In this document: piece after piece, positions 1 through 64,000 of the stretch | Position numbering within the stretch: the first letter of the stretch is position 1 | Layout of the letters: the number at the start of each line of letters is the position of its first letter | Assembly: GCA_024235395.1 (NCBI GenBank) | Contig: JACKMK010000001.1 | Location: 58,445-122,444 of the forward strand | Source: Chromatiaceae bacterium | Lineage (GTDB): Bacteria > Pseudomonadota > Gammaproteobacteria > Chromatiales > Chromatiaceae | Reading direction: 5' to 3' | DNA: 64,000 nucleotides | Program-made: the position numbers and the translations under genes | The notes under the pieces: model-generated | Database searches by the model: none | Told to the model about the DNA's origin: nothing | What the model saw: only the letters and a program-made list of their open reading frames with translations

Positions 1-310
1 CGCGGTAGCGCGTTGTGTTTGCGATTGCGAAAAAGGGAATCTCGTCGCCGTGCAGAACGATCACGATCGACGCCGAAAACGGATCGGCTTGGTAGACATT
101 GTTCAGGTAACTCACGCGATCGAGCACCCGATCGAAGGTCTCCTGATCATGCACCGCGACGTCGTACACGACGCGCTGTGGAGCGTAGTCTATGGGTTCG
201 ACGTTCGACTGGCCCCAGGGTGCCGTCGGTGGCCCGGTCGCCTCTGCAGTCGCATGCAGCATACACAGCATCATTCCAGTCACCAGCGATGCCCAGCGAC
301 CGGGGCGCAC
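1..310 (-). CDS. DsrE/DsrF-like family protein, partial (3' end runs off the window)
   Basis: Not in the ORF track. Manual translation from GTG at 310 gives VRPGRWASLVTGMMLCMLHATAE (signal-like), then QRVVYDVAVHD...LDRVSYLNNVY...IVIVLHGDEIPFF, a DsrE-like pattern. Confidence 0.6.
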   Translation of the reverse strand, partial: MRPGRWASLVTGMMLCMLHATAEATGPPTAPWGQSNVEPIDYAPQRVVYDVAVHDQETFDRVLDRVSYLNNVYQADPFSASIVIVLHGDEIPFFAIANTTRYR

Positions 311-380
311 ACCGAGGGCCGCTGCGACCCGTCCAACACCGGGTGGCGCACATGGCGTCGCGGACACTCGCCTGCCGGGA

Positions 381-608
381 CTAGGATTTCTTCTTCCAGT
401 GTCCATCGCGTTTCTCATATTTTTGCTTGACGGCCGACCAGGCCACCTTGTGCGCTACCTCTTCGCGCGATACATCCCCGCGCCGATCCTGCGGGTCGGC
501 ATACTCATCCCACGCCGCGTTGAAGGCCTCGCGGTAGATCGTCTGTGCGTGTTGAGGCAGGTTCGCACGCACAGACTCCGGAAGACCCGCATTGTCGCGA
601 CAAGGCAT
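381..608 (-). CDS. chaB: ChaB family protein
   Basis: LPESVRANLPQHAQTIYREAFNAAW...AHKVAWSAVKQKYEK is the ChaB signature. Confidence 0.85.
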   Translation of the reverse strand: MPCRDNAGLPESVRANLPQHAQTIYREAFNAAWDEYADPQDRRGDVSREEVAHKVAWSAVKQKYEKRDGHWKKKS

Positions 609-885
609 GTCGTCGACCCACCTACGCCGGACTCATCCGTCACCTCGACCGCCACCGGCATTGACTTCGGATGCATCGAATCATGTTCGATGCGTGCCCC
701 TACGACGCTGCAAACCGGGTGCCAGGATCCCCGATGACGGTGCAAGGCAGGGAAAACCGCGGGCGCCGGGTCCAGGTGCCCCGCCGTTACGCCGGCGCAG
801 CGGTGCAATTGCGCCGCAACCCGGCGTAAATCCACCATCTTATGGATACAGCAGGCGCTCGCGCCGGTGAAGGGCCGCCGCCCGA

Positions 886-1596
886 TCAATCCTGCTCGTA
901 GTGCATGCCGTAGTGTCGATACAGCGCGAGTTGATAGTCGCGACTGATCAACTCTCCGGCATCGTAGTCGGGCGCCGTCTCAATCGCGTCACGCGTCAGT
1001 ACCGTGGTCAGCTCGGCCCGCTGCCAGTCGATCTGCTCGATCCAGGCAATCGCGAGCAGGACATGTCTCCCGAAGAGCCAGGGGTCGGTAGAGACCTCGA
1101 TATACCGCACCGGCCAGCCACTGTCCTCGAGCACGATGTCGGCCACCTGCCCCACCTCGCCGTCCTTTGCGCGAATCTGGTAACCGGTCACTTGCTCACT
1201 GCTGCGCAGGTGCGCCGGCGATGCCGCCGATGCGGCATATTCCGGTTGGCCATGCATTCCGCTCTCGCTCCGCAACGTCTGTCGTCCGAAATGTCTGCGG
1301 ACCGACTGCTCACGACCGGGAGACAGGGGGTTGCGCAGATCGACCTGTGGCGCTCGGCGGACCTGCTCACCGGCCACTGTCAGATCGATGCGGTGCCGGG
1401 CATCATCCACGGCCGAGATGATAGACGACGGCACCAAGATCTCTTCGCGCGACAGCCAACCACCGGTTTGCACGACGAAGTAATGCGCCTGCCACGCGTG
1501 CTCGTCGAAATACACCTCGCGCAACCTGCCGATGTCGCCATCCTCGGCATGCACTGCGTATTGTTTGAGGTCCGCCAGTTTGCGCGCTTGTCTCAT
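886..1596 (-). CDS. PRC-barrel domain protein (two barrels)
   Basis: Two DGxIG/DGEVG...YFVVxTGGWL/YIEVSTDPWLFGRHVLL repeats. Likely start MRQARK at 1596; the track ORF extends to 1671. Confidence 0.8.
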   Translation of the reverse strand: MRQARKLADLKQYAVHAEDGDIGRLREVYFDEHAWQAHYFVVQTGGWLSREEILVPSSIISAVDDARHRIDLTVAGEQVRRAPQVDLRNPLSPGREQSVRRHFGRQTLRSESGMHGQPEYAASAASPAHLRSSEQVTGYQIRAKDGEVGQVADIVLEDSGWPVRYIEVSTDPWLFGRHVLLAIAWIEQIDWQRAELTTVLTRDAIETAPDYDAGELISRDYQLALYRHYGMHYEQD

Positions 1597-1695
1597 GACC
1601 CGTCCGTCGTCCGACTCGGTGATGTGCCATTCATCCTGCGGTATCTGATAGTGAAGCACAGGCGACGCCACTCATCCCTTGAGCAGCACCGGCGG

Positions 1696-2307
1696 CTAAC
1701 GCAGCCAGCGCACGCTCCGTAGCATCAGGTAACCCGTCAACATGCCGCCGAGATGGGCGAAATGTGCGATCCCGTCGGCGGTGCCGGTGACGCCGGCGAT
1801 CAACTCCACGGCACCGTAGGCCACGACAAACCATCGGGCCTTGATCGGAACCGGCGGAAACAGCAATAACAGTCGCCAGTCGGGATACAGCTTGCCGATC
1901 GCCAACAGCAGCCCAAAGATACCGCCAGAGGCCCCGACCACCGGATAGGCAGCCCCCCCGTGCGCCAGCGCGTATTCAGCGACCATCAGGTGCACGACTG
2001 CGGCACCAATCACGCAGGCAAAGTAATAACCGGCGAACGCAGCCGAACCCCAGCGCCGTTCCAGGGGTACACCGAACAGCCAGAGGGCATACATGTTCAG
2101 CACAAGATGCAGCACGCTGCCGTGCAGAAACGCATAGGTAAGGATCTGCCAGGGCTGGAAGCTGAAACCAGTCACGCCGGCCGTGTTCGTCAATCGCAGC
2201 GGCCACATCGCCAGCGACTCGACAAACAGGTTGCCGGCGACGAGTTCGAGCACGAAGACGACGCCACACAATGCCATGATGGCACCCACGACGGGGGTGT
2301 CTTTCAT
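1696..2307 (-). CDS. Rhomboid family intramembrane serine protease
   Basis: FLHGSVLHLVLNM, GASG (catalytic Ser) and AHFAHLGG (catalytic His); multiple TM segments. Confidence 0.9.
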   Translation of the reverse strand: MKDTPVVGAIMALCGVVFVLELVAGNLFVESLAMWPLRLTNTAGVTGFSFQPWQILTYAFLHGSVLHLVLNMYALWLFGVPLERRWGSAAFAGYYFACVIGAAVVHLMVAEYALAHGGAAYPVVGASGGIFGLLLAIGKLYPDWRLLLLFPPVPIKARWFVVAYGAVELIAGVTGTADGIAHFAHLGGMLTGYLMLRSVRWLR

Positions 2308-2365
2308 CCGCGGACTCCTTCGATCCGAGGCAATCGGCGCTAATAGCACGCCTGAGATGTACGGT

Positions 2366-2668
2366 TCAGCTTCGAATGGTCGCGTTGATCGATGCACGAA
2401 TCCGGAAATAGCGCCAGATACCGATCGCCGCGGTAGCGAAACCTACGGGAATCAGGACGCTGCCGAGCAGTTCCATCAGCCATAGGCCCTCAAACAATTT
2501 GATGATCGTAATGCCCGAAACTATCAACATCAGCGCCGTACGCACCCACGCCAGCAAGGTGCGCTCATTGGCCAACCGCGTACGGTCGATCGCCAACATA
2601 TCACGCAGTATCAGCTGCTCCGCCGGATACGAATACAGGGGAGGCTGTCGAGTACCACGGAGTTTCAT
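2366..2668 (-). CDS. DUF202 (YidH-like) membrane protein
   Basis: RDMLAIDRTRLANERTLLAWVRTAL motif. Confidence 0.85.
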   Translation of the reverse strand: MKLRGTRQPPLYSYPAEQLILRDMLAIDRTRLANERTLLAWVRTALMLIVSGITIIKLFEGLWLMELLGSVLIPVGFATAAIGIWRYFRIRASINATIRS

Positions 2669-2916
2669 CGATGGCCTCCACCGGGAATGTACCGCGATGC
2701 GGCCCGCGCCCAACCCGTCTCGGACAGCCGTGTGCCGGGCGCGCGGTCGATCACCACTCCCCTGCAAGACGGATGTCCACTGCGACATCCGATCCTTGAA
2801 TCCCTTACGCCATACATATATTGGCCACTCGTCTTAAACCTCCGTTTCTGCACGCGTTGGCCGGGGCCCTCGCGCGTGCGCACCGGGCCCCGGCAAGGCA
2901 GCGCAACGTCGACGCA

Positions 2917-3279
2917 TCAGTAGCAGGTACCGGAGGCCGGATCGATGCTGTGCGCCGGCTCCGGCACACCGGCGATCAGGCATCCCTGATGGACCGGCCC
3001 GCCCGGGAACAGGGAATACAACCAGCGTGTCCCGCCTCGATCGTGAAACGCCCTGTCAAGGCTGGATGACAGATCACGCGCCTCCCCCGGCACGCCTTGG
3101 GCCAGATGTACCCGACGAAGATGCGCCACGACCGACCAGTGATCGTCGGTCATCGCGATGCCCTGCCGCGTCGACTCCGCCACGGCGCTCCGACGGCTCC
3201 ATCCGGAGAGTTCGCGCAGGCGCGCGACCCGGTCCGGATCATGATCCACGCTGCGTATCGCCTTCAAGATATCAGTCAT
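2917..3279 (-). CDS. DsrC/TusE/DsvC-family sulfur relay protein with an extended C-terminal arm
   Basis: MTDDHWSVVAHLR and WLYSLFPGGPVHQGCLIAGVP resemble the DsrC family; ends SGTCY. The start overlaps the cydX stop (ATGACTGA). Confidence 0.8.
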   Translation of the reverse strand: MTDILKAIRSVDHDPDRVARLRELSGWSRRSAVAESTRQGIAMTDDHWSVVAHLRRVHLAQGVPGEARDLSSSLDRAFHDRGGTRWLYSLFPGGPVHQGCLIAGVPEPAHSIDPASGTCY

Positions 3280-3496
3280 TCGCTTGATCCTCCATTGGCG
3301 TCGACGGTGCATCACCACGACGCCGCTGCTGTTGTACCTCGAACAGAGCCCCACCGGAGGCCGACACCAGCACCATCATCACGGTGCCGACCAGCCAGGC
3401 GAAATACCAGGGACCATGGTCTCCAAGCATTACCGCCAGCACGATCACCAGGACCGTAATCAGTAACATCAGTGTGAACAGCAATCCGGTCTTCAT
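3272..3496 (-). CDS. cydX: CydX-like small subunit of cytochrome bd, with an N-terminal extra TM helix
   Basis: WYFAWLVG resembles the CydX N-terminus (MWYFAWILG); lies directly after cydB. Confidence 0.65.
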   Translation of the reverse strand: MKTGLLFTLMLLITVLVIVLAVMLGDHGPWYFAWLVGTVMMVLVSASGGALFEVQQQRRRGDAPSTPMEDQAND

Positions 3497-3509
3497 GGCT
3501 CCATTCCCA

Positions 3510-4646
3510 TCAATCGCGTACGCGTCGTTCCACGACGGGGTGCTCGCCACTTACCTTGCCGCGCATAACCTGGAACGACCAGCCGACGTACCAGATCACC
3601 AGCGGCAGCAGGATCGCCATCGCGGCGAGCATCCACGACAAGGTGTAGGGTCCCGCTGCGGCATTCCAGACCGTGAGGCTCTGGTCCGGCCGGATACTCG
3701 ACGGCATCAGGAAGGGAAACAACGCAAACCCCGCAGTCCCGATCACGCCGGTCCAGGCCGCGGCCCCCAGCCACCACGCAAGCAGCGCACGGCCGGCGCG
3801 CAACACCACGGCCCCGATCGACAGGCTGATGCCCACGGCCGTGGGCAGCAGCCAACCCCATGGATGCTGACGGAAGTTTCCCATCCATGCCCCCGCTTCG
3901 AGCTGAACCGATTGCTGCAGCGGTGTCTGCGCCGAACCGATGGGTGCGGTATGCACCAGGCGATACCCGTCCATCCCTGAGACCCAGTGGCCACCGACTG
4001 CGAATGACGCCACCGCCAGAAGCGCGGCAAACCACGCGAGCATCCGGGCACGCCGGTGCAAGCGACCTCCGGTGCTGATCATCAATCGGGTCGCTCCCAT
4101 GTAGACCGCCAGAGACAGAGCGAGCACCCCGCAGAACAGCGCGAACGGGTTGAACAGGTCTAAGAACGACCCGGTGTAACGCGACGCCAATTGCCAGTCG
4201 AACCGGAACGGCAGACCCTGGAACAGGTTGCCGACCGCGGCCCCGAACACAAGCATCGGGATCACCCCGCTGATCACCAATGCCCAATCCCAGAGGTTGC
4301 GCCAACCCGAGGCGGCCAGCTTGGAGCGGTACTCGAAGCCCAGTGGTCGCAGGATCATGGTCCACAACAGCACCATCATGACGACATACAGACCGGAAAA
4401 TGCCGTCGCATAGACCAGCGGCCAGGCCGCAAACATGATCCCCCCGGTCAGCACGAACCAGACCTGGTTGCTGTCCCAATGCGGTGCGATCACCTCCAGT
4501 GCCTGCCCCCGCTCACGGTCGGTACGCCCCACCAGTCGAAGCACGGCGCCGATGCCAAGGTCGGTGCCCATCATTGTGGCAATCCCAACCAGGAGGACGC
4601 CGACCAGCAACCACCAGACGATTTTCAATACCGCGTAGATCTCCAT
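3510..4646 (-). CDS. cydB: Cytochrome bd ubiquinol oxidase subunit II
   Basis: IAPHWDSNQVW, LRPLGFEYRSK, FPFLMPSS, SLTVWNA. Confidence 0.95.
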   Translation of the reverse strand: MEIYAVLKIVWWLLVGVLLVGIATMMGTDLGIGAVLRLVGRTDRERGQALEVIAPHWDSNQVWFVLTGGIMFAAWPLVYATAFSGLYVVMMVLLWTMILRPLGFEYRSKLAASGWRNLWDWALVISGVIPMLVFGAAVGNLFQGLPFRFDWQLASRYTGSFLDLFNPFALFCGVLALSLAVYMGATRLMISTGGRLHRRARMLAWFAALLAVASFAVGGHWVSGMDGYRLVHTAPIGSAQTPLQQSVQLEAGAWMGNFRQHPWGWLLPTAVGISLSIGAVVLRAGRALLAWWLGAAAWTGVIGTAGFALFPFLMPSSIRPDQSLTVWNAAAGPYTLSWMLAAMAILLPLVIWYVGWSFQVMRGKVSGEHPVVERRVRD

Positions 4647-4658
4647 TCCTGCCACTCC

Positions 4659-6197
4659 CTAGCCCCCGTGCCCCAACGAATCGTCCGGTCCACGTCGCAC
4701 AGTGCGTACCATCAGATACACTTCGACGATCGCGAACAGGGTGTACAACAGGATGAAGCCGGTCAGCGAAAAGGTCAGGTAGGACACGCTGTGTGCGGAT
4801 GCCGACAGCCAGGTCGGCAATATCTCGTAGACCGCCCAGGGCTGGCGGCCGACCTCGGCGACGATCCAGCCTGCCTCGCCGGCCAGCAGCGGGACCGGGA
4901 TCATCCAGACCCCCCAGCGTAGAAAGCGTTTTCGCCTTTGCAGATCTTTGCGCATGCTGTGAATCGCCGCGAGCAGAAAATACACGAGCATCAACAGTCC
5001 CAGGCCGACCATCAGACGGAACGACCAGAAGACCAGTGGTACGTTTGGCACGACGTCGCGCGCCGCACGTTCGATGTCTGCGCGGGACGCCTGCCCGACA
5101 TCGTTGTCCGGCGCATAACGCTTCACCAGAAAGCCGTAACCGAGATCGTGTTGATGGGCCCTGAATTGTTCCAACGCCTGCGCATCCTGCGGATTTCCAC
5201 CGAGCGCCTGCAGCGCCTCGACTGCAGGAATGCCGTTGCGAATACGCTGTTCAGCCTGTTGCTGCAGTTCTTTCAAGCCGGCAATCGGGGTATCCAGGGT
5301 GTGGGTGACCAGCGGCGTCAGCAAGTAGGGGATCTGCAGCTCCCAGTCATTATTCCTGGTCGTTGTATCCGGCCATGCGGCGACGTTGAACGCCGCCGGT
5401 GGTCGCTCGGTCTCCCACATCGCCTCCATCGCCGCCAGCTTGGTCGGCTGTGCGTGACCACCGACGAATCCCAGCGCATCGCCCAGGGTGATGACGCCCG
5501 CCGTCGCGAGCACACCGAACAGTGCCGACATCCGGAAAGAACGCAGCGCGAACTCGTGGTGTCGTCCACGTAGCAGGTACCAACTACTTATCGCACAGAC
5601 GAAAACCGCAGCGGTGACGTAACCGGAGAGGCTCGTGTGGACGAACTTCGCCTGCGCATTGGGGCTGAAAAACAGCTCGCCGAGGCTTTGCAGTTCGAGT
5701 CGCATGGTCTGCGGATTGAATGCGGCACCGTGTGGTGCCTGCATGAAACTGTTCGCCACCAGGATCCACAAGGCCGATAGATTCGCGCCCAGAGCGACCA
5801 ACCAGGTCACCGCGAGGTGCTGCCCTTTCGACAGCCTGTCCCATCCGAACACCATGAGCCCGATGAAGGTGGACTCCATGAAAAACGCCATCAGGCCCTC
5901 GAGTGCCAGTGCCGCACCGAAGATGTCGCCGACGAAACTCGAAAAGAACGACCAATTGGTACCGAACTCGAACTCGAGTGTCAGGCCGGTCGCAATCCCA
6001 AGGGCGAAGTTGATCAGCAGGATCTTGCCCCAGAACCGGGTCATGGTCCGATAGATACGGTGCCCCGTCGTGTAGTACACGGTCTCCATCGCCGCGAGGA
6101 GAAAGGACAGCCCCAGCGTCAGCGGGACGAACAGGAAGTGAAACATCGCAGTGACAGCGAACTGCAGCCGCGACAGGTCCACGACACCGTCAGTCAT
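4659..6197 (-). CDS. cydA: Cytochrome bd ubiquinol oxidase subunit I
   Basis: LSRLQFAVTAMFHFLFVPLTLG, EFEFGTNW, QPTKLAAME, GWIVAEVGRQPW; long Q-loop. Confidence 0.97.
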   Translation of the reverse strand: MTDGVVDLSRLQFAVTAMFHFLFVPLTLGLSFLLAAMETVYYTTGHRIYRTMTRFWGKILLINFALGIATGLTLEFEFGTNWSFFSSFVGDIFGAALALEGLMAFFMESTFIGLMVFGWDRLSKGQHLAVTWLVALGANLSALWILVANSFMQAPHGAAFNPQTMRLELQSLGELFFSPNAQAKFVHTSLSGYVTAAVFVCAISSWYLLRGRHHEFALRSFRMSALFGVLATAGVITLGDALGFVGGHAQPTKLAAMEAMWETERPPAAFNVAAWPDTTTRNNDWELQIPYLLTPLVTHTLDTPIAGLKELQQQAEQRIRNGIPAVEALQALGGNPQDAQALEQFRAHQHDLGYGFLVKRYAPDNDVGQASRADIERAARDVVPNVPLVFWSFRLMVGLGLLMLVYFLLAAIHSMRKDLQRRKRFLRWGVWMIPVPLLAGEAGWIVAEVGRQPWAVYEILPTWLSASAHSVSYLTFSLTGFILLYTLFAIVEVYLMVRTVRRGPDDSLGHGG

Positions 6198-6480
6198 ACT
6201 GTCCCTACCTCAAAGCTCGGTCCCGACATGTACATGCCGCTGCAACATCTGCGCCATGGCGCACCACACCTTTCTCCGGAGGCCGTTGACGCGACGAATC
6301 GATGTTTGCCCGGTTTGCGTTTGTCCAATTGCACCAGCATGTCGGACCCGCTGGTGGTTGATTTGCACCCGGCATACAGACTGTCGCACTCGCCGGTGCC
6401 GCACGGGCGTATGCCGCGGCACGGCGCCCACCCATCATGAGGTGGACACCGTCACTAGCAGGCGTGCAGGCTGTATCGCC

Positions 6481-7755
6481 TCAGAGCTGGCGGATCAAGG
6501 TGCTCAGCTGCGCCTCGGCGCGATGAAACTCAGGCAGGGCGCTCGCTGGCGACTGCGCCTTGTCAACCTGCTTGTCGAGACCCTTGATCAGGGACGCGAG
6601 CTGCTGCAGTTCGTCCTTCCTGTCCGGCGCGACCTGCTGAATGGCCGTATCCAGGTAGCTGCCGGCCTCCGCCAGATCCACCTTGGCCGCCGCCGGATCG
6701 TGCGCCTGCACGCTGTCGATGCGCGCGTAGGCGAGGTACAGCTTCGCCTCGATCAACTCCTTCTTGCCCGCGCCTTCGGCGCGCAACCGTTGCCAACCCG
6801 TACTGATGTACTCGGCCGACCGCTCGGACAAGGCGGTAAGACGCTGCCAGGCATTTTCGATACGCGATGAGATGGAGGTGTCGTTGGTATCGATGGCGGT
6901 GTGCAGATCCCGCACTTCGCCAACCAGGTCCGAGACCGCCTTGCGGCTGACCTCGTCGTCACTCCTGGCCGCCCGCTCCAGGAGCTTGACGGCCGCATCC
7001 AGATCGGCCTTGGCCTGATCGCGCTCGCCGAGTTTCGATTCCTGCCAGGCCCTGTAGATCGCCGCCTTTGCCTGGGTGAGCGGCGACTCGAACGACAGCG
7101 AGACAAACACCACGTTGTCTTCCGCCTGGGCCAGCACCTGATCAGCCGTTTTGCTGTCGTTCTTCGTGAGCGCCTGCTTGGCCTGGTCGACGAGTTCACG
7201 CGTGCTGCCCAAGGGCAGGTCGGCCTCGACATACATCAGCGCGTCGTCCACCTCCTGCAACTGGCGCGAAGCCTGCTCCTTGTCGCCTTTCTTGAGCGCC
7301 TGTTTGGCGTTGTCCAGATGCGCCTTGGCCACGGACGTCGGCACATAGTCGACCAACTCGTCGAGCGAGGTGTAGATCGGTATCAGGTCCGGCAGGACCT
7401 CGCGGGTATCCTCGTACTCCAGGTGCTTGCGTGCGACCCAGATCCGGTCCTTCACCTTGGTCGTTGGCAGCGCCGCCTGAATGATGTCGAGCAGTTGCTC
7501 GGATTTGGCCAGCTGCGCCGATGCTGCGGCCACATCGGCGTGCTCGCCCTGCAGTGCGCCGCGCGCCTCGGCGATATGCCGCAGTACCTTGACCGCCGCC
7601 GACGAGATCGCGTGTTCGTCCTGGATGGTGATCTGGCGTCCGGGCAATACGCTGATTTCCTCCTGGATCGCGCGATCGGCGTAGCTCGGGCCGCTGACCA
7701 GCAATGCGCCGGCGAGCGCCGCGACAATGGGCTTGATGGTGAATCGATGAAACAT
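6481..7755 (-). CDS. YfdX-family secreted helical protein
   Basis: Signal peptide followed by repeated helical units (LRHIAEARGAL, AHLDNAKQALKKGDK). Family assignment by recall. Confidence 0.7.
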   Translation of the reverse strand: MFHRFTIKPIVAALAGALLVSGPSYADRAIQEEISVLPGRQITIQDEHAISSAAVKVLRHIAEARGALQGEHADVAAASAQLAKSEQLLDIIQAALPTTKVKDRIWVARKHLEYEDTREVLPDLIPIYTSLDELVDYVPTSVAKAHLDNAKQALKKGDKEQASRQLQEVDDALMYVEADLPLGSTRELVDQAKQALTKNDSKTADQVLAQAEDNVVFVSLSFESPLTQAKAAIYRAWQESKLGERDQAKADLDAAVKLLERAARSDDEVSRKAVSDLVGEVRDLHTAIDTNDTSISSRIENAWQRLTALSERSAEYISTGWQRLRAEGAGKKELIEAKLYLAYARIDSVQAHDPAAAKVDLAEAGSYLDTAIQQVAPDRKDELQQLASLIKGLDKQVDKAQSPASALPEFHRAEAQLSTLIRQL

Positions 7756-8036
7756 GTCCGTTACCTCCTGGAATGGTCTTGCTCGAACCCCAGAACGGGG
7801 CCTCAGCCAAGTCATGGCATTTCCCGTGCCATGCACCAGGATGTCGAAGATTCAGTGACTTGGTGCGTCCGGTGGGCGGTCGCGCGTCACCAATGGTGAA
7901 CCTGCACCAGGGGGCGTCGGGGATTCTCAACCAGGGAACGGCGGCTGTCCGGCCTCGTGTTTTCCCATTTTCTGTTTCGCGCTGCCGCGCTGATGTCGCA
8001 ACGTGGGGGTCTAACGCCCCGAAGAGGACCCGCTGA

Positions 8037-10259
8037 TCAGTCGATCACCGTGAAACCGACCACCATCTCGCCGGCCTGGTCGTCGTTGAAATCGCTACCC
8101 ATCGCGGTGTAGGAACCCGCCGGCAACGTGATCAGCAGGGCCGCTTCCAACTCGTTGAGCGGCCGATTCGCGGTCAGGGTCGCAATCTCGTCGGCATTGG
8201 CGTTGCTCTGCCAATCGTCGTTTTCCTGCAGCTTCAATGGCGGTTCACCGGGTCGCAACAGGAACAGTTCGAGCGTCGTGTCGTCGAGTGCCGTCTGCAG
8301 ACCGGTGGTCGGACCCCGCGCGGTGATCAGGACCTTTACGCTGCCACCGACCACGATACCGCCGTGCATCGGAATTCCGGGTCGGACCAGACCACGGGTC
8401 GACAGATTGCGCGCAACGCCCGTCGTCGCCGCGTCTTCGACCAGGGTAAACCCGAGCACCGTCTCGCCCGAGTCGTCGTCACCGGCATCGGACGCGGTCG
8501 CGGTATAGGAACCATTGGACAACTCGACCAGGAAGGCGGCCTCGAGTGCGTTCAACGGTCGACTGGCCGTCAGTGTCGCGATCTCGTCCGCGTTGGCGGC
8601 ATCCTGCCAGTTGTCGTTTTCCTGCAGCTTGACCGGTGGCTGTCCTGCGTTCAGCCGGTACAACGCCATGGTGGTATCGGCCAGAGCCGAGTCCAATCCG
8701 GTGGTCGGGCCGCGCGCGGCGATCAGCACCTTGACAGTGTCTTCGACCACAATGCCACCGTGCATGGGTACCAGTGGCTCAACCTGCCCGCGTGTCGAAA
8801 GATTGCGCGCGCGGTTGTCGTCAGCCGGCGGCGGTACCGGATTGCTCAGCCATGCCGCGTAGTTTCCTGCACTGTAGGCATCGCCGAAGCTCGCATAGTT
8901 GGTCCGCTCGTTCGGATTTGCGCAGGTCACGCTGCTGCTGCTCAGGGTGCCGAACAACAGGTTGGCACTGGAGTAGATACCCGAGCCACTGCTGCCCGCT
9001 TCGATCACCCCGTCCGTCCAATTGACCTCGAAGAAATTCCCCTGCTGGTCGGGGCTGCAGAAGACCGACTCCGTGAACAGTTCGCAGGACACCGGGATAT
9101 CGGCGTTTGCAAAGGACACCTTCTGCCAGTCCGCCTCGGGATGGTGTATCGCGAACAACGGCTGGCCGACCTGTGGCTCCGCAGTGGTCCACCCTGCCAG
9201 GGTCACACCACCCGGCGGAGGTTGATTGAGTCGCAACAGGCTGGTGTCGTAGGTACCGCTCAGGGTGTTGAGCAGCGTCGCCCCCCCGCTTTGCGGGGTA
9301 TACGCCAGGTCCTCGAAGATCGAATTGCACGCCTCTGAGCGGAAATACCAGTGAAACTCGATCGTCGAGGCGACCACCTGATTCGGGATGCAATGGTTCG
9401 CCGTGACAAAGTGGAAATCGCTGCCGGGATTGCTATCGTTGAGCAGCACGCCACTGCACGCAAACGACTCGCCACCATCGACGTACGATATCAGCGCGGT
9501 CGCGCTACCGAACTGTACCCGCTCGGCAGAGTCGCAACGGATATCGTTCTGGCAGCTGCCCGCATCGCCCACGTCGTACGGGACCAATCGTCCGTCGGCT
9601 GCGGCGGCGTCTTTGAAAAACTGTGAAACCGTTATCAAATCGACATCGACCGATGTCCGGTTCGCACCGGCCGGCAGCTCGAGTTCGAGCAGCAGGCGCT
9701 CACCCCTGACGCGCGGCGACCAGTAGAGCACCGCCTCGGGATCGTCCGGCGCAGCTGCCCGGTTGCGTCCGATCAGCTTCAGGATCTCGCGGCCGTCGAT
9801 CGCAACCGGAGGACGTGCGCCGCTGGTATCGGTACCAAAACGCAGCACGACGGCTTCCGGCAGGCGACGTACCTGCACGCCGAGGCGCAGCGCACCGGCA
9901 CCCGGCGCCTCGATGGCCACGACCAGTACCTGGCGGCCGTCCGCGAGTGTCTGCCAGTTCGGATGGTCGGCACCGAGCCGGCGCTCCGCAACGTCCGGCA
10001 AGGCGCGCGCAAAGCCACGTTGATGAGGTTTTGCGGCACGCCGTCTAGCGGTCAACTCGGTGGCGTCGAGCGCCTCCAGCCGCAACGTCGGTGGATCCTG
10101 GACATCGCCTACAAACCAGGCACGATCGGCCTTTGCAGCCTTTGGGACGAGCGGCGCGTACACCGTAGGCGCCATCTCAGCGGCGTTCACGGCCACCGCA
10201 GCTGCGCACACCAACGGTATGGCGCATCGCGCAAGACGCAGCAGCATATGGCGGGCCAT
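8037..10259 (-). CDS. Secreted trypsin-like (lysyl endopeptidase-like) serine protease with two C-terminal NLSTRG repeats
   Basis: Triad motifs TANHC, YDTSLLRL and GSSGSG; signal peptide; two ~125-aa repeats. The track ORF begins at 10319. Confidence 0.8.
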   Translation of the reverse strand: MARHMLLRLARCAIPLVCAAAVAVNAAEMAPTVYAPLVPKAAKADRAWFVGDVQDPPTLRLEALDATELTARRRAAKPHQRGFARALPDVAERRLGADHPNWQTLADGRQVLVVAIEAPGAGALRLGVQVRRLPEAVVLRFGTDTSGARPPVAIDGREILKLIGRNRAAAPDDPEAVLYWSPRVRGERLLLELELPAGANRTSVDVDLITVSQFFKDAAAADGRLVPYDVGDAGSCQNDIRCDSAERVQFGSATALISYVDGGESFACSGVLLNDSNPGSDFHFVTANHCIPNQVVASTIEFHWYFRSEACNSIFEDLAYTPQSGGATLLNTLSGTYDTSLLRLNQPPPGGVTLAGWTTAEPQVGQPLFAIHHPEADWQKVSFANADIPVSCELFTESVFCSPDQQGNFFEVNWTDGVIEAGSSGSGIYSSANLLFGTLSSSSVTCANPNERTNYASFGDAYSAGNYAAWLSNPVPPPADDNRARNLSTRGQVEPLVPMHGGIVVEDTVKVLIAARGPTTGLDSALADTTMALYRLNAGQPPVKLQENDNWQDAANADEIATLTASRPLNALEAAFLVELSNGSYTATASDAGDDDSGETVLGFTLVEDAATTGVARNLSTRGLVRPGIPMHGGIVVGGSVKVLITARGPTTGLQTALDDTTLELFLLRPGEPPLKLQENDDWQSNANADEIATLTANRPLNELEAALLITLPAGSYTAMGSDFNDDQAGEMVVGFTVID

Positions 10260-10784
10260 CAGGTTCCACGCATAGGGGGGTCGCACGGCAGTTCGGTCCT
10301 TCTGATTCAACGACTCCACACGGCGCGCACACCGCGCCCATGCAACGGCCGGATGCGGAAGTCTGGAAGACGAACACCTGAGGTGTCAACGACCCGCCGA
10401 TGGCTGCTCGGGCGCCGGGTAGCGCCGTGGTCAGTTGCTGTTTCGCAGCGGATCGTCAGTGGCAGTGCGGCTATGCGAAGGTCCTGCGGAGATTCCGCCC
10501 GGCAGGATGCCGACGTCGGGTGGTCGCCAGGCGCTGCAGTCGCCCGGATCGACCCATTGATGCACGACGACGAGGATCCGGCGTGCATGGTCGCTGACGA
10601 CCGGACTGTTCGTGATGACCACCGTTGTGGCCGGTATGCCGCAGCCACCTTCAGCAGACTGGGCGCCGGACGCTCGCGTCCGACTGACCGATCCGCTCGA
10701 AGCCCCCGACGAGACCGATGCCGTGAGACGGACACCTTCCGGCACGACGCCGCGCCCAGACGGAAACGAGATAGAGAATCCACA

Positions 10785-11189
10785 ATGGAAGGTCCACGCT
10801 ACGCACTGGCGCTCAGTCTCGTGGGCAGACTGAATCGTCATCTGGCATACGCCGCCGGCTCGGCGTGGACGGACCTCGATGCACGGGCGCAAGAGATCCT
10901 CGCACCGTTGCAGGACACCTGGGAGCAGCTACCCGAGCAACGCGCATGCATCCAGGCGCGGCAGGAGGAATGGAATGTGATGAGCGACGAGGAGCGTGCA
11001 ACGATAAGGTGCCGGCGTGCGTGGTTCCGCTCGCTGCCGGAGGAGCGTCGCGCACGTCTGAACGCGCGCTGGCGATCGATGACCTCGGCACAACGTGAGG
11101 CAGCGCGTGCACGCATCGAGGAGTACCGTCGGGCCTCGCCGGTCGAGCGTGCAAAGATCCGACGTGAGATCCGCGGGTCCAGGGAGTGA
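10785..11189 (+). CDS. DUF3106-like protein
   Basis: WTDL...QEILAPLQDTWEQL...W..MS.EER repeats. The upstream part of the 408-aa track ORF is the antisense shadow of the protease gene and non-coding sequence. Confidence 0.65.
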   Translation: MEGPRYALALSLVGRLNRHLAYAAGSAWTDLDARAQEILAPLQDTWEQLPEQRACIQARQEEWNVMSDEERATIRCRRAWFRSLPEERRARLNARWRSMTSAQREAARARIEEYRRASPVERAKIRREIRGSRE

Positions 11190-11333
11190 AACCGGGCCGG
11201 CGATGACCCGCAACAAACGACGGAATCGTGGACGTCCGCACGCCGTTCGGCGTGCAGATCAACCCTATGGCGTCGTCGAACGGGCCGAGACTGGCAGCGC
11301 TGCCGATGACTCCCAGCGCTTACGCCGCTCGCA

Positions 11334-12992
11334 TCACACCTTATACTGCGCCGCCATGGACTGCAGTGCCGAAGCCAGGCGTGCCTGCTCGGTACTCGCC
11401 TCGGCGGTCTGCGCCGCGCCACGCGCCGATTGCTCGGAGAGATCGTTGATCGTCATCACGTTGCGGTTGATCTCCTCGGCGACCGAGCCCTGTTCTTCGG
11501 CCGCCGAAGCAATCTGCATGTTCATCTCCTTGATGCGTGCAACCGCCTGATTGATCGCATTGAGCGTCTGATCCGAATGTTCGACGCGCTCCAGGGTGCC
11601 CTGGGCCATGCTTTGCCCCTGTTCCATCGCCTTGACCGCTTCCTTCGCACCTTTCTGCAGGCGCTCGATCATGCCCTGGATCTCCTGTGTCGATCCCTGC
11701 GTCCGCCCCGCCAGCGTGCGTACCTCGTCTGCGACCACTGCGAAACCACGGCCCTGCTCTCCCGCGCGTGCCGCTTCGATCGCGGCGTTCAGCGCCAGCA
11801 GGTTGGTCTGCTCTGCGATGCTCTGGATCACCTCCAGTACCGATCCGATGCTGCTGCTCTCGCTGTCCAGCTGGCGGATGGTGGCCGCCGCCTTCTCGAC
11901 CTCACCGGCGAGACTGCGCGTCGCACTCAATGCCTGACCGGCGATACTGATGCCCTCATTGGCCTGTACGTTCGCCTCCTGCGCCGCCTGGTCTGCGGAT
12001 GCCGCATTGCGCGCGACCTCCTGTACCGTTGCGGCCATCTCGTTCATCGCAGTCGCGACCTGCTCCGTCTCGGACCGCTGTACCCGGATGTGCCCGTTGG
12101 TCTCGGCGGTGACCATCGAGGTCTCTTCGGTCGCCGCGGCGAGTTGCGTCGCCGAATCGATCAGTTCACGTATCACGTGCTGGAATTTTTCGCCGACGCG
12201 ATCGAACGACGCCGCGATGCTGCCGAGTTCGTCGCCGGCGCTGTGATCACAGCGGGCCGTCAGATCCCCCGCGGCCATGCGGTCGGCGGCGCTGTTGAGC
12301 TTGCCGACCACGCTGACGATGCCGCGGATGGTGACAATCGCGAGGATACTCAGGAACGCAATGCCAAGCACCAGCACGCCGATCGACACGGTCTGTATGG
12401 TCGCGCCCCGCTCGATCTCCGCGTCATAGGTAATCCTGGCGACCTCGATCTGACGTTCCCAGAGTTTGTCGACTGCTTCATGCGCGGCGTCGAACGAAGG
12501 CTTGGTTTCCTTCGCCAGGTGAATCGCCGCGTTCAGATAGTCGCCCTCGCGAATGAACGCGACCGCGGGCGTGAGCCCCACCTTGACGAATTCGGCGCGT
12601 TTCTGCGCGAACTCGTCGGCCAGCGCCTTGTCCACCCCGGACAGGTCGTGCTCGGCAAGATAGCGATCCCAGATGGTCGAGATCTCCTGGATATTCCGCT
12701 CGACATTGGCGACATGCACTTCGACATCGTGCTTGTGATAGGGCTCGGTCTTCGAACCGGGCTCGTGTTGCAGCGCGTACAACAGCTGACTGCGATTCTC
12801 GCGCATCAGTTCGCTGATGCGGCTGATCTCCACGGTGGGAACGAGACGGTCCTGAAACACGGTGTTCAGCGAGTCCTCGGCGTTGTGCATGCCGTTCAGT
12901 CCCAGCAGGCCCACGCAAATCATCGCCAATGCGGCGAATCCGACCAGCACGATCAGTCTTGCGCGAATTGTCAGCTTCTGTATCAGGTTCAT
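11334..12992 (-). CDS. Methyl-accepting chemotaxis protein (TM, 4-helix sensor, TM, HAMP, MA domain)
   Basis: [34 protein letters not shown]. Start MNLIQKL at 12992. Confidence 0.95.
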
Positions 12993-13346
12993 GAGCCCTC
13001 TCCACGGTATCGTTATAAGCAGTTCGATTTTTCGCGGTGACGGGGCAGAAGGGTTTTCAGCGTGCCGAATTCGGCTGCACGCATTCCAACTTCGCCGCAT
13101 GAGAATCCGTTTCTCGGCAGGACACTCGCGGTGCTGTGTTAGCGGCCAGCACCCGCGAAACTTAACGAATATGACTATCTGGTCCAAGCGGCCTTTTTGC
13201 CGGGCGACCGGTAGTTTCGCAGCACGATCCGGCGCACGCGATCGAGCGCGGACGCGCCCGATTCCCATGTAAATACTGCCTATACTTGTCATAGGTTGGT
13301 GAGCCTGGCAGCAGCGCTCACATGGAACGACTGCGGAGCTTCGGCG

Positions 13347-14201
13347 ATGAGTGACCGACTGGACTATCCGGCATTCTACGAACTGGTGACCGAGTTGGTG
13401 TCCAGTTCGGCCACCAGCACCCTCTTCGGGCGCACCGATACCAATCACTCTGTGATCATCGGCCTGGACGGCGGCACGATCGTCTGCGTCCGATGTGGCC
13501 CGAAACGCGGCCTGGCCGCGATCCATGCCTTGCGTTCGATGCAGTGGGGAACCTTCAGGGTCGACGATGCGTTGGTGGAGCTCAGTTCGCCGACTTTGCC
13601 GCCGACTGCGGAACTGGTCGCGGCGCTGCACCCCGGCGCTACCGTTTTCGAAGACACGCCCGGCGACGACAGCGCGGATCCCGCACAACAAAGCGATAAC
13701 CACAGCGCGGAGGCGAAGCTGCTGTGTGACCTGCTCTCGCGCTACGTCGGCCCGGTCGCCCCGGTACTGTGTTCAGAGGAGATCAAGGCCGTCGGCGGGC
13801 TCGACCATCTGGGCAAACTCGATCTGGTTCTGGGCAAGCTGGCCCGCGAGATCGATGACGCCGGCGAGGCCAGTGAGTTTGTCTTGCTGGCTCAGCGTGA
13901 GCTCGCACACCGCTTCGCCCCCCCGCCGTCGACCGGGCCCGCGGACACCGTCACACCACCGTCGAAGGCGTTGCTCGATCCGACCCAGGCGGCCAAGGAT
14001 CTCTGCGGACTGGTCAGCGATTATCTCGGTCCTGTCGCCGAGATCCTCTGCCAGGAGAAGATTGCCGAAGTCGGTGGACTGAACGGCCGACACGAGTTGG
14101 ACTCGGTCATCCGGCACCTGGCTCGCGAGATCGACGAACAGCGCGAAGCCGAGCAATTCCTCAGCCGCGCGCGTGCGCATTTCGCTGCCGCCATGACCTG
14201 A
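13347..14201 (+). CDS. Hypothetical protein: PATAN/DUF4388-like N-terminus plus two helical repeats
   Basis: N-terminal ...[18 protein letters not shown]...; repeats [13 protein letters not shown]...LAREID and [13 protein letters not shown]...LAREID. Confidence 0.6.
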
Positions 14202-14263
14202 CCTCGTGCCTCGGCCGACACGCAGCGGGCCGCCAGCCGCTGCGACTCAGCCGCTGTGGGCCT

Positions 14264-15169
14264 TCACTCGCCGCCCTTGCGCATCCTTTTCATCAGTTGC
14301 GCGAAACTCCTTCGCAGCAGTTCCACTGATCGCGCCAGGTCGCCGATCTCATCGTTGCGCTCGATGTTCATAGACCGGTCGAGTTCACCCTTGGCAACAG
14401 CATGTGCGGTCTCGGTGATCTTCAGCAGTGGAGATATCAGGTAGTGTCGCACCAGCAGATTGATCGTCATGAATACGATTGCAAACATCAATGTCAACAA
14501 TCCCGTCGCAACCAGGCTGCGCTTCAACGCCAAGGCGTCGACGTTGGCGATCGGTACGCCGACGAGTTCGACACCGACCACGTCACCGATCCGGTAGTTG
14601 TAACCAGCGCCTCGGCCATAGTCTGCGGTGATCTGGATCGGTACCTGATCGGGGTCACCGTGGCAACGCAGACACCCCTTCGCACTGACGATCGGCGCGC
14701 TGCGCACCAGCATCTGTTGTCCGCCCAGCAACCCCTCGACCCGCAGTTCATCGAGTTGCTTGTCCGCGCGGAAACGTGACAACAGCTCGGATTCCAGCGC
14801 CTCGGGACGGTTGTCGGGATTCAAGGGGTTGTCCGACACGTTGCGTATGGAATAGCTTCCCTGCATGCCCTTGAAGTTCTCGGCGACGCGCGATACCGCG
14901 ACGATGCCGGAGAAGCCGGCGGTGTGGAACAACCGTTGTTTCATGAAGTAGGGTCGCAGATCCTTCGCCACGTAACCTTTGATCGACTTGACCATATCGA
15001 CCAGGAGCCCGAGTTGGGTGCTGGACTGCGCATACACCTCGTGCCGTGTGTAGTAGTAGATCGTCGGAGCGCTGATCAGGATGCTCAGCAGATAGATTCC
15101 AAGGATCGAAAGATTGAATCGCCGCGTGATGCTGCCCCGCGCGGCTGCGGGTGTGGTTTGTGTCGTCAT
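14264..15169 (-). CDS. DUF3365 (Tll0287-like) heme c sensor domain plus HAMP, no output domain
   Basis: SDNPLNPDNRP, CLRCH heme c motif, two TM helices, HAMP (RNDEIGDLARS). Confidence 0.85.
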   Translation of the reverse strand: MTTQTTPAAARGSITRRFNLSILGIYLLSILISAPTIYYYTRHEVYAQSSTQLGLLVDMVKSIKGYVAKDLRPYFMKQRLFHTAGFSGIVAVSRVAENFKGMQGSYSIRNVSDNPLNPDNRPEALESELLSRFRADKQLDELRVEGLLGGQQMLVRSAPIVSAKGCLRCHGDPDQVPIQITADYGRGAGYNYRIGDVVGVELVGVPIANVDALALKRSLVATGLLTLMFAIVFMTINLLVRHYLISPLLKITETAHAVAKGELDRSMNIERNDEIGDLARSVELLRRSFAQLMKRMRKGGE

Positions 15170-15304
15170 GGCTGGCCCTGCCTTTTCCCTTTAGACATCA
15201 GGCGCCCGCATCTATGCCCGGACTCACTGTCATGGCGCCTCATTATTGTTAGCGCCCCGCTGAGCCCTTTTCTTTAGTACCTAAAAGGACCAGGTATCCG
15301 GGAA

Positions 15305-15640
15305 CAAACGGACACGCGGTCAATACAGGGCCGATCGATTGGCCATGCCGAGGCTCAGGCCGCTTGTATCGAAGGCGCGTGGCTTGACTTGCGCAGCTGT
15401 GCTTTTCAACATGCCAACGCGCGGCCGGCACTTCGAGCGGTTCCATGGCCTGGCGATGCCGGGGTTCTGGAACGCTCCGGGGTTACCCCGGGGATGCCTG
15501 GTTCAGTCTGACAATGCATTGCCGGTACACCACTGCGCTGCACGCAGATGCTGTACCGGCGGGACGAGAGTGGTCGAAGGCCGGTCGCGCGCCCGACACC
15601 ATGCAACGCGGGCATCCGGTCGTCTCGCGTGTGGGGTTTG
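15305..15640 (+). ncRNA. Putative structured ncRNA upstream of the RT (msr/msd-like candidate)
   Basis: Nested inverted repeats read by eye: long hairpin 15341-15450, hairpins 15477-15491 and 15521-15560, closing stem 15492-98/15611-17, terminal repeat 15312-18/15626-32. Confidence 0.55.
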
Positions 15641-15663
15641 ACGTGACTGCTCATCAGATCAAA

Positions 15664-16965
15664 ATGCGGCGACTGATGCTCTCCATCCAGTTCGGCAGAT
15701 GGGATCGGGAGTCGCTCGGCGACCGCTTGCGCAGGGCGCTGGATGGCGGGCCACCCGACCCCGACCGGCTTGCCGCGAGGCTGCTGTTCCACTTCCCCCC
15801 GGGGCATCCACCGTCTCGATCGCAGCTGGCCGGACTGCTGGCCGCCGACCGCGAGTTGGCAGCTGCCTCGCAGTCAGGTGGCAAGGGGTTCGAGGCACGG
15901 ATCGTACTCGACACCTCGGTGATGCAGGCGCCGACCGGGCACTTCTCGACCCTGCCGCTGCCGACCTTGGATCATGCGAGAGACCTGGGCCTTTGGTTGG
16001 GTCTGAATCAGCGCGAGCTGGCATGGTTCGCCGACTGCGAATCGCGACAGACGTCTGTACGCAATCCCAAGCTACATCATTACCGCTACCGCTGGCTCGC
16101 CCGACGTAGTGCGCCGCCACGTCTGCTGGAGATACCCAAGGCACGACTGAAGCTCATGCAGCGACAGGTCCTGCACCACCTGCTCGACTGCGTTCCGCCG
16201 CACCCCGCCGCTCATGGTTTTCGCCGTCATCGCTCCTGCCTCAGCTTCGCGACGCCACATCTGCAAAAGCCTGCGGTGCTGCACATGGATCTGGAAGATT
16301 TCTTTCCGTCTATCCCGGCGCCGCGCGTCGGCGCACTGTTTCGCCGCCTCGGTTATCCCCCGGGGGTCGCGCGTGTCCTGCAGGGACTGTGCACCCACGC
16401 GGTCGCACCTGCCCTGGTCGGCGCCGAGTTTGATGCGTTGCCCTGGGAGACGCGACGGCGGCTACAGGCACCGCACCTGGCGCAAGGTGCCCCCAGCTCG
16501 CCGGCGATCGCGAACCTGTGCGCCTGGCGGCTCGACTGCCGTCTGCAGGGTCTTGCCGACCGGTTCGAGCTCGATTACACCCGTTATGCGGACGACCTGG
16601 CGTTTTCGGGACCCGCGAGCCTGCTGCGCCGCGGCCCTTTCGTTCAGGCGCTGATCGGGGCAATCGCCGCCGAGGAGGGGTTCCGCATCAACCATCGCAA
16701 GACGCGTCTGAACACACAGGCGCAATCACAACGGCTCGCCGGGGTCGTGGTCAACCAACGACCCAACCTGCAGCGGCGTGACTACGACCGCCTGAAAGCC
16801 ACGCTGCACAACTGTGCCCGCTTCGGGCCCGAGGGACAGAACCACGAAGGCAGGCAGGATTTCAGGGCGCATCTCGCCGGACGGATCGCCCATGTGGCCT
16901 GGTTGAATCCGGACCGGGGAGCCCGCCTGAAGGCCTTGTGGGCACGGATCTCCTGGCCCGACTGA
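15664..16965 (+). CDS. Retron-like RNA-directed DNA polymerase (reverse transcriptase)
   Basis: AAHGF, DLEDFFPSI, QGAPSSP, YADD, GFRINHRKTR, QRLAGVVVN; organization resembles myxobacterial Mx162-type retron RTs. Start is ATG 15664 or GTG 15643; the track ORF from 15445 runs through the putative RNA. Confidence 0.9.
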   Translation: MRRLMLSIQFGRWDRESLGDRLRRALDGGPPDPDRLAARLLFHFPPGHPPSRSQLAGLLAADRELAAASQSGGKGFEARIVLDTSVMQAPTGHFSTLPLPTLDHARDLGLWLGLNQRELAWFADCESRQTSVRNPKLHHYRYRWLARRSAPPRLLEIPKARLKLMQRQVLHHLLDCVPPHPAAHGFRRHRSCLSFATPHLQKPAVLHMDLEDFFPSIPAPRVGALFRRLGYPPGVARVLQGLCTHAVAPALVGAEFDALPWETRRRLQAPHLAQGAPSSPAIANLCAWRLDCRLQGLADRFELDYTRYADDLAFSGPASLLRRGPFVQALIGAIAAEEGFRINHRKTRLNTQAQSQRLAGVVVNQRPNLQRRDYDRLKATLHNCARFGPEGQNHEGRQDFRAHLAGRIAHVAWLNPDRGARLKALWARISWPD

Positions 16966-16970
16966 ACAAG

Positions 16971-16989
16971 CGGCGGCGCGTCGCCGCCG
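16971..16989. terminator. Hairpin between the convergent RT and iorB-like genes
   Basis: CGGCGGCG-cgt-CGCCGCCG, 8-bp stem, no U-tract. Confidence 0.4.
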
Positions 16990-16994
16990 GTGCC

Positions 16995-19169
16995 TCAGGC
17001 CGCGCGCAGGTCAGAAGGCTGTAGCGGCACCCTGCGGATGCGCCGACCCGTTGCCGCGAAAATCGCGTTGAGCACCGCCGGCGCCGCGACCGCAATGGTC
17101 GGTTCACCGACGCCACCCCAGAAACCGCCGGACGGCATCACGATCGATTCCACCTGCGGCATTTCGGCGATCTGCATCGAGCGATAGGTGTCGAAGTTCG
17201 ACTGCTGCACGCGGCCGTCGCGTATCGACACACCGCCATACAGCAGCGCGCTCAGGCCGAACATGAATGAACCCTCGATCTGCGCCTCGATCTGTTGCGG
17301 GTTGACCGCGTGACCCGGATCGGTCGCGGCGACAATGCGATGGATCTTCAAGCGGCCGTCGTCCACCGACACCTCGGCGCAGGCCGCAACATGGCTGCCG
17401 AATGCCTTGCACACCGCGAGGCCGCGATGCACACCTGCCGGCACGGGCTCGCCCCAGCCGATACGCTCGGCAACCGCATTCAATACCGCGAGACTGTGGG
17501 GATGCTGCCCCATGAGCTTGCGCCGGAATGCCAGCGGATCGACGCCCGCGGCATGCGCCAGCTCTTCGATGAAGCACTCCAGGTAGATCGCATTCTGGTT
17601 GATGTTGACGCCCCGCCAGAAGCCGGGTGGCACAGGTGGGTTGCGCATCGCATGGTCGACCAGCAGGTTGGGGACCGTGTAGCTGATCGCGTGATCACCG
17701 TCCGGCAACAGGCCCTGGAAGGTGATCATGTCCGCGCCGCCTTTCAGCGCGTTGGGCCTTACCCCGGCCAGGATGGACTGTCCCGAGATGCGCACCCGCA
17801 GCCCGATAAGGTCGCCGTTCGCATCCAGCGCGCCACGCAGGCGCGCCTGGGTGATCGGATGATAGGCACCATGCCGCATGTCCTCCTCGCGCGTCCACAG
17901 CAGCTTGACCGGGGTGCCCGGCAACTGCTTGGCGATCTTGACCGCCTGGCTGACGTAGTCGCTGAAGCCGCGCCTTCCGAAGCCACCGCCGAGATGCAGC
18001 TTGTAGACCTCGCATTGGGTTGCCGGCAATCCCGCCGCCACGGCGGTCGCATCGAGCGCGGCCTCGCCATTCTGCGTCGGACACCAAACCTCGCAACGCT
18101 CTGCGGTCCAACGGGCGGTCGCGGTCATCGGCTCCATCGTGGCATGGTGCTGGAACGGATAGCTGTAGACGGCCTCCACGGTCTGCGCGGCGCCGGCGAA
18201 TGCGGCATCGACATCACCCGCCTGGTTGCCGATGAACGCCTCGGCGGCGTCCAGGCCTTCGACGAGCATGCGCGCGATCGATTCATCATCGACCGTCGCA
18301 TTGGGTCCCTCGACCCAGGTGATCGGCAACGCGTCGAGCGCGGTCTTCGCCTGCCACCAGGTATCGGCCACGACCGCGACCGCATCGTCGTCGACGCGGA
18401 CGACGGCGCGTACGCCGGGCATCTTGCGCACGGCCGCTTCGTCGAATCCGCCGAGCCGGCCGCCGAACACCGGGCACGCCTTGATCGTCGCGTTGAGCAT
18501 CCCCGGCAGCTGCAGATCCGCAGCGAACACCTGACGGCCGGTGAGCTTGTCGGCGGTATCGAGACGCTTGAGCGGCTTGCCGGCGATCGTCCAGTCCTTC
18601 GGGTCCTTGAGTTCGACACTGACCGGTGGCACCAGCTTGGCCGCCGCGGCGGCGACCGCGCCATAACGGGTCGTGCGACCGGTCGGGGCATGGGTAATGA
18701 TCCCGGCGACCACGCTGCACTCCTCGACCGGCACGTCCCAGGCCTCGGCGGCCGCCTCGATGAGCAAGGTACGAGCCAGCGCGCCACCCTCGCGAACATA
18801 CTGGTGACTGCCCCGAATCCCGCGGCTGCCGCCGGTCGCAAAGCTGCCCCAGACGCGGTTGCGCGCCAGGCTCTGGCCCGGCGTCGGGTACTCGGTACTC
18901 ACCTTGGACCAGTCGCACTCGAGTTCTTCGGCGACCAGTTGGGCGAGGCCGGTCAATGTACCCTGGCCCATCTCCGAACGGGCAATGCGGATGATCACCC
19001 GGTCATCCGGCTCGATCACGACCCAGGCATTCACCTCGCGGGTTGCTCCCTCGGCGCGCGCATCGGCGTCGACCAACGGCAGGAACAGCCCGATCGACAG
19101 GCCGGCGCCGGCGCTCGCCGTGCCGATCAGGAAATCGCGGCGCGAAATTTTCACCGGCCCCGTCTTCAT
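16995..19169 (-). CDS. Xanthine dehydrogenase-family molybdopterin subunit (isoquinoline 1-oxidoreductase beta-like)
   Basis: Tat-like SRRDFL, RSEMGQG, GGGFGRR, GGVGEP. The start overlaps the stop of the upstream 2Fe-2S gene. Confidence 0.92.
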   Translation of the reverse strand: MKTGPVKISRRDFLIGTASAGAGLSIGLFLPLVDADARAEGATREVNAWVVIEPDDRVIIRIARSEMGQGTLTGLAQLVAEELECDWSKVSTEYPTPGQSLARNRVWGSFATGGSRGIRGSHQYVREGGALARTLLIEAAAEAWDVPVEECSVVAGIITHAPTGRTTRYGAVAAAAAKLVPPVSVELKDPKDWTIAGKPLKRLDTADKLTGRQVFAADLQLPGMLNATIKACPVFGGRLGGFDEAAVRKMPGVRAVVRVDDDAVAVVADTWWQAKTALDALPITWVEGPNATVDDESIARMLVEGLDAAEAFIGNQAGDVDAAFAGAAQTVEAVYSYPFQHHATMEPMTATARWTAERCEVWCPTQNGEAALDATAVAAGLPATQCEVYKLHLGGGFGRRGFSDYVSQAVKIAKQLPGTPVKLLWTREEDMRHGAYHPITQARLRGALDANGDLIGLRVRISGQSILAGVRPNALKGGADMITFQGLLPDGDHAISYTVPNLLVDHAMRNPPVPPGFWRGVNINQNAIYLECFIEELAHAAGVDPLAFRRKLMGQHPHSLAVLNAVAERIGWGEPVPAGVHRGLAVCKAFGSHVAACAEVSVDDGRLKIHRIVAATDPGHAVNPQQIEAQIEGSFMFGLSALLYGGVSIRDGRVQQSNFDTYRSMQIAEMPQVESIVMPSGGFWGGVGEPTIAVAAPAVLNAIFAATGRRIRRVPLQPSDLRAA

Positions 19170-19642
19170 CACGCCCTCCCACGCCGATTCAATTCGGCGG
19201 CCAGGTGGATGCCACGGCGAACCCGGTTGAAGGTCCCGCATCGACAGATGTTGGTGATACGGGCATCGATATCCGCATCGCTCGGCTGCGGATTGTCGGC
19301 CAGCAGGGCGGCCGCGGCCATGATCATCCCGGGTTGGCAATAGCCGCACTGCGGCACGTCGAGTTCCGCCCAGGCCCGTTGAACCGGGTGGCTGGCGTCT
19401 GCCGACAGGCCCTCGATGGTCACGACCTGCTGCGACGGCTGCACCGCGCCGACCGGGACCACGCAGGCGCGTGCCACCTCACCGTCGATGTGCACCGTGC
19501 AGGCACCACAGACCCCTATCCCGCAGCTGTACTTGGTGCCGGTCAGGCCCAGTTGCTCGCGCAGCACCCACAACAGCGGTGTCGAGGCGTCCGCGTCGAC
19601 CTCGACGGGCTGCCCGTTGATATTCAGTTTGGCCATGGCCAC
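19169..19642 (-). CDS. (2Fe-2S) subunit (isoquinoline 1-oxidoreductase alpha-like)
   Basis: [29 protein letters not shown]. Confidence 0.93.
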
Positions 19643-19878
19643 AACTCCATCTTCGATTACCGGTGACGCCGCCCTGTCGGACGGCGTGAACGCGGGGCTG
19701 GAGGCACCGGAGCGGCATCCAGGCTCCGATCCCGATTCTGTTCAGCAGTATAGACAGCGCGGATCGATGGATCCGGCGCGGTCGGCGCCCTGTGACGAGG
19801 TGGACGGGCAACGTGGCGGCGGTGTCACCTGCACCGGGCGCAGGTCATGCGCCATGACCGCGCATTGTGCCGACGGTG

Positions 19879-20856
19879 TCATTGCAGCAGCCCTGCCGAT
19901 CGGTAGTACCTGGCCGCTCCAGGATGCAGCCGTCCAGGGTCCACCTGCTGTACCGTGTTCTCGGCAGAGGTATAACGACCCTGCGCGAACCGCTGTGCCA
20001 GTGTCCCCTGATGCCGGTGGATGGCCTCCGCCAATCGGTACGCCAGGTCGTCCGGCAGATCGGCGCGGGTCAGGATCAATGACCAGAGGCCGACCGACTC
20101 GATCGATTGCGTCTGGCCGCGATAGGTCCCCGCCGGCACGCTCATCCTGCGCAGGTGCGGATGCCGTTTCAGGATTGCCTCGATCTGTGCGCCGGTCGGG
20201 GCGATGAAGCGCGCGCCGGTAGCGCTGTCGGCGAGCCTGACGAAACCGGGCCAGGCAATCCCGGCGCCCCACAGCGCATCGGCCCGGCCGCTCAACACCA
20301 GCCGCGGGCCCTCAGCGGCCTTGTCCAGGATCAGCTCGACGAAATCCCCGTCGGACGTCAGGCCGAGCCCATCCAGCACGTCGCGGGCGAGGATCCGCAG
20401 ACCGGACGCCCGGGTACCGAAGGCGATCGGCCGGCCCCTGAGATCGTCGATCGAGCGGTGCGGCGAATCCCCGGACACGGCGAACAGCCCGGGGTTGGGG
20501 TACATCACGCTAAGGATACGCAGGCCATGCGCCTGTTGCGCCGGGTCCTCCAGCACCTGGCGCGCCGCATTGCCTTCTACCAGCGCCAGATCAACGCGTC
20601 CCTGGTCCAGCAGCTGCAGATTCTCCCGGCTGCCACGGCTCGCGACCGGCTCGATCCGCCACCCCTCGCCCGCGGCGTTCAGGACCTCGGCGAACTGTGC
20701 GCCATACAGCTGAAATCCCCCACCCGGCGTCGCGGTCGCCAGACTGACGTCGACCACCGAATCGCCTCCCGGCTTCGCGTCTGCATGAGCCAGGGGCAAA
20801 ACCGCCAGCGCGATCAGCTGCAGCCGGGCAATCCAGGCTTTCCATCCGATGTGCAT
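19879..20856 (-). CDS. TAXI family TRAP transporter solute-binding protein
   Basis: TATPGGGF...G, SRGSRENL, RLHPGAARYY; GAGGAG ribosome-binding site before 20856. Confidence 0.85.
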   Translation of the reverse strand: MHIGWKAWIARLQLIALAVLPLAHADAKPGGDSVVDVSLATATPGGGFQLYGAQFAEVLNAAGEGWRIEPVASRGSRENLQLLDQGRVDLALVEGNAARQVLEDPAQQAHGLRILSVMYPNPGLFAVSGDSPHRSIDDLRGRPIAFGTRASGLRILARDVLDGLGLTSDGDFVELILDKAAEGPRLVLSGRADALWGAGIAWPGFVRLADSATGARFIAPTGAQIEAILKRHPHLRRMSVPAGTYRGQTQSIESVGLWSLILTRADLPDDLAYRLAEAIHRHQGTLAQRFAQGRYTSAENTVQQVDPGRLHPGAARYYRSAGLLQ

Positions 20857-20928
20857 GGGTACGCTCCTCGCCGGCACCATCGGATACAGCATAGCGTCGA
20901 CCACCACGATCGTCAGGCACTGGACGGT

Positions 20929-22830
20929 TCAGCCTTTCAGTTCCGGGCGGTCTATACCCCAGCGTTTGATGCGCGAAGCCAGCGTCGTGGGTTTCACCCC
21001 CAGGATCTCGGCCGCCCCTCCCGGCCCGAACACCTTCCCCCCGCTCCGCTGCAGTGCCTGTCGAATCGCCGCGCGGTCACGTTCGCGCCGCTGGTGCTCG
21101 GTCAACAGGCCGTCGGTCGGCACCGGCGTGACCGTCGCCGGTCGCTGGGGGACGTGCTGGACCTGCGGCAACTCGAGGCGCAGCTGGCTGCCGCGCGAGA
21201 TGATCACCGCACGTTCCAACACGTTCTCCAGTTCGCGCACATTGCCAGGCCAGTCGTATGCCTGCAGCCGCTGCACATCGGCGGTCGTCAGACGCAGCGG
21301 GTCGCGACCGAACCGCCGGCAGGCGTTATGCAGGAAATGCGATGCGAGCAGCGGAATGTCTTCCGGGCGTTCGCGCAGCGGCACCGAGGTGATCGGAAAG
21401 ACGTTGAGCCGGAAATACAGATCCTCCCGGAAACGTCCTGCGGCGACCTCCTTGCCGAGTTCGCGGTTGGTCGCCGCAATGATCCGCACATCGACGCTCA
21501 GGGTCTGATCGCTGCCGACCCGTTCGAACTGACCTTCCTGCAGCACACGCAACAGCTTGCTCTGAAGCTCGAGCGGGATCTCGCCGATCTCGTCGAGGAA
21601 CAAGGTACCGCCGTCTGCCAGTTCGAAGCGACCGGCGCGATCGCGCAATGCGCCGGTGAAGGCGCCGCGCACGTGACCGAAGAACTCGCTCTCGAAGAGC
21701 TCACGTGGCACCGCCGCGCAATTCACCCGGATCAGGGGTCGCGCGCTGCGCGCGCTGCTTTGATGGATCGCGCGCGCGATCAGTTCCTTGCCGGTACCGG
21801 ACTCCCCGACGATCAACACCGCTGCATCGGTTGGGGCCACCATCTCGATCTTGTGGATCGTGCGGCGCAACGCCTCGCTACGGCCGACGATCTCCTGGTA
21901 ATTGTGATCACCGCGGATCTCCTCCTGCAGGTAGGCGTTTTCCATCTCCAGGCGCTGTTTCAGCCGTTCGAGCTCGTCGAGCGCCTGGTGTAGTCGGCGC
22001 TCGGTCTCCTTGCGTTCACTGACGTCGCGAAACACCACGACCGCACCGACCAGTTCACCGCCCTGGCGGATCGGAGTACTGGTGTATTCGACCGGGATCG
22101 GGCTACCGTCTTTGCACCAGAACACTTCGTTCTGTACCTGGTGAACGGCACCGTCCTTGAACGCCGCGTAGATCGGGCAGTCGCCCACCGGGTAATGGCT
22201 GCCATCGGCATGCGTGTGGTGCAGCACACGGTGCATGTTCTCGCCGACCAGTTCGGCCGCCGAGTAACCCAGCATGCGCTGCGCAGCCGGGTTCACGAAG
22301 GTCGTCGTGCCCTCGGTGTTGACGCCATAGATCCCCTCGCCGGCCGCCTGCAGGATCAACTGGTTTTCTTGCTCGATCTCCTCGAACAGGCGCTGCACAC
22401 GGCGCCATTCGGACAGACCGCGACGCACGAACTCGTTCGCCTCGCTCGCCGCCTGCTGATGGTCCTGATGCTCGATGTCGCGCAACGCCAGCAACAGGGC
22501 CGCACCGTTGCGTGTCTGCACGCGCGTGGCACGGCAGGTCACCTCGCGCACCCGGCCATCGAGGGTGTGACATTGGAGGGCATCACTCCAGCCGCTGCCC
22601 TTCTCGAGTACCGCCTCGGTGAACACGATCAGTTCGGCGGTCTGCTCACCAAACAACCGGCTCGGCACCAATCCGTGCAGGTCGTCACTGCCACAACCCA
22701 GAAGCGTCCGACATTCGGCGTTGGCGGCGAGCAGCCGATCGGCGAACGGATCGATCAACGCCTGGGCCTCCGGCGAATGTTCGAACAGATCCGCCGCCGG
22801 CAACATGGCTGCGTCCACGCCGTCGCGCAT
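20929..22830 (-). CDS. PAS-PAS sigma-54 enhancer-binding transcriptional activator
   Basis: [25 protein letters not shown]-terminal HTH, two PAS domains. Confidence 0.95.
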
Positions 22831-22839
22831 CAGGCACTT

Positions 22840-22895
22840 CTACGCAATTGCGTAGGCAACGCTACGCAGACGCGCGAATCACGCAAATGCGTAGC
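22840..22895. promoter_or_regulatory. Tandem palindromic enhancer-like sites
   Basis: CTACGCAATTGCGTAG (perfect palindrome, 22840-55), GCTACGCAG (22861-69) and CACGCAAATGCGTAGC (22880-95). Confidence 0.6.
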
Positions 22896-22963
22896 GCTAT
22901 GGATTGCGTTGGGACGCGTGGCAATCCTCATCTTTTCAGCCATTTAGCGTGAACTCTCCCGGT

Positions 22964-22979
22964 TGGCACGGTGCCTGCC
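22964..22979 (+). promoter_or_regulatory. Sigma-54 (-24/-12) promoter for the cyanate operon
   Basis: TGGCACGGTGCCTGCC: GG-N10-GC, 70-125 nt downstream of the palindromes. Confidence 0.65.
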
Positions 22980-23213
22980 TAGGTACTGATGGCCGTGGAC
23001 GGCCCTGACCGCATCGTGATGTCGCCTGTCGGCGGAACGCACCGTATCGGTGCGCACACCGCCCCATCATGCGCATCCATGCGCCGAAATCGGTCCATCG
23101 GTGCGCCGCATTCGCGCGAATGCGGCGTCCAGCCGAATACGAGCAGGGGTTGTGCCAATCGTCGGCAGCCGTGCCACAGCGAGTTTCTTGCAACGTTGGT
23201 TTAGGGGAGAGCG

Positions 23214-24722
23214 ATGTCTTTCAAAAGTCTGGGAAACCCCTTCGATGGGGAATCCGATCTCACGCATGGCCCCGGTTGTTCCTGTCCGATCTGCGTTTTC
23301 GCGCGCGAACAGGTGCAGGCGGAGTACGAGTGTTCAGAGACGGAACTCACCGAACGATTGGAACGAGCGGTGTTCGAGGAGGTGGACCAGCCGCAGAGGG
23401 ATATGCCGCTGCAGGCCGCGACGCGGGTCGGTGACCGCGTGCCCGAAGACCGCACGCTGGACTCACCCGAAGACGTCATGGACCGGGTGATCGAAAGCGC
23501 GGTGGTGCGTTCTGTGTTCGGCCATCACGAGCCCAGCCGACGCCAGTTCATGCGCATGATCGGCGGCGGCACCATGGCCGCGATCTTTGGCGCGATGTTC
23601 CCGATGGAAGCGGCCAAGGCCGCAATCAAGGAGACGCTCGGCAAGCCGGAGAAGGCGAAGCTCAAGATCGGCTTCGTACCGATCACCTGCGCGACGCCGA
23701 TCATCATGTCGCACCCGATGGGTTTCTACTCCAAGTACGGACTGGATGTCGACGTGATCAAGACCGCGGGCTGGGCCGTTGCGCGCGACAAGTCCCTTGC
23801 GGGTGAATACGACGCGTCCCACATGCTGACGCCGATGCCATTGGCGATGTCGATGGGTGCCGGGTCGACCGCGATGCCGTTCCGCATGCCGCTGGTCGAG
23901 AACATCAACGGCCAGGCGATCGTGTTGCACGTCAAGCACAAGGACAAACGTGATCCCAAGCAGTGGAAGGGCTTCAAGTTCGGTGTGCCGTTCGACTATT
24001 CGATGCACAACTTTCTGCTGCGCTACTATGTCGCGGAACATGGCCTGGACCCGGATCAGGACATCCAGATCCGCGTCGTGCCACCGCCCGAGATGGTCGC
24101 CAATCTACGCGCCGGCAACCTCGACGGATACCTTTCCCCCGACCCGTTCAATCAACGCGCGGTGTGGGAGAAGGTCGGCTTTCTGCACACGCTGACCAAG
24201 GACATCTGGGAGGGGCATCCCTGCTGCGCCTTCGCGTGCTCGGAAAAGTTCACGGTCGAGCTGCCCAACACCTACGGTGCGTTGATGAAGGCGATCGTCG
24301 ACGCGACGGCCTATTCGCAGAAGCCCGAGAACCGACTTGAGATCGCGAAGGCGATCGCGCCGAAGAACTATCTCAACCAGCCCGAGCCGGTGATTGCCCA
24401 GGTGTTGACCGGCAAATACGCGGACGGCCTCGGCAACGTCAAGAACGATCCCAAGCGAATCGACTTCGATCCGTTCCCGTGGCATTCGATGGGCGTCTGG
24501 ATCCTTACGCAGATGAAGCGCTGGGGTTACATCAAGGGCGATATCGACTACAAGAAGATCGCCGAAGAAGTCTACCTCGCCGCCGATGCCACGCGCATCA
24601 TGCACGACCTCGGATACGACGCGCCGGATCATACCTATGAGAAGTACACGATCATGGGCAAGGAGTTCGATCCGGACAACGCCGAGGCGTACGTCAACAG
24701 CTTCGCCATCAAACGCGTTTGA
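23214..24722 (+). CDS. CmpA/NrtA-family ABC substrate-binding protein (cyanate transport likely)
   Basis: LKIGFVPITCATP, ENINGQAI, FDYSMHNFLLRYY; in an operon with cynS. Confidence 0.9.
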   Translation: MSFKSLGNPFDGESDLTHGPGCSCPICVFAREQVQAEYECSETELTERLERAVFEEVDQPQRDMPLQAATRVGDRVPEDRTLDSPEDVMDRVIESAVVRSVFGHHEPSRRQFMRMIGGGTMAAIFGAMFPMEAAKAAIKETLGKPEKAKLKIGFVPITCATPIIMSHPMGFYSKYGLDVDVIKTAGWAVARDKSLAGEYDASHMLTPMPLAMSMGAGSTAMPFRMPLVENINGQAIVLHVKHKDKRDPKQWKGFKFGVPFDYSMHNFLLRYYVAEHGLDPDQDIQIRVVPPPEMVANLRAGNLDGYLSPDPFNQRAVWEKVGFLHTLTKDIWEGHPCCAFACSEKFTVELPNTYGALMKAIVDATAYSQKPENRLEIAKAIAPKNYLNQPEPVIAQVLTGKYADGLGNVKNDPKRIDFDPFPWHSMGVWILTQMKRWGYIKGDIDYKKIAEEVYLAADATRIMHDLGYDAPDHTYEKYTIMGKEFDPDNAEAYVNSFAIKRV

Positions 24723-24768
24723 GTCCAATGGACCGGGGAGGCACGCCCTCCCCGTATGAGGTTTTTCG

Positions 24769-25599
24769 ATGCTGCAATCACTCAACCTGCGCGCCGCCCT
24801 GGTTTCGATCGGCATCCTGGTACTCGTTCTCGGCGTATGGGAGATCCTGAATCGTCCGCCGGAATCCAGCCAGGCACTGACCGAATACGAGATCCTGATG
24901 GGCGGTGCCGACCAGGAGGCGCGCGTCCCGCCGCCATCCGATGTCGCCAGACTGGCGTTCGAGGAACTGTCCAACCCGTTCTACGACGCGGGCCCCAACG
25001 ACAAGGGCATCGGAATCCAGCTCGCCTATTCGATCTACCGCGTGCTCGCGGGCTATCTGATCGCCGCGCTGATTGCCATCCCGATCGGCTTCCTGATCGG
25101 CATGTCGCCGCTGATGTACAAGGCGCTCAATCCGTTCATCCAGGTGCTTCGGCCAATCTCGCCACTGGCGTGGATGCCGCTGGCATTGTTCATCATCAAG
25201 GATTCCGAGGCGTCGTCGATCTTCGTGATCTTCATCTGCTCGATCTGGCCGATGCTGATCAATACGGCGTTCGGCGTCGCCGGTGTACGCAAGGACTGGG
25301 TGAATGTCGCGCGCACCCATGAACTGTCACCGCTGCGTACCGCGTTGACAGTGATCCTGCCTGCCGCCGCTCCAACCATCCTAACCGGCATGCGCATCTC
25401 GATCGGTATCGCCTGGCTGGTGATTGTCGCCGCCGAGATGCTGGTCGGTGGTACAGGGATCGGCTACTACGTGTGGAACGAATGGAACAACCTCGACCTC
25501 GCCAGCGTGATCTTCTCGATCCTGATGATCGGTCTGGTCGGCATGGTGCTCGACCTCGTGTTGTCCGCCGCCACCCGCCTCGTGCAGTACGAAGAGTGA
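24769..25599 (+). CDS. Nitrate/cyanate ABC permease (NtrB/CynB-like)
   Basis: LRPISPLAWMP, GMRISIGIAWLVIVAAEM. Confidence 0.9.
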   Translation: MLQSLNLRAALVSIGILVLVLGVWEILNRPPESSQALTEYEILMGGADQEARVPPPSDVARLAFEELSNPFYDAGPNDKGIGIQLAYSIYRVLAGYLIAALIAIPIGFLIGMSPLMYKALNPFIQVLRPISPLAWMPLALFIIKDSEASSIFVIFICSIWPMLINTAFGVAGVRKDWVNVARTHELSPLRTALTVILPAAAPTILTGMRISIGIAWLVIVAAEMLVGGTGIGYYVWNEWNNLDLASVIFSILMIGLVGMVLDLVLSAATRLVQYEE

Positions 25600-25609
25600 G
25601 ACGGTCACC

Positions 25610-26521
25610 ATGAACAGACATTTCCTCGAGATCGAGAACCTGAGTCGTCGCTTTCCCGGCAAAGAAGGAGAACTCACCGTCTTCGAGCACGCGAACTTCA
25701 GCATCGACAAGGGCGAGTTCGTCTGCATCATCGGCCATTCGGGCTGCGGCAAGTCGACCATCATGAACGTGCTCGCCGGATTGGACGCACCAACCGAAGG
25801 CAACGTGTTCATGGACGGCCAGGAAGTGGCAGGTCCCAGCCTCGATCGTGGCGTGGTGTTTCAGAACTACTCGCTGCTGCCGTGGTTGAGCGCCCTGCAC
25901 AATGTGACCTTTGCGGTGCGTTCGCGTTGGCCTGGCTGGAGCAAGGAACAGGTACGCGCACACAGCTACAAGTACCTGGAGATGGTCGGCCTGGGCGGCG
26001 GTGCGGAACTGCGCAAACCGGCGCAGCTGTCGGGAGGCATGCGTCAGCGCGTATCGATCGCACGGGCATTCGCGATCCAGCCCAAACTGCTGTTGCTCGA
26101 CGAACCCTTCGGCGCCCTCGATGCCTTGACGCGCGGCACCATTCAGGATGAGTTGCTTAAGATCTGTGATGCGACCCACCAGACGGTTTTCATGATCACC
26201 CATGACGTCGACGAGGCGATCCTGCTGGCGGACCGCATCCTGTTGATGACCAACGGCCCCTATGCGCGGGTCGCCGAGTCCGTCAAGGTCGACCTGGCAA
26301 AGCCGCGGCTGCGCGGCCAGATCATTCACGATCCCGGCTACTACCCGATCCGCAACCACCTCGTCGACTTCCTGGTACGGCGTTCCGAGGAACTCTCCGG
26401 TGCAACCCAGCTGGATCGGCAAAATGACGACCCGGCGGCACCGCCGGTCGAGGTGAACCCGGCGCTCGATGCCGCGGCCTCGATGTCCGGACCCGCTCGC
26501 AACAGTGTGCGTGCAGGATGA
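25610..26521 (+). CDS. Nitrate/cyanate ABC ATP-binding subunit
   Basis: GHSGCGKST, LSGGMRQR, LLLDEPF. Confidence 0.93.
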   Translation: MNRHFLEIENLSRRFPGKEGELTVFEHANFSIDKGEFVCIIGHSGCGKSTIMNVLAGLDAPTEGNVFMDGQEVAGPSLDRGVVFQNYSLLPWLSALHNVTFAVRSRWPGWSKEQVRAHSYKYLEMVGLGGGAELRKPAQLSGGMRQRVSIARAFAIQPKLLLLDEPFGALDALTRGTIQDELLKICDATHQTVFMITHDVDEAILLADRILLMTNGPYARVAESVKVDLAKPRLRGQIIHDPGYYPIRNHLVDFLVRRSEELSGATQLDRQNDDPAAPPVEVNPALDAAASMSGPARNSVRAG

Positions 26522-26552
26522 TTCCCCAACACGATGACCGAGAGACCAATCG

Positions 26553-27953
26553 ATGACAGCCTGTCCGACAGAATCGTCCGCACTGCATCCGCCCACCGCC
26601 GAGCCTGCCGGCGACGGCCGCGTACCCGTCACTGTGCTGACCGGGTTTCTGGGTGCCGGCAAGACCACGCTGCTGAACCGTATCCTGACGGAGCGGCACG
26701 GCAAGCGCATCGCGGTGATCGAGAACGAATATGGTGAGATCGGCATAGACCACGAGCTGGTCGTGCAGTCCGATGAAGAGATCTTCGAAATGAACAACGG
26801 CTGCATCTGCTGCACCGTGCGCGGCGATCTCATTCGTATCCTCGGTCGATTGATGCGGCGTAGACAGCGCTTCGATCACATCATCATCGAGACCACCGGC
26901 ATGGCGGACCCCGGACCGGTTGCGCAGACCTTCTTCATGGACGACGAAATGAAGGCCAAGCTGCGGCTCGACGCGATCGTCACGCTGGTCGATGCACGAC
27001 ACGTGCTGCAGCATCTAGACAGCGACGAATGCCATGCGCAGCTCGCCTTCGCCGACGTGATCGTGCTGAACAAGATCGACCTGGTCGACGCCGAAGCGCA
27101 TGCAGTACTCGAACAACGGATTCGCCAAGTCAACCGCCTCGCCCAGATCCATCCCGCGGCTTACGGAGCCGTCGCGCTCGATCGTCTGCTCGACATCCGC
27201 GCCTTCGACCTCGCGTCCCGCACTGCCGAGCAGCCCGAGTTTCTGCAGGAAGAGCTGCCGTTCGAATGGGCCGGCGTGTACGACCTGGTTGTAGGACGCT
27301 ATCAGCTGGATCTGCAACCCGGCCCCGATCCGACCATCGATCTGGTGCTCGACGGGCCCGGCCTGGAGCATCCGGGCGCGTTTGATGCCAGCAAGCGCGC
27401 CGCGATGCTCTCGTACTCCGCGGATCCGTGTCCGCTGGTCGAAGCAGCGTCGCTCGTACCCGACCGGCGACTCTACCGGCTTGCAATAGACCCGCTCACG
27501 GGCGCACACCCATCGATCGAGATCCGCGCGAGCGGGCGCTACGTGTTGTTCAGCCAACACCTTCCCGAGGAATTCGCGCTGTCATTGCGCGACGCTGCCG
27601 CAGTGTCGCTGACGCCCACCGCGACGTACCGCTACGCCAGCCCGCACAGCCACGACACCAGCGTCGGCTCGGTGGGTCTCCGTGTGCAGGGCGACCTCGA
27701 CCCGGCACGGTTCGAGACCTGGATGGTCGACCTGTTGCGGCGCCGCGGGGCCGACATATTCCGTACCAAGGGGGTGCTGAGCATCGCCGGCGACGACCAC
27801 CGGTTCGTTTTCCAGGGTGTGCACATGCTGTTCGACGGACAGGCTGGCCGGGCATGGGAACAGGACAGCCTTCGCGAAAGCCAGCTCGTCTTCATCGGCC
27901 GTGACCTGGATCGAGCGGCACTCAGCGACGGACTGAACGCATGTCTGGCCTAG
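26553..27953 (+). CDS. COG0523 (CobW-like) G3E GTPase metallochaperone
   Basis: [28 protein letters not shown], CobW_C (RTKGVL...FQGVH). Confidence 0.92.
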
Positions 27954-29041
27954 CTGCTGTCCAGGACCCCGCCCCGTTCGGCGTCCACGGCACGCTGGCG
28001 GTCGAGGACGCGGTCACCACACTGGCGTGGCGACCCGACGGCAGTGCGTTGTACGTCGGCAATGCAGCGGGCGGCCTGCGCTGCCTCGACGCCCACGGCG
28101 CCACCCGGTTCGCATGGCAGGCGCACCAGGGCGGCGTCACCCGGATCGCCTTGCAACCGGGCGACCCCGAGGTGCTGGCGACCGCCGGTGAAGATGGCCG
28201 TGTCGTGCTCTGGAACGCAAACAGCGGGGAGCAGACCGCCGTGCTGGCCAGCGAGAATGGTTGGGTCGAGCACCTCGCCTGGACGTCCAACGGCGAGGTC
28301 CTGGCGGCCGCAGCGCGCAGGACCATCTCGCTGTGGCGTGGCACCGAGTCTCTCGGGGTCTGGTACGACGCGCGCCGGCAGGTGCTGGCGATGTCTTGGG
28401 CGCCTGATGGTCGACGGCTCGCGACCGCCGCGAACAAGGGCCTGTATCTCTGGCACCTGGACTACGCCGGTGAGGACGGTGCGCAACCGATGCAGCTGTT
28501 GAGTTTTCCCGGCGCACCGATCGCACTCGCCTGGCAACGTGACAGCCGCGCGCTGGCGGTCGGCACACAGGACGGCTATCTGCAGGTGTGGCAGCCCGCC
28601 AGGCCCGACCGGGGCGGATCACAGGGCAAGGCCCGCCAACTGACGATGCGCGGGTACCCCGGCACGGTGGATTGTCTCGCCTGGCACCCGCGCCGCGCGT
28701 TGATCGCGACCGCCGGGGGCCACGACGTGGTCCTTTGGGAGATGCCCGCCGCCGGACAGAACGCACGCGGGCGCCCGCTGCGCCATCACCGTGAAACCGT
28801 GACCGCATTGAACTGGTCCGGCGACGGCGAGTACCTGGCCTCGGCCGATCGCGGGGGCCGCCTGTGCATCTGGAACCTGGACGGCGACGCGGTTTTCAGC
28901 CTGCGGGCCGGCAACGAGGTCACTGCGTTGACCTGGCGATCCGATGGCAGCGCGCTGGCCGTCGGCGACATCGACGGCGGAATCTCGCTGCTCCACAGAG
29001 ATCCCTCGACCAACCCAACGACTACTGCACCCATCGATTAG
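27941..29041 (+). CDS. WD40 repeat beta-propeller protein
   Basis: About seven xAWxPDG repeats with ATAG.DG.V.LW segments. Confidence 0.88.
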
Positions 29042-29051
29042 GAGGCGCACC

Positions 29052-29492
29052 TTGAACAAAGACGACATGACGCTGGCCATCCTGGCCGCCCGCAAGAAGC
29101 TCGGCATGAGTTGGGAAGATCTGGCCGCCAAGGCAGGGCTCGCCCCGGTCTTCGTGACATCGGCGTGCCTCGGCATGAACAGCCTCAAACCGGAATACGC
29201 CGACAAGGTGGCGGCGGCGCTTGGCCTGGATGCCGAACTGAGCGAGGCGTTGCGGCAGTTTCCGCACAAGAAGTGGGACCAGATCGTCCCGACCGATCCT
29301 GTGATCTACCGCCTGTACGAGATCGTCGGTGTGTATGGCGAGACGATCAAGGAGATCATCCACGAGAAATTCGGCGACGGGATCATGTCGGCGATCGACT
29401 TCTCGATGCACATCGACAAGGAACAGAACCCGGCCGGCGACCGCGTCGTGGTGACCATGAACGGCAAGTTCCTGCCCTACAAATCCTGGTGA
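29052..29492 (+). CDS. cynS: Cyanate hydratase (cyanase)
   Basis: PTDPVIYRLYE, FGDGIMSAIDF, GKFLPY; TTG start after GGAGG. Confidence 0.96.
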   Translation: MNKDDMTLAILAARKKLGMSWEDLAAKAGLAPVFVTSACLGMNSLKPEYADKVAAALGLDAELSEALRQFPHKKWDQIVPTDPVIYRLYEIVGVYGETIKEIIHEKFGDGIMSAIDFSMHIDKEQNPAGDRVVVTMNGKFLPYKSW

Positions 29493-29530
29493 GCACTTCG
29501 CCCATCCACGCAACTTCGAGGTACACAGTC

Positions 29531-30184
29531 ATGACCCATGCACACGCACTGTTCGCTGAACGTCGCGCCCGCCTGAGCGGCGGCGCCGCGGTCGCCCTGA
29601 CCCTGGCAACCCCGCTCGCACACGCTCATCACGCCATGGGCGGTGCGATGCCAACCACCTTCGGCGAGGGCCTGATATCCGGGATCGCTCACCCGGTGAT
29701 CGGCCTCGATCATCTGGCTTTTCTGGTCGTCGCGGCACTGCTCAGCGCGACGCTGAGTGGACGCGCCCGCTATCTCGCACCGTTGGCATTCGTCGTCGCG
29801 ACGATCGCCGGCACCCTGTATCACCTCGGCGCCCATGAACTGCCGCTGGCCGAGACGGTGATCGCACTGTCGGCGCTGCTGGGCGGCGTCGCGGTAATGC
29901 TGAGAGGCAGCCTGCCCGCATTGATGACAGGCGTGGCGTTCGCCGTGATCGGCATCTTCCACGGCTATGCCTACGGCGAATCGATCATCGGTGCAGAGCA
30001 GACGCCGCTACTGTCCTACCTGGTCGGTTTCGGCCTGGTCCAGTACGCGATCATCGTCGGCGGCGCGCTGCTGTCGAGTCGAATCACCGCACAATCGCGC
30101 CAGTGGCAGCAGCGCGTGGCACGGTTCGGTGGCGGCTTTGCCGCGGCGATCGGTGTGCTGTTCCTCGGCCTCCAGCTCGCCTGA
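29531..30184 (+). CDS. HupE/UreJ family membrane protein
   Basis: AHAH, GIAHPVIGLDHL, GIFHGYAYG. Confidence 0.88.
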   Translation: MTHAHALFAERRARLSGGAAVALTLATPLAHAHHAMGGAMPTTFGEGLISGIAHPVIGLDHLAFLVVAALLSATLSGRARYLAPLAFVVATIAGTLYHLGAHELPLAETVIALSALLGGVAVMLRGSLPALMTGVAFAVIGIFHGYAYGESIIGAEQTPLLSYLVGFGLVQYAIIVGGALLSSRITAQSRQWQQRVARFGGGFAAAIGVLFLGLQLA

Positions 30185-30436
30185 CCCGTACCCTTCGGCC
30201 CGCCGCGCCGGTGTTCGGTGCGGTATGGGCCGTGGCGGCGTCAGCGATAGTCCCCGTCCGCCTAGAGACAGATCGATAAGGTCCTCACTCCCCAGCCCGG
30301 CTGCGAACATGAACGAGCTGATACCGGCAACCGGGCACGAACCCGACAGCGTTGGCAACCTTGCGAGTGCGCTTTCCGAGTTGGAACTGTCGCAAGCGGC
30401 ATCTGATATTCCTCGTCCAGGGAATCGAGAAGAAGA

Positions 30437-30533
30437 TGTCAGAATAATTTACAAATTTTTTTATCCGCGACGGTGCAATGCCGAAAAGCTCTAAATAACA
30501 TAGTGTATTAGCAACATTGGCCTTGATATTGCT
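30437..30533 (+). promoter_or_regulatory. Enhancer (TGT-N11-ACA containing TTTACA) plus sigma-54 promoter
   Basis: TGTcagaataatttACA at 30437-53; TTGGCCTTGATATTGCT with GG at 30519-20 and GC at 30531-32; AT-rich island. Confidence 0.65.
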
Positions 30534-30789
30534 TGGCGCCACTCAACGCTTTGTCGAATGCAATGCACAACGCTATTCGATTTGGTGAACGTGTCGTGCC
30601 GGTAACTTCTCGCACCGCGCACGAACTTCGCGGAAAGCGGAAGAGTAAGTAGTGAACAAGAACAAGAAACCCGAGACGAGGCGATCTGTTTATCCCGCCT
30701 GTACCTGTCGCCAGGTTGCGCAGCGATCCGCTTGCGCCTTTGTTCCGGTCCGCTGCTTCGATCTATTGATGATTGCATAGAGTAGCGGT

Positions 30790-31344
30790 TTGATGACATC
30801 CCATCGTTTGAGCTGGTTGGCTCTCCCCATACTGGCTGTCGCGTGCAGTTTGGCATCGGCAAGCCCTATAGATCTCTCCCAGTTCGATACCGTCGACAGC
30901 ACGGTCGTTGTGTTCGGACCCGACAATGCATCTGCCACGGTCACTGAAGACGACATCGACTTCTTGGCGCCGGTCGGCCTTTGGGATTTAGATCTGGCGA
31001 TACCGGCGGATGCCGACCTCCTGCGCTTCAGCTATGAACTGGTCGTGCCCGCTGATAATGAAGACTACTTCGATTTCTACTTCGGCGATCTTGCCGGCCC
31101 TCATCTGTCCTTCGGTGGCTACGAAGGCGTGTACAGCGGCACGGTCGAAGAGAGCCTGACGGCGTACCGCGGTGGCACCTTGGCGCTCGCGTTCGCGCTC
31201 AGTTTCGGTTTCGACGATTTTGGATTCGATTCAATCCTCACGATCAGCGATGTCGAGATATCGCAGCGCGAACAGGTGCCCCTACCGGCTAGCATCGTAT
31301 TGCTCAGCGCAGGACTGATTGGTTGGCGCACTGCGCGCCGATGA
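30790..31344 (+). CDS. VPLPA-CTERM (PEP-CTERM-like) sorting domain protein
   Basis: Signal peptide; C-terminus VPLPASIVLLSAGLIGWRTARR. Confidence 0.88.
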   Translation: MMTSHRLSWLALPILAVACSLASASPIDLSQFDTVDSTVVVFGPDNASATVTEDDIDFLAPVGLWDLDLAIPADADLLRFSYELVVPADNEDYFDFYFGDLAGPHLSFGGYEGVYSGTVEESLTAYRGGTLALAFALSFGFDDFGFDSILTISDVEISQREQVPLPASIVLLSAGLIGWRTARR

Positions 31345-31478
31345 ACCAGCGCATGTGCATCGCAATGCGCTACCAGGGATTATTTCTACGAGCTCACGCC
31401 TGAACCGGCCAGATCGGGCACGGCGTGCGCGCCGTCGTCTCAGCCGAGGCATCGCTAGCCAGACAAGGGAGTGGATCG

Positions 31479-34400
31479 ATGGTCGAACTCAAGTCCATGT
31501 TGCGAGTCATCAACCGATCTGTGGGACGCGCAATTGTTCGGTTCGTCGCGGCGATGGCATTCGCAGTATCCACCTGCGATGCAGCCTGGATCGATGTCAG
31601 TGACAGCGTCTCGGTGCAGCGCAGCCGTCCACTCTACAACTTCGCCACCAAGACGAGTTATTTCGATGCCTGGCTGGTCAACGGACCACAGGAACGGTCG
31701 GGTGAGCTCCAGCTCGTCATCGATTCGGTGACTCCCTCAGACGTCGAGGTTTCGAACGCAGACGGAGTAACCGAAGACGGGTTCCCTTTTTTTGCCTACG
31801 ATGGCTTGCTTGCAGATCAGACCAGTGGCAAACGACGCATCGAATTGTCCAATCCGCGCCGCCAGCGGTTCGCGTATACGACACAGGTCAGGTCGCTCGA
31901 CGCAAACCAGGCACCGGTCGCCGATGCCGGACCGGATCAGACCGCCTACGTCGGTGACCTGGTGCAGTTGGACGGCGGCGCCTCTAGCGATGCCGAAGGC
32001 GATCTACTCGACTATTTCTGGAATTTTCTGACTCGTCCAGCGGGCAGCCTGGCCACACTGTCCGATCCGAACGCGGTCGGACCGAGCTTTGTGCTCGATG
32101 TCCCTGGGGATTACGCGATCCAGCTCGTCGTCAGCGACGGGCTCTCGGACAGCGCGCCGGATGTGGTCGCTGTCTCGACACTGAACAGCTCACCGGTCGC
32201 CCGTGCCGGCAGCGACCAGAGTGTTTTCGTCGGCGACCTCGTCACGCTCGACGGGAGTGCGTCCAGCGATGCCGACGGCGATACGCTGACCTATCAGTGG
32301 TCTTTCGAGAGCGTGCCGCCCGGCAGCGGTGCATTCCTTACCGACGCGACCGGCACGCGCCCAACGTTCGAAGTCGATCTGGCCGGCGATTACGAATTGC
32401 AACTGGTCGTCAACGACGGTTTCGAGGACAGCAGTCCGGATACCGTGAGGGTGTCGACGCAGAACAGCGCGCCGATCGCACGCGCGGGCGACGATCAGAG
32501 CGCATTCCTCGGCGACACGATTATGCTCGACGGTAGTCTGTCCAGCGACGTCGACGGAGATCTGCTGACTTATAGGTGGTCGCTGATCAGCATACCGCTG
32601 GGTAGCGTCGCAACATTGTCGAATTCCGCGGCGGTCGCGCCGACGTTCGAGATCGACCAGCCCGGTGCGTACGTGGCTCAGTTGATCGTCAACGACGGTG
32701 TGCTGGACAGCACACCGGACACGGTGACGGTTTCGACCGAGAACAGTCCGCCGGTCGCAGAGGCAGGGCCTGACCAATCGGCGTTCGTCGGCGACAACGT
32801 CATGCTCGACGGTAGTGCGTCCTTCGATGCCGACGGCGATGCGCTGTTCTTCACCTGGTCTCTGGTCGGTAAACCGGCAGGCAGCGCCGCGGCCCTTTCG
32901 GATCCGAGCCGGATCGATCCGGGCTTTACAATCGATCTGCCCGGCGACTATGTGGTGCAGCTGGTCGTCAACGACGGTACCGCGGACAGCACGCCGGACA
33001 GTGTCACGATCAGCACGCTGAACTCGCGGCCGGTGGCCGATGCCGGCCCCGACCAGGAAGGCGGCGTTGGCGAAGCGATGGCACTCGACGGTACCGGCTC
33101 GTTCGATGCCGACGGTGACCTGCTCGATTTCGCCTGGTCCCTGCTGTCGCGGCCGGTAACCAGCGGCGCGCTGATCGAGAATGCGGACCTCGCCGTCGCA
33201 TCACTGACGCCAGATGTCGACGGCGACTATGTCGTACAGCTGATCGTTCACGACGGCGAACTGGAAAGCACGCCGGATACCGCGATGCTCTCGATCAGCC
33301 CGGTCGTCGTCAACGATCCGCCCGTGATCACATCTGCGCCGATCACGATTGCACAGGTCGGGGCACTGTACGGCTACGCGGTACAGGCGAGCGATCCGAA
33401 CGGCGACACCTTGGCGTTCTCGCTCGACGAGGCACCCATCGGCATGGACATGGATGCGGTCGACGGTTCGATCAGCTGGACGCCAACTGCCGATCAGACC
33501 GGTGACTTCCCGGTGATCGTGCGCGTCACGGATACCGGTGGTCTCTTCGCAACCCAGAGCTACTCGATATCGGTGCCGGGCTTTGGCGCGCATGCGCCGG
33601 ATCTGTTGCCTCCGGGCGACCGCAGCATCCCGGTAGCACAGGCGTTCTTTGCTCAGCTGTTCGCGGTCGATCTCGATCCCGGCGATACCAGGACCTTCAG
33701 CCTGATCAGTGGGCCGGCCGGTTTGACGGTCAGTGAAACAGGCGTGTTGCAATGGACGCCTGATGTCTCAGCGCTGGGATCGCACCCCGTAGAGGTGTCG
33801 GTCAGGGACGGCGCCGACCAGTCGGATTCGGAGACTTTTTCGATCGACGTCTATGAACCCGTGCTTCCGAGCGCGGTGAATACACCGCCTGTCCTGCTCG
33901 TGCCGGGTGAACAGCCCTTGCTCGTCGGCACCGCGTTGAGCTTGACGGTGGCGGGGTCCGACGCCGATGGCGACAGCATCGAGTTCGCGTTTGCCAACGC
34001 GCCCGCAGGAATGACCATCGATCCGTTGACCGGTGCAATCGCATGGACACCGGACGTCACCGCTGTCGGTCGACATGACGTTGTCATCAAGCTCACCGAC
34101 GTCCGCGGCGCGGCCGACTTCGGCAGCTTCGTGGTCGAGGTGTCGGCAGTCAACGGTGCACCGGTCGCTGCCGACGATGCCTACACGGTCAGGCTCGGTG
34201 ACACGCTGACCGTGCCGGCGCCGGGGGTGCTGCGCAACGATTCGGATCCCGACGATGATCCGCTGACCGCGGCGCTCCACAATCCGCCGCAGAAGGGCAC
34301 GCTGAACCTGGCGGCCGATGGCGGCTTCGAATACACACCGGATGTCCCGGTGATCGAGATCGGGCTGGCGCAGCAGTGCGTCTACTACGATCGTGGCGGA

Positions 34401-37400
34401 TTTGCCGAAGGTACCGCGGTGGGCGATATCGACGGCGACGGCGATGTCGAGATGGTCAGCGTGCTGCGTCCTGCCACCGGGCCGGAGGTTGCCATCGTCG
34501 ATGGCGCGACCTGCGCGGCCGAGGTCGTGCTGCTGGGCGGTGGCGAGGACATCGGTGAGGGTGACCCGGAAGCGACAGTGACGCTCGTCAACCTGGACGA
34601 CGATGCCGATTTGGAGATCGTCGTGCCGTACAGTCGCTGGAACCCCAATGCGGGTGCGGATTTCAGCAGCAACGAAGCGGCCTACTTGATGGCCGTCAAT
34701 CGCGATGGCACACCGGTGTGGAATACGCCCACCCGTCTCTCGGATCCCGTCAGCTACGTGCGAGACAGCAGTGTCGCACCCCGGACGGTCGGTCCGGTAC
34801 CGGTCGATCTCGATGGGGACGGCGACGTCGAGCTGCTGCAGGCCTGGATCGCTGACAGCACGATCATCAACACGGTACGCGCAGCGGTAGTCGCCTATGA
34901 AGGGCGTACAGGTGCGGTGCGTTGGGAATATGTCGGTCCGCCACAGCGGACGTTCGGTACCGGTGTGCCGGCGCGCAGCCCGATCGTGGCCGACCTCGAC
35001 CTGGATGGCAAGATCGAGATCATCTGGAACCACAGTGTGCTGAATGCCGATGGCACGCTGAAGTTCCTGTTGCCGGTCGACGAGTTCACCACCGGTGTCG
35101 CCAATATGCTGGTCGCCGCGGTCGCGAACTTCGACGACGACCCCTATGCGGAGATCGTTGCGTATGATCCCTTTAACCACTATGTGTTCGAACACGACGG
35201 GACACTGAAGTGGAAGATCGAGCGTGACATGGGTTCGGTTTCCGGTTCGGTGCGCGCCTATTCCCTGATCACCGTGGCCCAGCTCGACGACGACAGCCCA
35301 CCGGAATACGTCGTGATGCGCCGCGGCACGGGAACGGTGGCTTGGGCCCTGTATGCCTACGATACCGACGGCAGCGAGTTGTGGAACCAGTTCGACCTGG
35401 GCCTGTCGATCGAAAACCAGGAACTGAGCGCGGTGGCACCGGCCGCGTTCGACTTCGATCGCGATGGCATCGATGAAATCGTCTTGCAGCACCCGGGTGG
35501 TGAAGGTGGTAGCCTGCCAGAGCCCGGGCTCTACATCCTGTCGGGTGAGGACGGCTCGATCATCGCCCAGGACCCCACGGGCCTGCTGCCGGGGCGACCC
35601 GCAGAGCCGGTCACGATCGCCGATATCGACGGTGACGGTGCGGCCGAGATCATCGGCTCGCATGTCTACCCGTCCGGTGGCGGCGGTGAATTGCGCGTGT
35701 TCGAGGGCCTGCCCGGTAACCCGTTCCCGGCGGCCCGGCCGATCCGCAACCATTCCAATTACCAGCCGACGCATGTCAACGCCGACGGATCCATCCCAAC
35801 CTACATCCGGCCGCACTGGCTGATCCCGGGCCTGAACAAGTTCTTCGCCACGCCGATCATCCCGGGCGAGGATGGGGTCGAGGCCGACACGTTCAGCTAT
35901 GTCGCCAATGACGGCGAGTTGGATTCCAACGAGGCGACCGTCACGATCGAGCTGACGACCTTCGGTGCGCCGGAGATCGTCTCGCAACCGATCCTCGGTG
36001 CGTCGCCCGGTTTCGCCTATGAGTACGGTGCGCTGGCGATCGATCCCGATGTCGGCGACGAGTTGACCTGGGCGCTGGTCGACGGGCCTGACGGCATGAC
36101 CATGGATCGGTTCGGCATCGTGCGCTGGACACCGGCGGCGGCCGATCTCGGCACCAACCGCGTCCAGATCGTCGTGACCGACAGCAACGGCAACAACGAT
36201 AGCCAGATCTTCAACGTCAATGTCGAAGGCGCCGCCGAGGTGCCGTCGGTGATCGGCCAGGATCAAGCGACCGCCGAGAGCACGATCGCCGGCGTCGGCC
36301 TGGTGACCGGCGCGGTGCGAGAGCGTTTCGATCCGGCTGTTGCCGTCGGCTTGGTTGCGGCACAGGATCCGGTGGCCGGCACGGTGGCACCGGCCGGTGC
36401 GTCAGTCAGTATCACCCTGTCGCTCGGGCCTTCACCGGCCGACATCGACGATGACGGCGATGGCTTCAGCGAAAACCAGGGCGATTGTGCCGATGACGAC
36501 CCGAGCCGTTTCCCGGGTGCTGTGGACTCACCTGGAGACGACATCGACCAGAACTGTGACGGTGCCGATGCGACACTGCCGATCGTCGACCTGGTCATCG
36601 AACCTGCGATATCCGAAGTGTTGACGGGGCAGACGGTTCGCCACGCGGCGACCGGCATCTTCGACAACGGCACCAGCCAGAGCATTACCGATCTCGCGGC
36701 CTGGACCAACGGACCAGTGTTCTCGTCCGGTGTCGCCGGCAGCTTCGAGGTCAGTGCAAGCCGCGATGGCGTCACCGCGACCGCGACGGTCAACGTACGT
36801 GACCGTGTACCGGGCGACGATACGCCACCGCTCGCAGAGATCACCGGCCCTGAGGGCAACGCGACCATCACCGCGCCGACCGACATCGTCGGCACGGCCA
36901 GCGACGCGAACCTGCTGAAGTACGAACTGGCCTATGCAGTCGCCGGGAGCGACGACTTCACGACCTTCGCGAGCAGTACCACGCCGGTCACCGATGGCGT
37001 GCTGGGCCAGTTCGACCCGAGCCTGCTGATCAACGACCTCTACACGATCCGCCTGACCGCGTATGACCGTGGTGGAAACATCACGATCGACGAGACGACC
37101 GTGCAGGTGGATGGCGATCTAAAGGTGGGCAACTTCACGCTGCGCTTCGCCGACCTGACGATCCCGATGTCCGGTATTCCGATCACCGTGACGCGCACCT
37201 ACGACAGCCGCGAGCAGCGAAGTGGCGACTTTGGCTACGGCTGGTCGCTGGACGTCAACACGCTGCGACTGAGCACCAGTCGCGTGCTGGGTACCGGGTG
37301 GGAAGTCCTGAAATCCGGTCTTGCGTACAGACTCGTGCCTACCGATGCTCATACCGTCAGCGTGACGATGCCCGACGGTCACGTAGAACAGTTCGACATG

Positions 37401-40400
37401 GTTGTCGCGCCGTCGAACTCGGCGATCGTCCCGTTCCCGCCATTGACGCAGTCGGTGCGTTACCAGCCCCGGCCCGGCACCTTGGGCCAGTTGGCGAGCC
37501 TCGACGAAAACTTCGTCAGTATTCTCGACCCGCAGCCCGGCGTCATCGACCTGCGACGTGACAGCGATGGTCGTGTCTACGAACCGCAACGATTCCGCTA
37601 TACAGCCGCGGACGGCACCCGGATCGACATCCACAAGACCTCAGGGGTCGAGCGCATTGTCGACCCGAATGGCAACACGCTGACATTCAGCGAAAATGGC
37701 ATCACACACTCGGCTGGCAAGTCGGTCGTGTTCGATCGTGATGTTCAGGGGCGGATCACCCGGATCACCGACCCGGTCGGTAACGTACGGTCCTACGATT
37801 ACGATGCGAACGGCGACCTGCGCAGTCATACCGACGGCGAAGGCAACGCGACCCAATTCACATATGATTGGCGGCATGGCCTGATCGAAATTGTCGATCC
37901 GCTCGGCCGGCCGCTCGCGCGCAACGAATATGACGATGACGGGCGACTGGTTCGCAGCACCACCGCGGACGGTCGGGTGATCGATTTCGCACACGACATC
38001 GGCGCGCGCCAGGAGGTGCTCACGGAAGCCGATGGCAGCGTCACCGTGATGGAGTACGACGAGCGCGGCAATATCCTCCGCACGACCGACCCGCTGGGAC
38101 GTGTGACCACGAATACCTATGACGCCGACGACAATCTGCTCGGTACGACTGACCCGTTGGGCAATACCATCACGCAGACGTTCGACGCGCGTCGTAACCG
38201 ACTCACGGTGACCAATGCGCTCGGACATACGACCACGCTGGCGTACAACGATCAGGACCACGTCACCTCGATCACCGATCCGCTCGGTCGCACGACGCGC
38301 TTTGCCTATGATGCCCGCGGTAACCGCATCTCCGTGACGGATGCGCTGGGGAACGTCACGGCTCATGCCTACGATGCGCGGGGAAGCCGGATCGCGACAA
38401 CCGACGCGTTGGGTAACACGATACAGCTGGAGTACAGCGCGGCAGGTAACCTGGAGGTTCGAACCGATGCGCTCGGGAACAGCGAGACACTGAGTTATGA
38501 CGCAAACAGCAGGTTGATCGGCGACACCAATCGGCTCGGACATAGATCCGTACTCCGGTTGGATGCTCGTGGTCTTTCTGTCGGTGGCGATGACCCGGCT
38601 GGTCGGTCCATGACGTTCGTTTGGAATGCGGCCGGTAAACTCGAAACCGTGATTGATCCGGCGGGTGCTGCTACGCAGCAAGCGCTCAATGCGGCCGGCA
38701 AGGAGATCGCGTTCACCGATGCATCGGGTCAGCGCACCGAGCGGACCTATGATCTGAGAGGGCGCTTGGCGTCGATCGTCGATCCACTGGGACGGACAAC
38801 GTCGTTCGGTTACGACGCCGCGGGGCAGCGCACCAACGCAACGTCTCCGGACGGCGGTGTCAATCAGACGCGCTACGATGCCGTGGGGCGTATCGCCGAA
38901 CTCGAAGACGCGTTGGGCCGCATCATGCGATACGAATACGATGCGGCGGGACGCAACACCAAAGTCATCGATCCGTTGGGCAACGAGACCCGCTACGCGT
39001 ACGACGCGGTCGGCAACCAGATCAGCATGACCGACGCGCGCGGCAACGTATTCGAGTACGCCTATGACGTGCTCGGGCGCAAGGTTCGCACCACCTTCCC
39101 GGACGGCAGTTTCATCGAGACCGGCTACGACGCCGTTGGTCGCGTCATCAGTGAAACGGATGCCTTGGGCCGGACCACGACCTATGCTTACGATGCCAAC
39201 AGCAATCTGGTGCAGGTCACAGATCCTGCCGGCGCGCAGACCCGCTTCGTCTACGATGCCGAAGACAAGCTCGTCAGTCAGACCGATGCGCGCGGACACG
39301 TCACAACCTTCGCATATGATGTCAACGGTCGCCAGATCGCCAAGACCTATCCGGACGGCACGACCGAGACGCAGAGCTACGATCTGGCCGGCAATGTCGC
39401 CTCGCAGACCGACCCGAATGGAGATACCACGGTCCTCGCGTACGACGCAAACGGTCGGCTGACCCGCAAGGTCTTTGCCGACGGCAGCGAGGAGACCTAT
39501 ACCCACAGCGCGACCGGGCGCACCCTCGTGGCGGGTAACGCGAACGGCGATGTCACATTCGAGTACGACCTCAACGACCGGCTGACCGGGTTGGAGAACC
39601 CGGACGGAAGTGCCATCGCGTATACCTACGATCTTGCCGGCAACCGGACCAGCGATACGATTCGAAGCGCGCTGGGTGCACCGGCGCGGACTACGCACTA
39701 CACCTACGACGATCTCAACCGGATCGAGACGGTCACCGATCCGGACGGGCAGATCATCACCTATGGCTACGACGCGAATGGCAATCTAGCGAGTATCGAC
39801 TATCCGAACGGGGTGACCTCAACGTTCGCCTACGACAGCAACAACCGCCTCGAAGTGCTCACCCACTCCAATGCCACGAGCACCCTGGCGCGTTACGCCT
39901 ATGACGTCAACGCAGTCGGCGACCGGACACGTGTCACCGAGATGAATGGCAGCTGGGTGGACTATGCGTACGACGATATGCGTCGACTCGTCAGGGAAAG
40001 CCACTTCGACAGCAGTGGAGTCAAGCAGTTCGAGCTGCTGTACGAATACGATTTGGTCGGCAACCGCACCGCGCTGATCGACATTCGGGGCGACAGGACG
40101 GTGTTGAGTTATGACGCCGCCGACAAGCTGCTTGCCGCGGGCGGTGACACATTCGACTACGACGCGAACGGCAACCTGCGCTCGAGAAACGGCGCAGGCG
40201 GTCTGACCGCCTATCAGTACGACCGCGAGAACCAGCTGGTCGGCGCATCGACGCCGCTTGCGGATATCGCCTACGCCTATGACGCGAACGGCGAACGTGT
40301 CCGGCGTGACGACGGCGTGGCGGCGACGCGTTATCTGGTCGACCCGGTCAGCACGACCGGCTATTCGCAGGTCCTTGCCGACTACGAAGCCGGTGGGATT

Positions 40401-41525
40401 GCCGCGCAATACGTGTTCGGTAGCGGGCTCCTGAGTCGCCACGATGCAGCGCAGAGCCAGTTCTTCCACAGCGACGCGAGTCGTAACGTGCGCCTGCTGA
40501 CGGATGACGCAGGACAGACGTCAGACAGTTACCGCTACAGCGCGTTCGGCGAGGTCATCGAGCGCACCGGCGGCACGGCCAATCCACACACCTTCGCCGG
40601 TGAGCGCTACGATTCGGCGACCTCGCTGACCTACCTGCGTGCGCGCTACTACGACCCGTCCACCGGGCGCTTCGTCAGCCGCGATCCGTTCGGTGGCATG
40701 TTGCGTGACCCGGTGTCGCTGCACCGCTACCTGTACAGCCACGCCAATCCGGTCGCGTTTTCCGACCCGAGCGGGTTGGTGACCTTGGCGGAGGTGAAGG
40801 TCAGTACCTTCATCGGGGCAACAGTCGGCGGCATATCGTCTTACATTTCGGCTCGCTTGGCGGGTAAGAAAGGATTGGCGCTGATCTCAGAAACGATTAT
40901 CGGCGCAGCCTTCGGAGCGATCGGTGGCGCCTATGGCACGGCTCTGTCGAAGGCGTTTGCCGAATCCAAGATGATCATGACGCTGCTGCGCAACCCTGCC
41001 GTTGCGAAGTTCGCGGGGCGTCTGGTCTATGCCATCCCGGTCACTTTTCTTAATTTCCTCGAAGACCTCAGCAAAGGCCTTAGCAGTGGGGAGGCGCAAG
41101 AAAAGGGCTGGGATTATGCCTGGAGCCTGGCCGAGGTCACGGCTGCAAACCTTTTCGTCAATGCCTTGCTCGGCCCAGGACTTTCGACAGCAGGAGTCGG
41201 CGACGATGTGGTCGCAGCGGCGGGGCCCACTGGTCGGTTCGCCATCGAAGGAGCGCAAGGGACGCTGGAGATCTTTGGCGACGCGGCACAAAGGTCGCGC
41301 GCCATCCGGACGGCGGCGCTTGTTGAAGGGACGAAGCTGGGGATCGGAGACGGTACCGGATTGCGCATTCTGCGCCACGTAGGCGGAGAAGCATGGAAGG
41401 CGCTGGAAGACGCACCCAAGAAATATCTAGAAGAAGCGATCGGAGCGCTCTTGACGTTCTCCTGGGAGATGACAAAGCTGTTCGTCTCAGTGGCACCTGA
41501 CCGTGCGTACGGCAACATCAAGTGA
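31479..41525 (+). CDS. Giant secreted RHS/YD-repeat protein (~3348 aa) with PKD-like, Ig, FG-GAP propeller, PASTA-like and Ca-binding modules
   Basis: Signal peptide; 5 x PVAxAGxDQ repeats; DIDGDG FG-GAP motifs; many YD/DPLG repeats; RARYYDPSTGRFVSRDP...DPSG core. Confidence 0.93.
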   Translation: MVELKSMLRVINRSVGRAIVRFVAAMAFAVSTCDAAWIDVSDSVSVQRSRPLYNFATKTSYFDAWLVNGPQERSGELQLVIDSVTPSDVEVSNADGVTEDGFPFFAYDGLLADQTSGKRRIELSNPRRQRFAYTTQVRSLDANQAPVADAGPDQTAYVGDLVQLDGGASSDAEGDLLDYFWNFLTRPAGSLATLSDPNAVGPSFVLDVPGDYAIQLVVSDGLSDSAPDVVAVSTLNSSPVARAGSDQSVFVGDLVTLDGSASSDADGDTLTYQWSFESVPPGSGAFLTDATGTRPTFEVDLAGDYELQLVVNDGFEDSSPDTVRVSTQNSAPIARAGDDQSAFLGDTIMLDGSLSSDVDGDLLTYRWSLISIPLGSVATLSNSAAVAPTFEIDQPGAYVAQLIVNDGVLDSTPDTVTVSTENSPPVAEAGPDQSAFVGDNVMLDGSASFDADGDALFFTWSLVGKPAGSAAALSDPSRIDPGFTIDLPGDYVVQLVVNDGTADSTPDSVTISTLNSRPVADAGPDQEGGVGEAMALDGTGSFDADGDLLDFAWSLLSRPVTSGALIENADLAVASLTPDVDGDYVVQLIVHDGELESTPDTAMLSISPVVVNDPPVITSAPITIAQVGALYGYAVQASDPNGDTLAFSLDEAPIGMDMDAVDGSISWTPTADQTGDFPVIVRVTDTGGLFATQSYSISVPGFGAHAPDLLPPGDRSIPVAQAFFAQLFAVDLDPGDTRTFSLISGPAGLTVSETGVLQWTPDVSALGSHPVEVSVRDGADQSDSETFSIDVYEPVLPSAVNTPPVLLVPGEQPLLVGTALSLTVAGSDADGDSIEFAFANAPAGMTIDPLTGAIAWTPDVTAVGRHDVVIKLTDVRGAADFGSFVVEVSAVNGAPVAADDAYTVRLGDTLTVPAPGVLRNDSDPDDDPLTAALHNPPQKGTLNLAADGGFEYTPDVPVIEIGLAQQCVYYDRGGFAEGTAVGDIDGDGDVEMVSVLRPATGPEVAIVDGATCAAEVVLLGGGEDIGEGDPEATVTLVNLDDDADLEIVVPYSRWNPNAGADFSSNEAAYLMAVNRDGTPVWNTPTRLSDPVSYVRDSSVAPRTVGPVPVDLDGDGDVELLQAWIADSTIINTVRAAVVAYEGRTGAVRWEYVGPPQRTFGTGVPARSPIVADLDLDGKIEIIWNHSVLNADGTLKFLLPVDEFTTGVANMLVAAVANFDDDPYAEIVAYDPFNHYVFEHDGTLKWKIERDMGSVSGSVRAYSLITVAQLDDDSPPEYVVMRRGTGTVAWALYAYDTDGSELWNQFDLGLSIENQELSAVAPAAFDFDRDGIDEIVLQHPGGEGGSLPEPGLYILSGEDGSIIAQDPTGLLPGRPAEPVTIADIDGDGAAEIIGSHVYPSGGGGELRVFEGLPGNPFPAARPIRNHSNYQPTHVNADGSIPTYIRPHWLIPGLNKFFATPIIPGEDGVEADTFSYVANDGELDSNEATVTIELTTFGAPEIVSQPILGASPGFAYEYGALAIDPDVGDELTWALVDGPDGMTMDRFGIVRWTPAAADLGTNRVQIVVTDSNGNNDSQIFNVNVEGAAEVPSVIGQDQATAESTIAGVGLVTGAVRERFDPAVAVGLVAAQDPVAGTVAPAGASVSITLSLGPSPADIDDDGDGFSENQGDCADDDPSRFPGAVDSPGDDIDQNCDGADATLPIVDLVIEPAISEVLTGQTVRHAATGIFDNGTSQSITDLAAWTNGPVFSSGVAGSFEVSASRDGVTATATVNVRDRVPGDDTPPLAEITGPEGNATITAPTDIVGTASDANLLKYELAYAVAGSDDFTTFASSTTPVTDGVLGQFDPSLLINDLYTIRLTAYDRGGNITIDETTVQVDGDLKVGNFTLRFADLTIPMSGIPITVTRTYDSREQRSGDFGYGWSLDVNTLRLSTSRVLGTGWEVLKSGLAYRLVPTDAHTVSVTMPDGHVEQFDMVVAPSNSAIVPFPPLTQSVRYQPRPGTLGQLASLDENFVSILDPQPGVIDLRRDSDGRVYEPQRFRYTAADGTRIDIHKTSGVERIVDPNGNTLTFSENGITHSAGKSVVFDRDVQGRITRITDPVGNVRSYDYDANGDLRSHTDGEGNATQFTYDWRHGLIEIVDPLGRPLARNEYDDDGRLVRSTTADGRVIDFAHDIGARQEVLTEADGSVTVMEYDERGNILRTTDPLGRVTTNTYDADDNLLGTTDPLGNTITQTFDARRNRLTVTNALGHTTTLAYNDQDHVTSITDPLGRTTRFAYDARGNRISVTDALGNVTAHAYDARGSRIATTDALGNTIQLEYSAAGNLEVRTDALGNSETLSYDANSRLIGDTNRLGHRSVLRLDARGLSVGGDDPAGRSMTFVWNAAGKLETVIDPAGAATQQALNAAGKEIAFTDASGQRTERTYDLRGRLASIVDPLGRTTSFGYDAAGQRTNATSPDGGVNQTRYDAVGRIAELEDALGRIMRYEYDAAGRNTKVIDPLGNETRYAYDAVGNQISMTDARGNVFEYAYDVLGRKVRTTFPDGSFIETGYDAVGRVISETDALGRTTTYAYDANSNLVQVTDPAGAQTRFVYDAEDKLVSQTDARGHVTTFAYDVNGRQIAKTYPDGTTETQSYDLAGNVASQTDPNGDTTVLAYDANGRLTRKVFADGSEETYTHSATGRTLVAGNANGDVTFEYDLNDRLTGLENPDGSAIAYTYDLAGNRTSDTIRSALGAPARTTHYTYDDLNRIETVTDPDGQIITYGYDANGNLASIDYPNGVTSTFAYDSNNRLEVLTHSNATSTLARYAYDVNAVGDRTRVTEMNGSWVDYAYDDMRRLVRESHFDSSGVKQFELLYEYDLVGNRTALIDIRGDRTVLSYDAADKLLAAGGDTFDYDANGNLRSRNGAGGLTAYQYDRENQLVGASTPLADIAYAYDANGERVRRDDGVAATRYLVDPVSTTGYSQVLADYEAGGIAAQYVFGSGLLSRHDAAQSQFFHSDASRNVRLLTDDAGQTSDSYRYSAFGEVIERTGGTANPHTFAGERYDSATSLTYLRARYYDPSTGRFVSRDPFGGMLRDPVSLHRYLYSHANPVAFSDPSGLVTLAEVKVSTFIGATVGGISSYISARLAGKKGLALISETIIGAAFGAIGGAYGTALSKAFAESKMIMTLLRNPAVAKFAGRLVYAIPVTFLNFLEDLSKGLSSGEAQEKGWDYAWSLAEVTAANLFVNALLGPGLSTAGVGDDVVAAAGPTGRFAIEGAQGTLEIFGDAAQRSRAIRTAALVEGTKLGIGDGTGLRILRHVGGEAWKALEDAPKKYLEEAIGALLTFSWEMTKLFVSVAPDRAYGNIK
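31905..33300 (+). repeat. Five tandem ~97-aa PKD/REJ-like coding repeats
   Basis: N..PVA.AG.DQ...VGD.V.LDGS.S.D.DGD.L...W repeated five times. Confidence 0.85.
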
Positions 41526-42195
41526 TCGATGGCTGATCAGGCAGGCTCCAACCCGGAAGGAAACTATAGCAATCGCGCTTGAGGTGCCATTTGCTGGCGA
41601 AGTCGCGCCGGGAAACGGGTCTGGGTGTGCCGCGTAGACGTCTTTTCGGGCCGGTGAGGCCGTACCCGCACCCTTGAACTCATCGGGCGGATGCACCAGC
41701 AGGGTTGGGCTATACGTCTCGGCCACTCGATCCTTTCGCAGCTTGGCGACGCCAAGCGCTACGTGATCGTAGCGTAGATCGAGCCACGAATTCACGGTGA
41801 TGCGTCTTCAATAGTCCGCAACGCGACGGAGGTGCAAGTTGGATGCGCCTGCAGCCGGTGTCTCCTGATCGGCCGAAGCTGCGGGTGGAGGTTCAATCTA
41901 GCGTCGACCGCAATGGGCCGTTCGCCGGACATAGGCCAGCATCTCCAATCGAACCACAGCTTTCTGATTCCCCATCTGGCAGATGTCGACCCGTTGCGGA
42001 CGTCGGTTGCAAACGCAACGCGGTATTTCAGCGGGCCTCTATGCACTTGACTCACGTGTACTGCAAGACGAGGCAGATACCGATCTCAAGCAAACCTTGG
42101 GGAAGTAAGACGCCGCATACTGGATGCGACCCCACCTTGCGGGCGCCACGGAGCTCCGCTTTGGCCGCCCGCTTGGCACGTCGATGCCCGAAGAA

Positions 42196-43179
42196 TTACT
42201 TGCCGTTCATTCGCTCTGTGGCAACACCTATCAGTTCAGCGACGTTTCGATGTTGTGACGGATTGAACGACACCACCTCGACACTGAATTGAATGTCATA
42301 GCTGCGGGCGGAGCGTATCTCGCGGTCCTTCAGCAGTTGTTCCATCCTTCCCACCGCAGACGCCGTGCCCTCTTCGGATGCACCCGTCACCAACACCGCG
42401 AACCCGTCCCCGTCGATGCGACCCAATACGTCGCAGATGCGGAATGTCTTTGTGAGGGCGAGCGCAAACTCCTTGAGGGTCAGGTCACCTTCGGACGCCC
42501 CCAAGTCATCGTTAATCTGCTGGAGACCACCCAGGGTCAGGTAGATCAGCGCAGCGGATTCGTCCAGACGACGACACATCTCCAACGCATACGAGGAGTA
42601 CAGTTCGAATCCACGCCGGTTGGAGATCTGCGTCAGTTCGTCCACGGTGATCAGCTGCAGAGCGGCGAGTTCATCCTCCACGACGTTCGCCAGGTCGCGC
42701 AACGCCGCCTCTTCGTCCTCCCGCAGATCACGAGCAACCTGGTCCATGATGCACAAGGCGCCCAACTTGTCACCCGTGGAAGACTCGAACGGGTACCCGG
42801 CAAAAAAACGGATGCCGGTCTCACCGGTCACGAGCGGGCTTTCCCGGAAGCGTTCGTCTTCGAGCGCATCGGGAATCACGAACACACCGGAGCCCATTAC
42901 CGCATGGGCACAAAAGGACATGTCGGGTGTTGTTTCGAGCTCCTCCAATCCTTGGAGTGACTTGATCGACTGGTGACCCTGATCGACCAGGGTGATCAAT
43001 GCGATCGGAACGTCGAACAGCCCTTTCGCGATGCGTGTTATGCGGTCCAATCGTTCTTCCGGTAACGAATCCAGCATGCCAATTCCTCGCGGCGACGTGA
43101 GATGGAGATGTTCGTCAACAGGTTTCCCTGGAATCGAAATGACTGTCTCGTCAATGGCTCTCGAGGTCAAGCGGGCCAA
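42196..43179 (-). CDS. GAF plus degenerate GGDEF domain protein
   Basis: SFCAHAV...IRFFAGYP (GAF); DELTQISNRRGF; active site reads RIDGDGF. Confidence 0.85.
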   Translation of the reverse strand: MARLTSRAIDETVISIPGKPVDEHLHLTSPRGIGMLDSLPEERLDRITRIAKGLFDVPIALITLVDQGHQSIKSLQGLEELETTPDMSFCAHAVMGSGVFVIPDALEDERFRESPLVTGETGIRFFAGYPFESSTGDKLGALCIMDQVARDLREDEEAALRDLANVVEDELAALQLITVDELTQISNRRGFELYSSYALEMCRRLDESAALIYLTLGGLQQINDDLGASEGDLTLKEFALALTKTFRICDVLGRIDGDGFAVLVTGASEEGTASAVGRMEQLLKDREIRSARSYDIQFSVEVVSFNPSQHRNVAELIGVATERMNGK

Positions 43180-43442
43180 AAGAGGCCGGGAGCGCCCGCC
43201 GGACGGCGTCGGGGCAACCGATCACGAGACGGGCTGCACAGGGTAATCTATCGGTATTTTCCCGGCTTCCCTTAGTCAAACGGTGGGCTCGGTTCTCGCA
43301 GGCCATTCCGGGCCTTTCGTCGACAAGGACACCACCGCACCGACCTGCTACGAGGAACGACCGGGAAAGACAGGAAATTTGCCGTCTTCGCAACAGGTTA
43401 ACCGAGTAAGACCCCATACGCCGTGACCAAAAGGCGACCGGA

Positions 43443-44180
43443 TCAGCGCCCTTGTTCCGCCAAGTCGCGTTGCAGCCTGGCGATGGCATCCCCCGGCCCT
43501 ATGACCACCAGGATATCTTCGGGTTGTAAACGCATGTCCTCGGCGGTCTGGCTGTAGACGAAATGCTCTTCCATCTGACGGTCCACAACACCCAGCAGGA
43601 TCAGCTCGTAGTTGCGTTCCAGTTCCAGCTCGGAGAGCGCCCGATCGACCAGTGCCGAACCGCCGGGTACCGTGACCTCGGCAATGTTCAGGTTCGCCTG
43701 GCCGAACAGCGTTCGGTCGAGAATCGCGGTGACCACTGGTCGCGTGATGATGTCCCAAACGCGCAGGCCGCTGATCTCCAGCGTCTCGATCACCTTGTCC
43801 GCCCCGGCGGCGCGCAGAGCGGGTACCGCCCCTCTCCCGTGAGCGATGCTGAAGATGCGTACGCTGGGTGCCAGGGCACGGGCCGACAGGGTCAGAAACA
43901 CATTGTCGGCATCGTTTGGAAACAGGCAGAAAACCGTGTCGATGGACTCACCCAGGCCCAGCTTCGCGAGTTCGTCGTCGTCCCGGAAATCCAGCGCCGC
44001 TGTCTCGAAACCGGCCTTGCGCGCTTTCGACAGGTTGACCGGGTCATTGTCGACGATGGTCACCAGGTAATCGCCGGTGTTCAGGTAATACGCGACCTCC
44101 ACCGCGGAACGATAGTAGCCAAACAGCGCAATGCCGCGTTGCGCCACCTCAGGCCATCCCCGAGCGAAACTGACCGGCAC
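43443..44180 (-). CDS. TrkA-family (RCK_N/RCK_C) protein
   Basis: DADNVFLTLSAR, AGADKVI, RCK_C at the C-terminus. Confidence 0.85.
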   Translation of the reverse strand: MPVSFARGWPEVAQRGIALFGYYRSAVEVAYYLNTGDYLVTIVDNDPVNLSKARKAGFETAALDFRDDDELAKLGLGESIDTVFCLFPNDADNVFLTLSARALAPSVRIFSIAHGRGAVPALRAAGADKVIETLEISGLRVWDIITRPVVTAILDRTLFGQANLNIAEVTVPGGSALVDRALSELELERNYELILLGVVDRQMEEHFVYSQTAEDMRLQPEDILVVIGPGDAIARLQRDLAEQGR

Positions 44181-45759
44181 CGAGTTCCCGGCGGAAATGT
44201 ACCAGGCTGTACTCGTATCCGAACACGACCAGGGTATCGCCGGCTTCGATACGAAAATCGAGGCTCGGCTTGAAGATGAAGCAGAAGTCGTCCTCCAGGG
44301 GGAAGAGATGGTCCACGTCCGCCGGACGCCAGTCGCGGACCGTGATCACGCCGAACAGGAGCAGCTTGCGTCGGACGAAATCCACTTCGGCGAGGGTGTG
44401 CCCACATACCGGGGCACTCCCTTCCACGCGCACCGCCTCCAGAGCGACCTCCCGCTCACCCCGCAGAATTCCATAGATCGCTTCGAAGGCGGTCGGTCGC
44501 CCGACGTACTCCGCGGCAATCAGGCCGACGACCTCCGAGGTCGACACGGTATGGTTGGCCCCAGCCAGGACCAGCTTGCGCGCGACATCCTTGGTACCCG
44601 CCCGCGCAATGATGCGTAGTCCGTCATTCAACTGGCGGGCACTGACCGTCAGGAACACGTTTTTCACGTCGTCATTGGTCACGCACACCAGGGTATGCGC
44701 GCGATCGACCTTCGCTATGCCTTCCAGCAACCCGTTGTCGGCTGCGTCGCCCTGTACCGCCAGGTAACCGCGCTTGCTCGCCAGACGCACCTTGCTTTCG
44801 TCGATATCGACGACGACGAAACGTTGCCTGACCGCCCACAGTTTCGCCGCGACGACCTGTCCGACCTCGCCAAATCCATAGATCACGGTGTACGAAGACC
44901 CGCGTTCGAGCTCGGAGAAAACCCGGTGCTCACGCAGGTCCCCCAGTTTCTCCTGGAAGGCTGCGACCACTATCGAAGTCGTGAAAGCGAGCACACCGAT
45001 CCCTGATACGATCAACGCCAGGGCCACAACACGTCCTTCGGTGGTATGCGGTGTGATGTCGCCGTAACCGACCGTGGACAGCGTCACCATCGACCAATAC
45101 ACGGCGTCGAAAAAGGTATCGATGGAGCCACCCTGGACAGCACCTTCGAACACGTAGATGGCGCTCGCCGCCGCCAGAACGACGAACACCATGAAAAAGG
45201 CGAGTACGTAGAACTCGAACCGCCGCTCGGCGAGCACATCGGTCATGCCATGCACGCTACGGGCGTAGCGGAACAGTTTGAACAGGCGGAACAGCAGGAA
45301 GACACGAAGCAGGCGCACCGGCCGATAGCTCGGCAGGATCGCCAACAAATCGATGATGGCGAGTGGGCTGGAGACGTACGCCCATTTCCGGCGCGCGACG
45401 TCCACCAGGACCGGCCACAAGCGGAACGGCACGTGCAGGAATTCGGCCTGTCGGTACTGGTCGAGTACCACCGCATGCACGTCGCTGGAGATCCACAGCC
45501 GCGCCAGGTACTCGAGGATGAACAGGGTTACCGCGAAATACTCGAACCACAGCATCCACGCTGCGACCTTGTTCTCGACCGAATAGACCAACAGCGCGAC
45601 GCTCGCCAGTACGACCAGGATCATGGCGAGATCGAAGTAGCGCTTGGCCCGCGACGTGGGATCCTCCAGCAACTCGCGAACGGCGCCCTTCGCCCGCAGA
45701 TAGTCGGGGCTCGACTCCAGCATCAGGCAGAAACGGACCAGCAGTGTCTTCGGCGTCAT
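44149..45759 (-). CDS. Voltage-gated-type potassium channel with RCK domains
   Basis: S4-like RLLRVFLLFRLFKLFRY, filter TVGYGD, TrkA-N domain. Confidence 0.92.
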   Translation of the reverse strand: MTPKTLLVRFCLMLESSPDYLRAKGAVRELLEDPTSRAKRYFDLAMILVVLASVALLVYSVENKVAAWMLWFEYFAVTLFILEYLARLWISSDVHAVVLDQYRQAEFLHVPFRLWPVLVDVARRKWAYVSSPLAIIDLLAILPSYRPVRLLRVFLLFRLFKLFRYARSVHGMTDVLAERRFEFYVLAFFMVFVVLAAASAIYVFEGAVQGGSIDTFFDAVYWSMVTLSTVGYGDITPHTTEGRVVALALIVSGIGVLAFTTSIVVAAFQEKLGDLREHRVFSELERGSSYTVIYGFGEVGQVVAAKLWAVRQRFVVVDIDESKVRLASKRGYLAVQGDAADNGLLEGIAKVDRAHTLVCVTNDDVKNVFLTVSARQLNDGLRIIARAGTKDVARKLVLAGANHTVSTSEVVGLIAAEYVGRPTAFEAIYGILRGEREVALEAVRVEGSAPVCGHTLAEVDFVRRKLLLFGVITVRDWRPADVDHLFPLEDDFCFIFKPSLDFRIEAGDTLVVFGYEYSLVHFRRELGAGQFRSGMA

Positions 45760-46046
45760 ATTCCGGAGGATTCACCTGTCACTCGCGAGCGATCCTGCTG
45801 CCGTCGGTCAGCGTGCAAGCGAGCGGGCACGTGATTCAATAAGGCTCGGCGAAGCGCCGGGATCAACGGGAATTATCCCATATATCCTCGCCGGGCACCC
45901 GGAGGTGGGGTGCGGCCGCAGGGATCGACAAGACCACTTCTCTTAATCGATCTGCTCAATCGCCCCATCATCAGGTCGACAGCGGCCCGCATCGAACCGC
46001 GCTCACCGAGCCCCGGCATTCGACGACGTGAAGACCGGGTCTCCGG

Positions 46047-46472
46047 TCATTGCTCCCCGTCGCGCATGCGCTCGCAAAAGGTGCGGGTGTCGGGGTTTTC
46101 CACCGCATCGACGATCGCGTTGACGATACTGCCGAACTCCTCGGGCGACAGCACCGTCATCACCCGTGTGAGCAACGTCGGATCGACATGCGCATAGACG
46201 GTCTGGCCGCTCTCCAGGTTCAGCACCACCCCGGCCGCCTGGTAATTATCCGCCCCCTCTTCCTGCGCGTTGTCGAACAACTCCCGGTCCATATCCATCA
46301 AGGTCTCGTAGCGGGCCTCGATCTCCTCCGAGAGCACGTCGTCGATGTCCTCCGGCAGTCGAACCTCGAAGCCCTCCTCCACCTCACCGGCTTCCGGCTT
46401 CTGACCACGCTGGCGCAGAAACTCCACGAATGCCTCGAACGGTGCCTGGTGAAAAAAGATGTACTCCAGCAT
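46047..46472 (-). CDS. Acidic hypothetical protein
   Basis: Clean codon usage and globular composition; no motif recognised. Confidence 0.7.
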   Translation of the reverse strand: MLEYIFFHQAPFEAFVEFLRQRGQKPEAGEVEEGFEVRLPEDIDDVLSEEIEARYETLMDMDRELFDNAQEEGADNYQAAGVVLNLESGQTVYAHVDPTLLTRVMTVLSPEEFGSIVNAIVDAVENPDTRTFCERMRDGEQ

Positions 46473-46645
46473 GCTTTGTCATCCCGCGTGGTCAAGTGTT
46501 CCGATCGTTGGCCTAGCTTCGTTGAAGAAATACCGTCCCCGCAAGCCTTCACCGGCGACGGCGAAAGAAATTTGGCGCCGTCGGGAAGAATTTCTGCGTT
46601 CGCGCGGTCTGACAGTGAACGGCCGATCGCTCTACGGGGGGCGCG

Positions 46646-47776
46646 ATGAACAAAACTCTCTTGGTCAGTGTACTGCTTGCAGCCGCGGTACTGGTGGTGG
46701 TGCTTTGGCCATTCGGCCGGTCGAGCCAGCGTGCGCCGGCCGGACCGGCGGTGGGCGCGCTGGCTGCCGACGGCCATACCCGGCTCGCGACCTTCGCCGG
46801 TGGCTGTTTCTGGTGTGTGGAGGCCGATCTCGAAAAAGTGCCCGGGGTGATCGAGGCGGTCTCCGGCTACACGGGTGGCAACCTGGAGAACCCGCGCTAC
46901 GAACAGGTCGCCGGCGGCGGTACGGGTCACCGCGAAAGCGTCCAGGTCCGGTACGATCCGGACGTGATCAGCTACGAAGGGCTGTTGCAGGCGTTCTGGC
47001 GGATTGTCGACCCAACCGACGGCAGTGGCCAGTTCGTCGATCGTGGCAATCAGTACTCGCCTGCGATCTTCTACCACGACGACGAGCAACGCGTCGCCGC
47101 TGAACGCTCGCGTGCCGAACTTGCGGCCAGTGGTCGGTATTCGCGCCAGATCGACACACCGATCGAACCGGCGGCCAGATTCTACCCGGCGGAGGAATAC
47201 CACCAGGACTACTACGCGAAAAACCCGTTGCGCTATCGTTTCTATCGTTTCAACTCCGGGCGCGACCGCTATCTGAGCCGCACCTGGGGCGAGGATCTGG
47301 CACTGGACTACGCACGATACTCGGCAAAGCTGCCAGCCGGTTTCAACAAGCCCGACCCGACCGACCTGCGCGAGCGCCTGACGCCGCTGCAGTTCCAGGT
47401 GACCCAGCAAGAAGGCACCGAGCCGCCTTTCGACAACAGCTATTGGGACAACAAGCGTGACGGCATCTACGTCGACGTGGTCAGTGGCGAACCACTTTTT
47501 TCGTCGACCGACAAGTACGATTCCGGCACCGGTTGGCCCAGTTTCACGAAGCCGCTCGACCCACAGTTGATCGTAGAACACAAGGATTACAGGCTGCTGT
47601 TGCCGCGCATCGAGGTCCGCAGCCGCTTCGCCGATTCTCACCTCGGGCATGTGTTCGATGACGGTCCCGCGCCGACCGGGCTGCGCTACTGCATCAACTC
47701 GGCGGCCTTGCGTTTCGTCCCGAAAGCGGATCTCGCCGCACAAGGCTATGCACAGTACGCGAAGCTGTTCGAGTGA
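46646..47776 (+). CDS. msrAB: Bifunctional methionine sulfoxide reductase MsrAB with N-terminal anchor
   Basis: GGCFWC (MsrA), GWPSF and RYCINS (MsrB), N-terminal TM/signal. Confidence 0.95.
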
Positions 47777-47794
47777 CGCAGTGGTAGTGGGGGT

Positions 47795-48538
47795 TCAAAA
47801 CGTCATGATGTCACGATGTACCACCAGCGCCGGTTTGTAACCGAAGATCGCGCTGAGGTGGTGCAGAAACGCATGGTTCGCCTGTTCGAACCACAGCCGG
47901 TCGAGTGATTGTTCGACGGCGCGATAGCGTGCATGCAGGTCTGGTTCATCGTGTAGCGCCGCTTCGGCCTGGGCCAGTCCCAGCCACATGCGGCTCGCAC
48001 CCATGATGAAGTAGGGCCATTCACGTTGCACCGCCACCGGCCAGCGTTCGTCGCTGGTGCCTTCCGGCAGAGTGCCACGCACATCCGGTACCGGCTCTAC
48101 ACGGAATGACAGCAACATGTCGCGGTTACGCAGTGCCTGCAGCAGCGGGTGAGCGGCCACCTCGGCCGAGATTGCATCCACCGTCGCGGGGTCGGTGTAC
48201 AACACCAGACTGAAGCGATGTCCAACCGGGTCGTCCGGCCAGCGACGGTGAAACCGCCACAACGGGATCGTCGACGCATGTTGCGCGACGATCGGCGCGA
48301 GTATCCGGTCGGCGACCAGGATGTCGAGGTAGCTGTCCACCTCACCGTCCGCTGCCGTGTTGAAACGGAAACGCAGGTAGTTCCAGCGCGGCTGGACCAC
48401 GACGGGCGTCGCCAGGCGCTCCAAAGCGACCGGATCGCCCTTTGGGCTCGGCACTGTCGTACAACCGCCCAGAATCACCGCGAGCAATGTCAAAACCAAC
48501 AGCACCGATCCGCTTTGACCCGGCTGGATCGCGGTCAT
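47795..48538 (-). CDS. Hypothetical lipoprotein
   Basis: Lipobox LGGC after a hydrophobic stretch. Confidence 0.65.
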   Translation of the reverse strand: MTAIQPGQSGSVLLVLTLLAVILGGCTTVPSPKGDPVALERLATPVVVQPRWNYLRFRFNTAADGEVDSYLDILVADRILAPIVAQHASTIPLWRFHRRWPDDPVGHRFSLVLYTDPATVDAISAEVAAHPLLQALRNRDMLLSFRVEPVPDVRGTLPEGTSDERWPVAVQREWPYFIMGASRMWLGLAQAEAALHDEPDLHARYRAVEQSLDRLWFEQANHAFLHHLSAIFGYKPALVVHRDIMTF

Positions 48539-48720
48539 GTGGCTGGTGCGTGACGCCCGGGGCGACACGCGCCGGGCGATTTGTCCGATAATCGTGTTGT
48601 GTGACATCTTATCCATGAGCGGCGACGGCGACCGCCGCCCGGCTCGAACGGGCCTTTGCACGACAATACCGTGGCAGGTTATGCCGGATCGCAGTAGCGG
48701 AGCAATGCCGCCAGAGGGAG

Positions 48721-49266
48721 ATGACGATGATGGACAAAGGATCTCGCCTGCCGATTTTGCTGCTCGCCCTCGGTCTCATCGGGGCGACCTGGGCCGACGA
48801 CGGCCTGCTGTATCGCTGGACCGATGCACAGGGGCAGGTGCACTTCGGCGACCAACCGCCGACCAGCGACCACTCCTCCGCCCAGCGGTTCGCGGCGCCG
48901 CGCTACCAGCCCCCGGAACAATCGCCCAAGGACGACCCTTACTCCATCCTGAATCAGGCCAAACGCCTCGAGGAGGCGCGCCAACGACTGGAGCAGGAGC
49001 GCCAGGCCGAGCGCGAACGACAACGTGAATACCGGCTGCGTGAACGTGAACTGGCTGAACGCCAGGCGCCGACCGCCGAACCACCGGCCTCGGCGGTGAT
49101 CGCCTACCCGCGCCCCGCCTATCCCTATCGGCCACGCTTCCGGCCGCATCAAGTACCGCAACCACCAGGTAGCCTCTGGGAACCCGATCACCCGGCCTAT
49201 CGCGTACCGGCGCCTTACCCGGCACCGCCGGTCTACGGTCGCGAGGGCATGGGACCCCGCCGCTAG
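48721..49266 (+). CDS. DUF4124 domain protein
   Basis: Signal peptide, LYRWTDAQGQVHFGDQPP. Confidence 0.85.
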   Translation: MTMMDKGSRLPILLLALGLIGATWADDGLLYRWTDAQGQVHFGDQPPTSDHSSAQRFAAPRYQPPEQSPKDDPYSILNQAKRLEEARQRLEQERQAERERQREYRLRERELAERQAPTAEPPASAVIAYPRPAYPYRPRFRPHQVPQPPGSLWEPDHPAYRVPAPYPAPPVYGREGMGPRR

Positions 49267-49455
49267 CCCCGGCTCGCCGCTGAACATCCCCGCCGCGTAG
49301 GAATGCGGTGCATCTTGCCGCGCCGTTTCGGAAGCACGTTCTGCGCACCTCGTCTTGGATTCCTGAATTGCCGTTCGGCACTGAAGCCATGCGCCGCATT
49401 GCCGATAGAGGCGCGTCACATTTTTCACAATCTGCGAATCTAAAGGAGTCCTTGC

Positions 49456-50280
49456 ATGAATGTCCGTTTCCGATTGCTCTCGGTGTTCAACGTCGTCGGT
49501 GTCCTGTTCATGGTCTACGCGGGTGTCGTCGCGTATCTGAGTATCGCGCAGTCGCATGCCGTAGACCGACTGATCGGGGGCAACAGTGCCGCGATCGGGA
49601 AGCTTCACGAACTGGTCGTTCAACTGGAGAAGACACGCCGCTTCGAGAAAGAGTATTTCATCTATGTCGGGCATACCTCGAAGAAGGCGAAGTACGTCTC
49701 CGAATGGTCCGAGTCCATGGAGCGGGTTTTTGCAATCCTCTCGACGCTGAAAGAAGATCCGCAACAGCTGTTCGACGCCGACAAGCAGACGGAATTCACC
49801 AGTTGGCTGGGGGCGATCAGGTTTTACGATGCCGAGTTCCGCAAGATCGTCGACAGCTACCAGCACCTGCGGCTGGTCGGCAGTGCTGCGGAAGACGCGA
49901 CCTCGCGTTACACGGTCGATGCCAACGCAGCCATCGCCGATGGAAAGAACCGCTTGCGCACGGTATTCGACGGTGCTGAGCGGACGCTCGGTGACCTGCG
50001 GACAGAGCTTGCCGAGGCACGGGCCGATGTGCAGACCCGCACCGACCGTATGGTCTACCTGGTGTTCGGCGTGAGCCTGTTGCTGTTGGCGATCCTGATC
50101 GTCGGTGTGCGCGGACTGCATTCGTCCTTCATGGCACATTTCTATGCGATTCTTGCCAAGGTCAGCCTGTTGCGCGACGGCGACAAGAGCATGTACTTCG
50201 ACAAGACGGGTGTCGCTGAACTCGATCGGCTTTCTCACGACCTCGAGCAGATAAAAACCCGGTTGATACGCTGCGGCTGA
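49456..50280 (+). CDS. Membrane protein with a 4-helix-bundle-like periplasmic sensor and no output domain
   Basis: TM, RRFEKEYF helical domain, TM, short degenerate HAMP-like tail. Confidence 0.65.
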   Translation: MNVRFRLLSVFNVVGVLFMVYAGVVAYLSIAQSHAVDRLIGGNSAAIGKLHELVVQLEKTRRFEKEYFIYVGHTSKKAKYVSEWSESMERVFAILSTLKEDPQQLFDADKQTEFTSWLGAIRFYDAEFRKIVDSYQHLRLVGSAAEDATSRYTVDANAAIADGKNRLRTVFDGAERTLGDLRTELAEARADVQTRTDRMVYLVFGVSLLLLAILIVGVRGLHSSFMAHFYAILAKVSLLRDGDKSMYFDKTGVAELDRLSHDLEQIKTRLIRCG

Positions 50281-50302
50281 CCGCCCAGCATCCGCAACAC
50301 TG

Positions 50303-50333
50303 GCAGGGACCCGGTGCGTCACCGGGTCCCTGC
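50303..50333 (+). terminator. 14-bp perfect hairpin
   Basis: GCAGGGACCCGGTG-cgt-CACCGGGTCCCTGC, 23 nt after a stop codon; no U-tract. Confidence 0.55.
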
Positions 50334-50508
50334 ACAGGGTATCGTCCACCGGTATCCGCCGCTGAGCCCGCGCCGTCCTGACCGGTGCTTCCCCGACACC
50401 CTTCCCCAAGCCCATCTGCGCCCCGATCACCCTTCACGCAACCGGACCCGAAAGCCGTACGGTCGACTGACGCGATCGATCAAGCCATACAGTGCGAGAC
50501 GTCCGGAG

Positions 50509-50534
50509 TGATCCAAACCCGGCGCTGCCCCGTA
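50509..50534 (+). promoter_or_regulatory. RpoE/ChrR (ECF11)-type promoter
   Basis: TGATCC-N16-CGTA upstream of the operon that ends in the ECF sigma and ChrR genes. Confidence 0.6.
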
Positions 50535-50588
50535 TAAGCGGGCGTGTACGAAAAAACCTGGCGGTTAAAACCGGGACGGCTTGCCACC

Positions 50589-51776
50589 ATGCACTCCTCA
50601 TTCCTCGCTGCTGTCGGCACCGGCGGACTTGCTCTGGCCATCCAATCCAGCGCACCGGCCGCCCAACCGGAGACATACCTGCCGGCGGGGCCCGAGGTCG
50701 TGCTCGAACACCTGCCCGATGGAGCGTTTCCGCTCCGGTCATATACGGGCAATGAGCGGCCGAGCATCGAGCAGGTGCGTAGCGATGCACTCGCCTACAT
50801 CGAGGTCGCACGGCGCAGCGGTGATCTGCGCTACCTGGGATACGCCGACGGCGCCTTGCGTGCCTGGGAATCGGTGCGGCCGCCACCCGCGCCGTTGTTG
50901 CTCCCTCGCGCCATGCTTCAGCAGGCACGTCACGAGTTCGACCAGGCCCTTGCGACCCTGGATCTTTTGCACGAGCGCCAGCCCGACAACGCCCAGGCGT
51001 GGCTGACACGTGCAGTGGTCCATCAGGTGCGGGGTGAACCGGATGCCGCGCTCCGCAGCTGCATCAAGCTGCACCCAGGTGGCGGTCGCCTGATCACGGC
51101 CGCCTGTATCGCCGGCAGCGCGCGAATCACCGGTGACGCCGCGACCGCCTACCGGCTGCTGCGCGCCGCAATACGCGACGCGACGGACCACGACAGGGAG
51201 CACATCCCCTGGGCATTGCGGGTGCTCGCCGAACTGGCCGAGATCAATGGTGATCCGACCTTTGCGCGCGCCTGTCTGATACAGGCCCTGGACGCAAATC
51301 CCGGCGATATCCGCACGCGGCTCGCATTGGCCGATCTTCTGTTACGTCAACACGACGCCGCGACGGTACTCGAGATCGTGCCCGCGGACTCCCGGTCGCC
51401 GGTACTGACTCTGCGACGCGCGCTGGCCGCGAGTCTCCTCGGACACCCGGATCTGGCGCGCCACCAGACCGTGCTCGAGGACTACTTCGCCGCCGCGCGG
51501 CGACGCGGCGAGACACTGCATGACCGCGAGTCTGCGCTCGCCGATCTGCGGATCTTCGGACGTCCTGAACGCGCTCTCGCCGTGGCCCGCCGAAACTGGC
51601 GTACACAGCGCGAGTTCGCCGATACCGAGTTGCTGCTCGGCGCGGCATTGGCGTGCGGCGACCTGGCCACGGTGCAGCATGTCAGAGACTGGCTGAGGGG
51701 GCACCGCAACCTGGACGCCCGACTGGCAGCGATCTTGCGGGCATCCGCACCCGAAGGCAGCGGCGATGCGTCTTAG
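50589..51776 (+). CDS. Secreted TPR-like protein
   Basis: Signal-like N-terminus, TPR-like helices; first gene of the DUF4331 cluster. Confidence 0.75.
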   Translation: MHSSFLAAVGTGGLALAIQSSAPAAQPETYLPAGPEVVLEHLPDGAFPLRSYTGNERPSIEQVRSDALAYIEVARRSGDLRYLGYADGALRAWESVRPPPAPLLLPRAMLQQARHEFDQALATLDLLHERQPDNAQAWLTRAVVHQVRGEPDAALRSCIKLHPGGGRLITAACIAGSARITGDAATAYRLLRAAIRDATDHDREHIPWALRVLAELAEINGDPTFARACLIQALDANPGDIRTRLALADLLLRQHDAATVLEIVPADSRSPVLTLRRALAASLLGHPDLARHQTVLEDYFAAARRRGETLHDRESALADLRIFGRPERALAVARRNWRTQREFADTELLLGAALACGDLATVQHVRDWLRGHRNLDARLAAILRASAPEGSGDAS

Positions 51777-52899
51777 TACCGTGCAGCGCTGGACCTGTTG
51801 GTGGTTGTTGTTCCCGGTGGTGGCACTCGCGCATACCGCGAGCGATAGCTACCTGACGCTCGACCTGGCGGGAAATCCTCCACAACTGCGCTGGGATATC
51901 GCGCTGCCTGACCTGCAGCAGGCGCTCGGCCTGGACCGCGATGCCGACCGCCGCATCACCTGGGGGGAGCTGCGCGCGGCGCACCCGGAGATTGCCGGCT
52001 ATGCGATGCAGCGGCTCAGACTGCGTGCCGCTGGGCGGGACTGTGCCATCGCGGCGCTGCCGCAACGGGTCGCTGACCACAACGATGGCACCTACGCGGT
52101 CCTGCCGCTGGACGTGGATTGCGATGGCACCACCCCCACCACGCTTTCCTACAAGCTGCTGTTCGATATCGATCCGACCCACCGCGGTGTACTGCGAGTG
52201 ATCACCAACACCGGCGAGCAGGTCCACCTCCTGTCTCCGGAGCAGCCCACGGCCATGCTCTCTCGAGAGACCTCGGGCGGCAGACTGCTGCTGGTTCGAG
52301 AGCACCTCGAGAACGGGATTGGACACATCCTCGGGGGAGCCGATCACCTGTTGTTCCTGCTTACCCTGATCCTGCCGGTCGTCTTGGAGCATCGCGAAGG
52401 ACGTTGGCAGGCGGCGACCTCGGCCAGGCAGGTCGCCGGCAAGCTGCTGGGTGTGGTAACCGCATTTACGCTGGCCCATTCCCTGACCCTGTCGCTCGCA
52501 GTGCTCGGCATGGTCGAGACTGCCGCGCGCTGGGTCGAGCCCGCTATCGCGTTGACGATATGCCTGGCGGCACTCAACAACGTGCGACCCTTCCTGCCGG
52601 GGTCGGCCGCGTCGATCGCGTTTGTCCTCGGGCTGGTGCACGGTTTTGGATTCGCAGCGGCGTTGAGCGGTTTGGGCACGACGCGGGAAACGACCCTGCT
52701 GGTGCTCGGCGCGTTCAACGTCGGCGTCGAACTCGGCCAGCTGCTGGTGGTTGGACTGGTTGTCCCGATCGCCTACGTGTACCGGCATTCGAGCGTCTTC
52801 CGGGTCGTCGGGGTGCAGTTCGGTTCTGTCGCGATCGCTGCCGTCGCGATCTTCTGGTTCGTCGAACGCAGTCTCACGCTGGGGCTGCTGGTCCGATGA
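51766..52899 (+). CDS. HupE/UreJ-type protein with a periplasmic N-domain
   Basis: ALAH, GIGHILGGADHLLFL, AFTLAHSLTL, GLVHGFGFA, FNVGVELGQ. Confidence 0.88.
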   Translation: MRLSTVQRWTCWWLLFPVVALAHTASDSYLTLDLAGNPPQLRWDIALPDLQQALGLDRDADRRITWGELRAAHPEIAGYAMQRLRLRAAGRDCAIAALPQRVADHNDGTYAVLPLDVDCDGTTPTTLSYKLLFDIDPTHRGVLRVITNTGEQVHLLSPEQPTAMLSRETSGGRLLLVREHLENGIGHILGGADHLLFLLTLILPVVLEHREGRWQAATSARQVAGKLLGVVTAFTLAHSLTLSLAVLGMVETAARWVEPAIALTICLAALNNVRPFLPGSAASIAFVLGLVHGFGFAAALSGLGTTRETTLLVLGAFNVGVELGQLLVVGLVVPIAYVYRHSSVFRVVGVQFGSVAIAAVAIFWFVERSLTLGLLVR

Positions 52900-52933
52900 A
52901 CCCGATCCACTTCCAACCAGAAAGGAGCATGCC

Positions 52934-54448
52934 ATGTCAGCCATGAAAACGATCTTTTCCGCCGCCCTGGCCACCGGCCTGGGCATCACCGCCAGCGGGC
53001 TGGCGCTGGGTGCGAGCCACAGCGACGCACCGCTGATCAAACAGGACCCACAGGCCAATCTCACCGACGTCTACGCCTTTGTCGGTACGCGCTACGACGA
53101 TCCCGACGAACAGGTATTGAACGTGATCGCCAACGTGCGGCCTTTCTCGGAACCCGGTGACGGCGTGATCTACGACCGCTTCGCGGACGATGCACTGTAC
53201 AGCATCCACATCACCAACCCGGTCAGTGGCGAGACCCAGATGCGTTACGACTTTCGTTTCTCTTCGGTCACCGACGGTTACAAGAATCGCGACACGATAC
53301 TTTCCTACGGCCTTGGAACCGAGGTCGGACCCATCCAACAGGTCGGTGACGCGCGCCAGAACTATACCCAGCGCTATGCCGTCACACGCACGACCGGCAA
53401 GCGTTCCCGCCTGATCGCCCGTGGCCTGCTGACACCGCCACCGAACGTCGGCGGCAACACGACACCGGCATACAACGACCCGGACGGCGCTGCCGTCTCA
53501 GGCGCGCCGGACCTAGACGGGCTGGACGACTACACGCGTCAGACCATCTACGACGCCACGACCGGCGAGTCCGTGTTTGCCGGTCCCCGTGAAGACGGGT
53601 TCTTTGCAGACACGCCGGCCATCTTCGACCTTCTGGACCTGCGCATTCTCGACAACAACGGCACCCTCGCCGACGGCCTTGGCCAGGACGGCGATGGCGT
53701 CGACGGGTTCAAGGGATTCAACGTGCTGACCTACGCGATACAGATTCCGCTGCGCGACCTGCAGCCCATGCCCTACACGGCTGCCTTCGCCGACCTGGGT
53801 GACAGCCCATTGCCTGCCGTTTCCCAGGCCACCGGCGTCGGGGTGTACGCCTCGGTGAGCCGCAAACGCATCCGCGTACTGCGCACCGACCGGGAGGCGT
53901 TCGACGCCGGTCCCTGGGTACAGGTCAATCGCCTGGGAAATCCGCTGTTCAACGAGGTGCTGGTCGCGCTGAAGGACAAGGACCGCTACAACCGCAGCGA
54001 ACCGACGAAAGACGCCCTGCTGTTCGGCCGGTATGCGAGTAACCCCGAGATCGCCTCCCTGATCAATACCGTGTTCGGCACCGCCTTTGCCGACACCGGG
54101 CGCAACGACCTGGCGCTGGTCTATCTGCCTGACGTGATCCGGGTCGATACCACGACCGGGCCGGTCACGCTGGCTGGGCAGGCAGGGTTCAGTCGACTCG
54201 GGTTTGTCGGCGGCGACGTCGCCACGGCCGCGGATGGCCACGTGATGTCGAGCGGCTGGCCGAACGGTCGACGGCTGGGTGACGACGTCGTGGATATTGC
54301 GTTGACCGCGGTTGCCAGCGGCCCAGGCTATTCCCCGGTTACGCTCGTGGGTGACAACAGCGACACGAACGACCAGCTTTACCATCAGGTGTTTCCGTAT
54401 GCGGCAACGCCGCATGCAGGCCCGAGCAACCTCAAGGACTCGCTGTAG
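52934..54448 (+). CDS. DUF4331 domain protein
   Basis: ASHSDAP, DVYAF, FAGPREDGFFAD, QVNRLGNPLFNE, GWPNGRRLGDDVVD. Confidence 0.9.
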   Translation: MSAMKTIFSAALATGLGITASGLALGASHSDAPLIKQDPQANLTDVYAFVGTRYDDPDEQVLNVIANVRPFSEPGDGVIYDRFADDALYSIHITNPVSGETQMRYDFRFSSVTDGYKNRDTILSYGLGTEVGPIQQVGDARQNYTQRYAVTRTTGKRSRLIARGLLTPPPNVGGNTTPAYNDPDGAAVSGAPDLDGLDDYTRQTIYDATTGESVFAGPREDGFFADTPAIFDLLDLRILDNNGTLADGLGQDGDGVDGFKGFNVLTYAIQIPLRDLQPMPYTAAFADLGDSPLPAVSQATGVGVYASVSRKRIRVLRTDREAFDAGPWVQVNRLGNPLFNEVLVALKDKDRYNRSEPTKDALLFGRYASNPEIASLINTVFGTAFADTGRNDLALVYLPDVIRVDTTTGPVTLAGQAGFSRLGFVGGDVATAADGHVMSSGWPNGRRLGDDVVDIALTAVASGPGYSPVTLVGDNSDTNDQLYHQVFPYAATPHAGPSNLKDSL

Positions 54449-54516
54449 TCGCTGCCGGGGAGGCAAATGGTGAAGCGGGCCAGCACTCAATCCGATCGGC
54501 GACATCAGGGAAGGCG

Positions 54517-55128
54517 GTGAATACCTCGACACACCCCAATGAATCCGAGAAACGCCCGCCGGTCGGAGCGAGTCGCGGGCCGGACGACAATCTGCAGGCC
54601 ACGCTGGCCGGTTGGCTGGTGCGGGTCGCCGCAGACCGCGACCGCGATGCCTTCGACTGTCTGTTCAACCATTTTTGTCCGCGCCTGTACAATTTCATGC
54701 GACGTGCCGGGCTCGGCGAGGCGGAGGCGGAAGACCTGGTCCAGGAAACGATGGTCAGGATCTGGACAAAAGCGCACCAATACCGTTCGACGGTCGGGTC
54801 CGTGAGCACCTGGGTATATACCATCGCGCGCAACCTGCGTGTCGACAACGCGCGCAGCAAGGTCGGCGGCATCTCCTGGTGCTCCTGCGAAGAGGTGATG
54901 GAAGCGCCACTACCGACCGATGGCGAGACGCAGGTCGATGCACTGATGCTCCTCGACCGCGTCGGCCAACTTTCACCCGAGCAACTCACCGTGATCGAAC
55001 TCGCCTACCTGGACGGACTTTCGCAGTCCGAGATCAGTTCCCGCCTGAAGGTACCGCTGGGTACCGTGAAATCGCGGATCCGCCTCGCCTTCCAGACACT
55101 GCGCCATGCGCTAGGTGTTGCGTCATGA
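54517..55128 (+). CDS. ECF sigma factor (RpoE/ECF11-like)
   Basis: DRDAFDCLFNHFCPRL, STWVYTIARNLRVD, GTVKSRIR. Confidence 0.9.
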   Translation: MNTSTHPNESEKRPPVGASRGPDDNLQATLAGWLVRVAADRDRDAFDCLFNHFCPRLYNFMRRAGLGEAEAEDLVQETMVRIWTKAHQYRSTVGSVSTWVYTIARNLRVDNARSKVGGISWCSCEEVMEAPLPTDGETQVDALMLLDRVGQLSPEQLTVIELAYLDGLSQSEISSRLKVPLGTVKSRIRLAFQTLRHALGVAS

Positions 55129-55793
55129 ACATCACTCACCATATCAGCGTCGAAACCTTGCTGGCCTATTCCGCCGGCACCCTGCAAGCCCCCCTGGCGC
55201 TGGTCGTAAGCGTGCACCTGAGAATGTGCGACCAGTGCAGAACGCGCCACGCGGACGCACTGGGTATCGGTGGAGCGATGCTCGAGGGCCTGGGTGGCCC
55301 ACGGATGCCGTCGGCGGGCCTGGAGCGTTGCCGCGTCGGGATCAGGGAGCGTCTCGATCAGGCTGAGTCGTCAACAGCGGCCGCAGCCACGGATCACGGC
55401 GGCGGTACGCGCGACCCCCTGCTCCGCCAGCTGCCGACACTGCCCGATCGCCTGCGCTGGCGGCCACTGACACGCGGTATACAGCAGGTCGCCGTGGCCA
55501 TGCCGGGCCATCGCGGCAATGGTTGGGTGCGCCTGTTCCGCTTTCAACCGGGGGTGCGCGTGCCACATCACGGTCATCATGCCGAAGAGTTTTCTCTGGT
55601 CCTGCAGGGTTCCTATGTGGATGCGATCGGCCGCTACTCGGTTGGCGACCTGGCGGAACTGGATGGCAGGATCCGTCACGAGCCCGCCGTCGACAGCGTG
55701 GTCCCCTGCATCGCACTGATCGGGTCGACGGCCGGCGTGGACTTCGACCGCCCGCTGCTACGGACTGTTTCGCGGATTATCGGCATCGGTTAG
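55125..55793 (+). CDS. chrR: ChrR-family anti-sigma factor (zinc anti-sigma domain plus cupin)
   Basis: HLRMCDQC (HxxxCxxC), cupin H.H...E...VL.G; overlaps the sigma stop. Confidence 0.88.
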   Translation: MNITHHISVETLLAYSAGTLQAPLALVVSVHLRMCDQCRTRHADALGIGGAMLEGLGGPRMPSAGLERCRVGIRERLDQAESSTAAAATDHGGGTRDPLLRQLPTLPDRLRWRPLTRGIQQVAVAMPGHRGNGWVRLFRFQPGVRVPHHGHHAEEFSLVLQGSYVDAIGRYSVGDLAELDGRIRHEPAVDSVVPCIALIGSTAGVDFDRPLLRTVSRIIGIG

Positions 55794-55811
55794 CAGCGGC
55801 TCGAACCCCGT

Positions 55812-56192
55812 TCAGCGACCCGGCGCCCTGGGGAAGCGATTCAGTTGATATTGCTGCTGCAGACGAAAGTTGCGCTGCAGGCCGATCGCCTCCGGGCCCG
55901 ACCGCCACCACGGCTGGTAGCGTGCACGTTCATGCTGCAACAGCAGTGCACGGCGCTGCTGTTCCTGGAGGCGGCGCTGCGCCGACAACTGGTCACGATC
56001 GGCCTGCCGCCGTGCGATCTCCTCCGTCAACGTCTCGGCGGCATCCGGGTCGCGCTGGATACGCTCCAGGACCTGCTCATTGGCACGATTGAGTTGCATG
56101 AGTTCGGCGGTGCCGCTCTGCTGGACCTCACCCCCGACTGCCGGCATGGCGCCGGCCAGGATGAGTGTCTTCAACAACGTGCGTAGAGTCAT
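55812..56192 (-). CDS. Small secreted Gln/Arg-rich hypothetical protein
   Basis: Signal-like N-terminus followed by a coiled region. Confidence 0.5.
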   Translation of the reverse strand: MTLRTLLKTLILAGAMPAVGGEVQQSGTAELMQLNRANEQVLERIQRDPDAAETLTEEIARRQADRDQLSAQRRLQEQQRRALLLQHERARYQPWWRSGPEAIGLQRNFRLQQQYQLNRFPRAPGR

Positions 56193-56266
56193 GGTCCCGC
56201 GATCCGAGCTGACTTGATCAACCTTTGAGACAACCCTCACCCGCAATGGTTGCAGCCGGGCCGCGC

Positions 56267-57889
56267 TCAGACGCCGGTCCGGGCGTCCTCGCGCAGCATC
56301 GCCGCCGCCTTCTCGGCGATCATGATGGTCGGCGCATTCGTGTTGCCGGAGGTCAGGGTCGGCATGATCGATGCGTCGATCACGCGCAGGCCATCCACCC
56401 CGTGCACCCGCAGGCGGTCGTCGACCACCGACATCGCATCCTGGCCCATCTTGCAGGTACCGACCGGATGGAAGATGGTGGTCCCGAGGTCACCGGCGGC
56501 ATCGATGAGTGCACCATCGCTGTCCACCGCGGCACCCGGCTTCCATTCGATCGGCGAATACCGGCGAAGCGCCTCGGCGGCCATGATCCGGCGCGTGAAG
56601 CGCATCGCGTCGATCGCCACCCGACGGTCCTCGTCGGTGGACATGTAGTTCACGAAGATCTCCGGATGTATCCGCTGTTCAGGGGACGCGATGCGCACGT
56701 GTCCGCGGCTGCTGGGTCGCAGGTTGCACACCGACGGGGTGATGGCGGGAAACCGGTGCAGGGGCTCGCCGAAGCGGTCGAGGCTCAGCGGCTGTACGTG
56801 CCACTCGATGTTCGGTGTCGCATAGGCCCCGCTGCTGTAGGCGAAGGCACCGAGCTGGCTGGGAGCCATGGTCAGGGGACCACTGCGAAACAGCAGGTAC
56901 TCAAGCCCCATCCGCGCCTTGCCCCACAGGCTGTTGGCGGCCTGGTTCAGGGTCTCGACCCCGTGGACCTTGAACACCATGCGGATCTGCAGATGATCCT
57001 GCAGGTTTTCGCCGACCCCCGGAAGCGCATGCCGCACGGCGATATCGTGCCGGCGCAACAGGTCCGCGGGACCAATTCCAGAGAGCTGCAAGAGCTGCGG
57101 AGAACCGATCGCGCCGGCAGACAGCACCACCGCGCGCCGCGCATCGACGCGCTGGACCTCGGAGCCGGCGATACGCAACTCGACGCCGCTCGCACGCAAA
57201 CCACGCTCTGAATGTTCGAAGCGGACACGTTGCACCTCGGTATCGGTCCACACCTCGAGATTGTCACGGCCCCGTACCGGTTCGATGAACGCCTGATGGG
57301 TGTTCTGCCGCCGGCCACGATGCTGATTGACCTGGAAATAGGCACAGCCGAAGTTGTCGCCGCGGTTGAAATCACTGACCTTGGGAATGCCGCACTGTTC
57401 AGCCGCATCCCGCCAGGCGTCGAGGATCTCCCAGTCGACCCGACGCTCCTCGACACATACCTCGCCCTGGTCGCCGTGCAAGGCATCGGCGCCGTGTACA
57501 TAGCGCTCGCTGGCCTTGAAGTACGGCAGGACGCTGTTCCAGTCCCAGCCCCGGTTGCCAAGGCCCGCCCATTCGTCGTAGTCGCGCGGCTGACCGCGCA
57601 TGTAGATCATCGCATTGATCGACGAGCAGCCGCCGAGCACCCGACCACGCGCGTAGTGCAGCGAACGCCCGTTGAGTCCGGGGTCGGGACGCGTCTTGTA
57701 ACACCAGTCGGTGCGCGGATTGTTGATCGTATACAGGTAGCCGACCGGGATATGGATCCAGAAGTAGTTGTCGGCGCCGCCCGCCTCGAGCAGCAACACG
57801 CGCAAGTTACGGTCCGCCGACAGCCGGTTGGCCAGCAGGCAGCCGGCCGAGCCGGCACCGACGATCACGTAGTCGAACACCTGTTGCAT
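56267..57889 (-). CDS. GMC family oxidoreductase (choline dehydrogenase-like)
   Basis: GAGSAG, RGRVLGGCSSINAM, FHPVGTCKMG, GNTNAPTIM. Confidence 0.93.
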   Translation of the reverse strand: MQQVFDYVIVGAGSAGCLLANRLSADRNLRVLLLEAGGADNYFWIHIPVGYLYTINNPRTDWCYKTRPDPGLNGRSLHYARGRVLGGCSSINAMIYMRGQPRDYDEWAGLGNRGWDWNSVLPYFKASERYVHGADALHGDQGEVCVEERRVDWEILDAWRDAAEQCGIPKVSDFNRGDNFGCAYFQVNQHRGRRQNTHQAFIEPVRGRDNLEVWTDTEVQRVRFEHSERGLRASGVELRIAGSEVQRVDARRAVVLSAGAIGSPQLLQLSGIGPADLLRRHDIAVRHALPGVGENLQDHLQIRMVFKVHGVETLNQAANSLWGKARMGLEYLLFRSGPLTMAPSQLGAFAYSSGAYATPNIEWHVQPLSLDRFGEPLHRFPAITPSVCNLRPSSRGHVRIASPEQRIHPEIFVNYMSTDEDRRVAIDAMRFTRRIMAAEALRRYSPIEWKPGAAVDSDGALIDAAGDLGTTIFHPVGTCKMGQDAMSVVDDRLRVHGVDGLRVIDASIMPTLTSGNTNAPTIMIAEKAAAMLREDARTGV

Positions 57890-57997
57890 CAGACGAGTCC
57901 TGTCGGTGCGATATATCGGGCCGTACGACACGGCGCCGCCTGCACCAGAAGATAGCAAACCGCAGCCGGCGCAGTCGCTCGGCCGGACCCGCTGCGC

Positions 57998-59833
57998 CTA
58001 AACCGCCTCCCCGTCCGCCTGCGCGTACGCCGAGATCGCCTCCAGGAAGGCCTCACCGTACTTGCTGAGCTTGTGCTGTCCAACACCGTTGATCTCAAGC
58101 AGCGCGTCTTCGCTCATCGGCTTTTCGCGCGCCATCTGCATCAGTGTCGCGTCCCCGAAAACGATATACGGTGGCTTGCCTTCCACATCGGCGAGACGTT
58201 TGCGGACACGCCTCAACGCATCGAACAGCACCGTATCGTAGCTACCTTCGGCTCGCTCTTTGCGCCCAGCGCGGACGCGACCCTCGTCGCGAATCCGTGG
58301 TCGCGCCAATGCGAGACGAACCTCGCCCCGCAGCAGCGGCCGGGCCGCAGGCGTCAACCGCAGCACCGAATAGTTCGCGATGTCCTGCTCCAGGTAGCCG
58401 TGATGTATCAACTGACGCAGGATCGACGTCCATTCATGCACGCCCCTGTCGCTGCCAATGCCGAACGTCGAAAGCTCGGTGTGTCCCAAGGTACGCACCC
58501 GCTCCGTATCGGCGCCACGCAACACGTCGATGACGTGCCGAATGCCAAATCGCTGACCGACGCGATAGACGCAGGACAATGCCTTCTGCGCATCGGTCGT
58601 CGCGTCGAAACGCTCCGGCGGGTCGGTACAGACGTCGCAGTTGCCACAGTCCTCGGCCAGCTGTTCGCCGAAGTAGCCGAGCAGCACCCGGCGCCGGCAG
58701 GTCACCGACTCGGCCAGTGCGACCATGGCGTTCAGTTTGTGCAGTTCGACGCGCTGCTGCACCGCGCTTTCGTTGCCCTCGATCAGCCGTCGCGCGGTGA
58801 CCACGTCCTGTGCTCCGTACAGCAGCAACGCCTCGGACGGCAGTCCGTCACGGCCCGCACGGCCGGTTTCCTGGTAATAGCCCTCGATATGCTTTGGCAG
58901 GTCGAAGTGCACGACGAACCGGACATTGGGCTTGTCGATGCCCATGCCGAATGCAACCGTGGCCACCACGACATCGACCTCATCCCGAAGGAACCGATCC
59001 TGAACCTGTTCCCGCGTACCACTGGGCATGCCGGCATGATAGGCCGCGGCGCGTACGCCCTCCGCGGCGAGCTTGTGAGCGACTTCCTCGACGCGTTTTC
59101 GCGACAATGCGTAGACGATGCCGGCCTGATCTTGATGCTCCGTCACAAAACGCAAAAGCTGCTCGAACGGCTTGTGCTTGTCGAGCACGCGATACCGGAT
59201 GTTTGGGCGATCGAAACCACTTACGTAGTGCGCGGCCGTCTCGAGTCGCAGGACGCGCACGATGTCTTGCCGTGTCTGTGCATCGGCAGTTGCCGTGAGC
59301 GCAACCAGGGGAACCTCCGGGAACCGGTCGCGCACGCTGCCGAGCGCCGCATACTCCGGTCGGAAATCGTGTCCCCACTGGGAGACGCAATGCGCCTCGT
59401 CGATCGCGAACAACCCGATGTGGACTTCCTGGAGGCGCTCCAGGAATCCGTCGGACAAGAGCCGTTCCGGACTGACGTACAGCAGGTCGAGTTCACCGGC
59501 ATGCAGGCGCGCCAACACCTCGCGTGCGCCACGCTCATCCTGGCTCGAGTTGTAGAACGCCGCGGCAACGCCGTTGGCGTTCAGTGCGTCGACCTGGTCC
59601 TTCATCAACGACAGCAGCGGCGAAACGACGATACCCACACCGGCCCGGTGCAATGCCGGGATCTGGTAGCACAGCGATTTTCCGCCGCCGGTCGGCATCA
59701 GTACGAAGGCGTCCCGGCCTGAGATCAGATCTTCGACAATCGATTGTTGATGCGGTCGGAACGCGGTGTAGCCGAACACGTCGCCGAGGGTTTGCTGGAT
59801 CGTCGAGCGAGCTTTCGAACGGCTACCCGTCAT
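57998..59833 (-). CDS. recQ: ATP-dependent DNA helicase RecQ
   Basis: [36 protein letters not shown] and HRDC domains. Confidence 0.97.
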
Positions 59834-59906
59834 CGGCCGTACCCTGACCGGCGAAGGTCGGATGGTCGGCGATGTCTGCAATGGTGGAAATCGATCGCTG
59901 CCGTCA

Positions 59907-61244
59907 TCACAGGTAACGCAGGTAGATGTACAGGCTGCTGACCGCGATCCCGAGGATCATCAGCGGAAACGCCGCGAGGGTGAAGGCGAGAAATCCGATC
60001 GGCTGCTGCGATCGCTCGGCAAATCCGGCAACAATGAGATTGGCACTGGCGCCGACAAGGGAGCCGTTGCCGCCGAGGCAGGCTCCGAGCGCCAGCGACC
60101 ACCACAACGGCATCAGGTTCTCGGCACCGCCGAATGTCGGTGCCATCGACTTGATCAGGGGAATCGTCGTCGCGACGAAAGGAATGTTGTCTACGACTGC
60201 CGAAGCGACTGCAGAGCCCCATAAGATTGCCATCGCCGTCACGGTGAGGTCACCACCCGTCAGGCGCAGAATGCCCTCGGCCAGCATCGTCAGCAGACCG
60301 GTTCTCTCGAGGGCATGCACCACCACGAACAGGCCGACGAAAAAGAAGATCGTCACCCATTCGACCTCGGCAAAGGTCGCGTGTACCGACTTGGTCTGTG
60401 CGGCGGCATGCCTGCCGAGGTTATCCAACAGCAGGAGCAGAGCTGCACCGGCGAGCGCTATCGTCGATGGCTGCTTGTCGATGAAATGCGACAGAGCAAA
60501 ACCGAGAATGACCAGTGCCAGCACGGCCAACGACTTGATCAACAGCACCTTGTCGGTGATGGCCTCACGTTCTTTGTAGTTCATCACGCGTTGCCGGCTT
60601 TCGTCGCTCGCATGCAGATGGCGCCCCCAGATCCAGTACACCGGCACCATCGTGACCAGCATGACGATCACAGCCGCGGGTGCCGTGTGAACGATGAAAT
60701 CGTTGAAGCTCAGTCCCACAGAAGACCCGATCATGATGTTGGGCGGATCACCGATCAGCGTTGCAGCCCCCCCGATGTTCGATGCAAATATCTCGACAAA
60801 AAGGTACGGATAGGCCTTGACACCGAGTGCCTCGGTGATGAGCAGCGTGACCGGAGCGATCAACAGTACCGTCGTGACATTGTCCAGCAAGGCCGACAGC
60901 ACCGCGGTGACCAGCGACAGCATCAGCAGTATGCCCCAGGGTTGCGCCTTGACCTTTTTCGCCGACCATACCGCCAGGTACTGAAACACGCCGGAACGAC
61001 GCGTGATCGCGACGATCACCATCATCCCGGTCAACAGGCCAATGGTGTTGAAATCGACCCCGTCGACCGCGTGCTGTTCGCTGATCACCCCGGCGAGCAC
61101 CATGATTGCAGCCGCACTGGTCGCGACGATCGCGCGATTGATGCGTTCGCTCATGATCAACGCGTAGGTCACCACGAACAGGCTGCCCGCAAACCAAACG
61201 GGGTCCCAGCCGAAGATCAACTGAGGTGTATCGACTGCGTGCAT
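59907..61244 (-). CDS. ArsB/NhaD (ion transporter superfamily) permease
   Basis: [35 protein letters not shown]. Confidence 0.9.
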
Positions 61245-61245
61245 G

Positions 61246-61704
61246 TCAGTCCTCCTGCTCGAGAATGCGCCTACCGACATCCCAGTAGGAGATCATCCCC
61301 ACCAGGCGGCAGGTGCCCGGCTCGACGACCGGCACGCTGGCGCGAGTGCGATAGAGCGCAAGCAGGGTCTCCACCAGCGGCGTATCCGGATTTACGGCGA
61401 CCGCCTCGTCGTTCATGAACGCGCGCACCGGCTGTTGCTCCACGCCAGCCAGCCGGCGTCGCAGGTCATGTAGGTCGTCGGATACGAAAGGCGCGGTGGT
61501 CAGTCCCTTCTCCAGGATGACCGCGGGCGGCAACACCATTTTCAGCAGCACGTTGACGCCGAAGACGCCCAGGTAGCAGCCGTCTTCGTCCACCACCGGC
61601 AGACTGCGGTAGCGGTGTTGCATAATGATTTCAATCGCTTTCGCCACCGTTTCGTCGGCGCGCATCACCGACGGATGGGGGTCCATGACCAGTCTGGCCG
61701 TCAT
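61246..61704 (-). CDS. CBS domain pair protein
   Basis: RSLPVVDEDG and SVPVVE...LVGMIS. Confidence 0.88.
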   Translation of the reverse strand: MTARLVMDPHPSVMRADETVAKAIEIIMQHRYRSLPVVDEDGCYLGVFGVNVLLKMVLPPAVILEKGLTTAPFVSDDLHDLRRRLAGVEQQPVRAFMNDEAVAVNPDTPLVETLLALYRTRASVPVVEPGTCRLVGMISYWDVGRRILEQED

Positions 61705-62003
61705 CGTTGCTTCCCTCCGGCAACCGGTCACCCGGGGCACCCACTATGCCTCTTTACTTTGCCCGGTTTCCGCTACAATAGTAACGGACAAATACGGCGG
61801 CAGCGGTTGTTTGAACGGCCCGCCAGCCAGGGCACGCTTGGCCGGCCTCCTGGCAATTAACCTGAGTCAATGCGAACGGGACCCCAAGTATCCGGGGCGG
61901 ACGTGTTGCGCCGATGTTGAGGAGCGGCTGCGTTGCATCGATCGGACCACGCACGGTATCGGCTTGAATTGAGGCAGGCTGGCACTGAGGGGACATCCCT
62001 GCG

Positions 62004-62501
62004 TTGAACAACCCAAAGGTCTTCGTCAATCTCTGGTTGACCCTGATGGCGATCTGGCTGATCGCCAACGCCTCGCTGCAGTTCCAGGTCGTCGCAAGCG
62101 GCGTGCTGCTCGCGACGTTGCTCAGTCTGGTGATGGTGCGATTCAGCGCCGCCTATGCAGAAGTGAATCTCACGCCGAGGGCGCTGCTGTATTATCTGCG
62201 CTACCTGGCCGTGTTCACCTGGGAGCTGATCCGCGCGAACCTGAATGTCGCGCGACTGGTGTTTTCGCCGCGCATCGACATCCACCCGGGCATCGTCGAG
62301 ATCAAGACCAATCTGAAGACGCGCACCGGACGCCTGGTGCTCGCCAACTCGATCACGCTGACTCCCGGCACCCTGGTGGTCGATATCCGTGACGACACCC
62401 TGTTCGTGCACTGGATCGACGTGCAGAGCGTCGATCCGGAGGCCGCGACGCGGGCGATTGCGGCGCGCTTCGAACGTTACCTGAGCGTGATCTATGGCTG
62501 A
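62004..62501 (+). CDS. mnhE: Na+/H+ antiporter subunit E
   Basis: LANSITLTPGTL. Confidence 0.9.
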   Translation: MNNPKVFVNLWLTLMAIWLIANASLQFQVVASGVLLATLLSLVMVRFSAAYAEVNLTPRALLYYLRYLAVFTWELIRANLNVARLVFSPRIDIHPGIVEIKTNLKTRTGRLVLANSITLTPGTLVVDIRDDTLFVHWIDVQSVDPEAATRAIAARFERYLSVIYG

Positions 62502-62754
62502 CCTGGTACTGAATCTCGCCTTCGTGCTGATTGGCTTCGCCATCCTGTTCGGCGTCATCCGACTGGTAAAAGGCGAAACCGAGACCGACCGGATCATTGC
62601 CGTCGATTTGATCACCATCGTCTGCATGTCGGTGATCGTGCTGCTCGCCCACCTGTCGGAACGGTTCATTTATGTCGATGTCGCGATCGTGTACGGTCTG
62701 TTGAGTTTTCTGGGGGTACTGGCGGTGGCGCGTTATCTCGAGCGAGGCATCTGA
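62494..62754 (+). CDS. mnhF: Na+/H+ antiporter subunit F
   Basis: DRIIAVD...YVDVAIVYGLLSFLG. Confidence 0.88.
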   Translation: MADLVLNLAFVLIGFAILFGVIRLVKGETETDRIIAVDLITIVCMSVIVLLAHLSERFIYVDVAIVYGLLSFLGVLAVARYLERGI

Positions 62755-63014
62755 TGGATCCGACGCTGTTGCTGACCCTGCTTCTTTGTGCCGGGATCCT
62801 GGTCGGGGGCATCGCGGCCGTCAGCCTCGGCAACGTGGTCAGCGCAGTGATTGCCGCGGGCCTGACCAGCCTGTTCGCCTCGGTGACCTACGTGATCCTG
62901 TCTGCGCCGGACGTCGCGATGACCGAGGCGTCGATCGGCAGCGGCCTGTCCACCGCGATCTTTCTGTACGCGATCAACCGCACGCGTCGCCGGGAGCGCG
63001 AAGACGATGATTGA
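62754..63014 (+). CDS. DUF4040 (MnhB-associated) subunit
   Basis: LSAPDVAMTEASIGSGL. Confidence 0.85.
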   Translation: MDPTLLLTLLLCAGILVGGIAAVSLGNVVSAVIAAGLTSLFASVTYVILSAPDVAMTEASIGSGLSTAIFLYAINRTRRREREDDD

Positions 63015-63342
63015 GCTGCTCGGCAATCTGGTGATCCTCGGCGGCGCGGTCTTTCTGTTCGCAGCCGGACTCGGTGTGCTGCGCATGCCGGACAGCTACA
63101 ACCGCATCCAGACCGGCACCAAGGCATCGACGCTGGGCACCATTTTGGTGCTCATCGGCCTGTGTTTCCACCATCCCGACTGGATCGGGAAGATGCTTCT
63201 GCTGGTGTTTTTCGTGCTGTTGACCAACCCGATCTCCTCGCACGCCCTGGCACGCGCTTCGCATAGTCGGCGAATACCACGCAGCGAGAAGACCGTCGTC
63301 GACCGGCTCGAAGAGTTGGAAAACCGCGTGGAAGAGGTATAG
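63007..63342 (+). CDS. mnhG: Na+/H+ antiporter subunit G
   Basis: RMPDSYNRIQTGTKASTLG, LTNPISSHAL. Confidence 0.9.
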   Translation: MIELLGNLVILGGAVFLFAAGLGVLRMPDSYNRIQTGTKASTLGTILVLIGLCFHHPDWIGKMLLLVFFVLLTNPISSHALARASHSRRIPRSEKTVVDRLEELENRVEEV

Positions 63343-63352
63343 ACACCCCGAC

Positions 63353-64000
63353 ATGGCAAAACGCCTGCTGATCGTTCTGACCCTGTTCCTGCTGGCCTCG
63401 ATGTTCTGGCAGGCGATCTCCCACTATACCGAGAAGACGGCGCTTTCTCCGCTGGCGACGCGCTATGTCACCCAGGGGCCGGACGAACTGGGGGCGCAAA
63501 ACCTGGTGACCGCGGTTGTCGTGACCTATCGCGGACTCGACACCCTGGGCGAGGTCACGGTGCTGTTCCTGTCGGCAGCGGCGGTCGGTCTGCTGCTGAC
63601 GCTCGGTGGCCGGGAGGCGGCGGAACAACCGCCGACCCCTGCGAGCGAGCTGGTCCAGACGGCGGTGCAGTATCTGTTCCCGATCGTGCTGCTATTCGGG
63701 ATATACATCTTCGCCAACGGTCACCTGACGCCCGGCGGTGGCTTCCAGGGCGGCGCAGTGATCGCTTCGGCGACCCTGCTGCTGTTCCTTGCACTGCCGC
63801 TTTCACGCCTGCGCCACATGCTGCTGTCACTGACCGAGTCGCTGTCGGGATTCGGATATGTCGTGATCGGCGTACTCGGACTGGTCCTGGCCGGTGGTTT
63901 CCTCGACAACCGGGCGCTGCCGCTCGGTGAGTACGGCCATCTGTTCAGTGCCGGTGCCATTCCGGTGATCTACGTATTCATCGGCCTCAAGGTCGGTACC
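63353..64000 (+). CDS. mnhB: Na+/H+ antiporter subunit B (MnhB), partial (runs off the window)
   Basis: Not in the ORF track. Manual translation shows NLVTAVVVTYRGLDTLGE and GHLTPGGGFQGG. Confidence 0.85.
   Translation, partial: MAKRLLIVLTLFLLASMFWQAISHYTEKTALSPLATRYVTQGPDELGAQNLVTAVVVTYRGLDTLGEVTVLFLSAAAVGLLLTLGGREAAEQPPTPASELVQTAVQYLFPIVLLFGIYIFANGHLTPGGGFQGGAVIASATLLLFLALPLSRLRHMLLSLTESLSGFGYVVIGVLGLVLAGGFLDNRALPLGEYGHLFSAGAIPVIYVFIGLKVGT

What the first reader, a model, noticed from the sequence alone, without database searches (positions are those of the whole stretch)
15305..15640. About 340 nt of densely structured putative ncRNA directly upstream of the RT
Seen in sequence: (1) a ~110-nt nested hairpin with GGCCATG 15341-47/CATGGCC 15444-50, TCGAAG 15369-74/CTTCGA 15431-36, GCGCGT 15375-80/ACGCGC 15417-22, GGC/GCC and TTGA/TCAA; (2) CCGGGG-tta-CCCCGG at 15477-91; (3) GCCGGTACA...TGTACCGGC at 15521-60 with an inner CTGCG/CGCAG stem; (4) GGATGCC 15492-98/GGCATCC 15611-17 closing a multibranch domain; (5) ACACGCG 15312-18/CGCGTGT 15626-32 plus CAAAC/GTTTG, closing the whole unit like retron a1/a2 arms. 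Inference: this is the RT's template/primer RNA. The longest hairpin lies 5' of the smaller stems, whereas classical retrons place short msr stems first and the long msd hairpin second. That may indicate a non-canonical architecture or a different cDNA product.
Basis: partly seen in the sequence, partly recalled or inferred. Interest (0 to 1): 0.85.

Follow-up and report, generated by a model that had tools for sequence, protein, structure and literature searches.

The report
Stand-alone retron RNA gene upstream of RT
A real, conserved 174-base structured RNA gene with its own promoter sits just before the reverse transcriptase and has the ordinary layout of a retron template RNA.

Summary
There is a genuine structured ncRNA, but it is shorter than flagged: 15418-15591 (+), not 15305-15640. 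It folds far better than shuffles (z = -5.45). A covariance model built on it matches directly upstream of the RT, on the same strand, in 84 of 95 homologous loci from several phyla. 93.9% of cells are paired and 36 of 40 pairs show double-sided changes.

In whole genomes the RNA occurs only where this RT lineage occurs. A promoter (-35 15384-89, -10 15407-12) places the transcript start at the first helix.

The anatomy is canonical retron msr-msd:
- an 18-bp a2/a1 closing helix;
- a near-invariant G (15437) facing a near-invariant G (15573);
- two msr hairpins, one variable and one the invariant CUCCGGGG-NNA-CCCCGGGG;
- a 40-nt msd hairpin.

His 110-nt hairpin (z = -0.87, spans the promoter) and both "closing" helices are chance and are not conserved. 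The "long hairpin first, non-canonical" inference therefore fails.

The RT starts at GTG 15643 (440 aa). It matches the PADLOC models RT_other and RT_outgroup, which I take to be Mestre clade 11 (stand-alone msr-msd-RT cassettes), and it has no conserved neighbouring gene. This is a new member of a known, computationally predicted but barely tested kind. cDNA synthesis is inferred, not shown.

The parts
15384..15412 (+). Promoter of the ncRNA-RT transcript: -35 TTGACT (15384-89), 17-nt spacer, -10 CAACAT (15407-12). The predicted start is at about 15418 +/- 2.
   Evidence: TTGAC-N17/18-cAACAT is conserved in the 8 closest homologues. Across 75 distinct loci, a TANNNT hexamer ends 5-11 nt upstream of the first P1 base in 59, against a background of about 1 per position. 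A TTGACA-like hexamer peaks at -34 to -36. The simple scanner missed this site because its -10 matches only 3 of 6. The transcription start is inferred, not measured.
15418..15591 (+). The whole ncRNA core (retron msr-msd), 174 nt
   Evidence: z = -5.45 against shuffles. CM R1 scores 161 bits here and matches upstream of the RT in 84 of 95 loci. There is no Rfam match at E <= 10.
15418..15436 (+). P1 5' strand (a2-like), CGCGCGGCCGGC-A-CUUCGA. It pairs with 15574-15591, and A15430 is bulged.
   Evidence: All 16 modelled P1 pairs show double-sided changes, with 95.5% and 98.9% of cells paired in its two helix segments. This window itself carries a compensatory U-A where relatives have C-G.
15437..15437 (+). 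Putative priming (branching) guanosine, unpaired, directly 3' of a2
   Evidence: G in 76 of 79 distinct homologues. Its role is inferred from retron biology, where a priming G lies next to a1/a2 (PMC10849725, PMC7736814).
15440..15472 (+). P2: first msr hairpin (GUUCCA...UGGAAC with an inner CCUGGC/GCCGGG stem), variable in sequence
   Evidence: A 32-37-nt hairpin forms in this segment in most homologues even though the sequence is not conserved. Median z is -2.2, and 85% have z < -1. The closing pair covaries (columns 36/111).
15475..15493 (+). P3: second msr hairpin, CUCCGGGG-UUA-CCCCGGGG. It is nearly invariant and is the likely RT recognition hairpin.
   Evidence: The GGGG/CCCC core is invariant in 79 of 79. 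The outer pairs covary (C-G 42, U-A 34). The recognition role is inferred.
15494..15520 (+). J3-4 linker, 23-27 nt in all homologues and the most A/U-rich part. It contains the invariant C15517 and is the likely cDNA termination zone.
   Evidence: Length range and column counts are. Retron cDNA termination typically precedes an AT-rich stretch (PMC10849725). Inferred.
15521..15560 (+). P4/P5: the msd hairpin, GCCGGUAC..CUGCG-CUGCA-CGCAG..GUACCGGC (38-44 nt in all homologues). It is the predicted cDNA template.
   Evidence: 15 pairs, all with double-sided changes. 83.9% of cells are paired in the outer helix and 98.7% in the inner one.
15561..15573 (+). J4-1 linker (12-15 nt) with the invariant G15568, ending in G15573, which faces G15437. 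Predicted start of the template.
   Evidence: G15573 is G in 78 of 79 and G15568 in 79 of 79.
15574..15591 (+). P1 3' strand (a1-like), UCGAAG-GCCGGUCGCGCG
15592..15642 (+). Unconserved spacer carrying the RT ribosome-binding site (GGGG 15633-36)
   Evidence: Variable in length and sequence in alignment A1. No terminator-like site lies here. No conserved pairing to the ncRNA.
15643..16965 (+). Retron-type reverse transcriptase, 440 aa, starting at GTG. It has a YADD active site and an N-terminal helical extension of about 100 aa.
   Evidence: PADLOC RT_other 1.6e-143 and RT_outgroup 6.3e-137. Pfam RVT_1. Best solved relative is the Ec86 RT. Homologue lengths are about 440 aa. The start codon column is conserved. 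AlphaFold mean pLDDT is 88.

Best explanation
Positions 15418-15591 are the msr-msd gene of a stand-alone (effector-less) retron. Its reverse transcriptase is the next gene, 15643-16965.

Proposed mechanism:
1. A sigma-70-type promoter (15384-15412) starts one transcript at the first base of the a2 strand, and the transcript runs on through the RT gene.
2. The RNA folds so that a2 (15418-36) pairs with a1 (15574-91). This brings the unpaired G15437 opposite G15573.
3. The RT most likely docks on the near-invariant P3 hairpin. It uses the 2'-OH of G15437 as primer and copies the RNA from about 15573 backwards through the 40-nt P4/P5 hairpin.
4. Synthesis stops in the A/U-rich linker at about 15500-15520. 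The product would be a branched, hairpin-forming msDNA of roughly 55-75 nt.

Shown here: the RNA is real, structured, conserved, promoter-equipped and tied exclusively to this RT lineage, and it has every sequence and structure hallmark of a retron ncRNA.

Inferred: transcription, priming at G15437, and the extent of the cDNA.

Unknown: the biological role without an adjacent effector. The likeliest roles are phage sensing with a trans-encoded partner, or sensing through the RT's own N-terminal domain.
For: - Fold: z = -5.45 for 15418-15591, while the flanks are at chance.
- Conservation: the upstream regions of RTs only 52-59% identical in protein align in blocks that coincide with the helices.
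- Model matches: CM R1 matches the + strand immediately upstream of the RT in 84 of 95 loci from Gamma- and Betaproteobacteria, Planctomycetota, Actinomycetota and soil metagenomes.
- Covariation: 93.9% of cells paired against 76.6% in shuffles and 35-53% with slid partners. 36 of 40 pairs have double-sided changes, and 0 of 500 shuffles reach any measure.
- Co-occurrence: among 61 related genomes the RNA is found in exactly the 7 that carry the RT, once each and adjacent. Among 300 other genomes of the class it is found in one, G199, which was not in the training set, directly upstream of a 44%-identical RT. Six genomes with other retron RTs lack it.
- Retron hallmarks: an 18-bp a1/a2 helix; G after a2 in 76 of 79 facing G in 78 of 79; msr hairpins followed by an msd hairpin of constant length.
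- Promoter position is conserved.
- RT family: retron-family by HMM, by solved-structure sequence search and by fold (Ec86 RT, E 2.8e-20).
- Literature: Mestre et al. 2020 describe stand-alone (msr-msd)-RT cassettes in clade 11 with predicted ncRNA structures (PMC7736814). The covariance models are called OutgroupA/B (PMC13712802). A census reports intermediate RT-DNA production for clades other than 2, 3, 4, 9 and 10 (PMC10849725).
Against: - There is no transcript or cDNA evidence for this locus.
- The covariation alignment was fitted to the model, which inflates the pair counts somewhat. The slid and shuffled controls and the independent MAFFT alignment argue the signal is real.
- The retron RT signature motifs are only partly kept. 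Region X reads FATPH against NATPH in Ec86, and VTG reads LAG.
- The base before the priming G is not the common UUA.
- No effector gene is adjacent or conserved, so the usual retron logic of an msDNA-held toxin cannot be applied directly.
- I could not run the published OutgroupA/B models. Identity with them, and the equation of PADLOC RT_outgroup with clade 11, rest on matching names.
Confidence: 0.82

Rival explanations
1. One reading: a unit of about 340 nt (15305-15640) closed by ACACGCG/CGCGTGT and CAAAC/GTTTG, with a 110-nt hairpin first and the small stems second. That would be a non-canonical retron-like architecture giving a different cDNA product.
For: All the listed repeats exist. 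The MFE fold of the whole 346-nt stretch does use the outer arms, with z = -2.3 to -2.9.
Against: - The outer arms and the 5' half of the hairpin lie upstream of the conserved promoter and are not conserved in any homologue.
- The hairpin alone gives z = -0.87, and the number of 7-nt repeats is at chance.
- The modest z of the whole stretch is carried entirely by the 174-nt core, whose own z is -5.45.
- There is no conserved pairing of the post-a1 spacer.
Confidence: 0.02
2. The conserved RNA is bound by the RT but is not a classical msDNA template. It might be copied only on induction (as reported for type VI retrons), copied by another mode such as repetitive or rolling synthesis (as in DRT2 and DRT9), or act mainly as a scaffold or regulator of the RT.
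For: - No effector gene is present and the signature motifs are altered.
- The RNA sequence is unusually well conserved across phyla.
- Type VI retrons make little msDNA without phage (abstract of 10.1101/2025.10.22.683967, seen).
Against: - The G-opposite-G at the inner end of a long a1/a2 helix, and an msd hairpin of fixed length, are exactly the classical priming geometry.
- The RT is closest to msDNA-making retron RTs and only remotely like Drt2 (NF041746, E 3e-5, 23 bits against a cut-off of 390).
- The census reports RT-DNA from clades outside 3 and 4.
Confidence: 0.1
3. The structure is a cis-regulatory 5' leader, such as an attenuator, a protein-binding autoregulatory site or a riboswitch. 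It would control RT expression and would not be reverse transcribed.
For: It lies in the 5' UTR of the RT mRNA. No terminator separates it from the RT.
Against: - The conserved part ends about 50 nt before the start codon.
- The spacer holding the ribosome-binding site is unconserved and shows no conserved pairing with the RNA.
- There is no Rfam riboswitch or leader match.
- The retron hallmarks would be unexplained.
Confidence: 0.04
4. The region 15445-15642 is coding, as an N-terminal extension of the RT. Public gene calls give a 506-aa protein.
For: The frame is open from ATG 15445, and P0001 (506 aa) is what databases hold.
Against: - Homologues are about 440 aa.
- The frame is closed 27 nt upstream of the start in the lower-GC relative L001.
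- HMM matches begin at residue 73 of the long ORF.
- A GTG/TTG start column is conserved.
- Substitutions upstream are compensatory in helices, not codon-like.
Confidence: 0.01

Closest known systems
Stand-alone (msr-msd)-RT retron cassettes of RT clade 11 (Mestre et al. 2020, PMC7736814). Their ncRNA covariance models are called OutgroupA/B, and the lineage is called clade11-A/-B in PMC13712802. The PADLOC models are RT_outgroup and RT_other.
   Same: - The RT matches both PADLOC models end to end.
- There is no conserved accessory gene.
- The ncRNA lies immediately upstream with a1/a2, opposing Gs, msr hairpins and an msd hairpin.
- The lineage occurs in Pseudomonadota, Planctomycetota and Actinomycetota, as described for clade 11.
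   Different: I found no difference. The published covariance models could not be run here, so I cannot say whether this RNA is their family A, family B or a further variant. Mestre et al. described clade 11 as essentially actinobacterial, whereas this copy is from a gammaproteobacterial genus where it is patchy (5 of 23 other genomes, 52-59% identity). The family is not in Rfam.
Retron-Eco1 (Ec86), the best-studied retron
   Same: - Closest solved RT by sequence (E 4.5e-34) and by fold (E 2.8e-20).
- Same ncRNA logic: a2, priming G, msr hairpins, msd hairpin, a1, then the RT.
- Shared xATPH, QGAPSSP and YADD motifs.
   Different: - Ec86 has an effector (a nucleoside deoxyribosyltransferase-like protein). 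None is present here.
- This RT has an extra N-terminal helical domain of about 100 aa.
- VTG is replaced by LAG.
- The base context before the priming G differs.
- There is no sequence similarity between the ncRNAs.
Myxobacterial type XIII retrons (Mx162, Mx65; RT clade 10)
   Same: Next-best PADLOC RT model (RT_XIII, 3.2e-84). From my own knowledge, these are also long RTs with N-terminal extensions.
   Different: Type XIII retrons have associated ARM/HEAT-repeat and SWIM-type accessory genes and their own ncRNA structure (PMC7736814). No such genes are present here.
Retron-Eco5 (Ec107) branch of clade 2, the other effector-less retrons
   Same: [quoted passage not shown]
   Different: A distant RT clade (PADLOC RT_Ec107-like, 1.2e-50, against 1e-137 or better for the two best models), with a different ncRNA.

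Membership tests
Retron (msr-msd ncRNA + retron RT) | The RT belongs to the retron/retron-like RT lineage | tested here: met
   All the top PADLOC matches are retron RT models. NCBIfam matches are retron St85, Ec67 and TIR-type models, all below their family-specific cut-offs. All the best PDB sequence and fold matches are retron RTs.
Retron (msr-msd ncRNA + retron RT) | [quoted passage not shown] | tested here: inconclusive
   Aligned to Ec86, NATPH reads FATPH (A, T, P and H kept, N lost) and VTG reads LAG (only G kept). The family consensus is SFVxPH and RLAGxVVN. Mestre et al. say H is the most conserved residue.
Retron (msr-msd ncRNA + retron RT) | Inverted repeats a1/a2 (>8 bp) that close the ncRNA | tested here: met
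   18 bp, 15418-36 with 15574-91. All 16 modelled pairs covary.
Retron (msr-msd ncRNA + retron RT) | A priming guanosine at the inner end of a2, facing a G on the a1 side | tested here: met
   G15437 is G in 76 of 79 and G15573 is G in 78 of 79. Both are unpaired in the MFE fold. Priming itself was not tested.
Retron (msr-msd ncRNA + retron RT) | One to three short msr hairpins followed by an msd stem-loop | tested here: met
   P2 (variable) and P3 (invariant) come first, then the P4/P5 hairpin of 38-44 nt.
Retron (msr-msd ncRNA + retron RT) | The ncRNA is contiguous with the RT gene and co-oriented with it | tested here: met
   51 nt upstream here. The same arrangement holds in 84 loci and in G199.
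Retron (msr-msd ncRNA + retron RT) | Production of branched multicopy single-stranded DNA (msDNA) | not testable with these tools
Tripartite retron defence system (types I-XIII) | An accessory or effector gene, or an effector domain fused to the RT | tested here: not met
   The flanking genes are a Tll0287-HAMP sensor and a molybdopterin oxidoreductase, both on the opposite strand. No neighbouring ORF family is shared by more than 6 of 95 loci. The only extra domain is a helical N-terminus of about 100 aa with no PDB match of its own.
Mestre clade 11 stand-alone retrons | The RT matches the clade's HMM | tested here: met
   PADLOC RT_outgroup: 455 bits over 12-407 of 407. RT_other: 477 bits. 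The equation of 'outgroup' with clade 11 rests on the naming in PMC13712802.
Mestre clade 11 stand-alone retrons | The ncRNA matches the published OutgroupA or OutgroupB covariance model | not testable with these tools
   The models are not in Rfam and no supplementary files are held.
Any Rfam family (including RT-associated motifs) | A covariance-model match | tested here: not met
   0 matches at E <= 10 over 14000-18000, both strands.
DRT2 / UG-Abi RT-ncRNA systems | The RT belongs to the UG/Abi lineage | tested here: not met
   Drt2 NF041746 scores 23 bits against a cut-off of 390. DRT2 and DRT9 structures rank far below retron RTs.

The most novel reading that the evidence does not exclude
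The RT-ncRNA pair is a complete functional unit that needs no separate toxin. The clade-specific N-terminal helical domain of the RT, or the msDNA-RT complex itself, would be the output module. Alternatively it partners with an unlinked host factor. The unusually sequence-conserved P3 hairpin and the fixed-length msd across phyla would then reflect a cellular role other than the known retron toxin-antitoxin logic.
Probability: 0.15. Interest if true: 0.7.

Novelty: new member of a known kind. Interest (0 to 1): 0.3.

Why it matters
- Annotation. The locus can now be annotated correctly: a 174-nt retron RNA gene with its promoter, and a 440-aa RT. Public gene calls extend the RT to 506 aa straight through the RNA gene.
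- A usable model. The covariance model and structure cover an ncRNA family that is absent from Rfam. It recognises its RT lineage across at least four phyla.
- An open question. Effector-less retrons remain unexplained: what does a retron do without a toxin? The conserved priming geometry, the invariant P3 hairpin and the presence of the cassette in culturable Burkholderia cenocepacia make that question testable.
- Biotechnology. A compact, self-contained RT plus ncRNA pair with a short, well-defined msd hairpin is also a candidate scaffold for making DNA in cells.
- Limits. As a discovery it is incremental. The lineage and the existence of its ncRNA were predicted in 2020.

Tried and rejected
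- Rfam (E <= 10) over 4 kb: nothing.
- ATG 15445 as the RT start: rejected.
- A conserved neighbouring effector: all-against-all clustering of ORFs in 95 loci gave only RT-overlapping frames.
- An empty-site comparison to define insertion borders: the one syntenic relative (G007) loses synteny exactly at the cassette side on a short contig, so this was uninformative.
- Compositional anomaly or tRNA attachment site: none.
- Extra tertiary pairs or a pseudoknot, by scanning all column pairs: the scan recovered the P2 closing pair (columns 36/111). The only other notable signal was columns 131/236, which looks like a subfamily correlation rather than a real pair.
- Phage association: only distant retron RTs (about 28-34% identity) occur in phage records.
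- The Minerva preprint on ncRNA mining could not be opened.
- A literature search for effector-less retrons by phrase returned noise.
- Supplementary files of Mestre et al., which would hold the covariance models, are not held.

Full report
**Observation**

I read 14700-17400. Their number is not remarkable, however. The 336-nt stretch has 7 perfect 7-nt inverted repeats against 6.05 +/- 3.3 in dinucleotide-preserving shuffles, and 204 of 500 shuffles reach that number.

Folding the whole stretch gives only z = -2.3 to -2.9. The centroid structure keeps only one domain, about 15418-15591. Folding the pieces separately is decisive:
- the 248 nt upstream of 15418: z = 0.01;
- 15418-15591: MFE -103.3 against -76.6 +/- 4.9 kcal/mol, z = -5.45.

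**The gene downstream**

The open frame runs from ATG 15445 (506 aa), but several results place the true start at GTG 15643 (440 aa):
- Pfam and PADLOC matches begin at residue 73 or later of that frame.
- More than 100 homologues are about 440 aa long.
- In the lower-GC relative L001 the frame is closed 27 nt upstream of the start.
- A GTG/TTG start column is invariant in the DNA alignment.

The protein is a retron-type RT:
- PADLOC RT_other 1.6e-143, RT_outgroup 6.3e-137, then RT_XIII 3.2e-84.
- All the best solved relatives are retron RTs, led by Ec86.
- An AlphaFold model (pLDDT 88) matches the Ec86 RT best (E 2.8e-20). It adds an N-terminal five-helix extension of about 100 aa.
- Against Ec86, YADD and QGAPSSP are intact, NATPH reads FATPH and VTG reads LAG.

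The flanking genes are a Tll0287-HAMP sensor and a molybdopterin-binding oxidoreductase subunit. Both lie on the opposite strand.

**Comparative evidence for the RNA**

I aligned the upstream regions of eight RT homologues that are only 52-59% identical in protein. They align in sharp blocks:
- a TTGAC-N17/18-cAACAT promoter;
- GCGGCCGGC-n-CUCCGAG;
- an invariant CUCCGGGG-NNA-CCCCGGGG;
- GCCGGUAC..CUGCG..CGCAG..GUACCGGC;
- GUCGGAG-GCCGGUCGC.

RNAalifold pairs the first and last blocks as a long closing helix, with compensatory changes. This window's own CUUCGA/UCGAAG, where relatives have CUCCGA/UCGGAG, is one of them.

A covariance model built from these eight sequences (R1) was searched against 95 sources: the window and 94 RT-containing loci from isolate genomes, MAGs and metagenomes. 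It matches the + strand immediately upstream of the RT in 84 of them, with E between 2.5e-28 and 2.2e-5. The misses fall into three groups:
- loci without upstream DNA;
- three distant RTs at 33-36% identity;
- L025, which has none, even with the filters off.

Two further loci from plasmid records were searched separately. Burkholderia cenocepacia (L098) has a full match, and a Tsukamurella plasmid (L099) has only a P3-P4 match.

On the 79 distinct sequences, 93.9% of cells form standard pairs. That compares with 76.6% in shuffles and 35-53% when partners are slid. 36 of 40 pairs have double-sided changes, and no shuffle out of 500 reaches any of the five measures. The alignment is model-fitted, which favours the structure. 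The independent MAFFT alignment shows the same compensatory changes.

**Linkage to the RT**

In 61 related genomes, the RT is present in 7 at E < 1e-130, counting the window's own genome. That is 5 of the 23 other genomes of the genus plus one genome of another genus in the family. R1 matches exactly those 7, once each and next to the RT.

In 300 further genomes of the class, R1 matches one, G199, which was not used in training. There it lies about 20 nt upstream of a 44%-identical RT. Six genomes with other retron RTs (34-38% identity) have no match. The RNA is therefore specific to this RT lineage.

**Anatomy in this window**

- Promoter: -35 TTGACT at 15384-89 and -10 CAACAT at 15407-12. 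Across 75 distinct loci, a TANNNT hexamer ends 5-11 nt before the first paired base in 59, against a background of about one per position. A TTGACA-like hexamer peaks at -34 to -36. The transcript therefore begins at the helix. This is inferred, not measured.
- P1: 15418-29 and 15431-36 pair with 15574-79 and 15580-91. That is 18 bp, with A15430 bulged.
- Opposing Gs: G15437 (G in 76 of 79) is unpaired and faces G15573 (G in 78 of 79).
- P2: 15440-72, a hairpin of variable sequence. It folds in about 85% of homologues and its closing pair covaries.
- P3: 15475-93, nearly invariant.
- J3-4: 15494-520, 23-27 nt everywhere, A/U-rich, with the invariant C15517.
- P4/P5: 15521-60, 38-44 nt everywhere.
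- J4-1: 15561-73, 12-15 nt, with the invariant G15568.
- Spacer: the 51 nt up to the GTG are unconserved, contain no terminator-like site and show no conserved pairing with the RNA.

**What it is**

This is the canonical retron ncRNA plan: a2, priming G, short msr hairpins, msd hairpin, a1, then the RT. The criteria are those of Mestre et al. (PMC7736814) and of the retron census: an inverted repeat longer than 8 bp, a priming G near the 5' end, several hairpins next to a retron RT, and a first templated base that is usually G (PMC10849725).

His hairpin 1 borrows the P1 5' strand and pairs it with unconserved sequence across the promoter. An 8-mer, TCGAAGGC, occurs both at 15369-76 and in the a1 strand, which makes that false fold possible. 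His closing helices 4 and 5 are chance. The inference of a non-canonical order is therefore wrong, while the general inference of an RT template/primer RNA stands.

**Mechanism proposed**

The promoter makes one msr-msd-RT transcript. The a1/a2 helix places G15437 opposite G15573. The RT, probably recognising P3, primes from the 2'-OH of G15437 and copies from about 15573 through P4/P5. It stops in the A/U-rich J3-4, since termination typically precedes AT-rich sequence (PMC10849725). The product would be a branched msDNA of about 55-75 nt with a 15-bp hairpin. All of these steps are inferred from family knowledge, and none is shown for this locus.

**Comparison with what is known**

Mestre et al. 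2020 describe stand-alone (msr-msd)-RT cassettes in a branch of clade 2 and in clade 11, with two or three consensus ncRNA structures for clade 11. A 2026 survey calls those models OutgroupA/B. It finds clade11-A mostly in Pseudomonadota and clade11-B in Actinomycetota and Planctomycetota, with no accessory module (PMC13712802).

The PADLOC names RT_outgroup and RT_other, the lack of any conserved neighbour and the phyletic spread of my loci all fit that lineage. I could not run the published models. Whether this RNA is their family A, family B or a further variant therefore remains open. The census reports intermediate RT-DNA yields for clades other than 2, 3, 4, 9 and 10, which suggests that clade 11 members can make cDNA in E. 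coli.

**Context**

Within the genus the cassette is patchy: 5 of 23 other genomes, at 52-59% identity. The flanking genes within 1.5 kb are unrelated between copies. This points to horizontal movement or rapid turnover. Even so, GC content is host-like and no tRNA or repeat border is evident. An attempt to find an empty site failed for lack of synteny. Earlier notes of this scan on other genomes reached the same family assignment. I treat them as leads, not as evidence.

**Verdict**

The finding is a real and well-supported structured RNA, with its boundaries corrected to 15418-15591 plus the promoter at 15384-15412. It is a new member of a known, computationally predicted and experimentally little-studied kind. 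Interest is moderate to low. The open question is what effector-less retrons do.

Noticed in passing
window 15445-15642: Public protein collections hold the RT as a 506-aa product starting at ATG 15445 (P0001: 8 member sequences, 22 contigs). That start runs through P2-P4 of the ncRNA gene. The true start is GTG 15643. High-GC members of the family show similar spurious upstream open frames of 150-170 codons (L002, L003).
   Followed up: yes
window 15369-15376 and 15574-15581: The 8-mer TCGAAGGC occurs upstream of the promoter and again in the a1 strand. It is absent in homologues, so it is either chance or a local remnant.
   Followed up: partly
L025 (metagenome, RT 53% identical); L099 2326-2410 (Tsukamurella tyrosinosolvens plasmid 5): L025 shows no match to the RNA model even with the filters off. 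The Tsukamurella locus matches only P3-P4 (E 0.004), directly upstream of its annotated RT. These may represent the second clade-11 ncRNA family, or a degraded RNA.
   Followed up: partly
L098 1976-2149 (Burkholderia cenocepacia CMCC(B)23006, 1.1-Mb replicon NZ_CP091014.1): A full-length match to the ncRNA model (58.6 bits, E 2e-10) lies directly upstream of an unannotated RT homologue (52% identity). B. pyrrocinia, B. arboris and Burkholderia sp. FXe9 have the RT too. These are culturable hosts for experiments.
   Followed up: partly
window 15643-15950 (RT residues 1-100): The RT has an N-terminal extension of about 100 aa, predicted with good confidence (pLDDT about 78-91) as five helices. 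A disordered linker (residues 97-100, pLDDT < 50) joins it to the RT core. It has no counterpart in solved retron RTs and is less conserved in distant family members.
   Followed up: partly
window 14264-15169 (- strand) and G007:C126: The upstream Tll0287-HAMP sensor gene has an orthologue in only 1 of the 23 other genomes of the genus (75% identity). Synteny with that genome ends exactly at the RT-cassette side. This neighbourhood is therefore variable within the genus.
   Followed up: partly
alignment A5, columns 131 and 236 (window about 15490 and 15565): A P3 base and a J4-1 base co-vary (G/C 34, A/U 25). The P3 base is already paired within P3. This is probably a subfamily signature, but a base triple or tertiary contact is not excluded.
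   Followed up: no

What the first reader, a model, noticed from the sequence alone, without database searches (positions are those of the whole stretch)
15643..16965. Orphan retron-like RT with altered retron signature motifs and no adjacent effector gene
Seen: intact YADD and QGAPSSP. The position of the retron NAxxH motif reads FATPH, and the VTG motif reads LAG (QRLAGVVVN). A ~95-aa N-terminal extension precedes the core. Established: characterised retrons are usually tripartite (ncRNA, RT, toxic effector), and these two motifs are linked to branched priming and msr recognition. Here the upstream gene is divergent and the downstream iorB-like gene is convergent, so no effector is co-oriented. 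Inference: either a two-component RT/ncRNA system with a distinct product or priming mode, or the N-terminal extension or the cDNA itself is the effector.
Basis: partly seen in the sequence, partly recalled or inferred. Interest (0 to 1): 0.82.

Follow-up and report, generated by a model that had tools for sequence, protein, structure and literature searches.

The report
Stand-alone clade-11 retron (ncRNA plus RT)
This is an intact copy of an already catalogued kind of bacterial retron, made of a reverse transcriptase and its own template RNA with no partner toxin gene. It is a new example of a known puzzle, because nobody knows what these effector-less retrons do, and it is not a new kind of system.

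Summary
An intact 440-aa retron-type RT lies at 15643-16965 (GTG start). It has YADD and QGAPSSP, FATPH where Ec86 has NATPH, and LAG where Ec86 has VTG. It carries a ~100-aa N-terminal extension and has no co-oriented neighbour.

None of this is peculiar to this locus.
- **Classification.** The RT scores best, at full length, on the PADLOC models RT_other and RT_outgroup (477 and 455 bits, against 282 for RT_XIII). "Outgroup" is the label used for RT clade 11 of Mestre et al. [quoted passage not shown]
- **Motifs.** The altered motifs are family-wide: [Y/F][V/A]xPH with H in 120/120 homologues, and L-A-G with G in 119/120.
- **ncRNA.** A ~175-nt ncRNA (15418-15591) lies directly upstream. It has an 18-bp a1/a2 stem, invariant opposed G residues (15437 and 15573), msr hairpins and an msd hairpin. 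It accompanies the RT in 98 of the 102 loci I scanned. Covariation is strong: 22 of 31 pairs carry compensatory changes, and 0 of 500 shuffles reach this.
- **Partner gene.** No neighbouring gene family recurs in more than 6 of 102 loci, and no fused effector domain recurs.
- **N-terminal extension.** It is a conserved five-helix bundle with no fold match in the PDB.

Verdict: a new member of a known kind, of modest interest. Its function is still untested.

The parts
15384..15412 (+). Conserved promoter-like element: -35 TTGACT (15384-15389), 17-nt spacer, -10-like CAACAT (15407-15412). It would place the transcription start at about the first base of a1.
   Evidence: In the alignments of 8 loci, the 6 that cover this block cleanly have TTGAC here and a seventh (L003) has a variant TTGGA. 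A conserved nAnnAT/CT block follows at a fixed distance from a1. Letters read. The generic sigma-70 scan did not call it because the -10 is weak, so function is inferred.
15418..15591 (+). Retron ncRNA (msr-msd), about 175 nt.
- a1: 15418-15436
- invariant unpaired G 15437, the candidate branching G
- msr stem-loop 1: 15440-15473
- near-invariant msr hairpin CUCCGGGG-nnA-CCCCGGGG: 15475-15493
- msd hairpin: 15520-15561
- invariant G 15573, opposed to G15437
- a2: 15574-15591
   Evidence: - Folding: MFE -102.9 kcal/mol, z = -5.2 against shuffles.
- Covariance model R1: finds it upstream of the RT, on the same strand, in 22 of the 24 sources searched and in 76/80 metagenome loci.
- 22-sequence MAFFT alignment: 31 pairs, 96.4% paired, 22 pairs with compensatory changes, 0/500 shuffles as high; slid controls 36-45% paired.
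- Invariant columns; pair table.
- No Rfam family matches.
15643..16965 (+). Retron reverse transcriptase gene, 440 aa, GTG start, stop at 16963-16965.
   Evidence: - Pfam RVT_1.
- PADLOC RT_other 1.6e-143 and RT_outgroup 6.3e-137, both full length.
- The closest solved structures are all retron RTs, by sequence (Ec86 4.5e-34) and by fold (Ec86 E 5e-21).
- The start is set by alignment to 11 homologues.
- dN/dS is 0.15 in the least saturated homologue pair.
15643..15873 (+). N-terminal family-specific domain (residues 1-77): a five-helix bundle. It is followed by a partly disordered linker (residues 78-110, nt 15874-15972).
   Evidence: AF2 on the full protein gives block pLDDT 82-91 over residues 1-70 and helices 3-15, 22-33, 40-50, 59-68 and 70-77. 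The same fold appears when modelled alone. It has no Pfam hit and no PDB fold match. Invariant or near-invariant residues are R9, G18, W20, R31, L33, L43, A45, R46 and L47. dN/dS is 0.17-0.24.
15973..16962 (+). RT core (fingers, palm, thumb), with:
- region X, SFATPH, at nt 16243-16260
- motif A, DLEDFF, at about nt 16288
- QGAPSSP at nt 16483-16503
- YADD at nt 16585-16596
- region Y, RLAGVVVN, at nt 16732-16755
- a ~26-aa insertion relative to Ec86 between residues 252 and 279
   Evidence: In 120 homologues: H206 120/120, YADD Y/D/D 120/120, Q281/G282/P284 120/120, G367 119/120, N371 120/120.

Best explanation
The locus is a complete, self-contained retron of the catalogued stand-alone lineage, RT clade 11 of Mestre et al. 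2020 (labelled 'outgroup' in their ncRNA model names and in PADLOC). One promoter (-35 at 15384) drives a ~175-nt msr-msd RNA (15418-15591) and, on the same transcript, a 440-aa RT that starts at a weak GTG codon (15643).

Inferred mechanism, by homology with characterised retrons:
- The RT recognises the near-invariant msr hairpin (15475-15493).
- It primes from the 2'-OH of the invariant unpaired G15437 at the top of the a1/a2 stem.
- It copies the msd region from about 15572 leftwards through the 15520-15561 hairpin.
- The product is a short branched msDNA, roughly 50-80 nt, that stays bound to the RT.

The family-specific N-terminal helical bundle is most likely a structural or binding module of this RNP and not a toxin. 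No effector is encoded in cis anywhere in the family.

The cassette behaves as an accessory, horizontally moving module. I therefore favour a defence-type or sensor role that uses an unlinked partner, or none (about 55%), over a domesticated housekeeping role (about 20%).

Shown: RT family membership, the ncRNA and its structure, the absence of a conserved neighbour, and purifying selection. Inferred: msDNA synthesis, the branch point, and the biological role.
For: **Classification.**
- PADLOC RT_other 477 bits and RT_outgroup 455 bits, both full length, against RT_XIII 282 bits.
- The same ranking holds for relatives from Actinomycetota, Burkholderiales and Planctomycetota. A control RT (L007) flips to RT_XIII at 527 bits.
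[quoted passage not shown] Clade 11 has two msr/msd families, named OutgroupA and OutgroupB, with no recurrent accessory gene; clade11-A is 41% Pseudomonadota.

**Retron fold and motifs.**

**ncRNA.**

**No partner.**
- ORF clustering over 102 loci gives at most 6 loci per neighbour family.
- Nine gene-called loci have unrelated neighbours.
- No fused domain recurs.
- There is no SWIM protein, the type XIII effector hallmark, anywhere in this genome.

**Accessory behaviour.**
- The RT is present in 6 of 24 genomes of the genus. Identities are only 51-58%, no higher than to other genera.
- The site 3' of iorB differs in every congener examined.

**Selection.** dN/dS is 0.15.

**Copy number.** There is a single RT and a single ncRNA copy in the genome.
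Against:
- I could not run Mestre's own OutgroupA/B covariance models or place the RT in their reference tree. Clade-11 membership therefore rests on the PADLOC models plus the naming link given in PMC13712802.
- Mestre et al. describe clade 11 as essentially restricted to Actinobacteria, whereas this branch is mostly Gammaproteobacteria. The 2026 SPIRE survey does report 41% Pseudomonadota in clade11-A.
- In 7 of the 10 loci with gene calls or, for the window, my own domain searches (9 gene-called homologue loci plus the window), the neighbours are housekeeping or metabolic genes and not defence genes. This weakens the defence reading.
Confidence: 0.82

Rival explanations
1. Domesticated, non-defence function. 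The RT-ncRNA pair is kept for a cellular role such as regulation, DNA repair or stress response, with no effector because none is needed.
For: - Neighbours are housekeeping or metabolic genes in the window and in L029-L034.
- Purifying selection acts on the whole protein.
- Mestre et al. raise this possibility for clade 11 and clade 2.
- No toxin is present anywhere in the family.
Against: - The distribution within the genus is patchy: 6 of 24 genomes.
- RT identities do not track taxonomy.
- The genomic sites differ between loci, and here the site is a variable spot.
- The cassette sometimes lies in restriction-modification or TIR neighbourhoods.
- A housekeeping function would be expected to be more uniformly present and syntenic.
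Confidence: 0.2
2. A retron-derived system with a different priming mode or product, as the first reader proposed on the basis of FATPH and LAG.
For: - N of NAxxH and V/T of VTG are replaced family-wide.
- There is a ~26-aa insertion relative to Ec86 between residues 252 and 279.
- A family-specific N-terminal domain is present.
- The msr hairpin is family-specific and absent from Rfam.
Against: - The RNA has the canonical retron layout, with an a1/a2 stem capped by two invariant opposed G residues.
- H206 and G367, the residues said to be most conserved in retron RTs, are kept in 120/120 and 119/120 homologues.
- 'ATPH' is identical to Ec86.
- The closest folds are all canonical retron RTs.
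Confidence: 0.07
3. The N-terminal extension is the effector, giving a single-protein retron analogous to the RT-TIR, RT-protease and RT-Toprim fusions.
For: It is conserved across the closer homologues and under purifying selection. No other effector candidate exists in cis.
Against: - It is only about 77 structured residues, all helical.
- It has no Pfam match and no significant PDB fold match (best E 3.2, probability 0.11).
- Its conserved residues are Arg, Trp, Gly and Leu, not a catalytic-looking set.
- Known retron fusion effectors are C-terminal enzymatic domains (Table 1).
- More distant family members align only from residue ~105, so the domain is not universal.
Confidence: 0.08
4. 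A tripartite retron whose effector was lost at this particular locus, leaving a decaying remnant.
For: The locus lies at a synteny break, so a rearrangement could have removed a neighbour.
Against: - Homologues lack a conserved partner everywhere.
- The RT is intact with all catalytic motifs.
- The ncRNA scores as high as any family member on the covariance model, at 160.9 bits.
- The family is under purifying selection.
Confidence: 0.03

Closest known systems
Stand-alone (msr-msd)-RT retrons of RT clade 11 (Mestre et al. 2020, PMC7736814). These are 'clade11-A/B' with ncRNA models 'OutgroupA/B' in the SPIRE survey (PMC13712802), and PADLOC models RT_outgroup (PDLC03740) and RT_other (PDLC02949).
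   Same: - The best match is full length and clearly separated from the next model.
- There is no accessory gene.
- A dedicated structured ncRNA lies upstream of the RT.
- The family occurs in Pseudomonadota, Actinomycetota and Planctomycetota, as reported for clade 11.
   Different: Nothing tested differs. Two things were not tested: which of the two published ncRNA families (A or B) this RNA belongs to, and its exact position in the reference tree. This branch is centred on sulfur-oxidising Gammaproteobacteria (Chromatiales and Thiodiazotropha-like), whereas the 2020 paper stressed Actinobacteria.
Retron-Eco1 (Ec86), type II-A3: the structurally best-characterised retron (PDB 7v9u, 7v9x, 7xjg).
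   Same: - RT fold (Foldseek E 5e-21) and sequence (4.5e-34).
- Shared motifs: ATPH, DLEDFFPS, QGAPSSP and YADD.
- The gene order is ncRNA then RT, and an a1/a2 stem encloses msr and msd.
   Different: - Ec86 RT has no ~100-aa N-terminal domain and no insertion at 252-279.
- Its motifs read NATPH and VTG.
- It works with a nucleoside deoxyribosyltransferase-like effector encoded in cis; here there is none.
Type XIII retrons (RT clade 10; Mx162, Mx65, Sa163, Ne144).
   Same: It is the second-best RT model (282 bits). Both RTs have an N-terminal extension of about 100 residues before the core, since RT_XIII profile positions 1-104 are left unmatched.
   Different: - The N-terminal regions are not alignable.
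- Type XIII carries SWIM/winged-helix and HEAT/ARM partner genes. None is adjacent here, and no SWIM domain exists in this genome.
- The ncRNA model R1 does not hit the type XIII-like control locus L007.
Retron-Eco5 (Ec107) branch of clade 2: the other effector-less 'orphan' retron lineage.
   Same: It has a stand-alone ncRNA-RT architecture and an unknown function.
   Different: It is a different RT clade: the RT_Ec107-like model scores only 171 bits. Its RT is about 310 aa with no N-terminal domain.

Membership tests
Retron (RT plus msr-msd ncRNA) | [quoted passage not shown] | tested here: met
   YADD is present. SFATPH aligns with Ec86 NNATPH. H206 is invariant in 120/120 homologues, while N is replaced by F/Y family-wide. 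All top sequence and fold matches in the PDB are retron RTs.
Retron (RT plus msr-msd ncRNA) | [quoted passage not shown] | tested here: inconclusive
   The motif reads LAG and aligns with Ec86 VTG. G367 is kept in 119/120 homologues, but V becomes L (114/120) and T becomes A (93/120). The residue called most conserved is kept; the literal triplet is not.
Retron (RT plus msr-msd ncRNA) | Adjacent ncRNA closed by a1/a2 inverted repeats, with msr stem-loops and an msd hairpin | tested here: met
   The ncRNA spans 15418-15591. The a1/a2 stem is 18 bp, and the covariation statistics are (22 of 31 pairs compensatory, 0/500 shuffles). It is present upstream of the RT in 98 of the 102 RT-family loci scanned.
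Retron (RT plus msr-msd ncRNA) | Conserved branching G at the 5' end of msr, opposed by a G at the 3' end of msd | tested here: met
   G15437, unpaired and immediately 3' of a1, and G15573, immediately 5' of a2, are invariant in 22/22 sequences. Use of G15437 as the branch point is inferred, not shown.
Retron (RT plus msr-msd ncRNA) | Production of branched multicopy single-stranded DNA (msDNA) | not testable with these tools
Retron (RT plus msr-msd ncRNA) | Cognate effector gene or fused effector domain (tripartite architecture) | tested here: not met
   No neighbour family occurs in more than 6 of 102 loci, and no extra domain recurs. This feature is also absent from the recognised orphan lineages (clade 11 and the Ec107 branch), so it does not exclude retron membership.
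Mestre RT clade 11 ('outgroup') stand-alone retrons | RT groups with the clade-11 reference sequences | tested here: met
   This was tested by proxy. PADLOC RT_outgroup scores 455 bits over profile positions 12-407 of 407 and RT_other 477 bits, against 282 bits for the next clade. The control L007 goes to RT_XIII. The link between 'outgroup' and clade 11 comes from PMC13712802. A tree with the 1,928 reference RTs was not possible because the supplementary files are not held.
Mestre RT clade 11 ('outgroup') stand-alone retrons | ncRNA matches the published OutgroupA or OutgroupB covariance model | not testable with these tools
   The models are not in Rfam (no match) and are not available here. 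I built my own model, R1, instead.
Mestre RT clade 11 ('outgroup') stand-alone retrons | No recurrent accessory gene | tested here: met
Type XIII retron | RT of clade 10 with SWIM/winged-helix and HEAT/ARM partner genes | tested here: not met
   RT_XIII is only the second-best model. There is no SWIM domain in the whole genome, although the search detects SWIM in 13 of 14 control genomes. No such neighbours are present.
Defence-associated RTs of the UG/Abi group (DRT) and group II intron RTs | Best match to a DRT/UG or group II intron RT model | tested here: not met
   All 25 top PADLOC hits are retron RT models. NCBIfam gives Drt2 at 23 bits and group II intron RT at 34 bits, far below their cut-offs.

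The most novel reading that the evidence does not exclude
Clade-11 retrons are genuinely effector-free. The RT, with its private N-terminal helical domain, plus the short msDNA would be the whole system. It would act either through the cDNA/RNP itself or by recruiting unlinked host proteins. The latter might include TIR-domain proteins, which sit directly beside the cassette in three independent lineages and of which this genome has eleven. This would be a mode of retron action different from the toxin-sequestration model established for tripartite retrons.
Probability: 0.2. Interest if true: 0.7.

Novelty: new member of a known kind. Interest (0 to 1): 0.3.

Why it matters
Characterised retrons are generally explained as a reverse-transcribed DNA that holds a toxic effector in check until phage infection. 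The stand-alone lineages (clade 11 and the Ec107 branch) do not fit that model, and their role is an open question.

This locus does not open the question for the first time, because the lineage was catalogued in 2020 and again in 2026. It does supply a clean, intact and compact test article of about 1.6 kb: promoter, ncRNA and RT. The report also adds, for this branch:
- an explicit covariation-supported ncRNA structure with a candidate branch point;
- a predicted fold for the N-terminal domain;
- a 102-locus neighbourhood survey showing that no partner is conserved.

If the cassette makes msDNA efficiently, its short msd hairpin and effector-free nature could also interest retron-based DNA-production tools.

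Tried and rejected
- **Rfam** scan of 13000-19000 at E <= 1 found no family, so the ncRNA had to be modelled de novo.
- **Sequencing runs.** There is therefore no check of transcription or of msDNA-derived coverage.
- **Empty-site test.** The one congener with the HAMP-gene orthologue (G007) loses synteny right after that gene. Four congeners with iorAB lose synteny right at the iorB stop and carry different DNA beyond it. No clean 'cassette-absent' allele exists, so insertion boundaries and target duplications could not be defined.
- **Fold search of the N-terminal domain alone** gave only non-significant EF-hand-like and other helical matches. These were rejected as evidence.
- **Fused effectors.** I looked among longer homologues (533-647 aa). 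Six of seven carry no extra Pfam domain, and the seventh has a Clp_N that is probably a merged gene call. Most are likely upstream over-extensions, like the 506-aa call here.
- **Type XIII-like trans effector.** No SWIM domain is present in the genome.
- **Mestre 2020 supplementary tables** are not held, so no direct look-up of reference IDs or ncRNA models was possible.
- **The 506-aa ORF from 15445** was considered as the true gene and rejected, because homologues start at the position of 15643 and the extension overlaps the conserved RNA.
- **Genome-collection scan** returned only 8 loci. I therefore used the single metagenome scan.
Full report
**1. What is in the sequence**

The + strand carries an open frame ending at 16965. 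The longest version starts at ATG 15445 (506 aa), and the public protein cluster for this sequence is also 506 aa (P0001). Alignment with 11 homologous genes puts residue 1 at the GTG at 15643. Gene calls were available for 9 of those 11.

- The protein has Pfam RVT_1.
- YADD, QGAPSSP, SFATPH and RLAGVVVN lie at the stated places.
- Against solved structures, the best sequence matches are retron RTs only. The Ec86 alignment pairs NNATPH with SFATPH and KVTGLVIS with RLAGVVVN.
- Query residue 147 aligns with Ec86 residue 46, so there is an N-terminal extension of about 100 aa.
- The upstream gene, 14264-15169 (-), is a Tll0287-like/HAMP sensor. The downstream gene, 16995-19349 (-), is an IorB-like molybdopterin subunit. 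Neither is co-oriented with the RT.

**2. Which RT it is**

Against the PADLOC panel, the protein matches RT_other (477 bits) and RT_outgroup ('retron', 455 bits, profile positions 12-407 of 407). The next model, RT_XIII, scores 282 bits, and every other retron type scores lower. NCBIfam gives only sub-threshold hits to retron, group II intron and Drt2 models.

The panel discriminates well:
- Relatives from a Solirubrobacterales, a Burkholderiales and a Planctomycetota MAG give the same ranking.
- A 33%-identical RT from locus L007 flips to RT_XIII at 527 bits.

Mestre et al. 2020 divide retron RTs into 11 clades. [quoted passage not shown] The 2026 SPIRE survey says clade 11 has two msr/msd families, lists their covariance models as 'OutgroupA' and 'OutgroupB', and reports no recurrent accessory gene. 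It gives clade11-A as 41% Pseudomonadota. 'Outgroup' is therefore the working label of clade 11, and this RT is a member by the best proxy available. I could not use the reference tree itself because the supplements are not held.

**3. The 'altered' motifs are the family consensus**

In 120 homologues (50-63% identical, nearly all 430-450 aa, full-length coverage):
- Region X reads [Y/F][V/A]x[P]H, with H in 120/120.
- Region Y reads L-A-G, with G in 119/120.
- YADD and QGAP[T/S]SP are invariant at the key residues.

Mestre et al. name H and G as the most conserved residues of these two motifs. This copy is, if anything, closer to Ec86 than its relatives are: 'ATPH' and 'DLEDFFPS' are identical to Ec86.

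**4. The ncRNA**

Eight homologous loci share a conserved non-coding block of about 200 nt directly upstream of the RT, in otherwise unalignable flanks. In the window it consists of:
- a promoter-like TTGACT-N17-CAACAT (15384-15412);
- an 18-bp a1/a2 stem (15418-15436 with 15574-15591);
- an unpaired G at 15437;
- a variable msr stem-loop (15440-15473);
- a near-invariant hairpin CUCCGGGG-nnA-CCCCGGGG (15475-15493);
- an msd hairpin (15520-15561);
- a G at 15573 facing G15437.

The window RNA folds at -102.9 kcal/mol, z = -5.2.

A covariance model built from the eight sequences finds the RNA upstream of the RT, on the same strand, in 22 of the 24 sources I searched first. These include Burkholderiales, Planctomycetota and Actinomycetota. 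The two misses are L007, the type XIII control, and L016, a distant relative with 34% identity. The model also finds the RNA in 76 of 80 metagenome loci. Three of those four misses have the RT at or near the contig's 5' end. There is only one copy in the window's genome.

On a MAFFT alignment of 22 sequences, made independently of the model:
- 31 predicted pairs are 96.4% paired.
- 22 pairs show compensatory double changes.
- None of 500 column shuffles reaches any of the five measures.
- Sliding the partners drops pairing to 36-45%.

The window itself carries a compensatory change, CUUCGA/UCGAAG where most relatives have CUCCGA/UCGGAG. G15437 and G15573 are invariant in 22/22.

This is the canonical retron RNA layout, including the two opposed G residues that mark the branch point and the start of reverse transcription. 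It argues against a different priming mode. Rfam has no model for it.

**5. No partner gene**

- Across 13 loci, the RT is the only shared ORF.
- Nine homologous loci with gene calls and Pfam annotation have unrelated neighbours. These include Sox genes, pilins, ribosomal proteins, acyl-CoA dehydrogenases and mutS. Each has a 270-365-bp gap upstream of the RT that holds the RNA.
- After the metagenome scan, I clustered all ORFs within 4.5 kb of the RT in 102 loci, of which 66-68 have at least 2 kb of flank on a given side. The most recurrent neighbour family occurs in 6 loci, and those are locally syntenic relatives.
- In the exhaustive representative search, the family is large: 1,177 clusters at E <= 1e-30, and more than 150 at E < 1e-82. 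Lengths centre on 430-470 aa.
- Of seven longer outliers, six carry no extra Pfam domain and one has a Clp_N.
- The genome has no SWIM-domain protein, the hallmark of the effector of the nearest typed clade, XIII.

The effector is therefore absent from the whole family. It was not lost at this locus.

**6. The N-terminal extension**

AlphaFold2 with a 64-sequence alignment gives mean pLDDT 88.5. It models a five-helix bundle (residues 1-77, block pLDDT 82-91 over residues 1-70) and a linker that is disordered at 93-102, followed by the RT.
- The whole model's best PDB matches are all retron RTs, led by Ec86 (E 5e-21) and followed by Eco2, Eco7 (Ec78), Ec83 and Eco8.
- Modelled alone, the domain keeps the same helices (pLDDT 82). 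It has no significant fold match (best E 3.2) and no Pfam hit.
- Its conserved residues are R9, G18, W20, R31, L33, L43, A45, R46 and L47.
- dN/dS for the domain is 0.17-0.24, against 0.06-0.12 for the core. Only the L027/L035 pair has unsaturated dS (0.77), with an overall ratio of 0.15.
- More distant family members align only from residue ~105.

I read it as a lineage-specific structural or binding module and not an effector. This is an inference.

**7. Genomic behaviour**

- The RT is found in 6 of 24 genomes of the same genus and 1 of 13 other genera of the family.
- Identities among congeners (51-58%) are no higher than identities to Thiodiazotropha-type copies (59-60%).
- The copies lie in different contexts.
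- In the window, the cassette fills the gap between two blocks that are each conserved in congeners but never adjacent. Synteny with G007 stops just past the HAMP gene. Synteny with four iorAB-bearing congeners stops at the iorB stop, and the DNA beyond differs in each.

This is accessory-gene behaviour. It leans towards a defence-type or selfish role over a housekeeping one, although most neighbourhoods are not defence islands.

**8. Comparison and novelty**

It works like a retron and passes the testable membership criteria. The exceptions are the literal VTG triplet and the cis effector, and the recognised orphan lineages also lack the effector.
- It is filed under clade 11.
- It is not type XIII: the RT model is second best, the SWIM partner is absent, and the ncRNA differs.
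- It is not of the Ec107 type: that model scores 171 bits.
- It is not a DRT or a group II intron RT.

No paper in the library reports a function for clade 11. The experimental retron census names no clade-11 result in its text.

What this report adds is an explicit, covariation-supported RNA structure with a candidate branch G, a fold prediction for the N-terminal domain, and a 102-locus survey that finds no partner.

**9. Limits**

- msDNA synthesis, the branch point and any phenotype are inferred.
- Assignment to ncRNA sub-family A or B, and tree placement, remain to be done with the published reference sets.

Noticed in passing
L028:3919-5661 (-), L035:4800-5636 (+), L062:4962-6380 (+) (= L063); own genome: TIR_2-domain genes lie directly beside the ncRNA-RT cassette in three independent lineages. 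One is divergent upstream, one co-oriented upstream, and one co-oriented 82 nt downstream; the last also has a TPR-S sensor domain. TIR is the fused effector of type XII retrons. The window's genome has 11 TIR_2 ORFs, none adjacent to the retron, so chance adjacency in TIR-rich genomes is not excluded. My rough estimate is about 0.35 adjacencies expected against 3 seen.
   Followed up: partly
window 15445-15642: The longest ORF (506 aa), which is also the length of the public protein cluster representative P0001, over-extends the RT gene by 66 codons through the conserved ncRNA. The homology-supported start is the GTG at 15643.
   Followed up: yes
RT start codons in window, L001-L003, L017-L020, L027-L035: Sixteen of 17 family members start the RT at TTG or GTG rather than ATG. 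In four loci (L028, L031, L032, L034) the start codon follows the a2 arm almost immediately. This suggests deliberately weak, possibly structure-coupled, translation of the RT from the ncRNA transcript.
   Followed up: no
L017 (G032:C9), RT at about 5413-6732: This copy, from another genus of the same family, has one in-frame TAG inside an otherwise well-conserved RT (85% identical to L027). It is either a recent pseudogene or a sequencing error.
   Followed up: no
window about 16966-16995 and congeners L126-L129: The DNA just 3' of iorB is different in every congener examined, so it is a variable spot. The retron occupies this spot in the window's genome.
   Followed up: partly
L027 and L035: Two Thiodiazotropha-type loci carry the cassette at the same site, upstream of Cupin_3-mutS, but with different upstream genes. 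L027 has HsdR, DUF3800 and unknowns; L035 has an SNF2 helicase and a TIR protein. This looks like a small defence-island-like variable region. DUF3800 is the effector domain of type VII retrons.
   Followed up: no
L029, L032, L033, L113: An acyl-CoA dehydrogenase gene lies within 0.3-2.5 kb of the RT in four loci, in varying orientation. This is probably residual synteny among related genomes and not a functional link.
   Followed up: no
L007 (Candidatus Thorarchaeota MAG, JBHLRJ010000036.1): A type XIII-like retron RT (PADLOC RT_XIII, 527 bits) sits on a contig binned to an Asgard archaeon. This is either a bacterial contig mis-binned or a rare archaeal retron.
   Followed up: no
window 15249-15273 (+): A terminator-like hairpin plus T-run lies on the + strand, with no + strand gene upstream of it. 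It sits in the non-conserved spacer between the HAMP gene start and the retron promoter.
   Followed up: no
window 15341-15374: The companion first-reader note proposes hairpins that use 15341-15347 and 15369-15374. These lie upstream of the conserved -35 box and are not conserved in homologues. They are probably not part of the RNA.
   Followed up: partly
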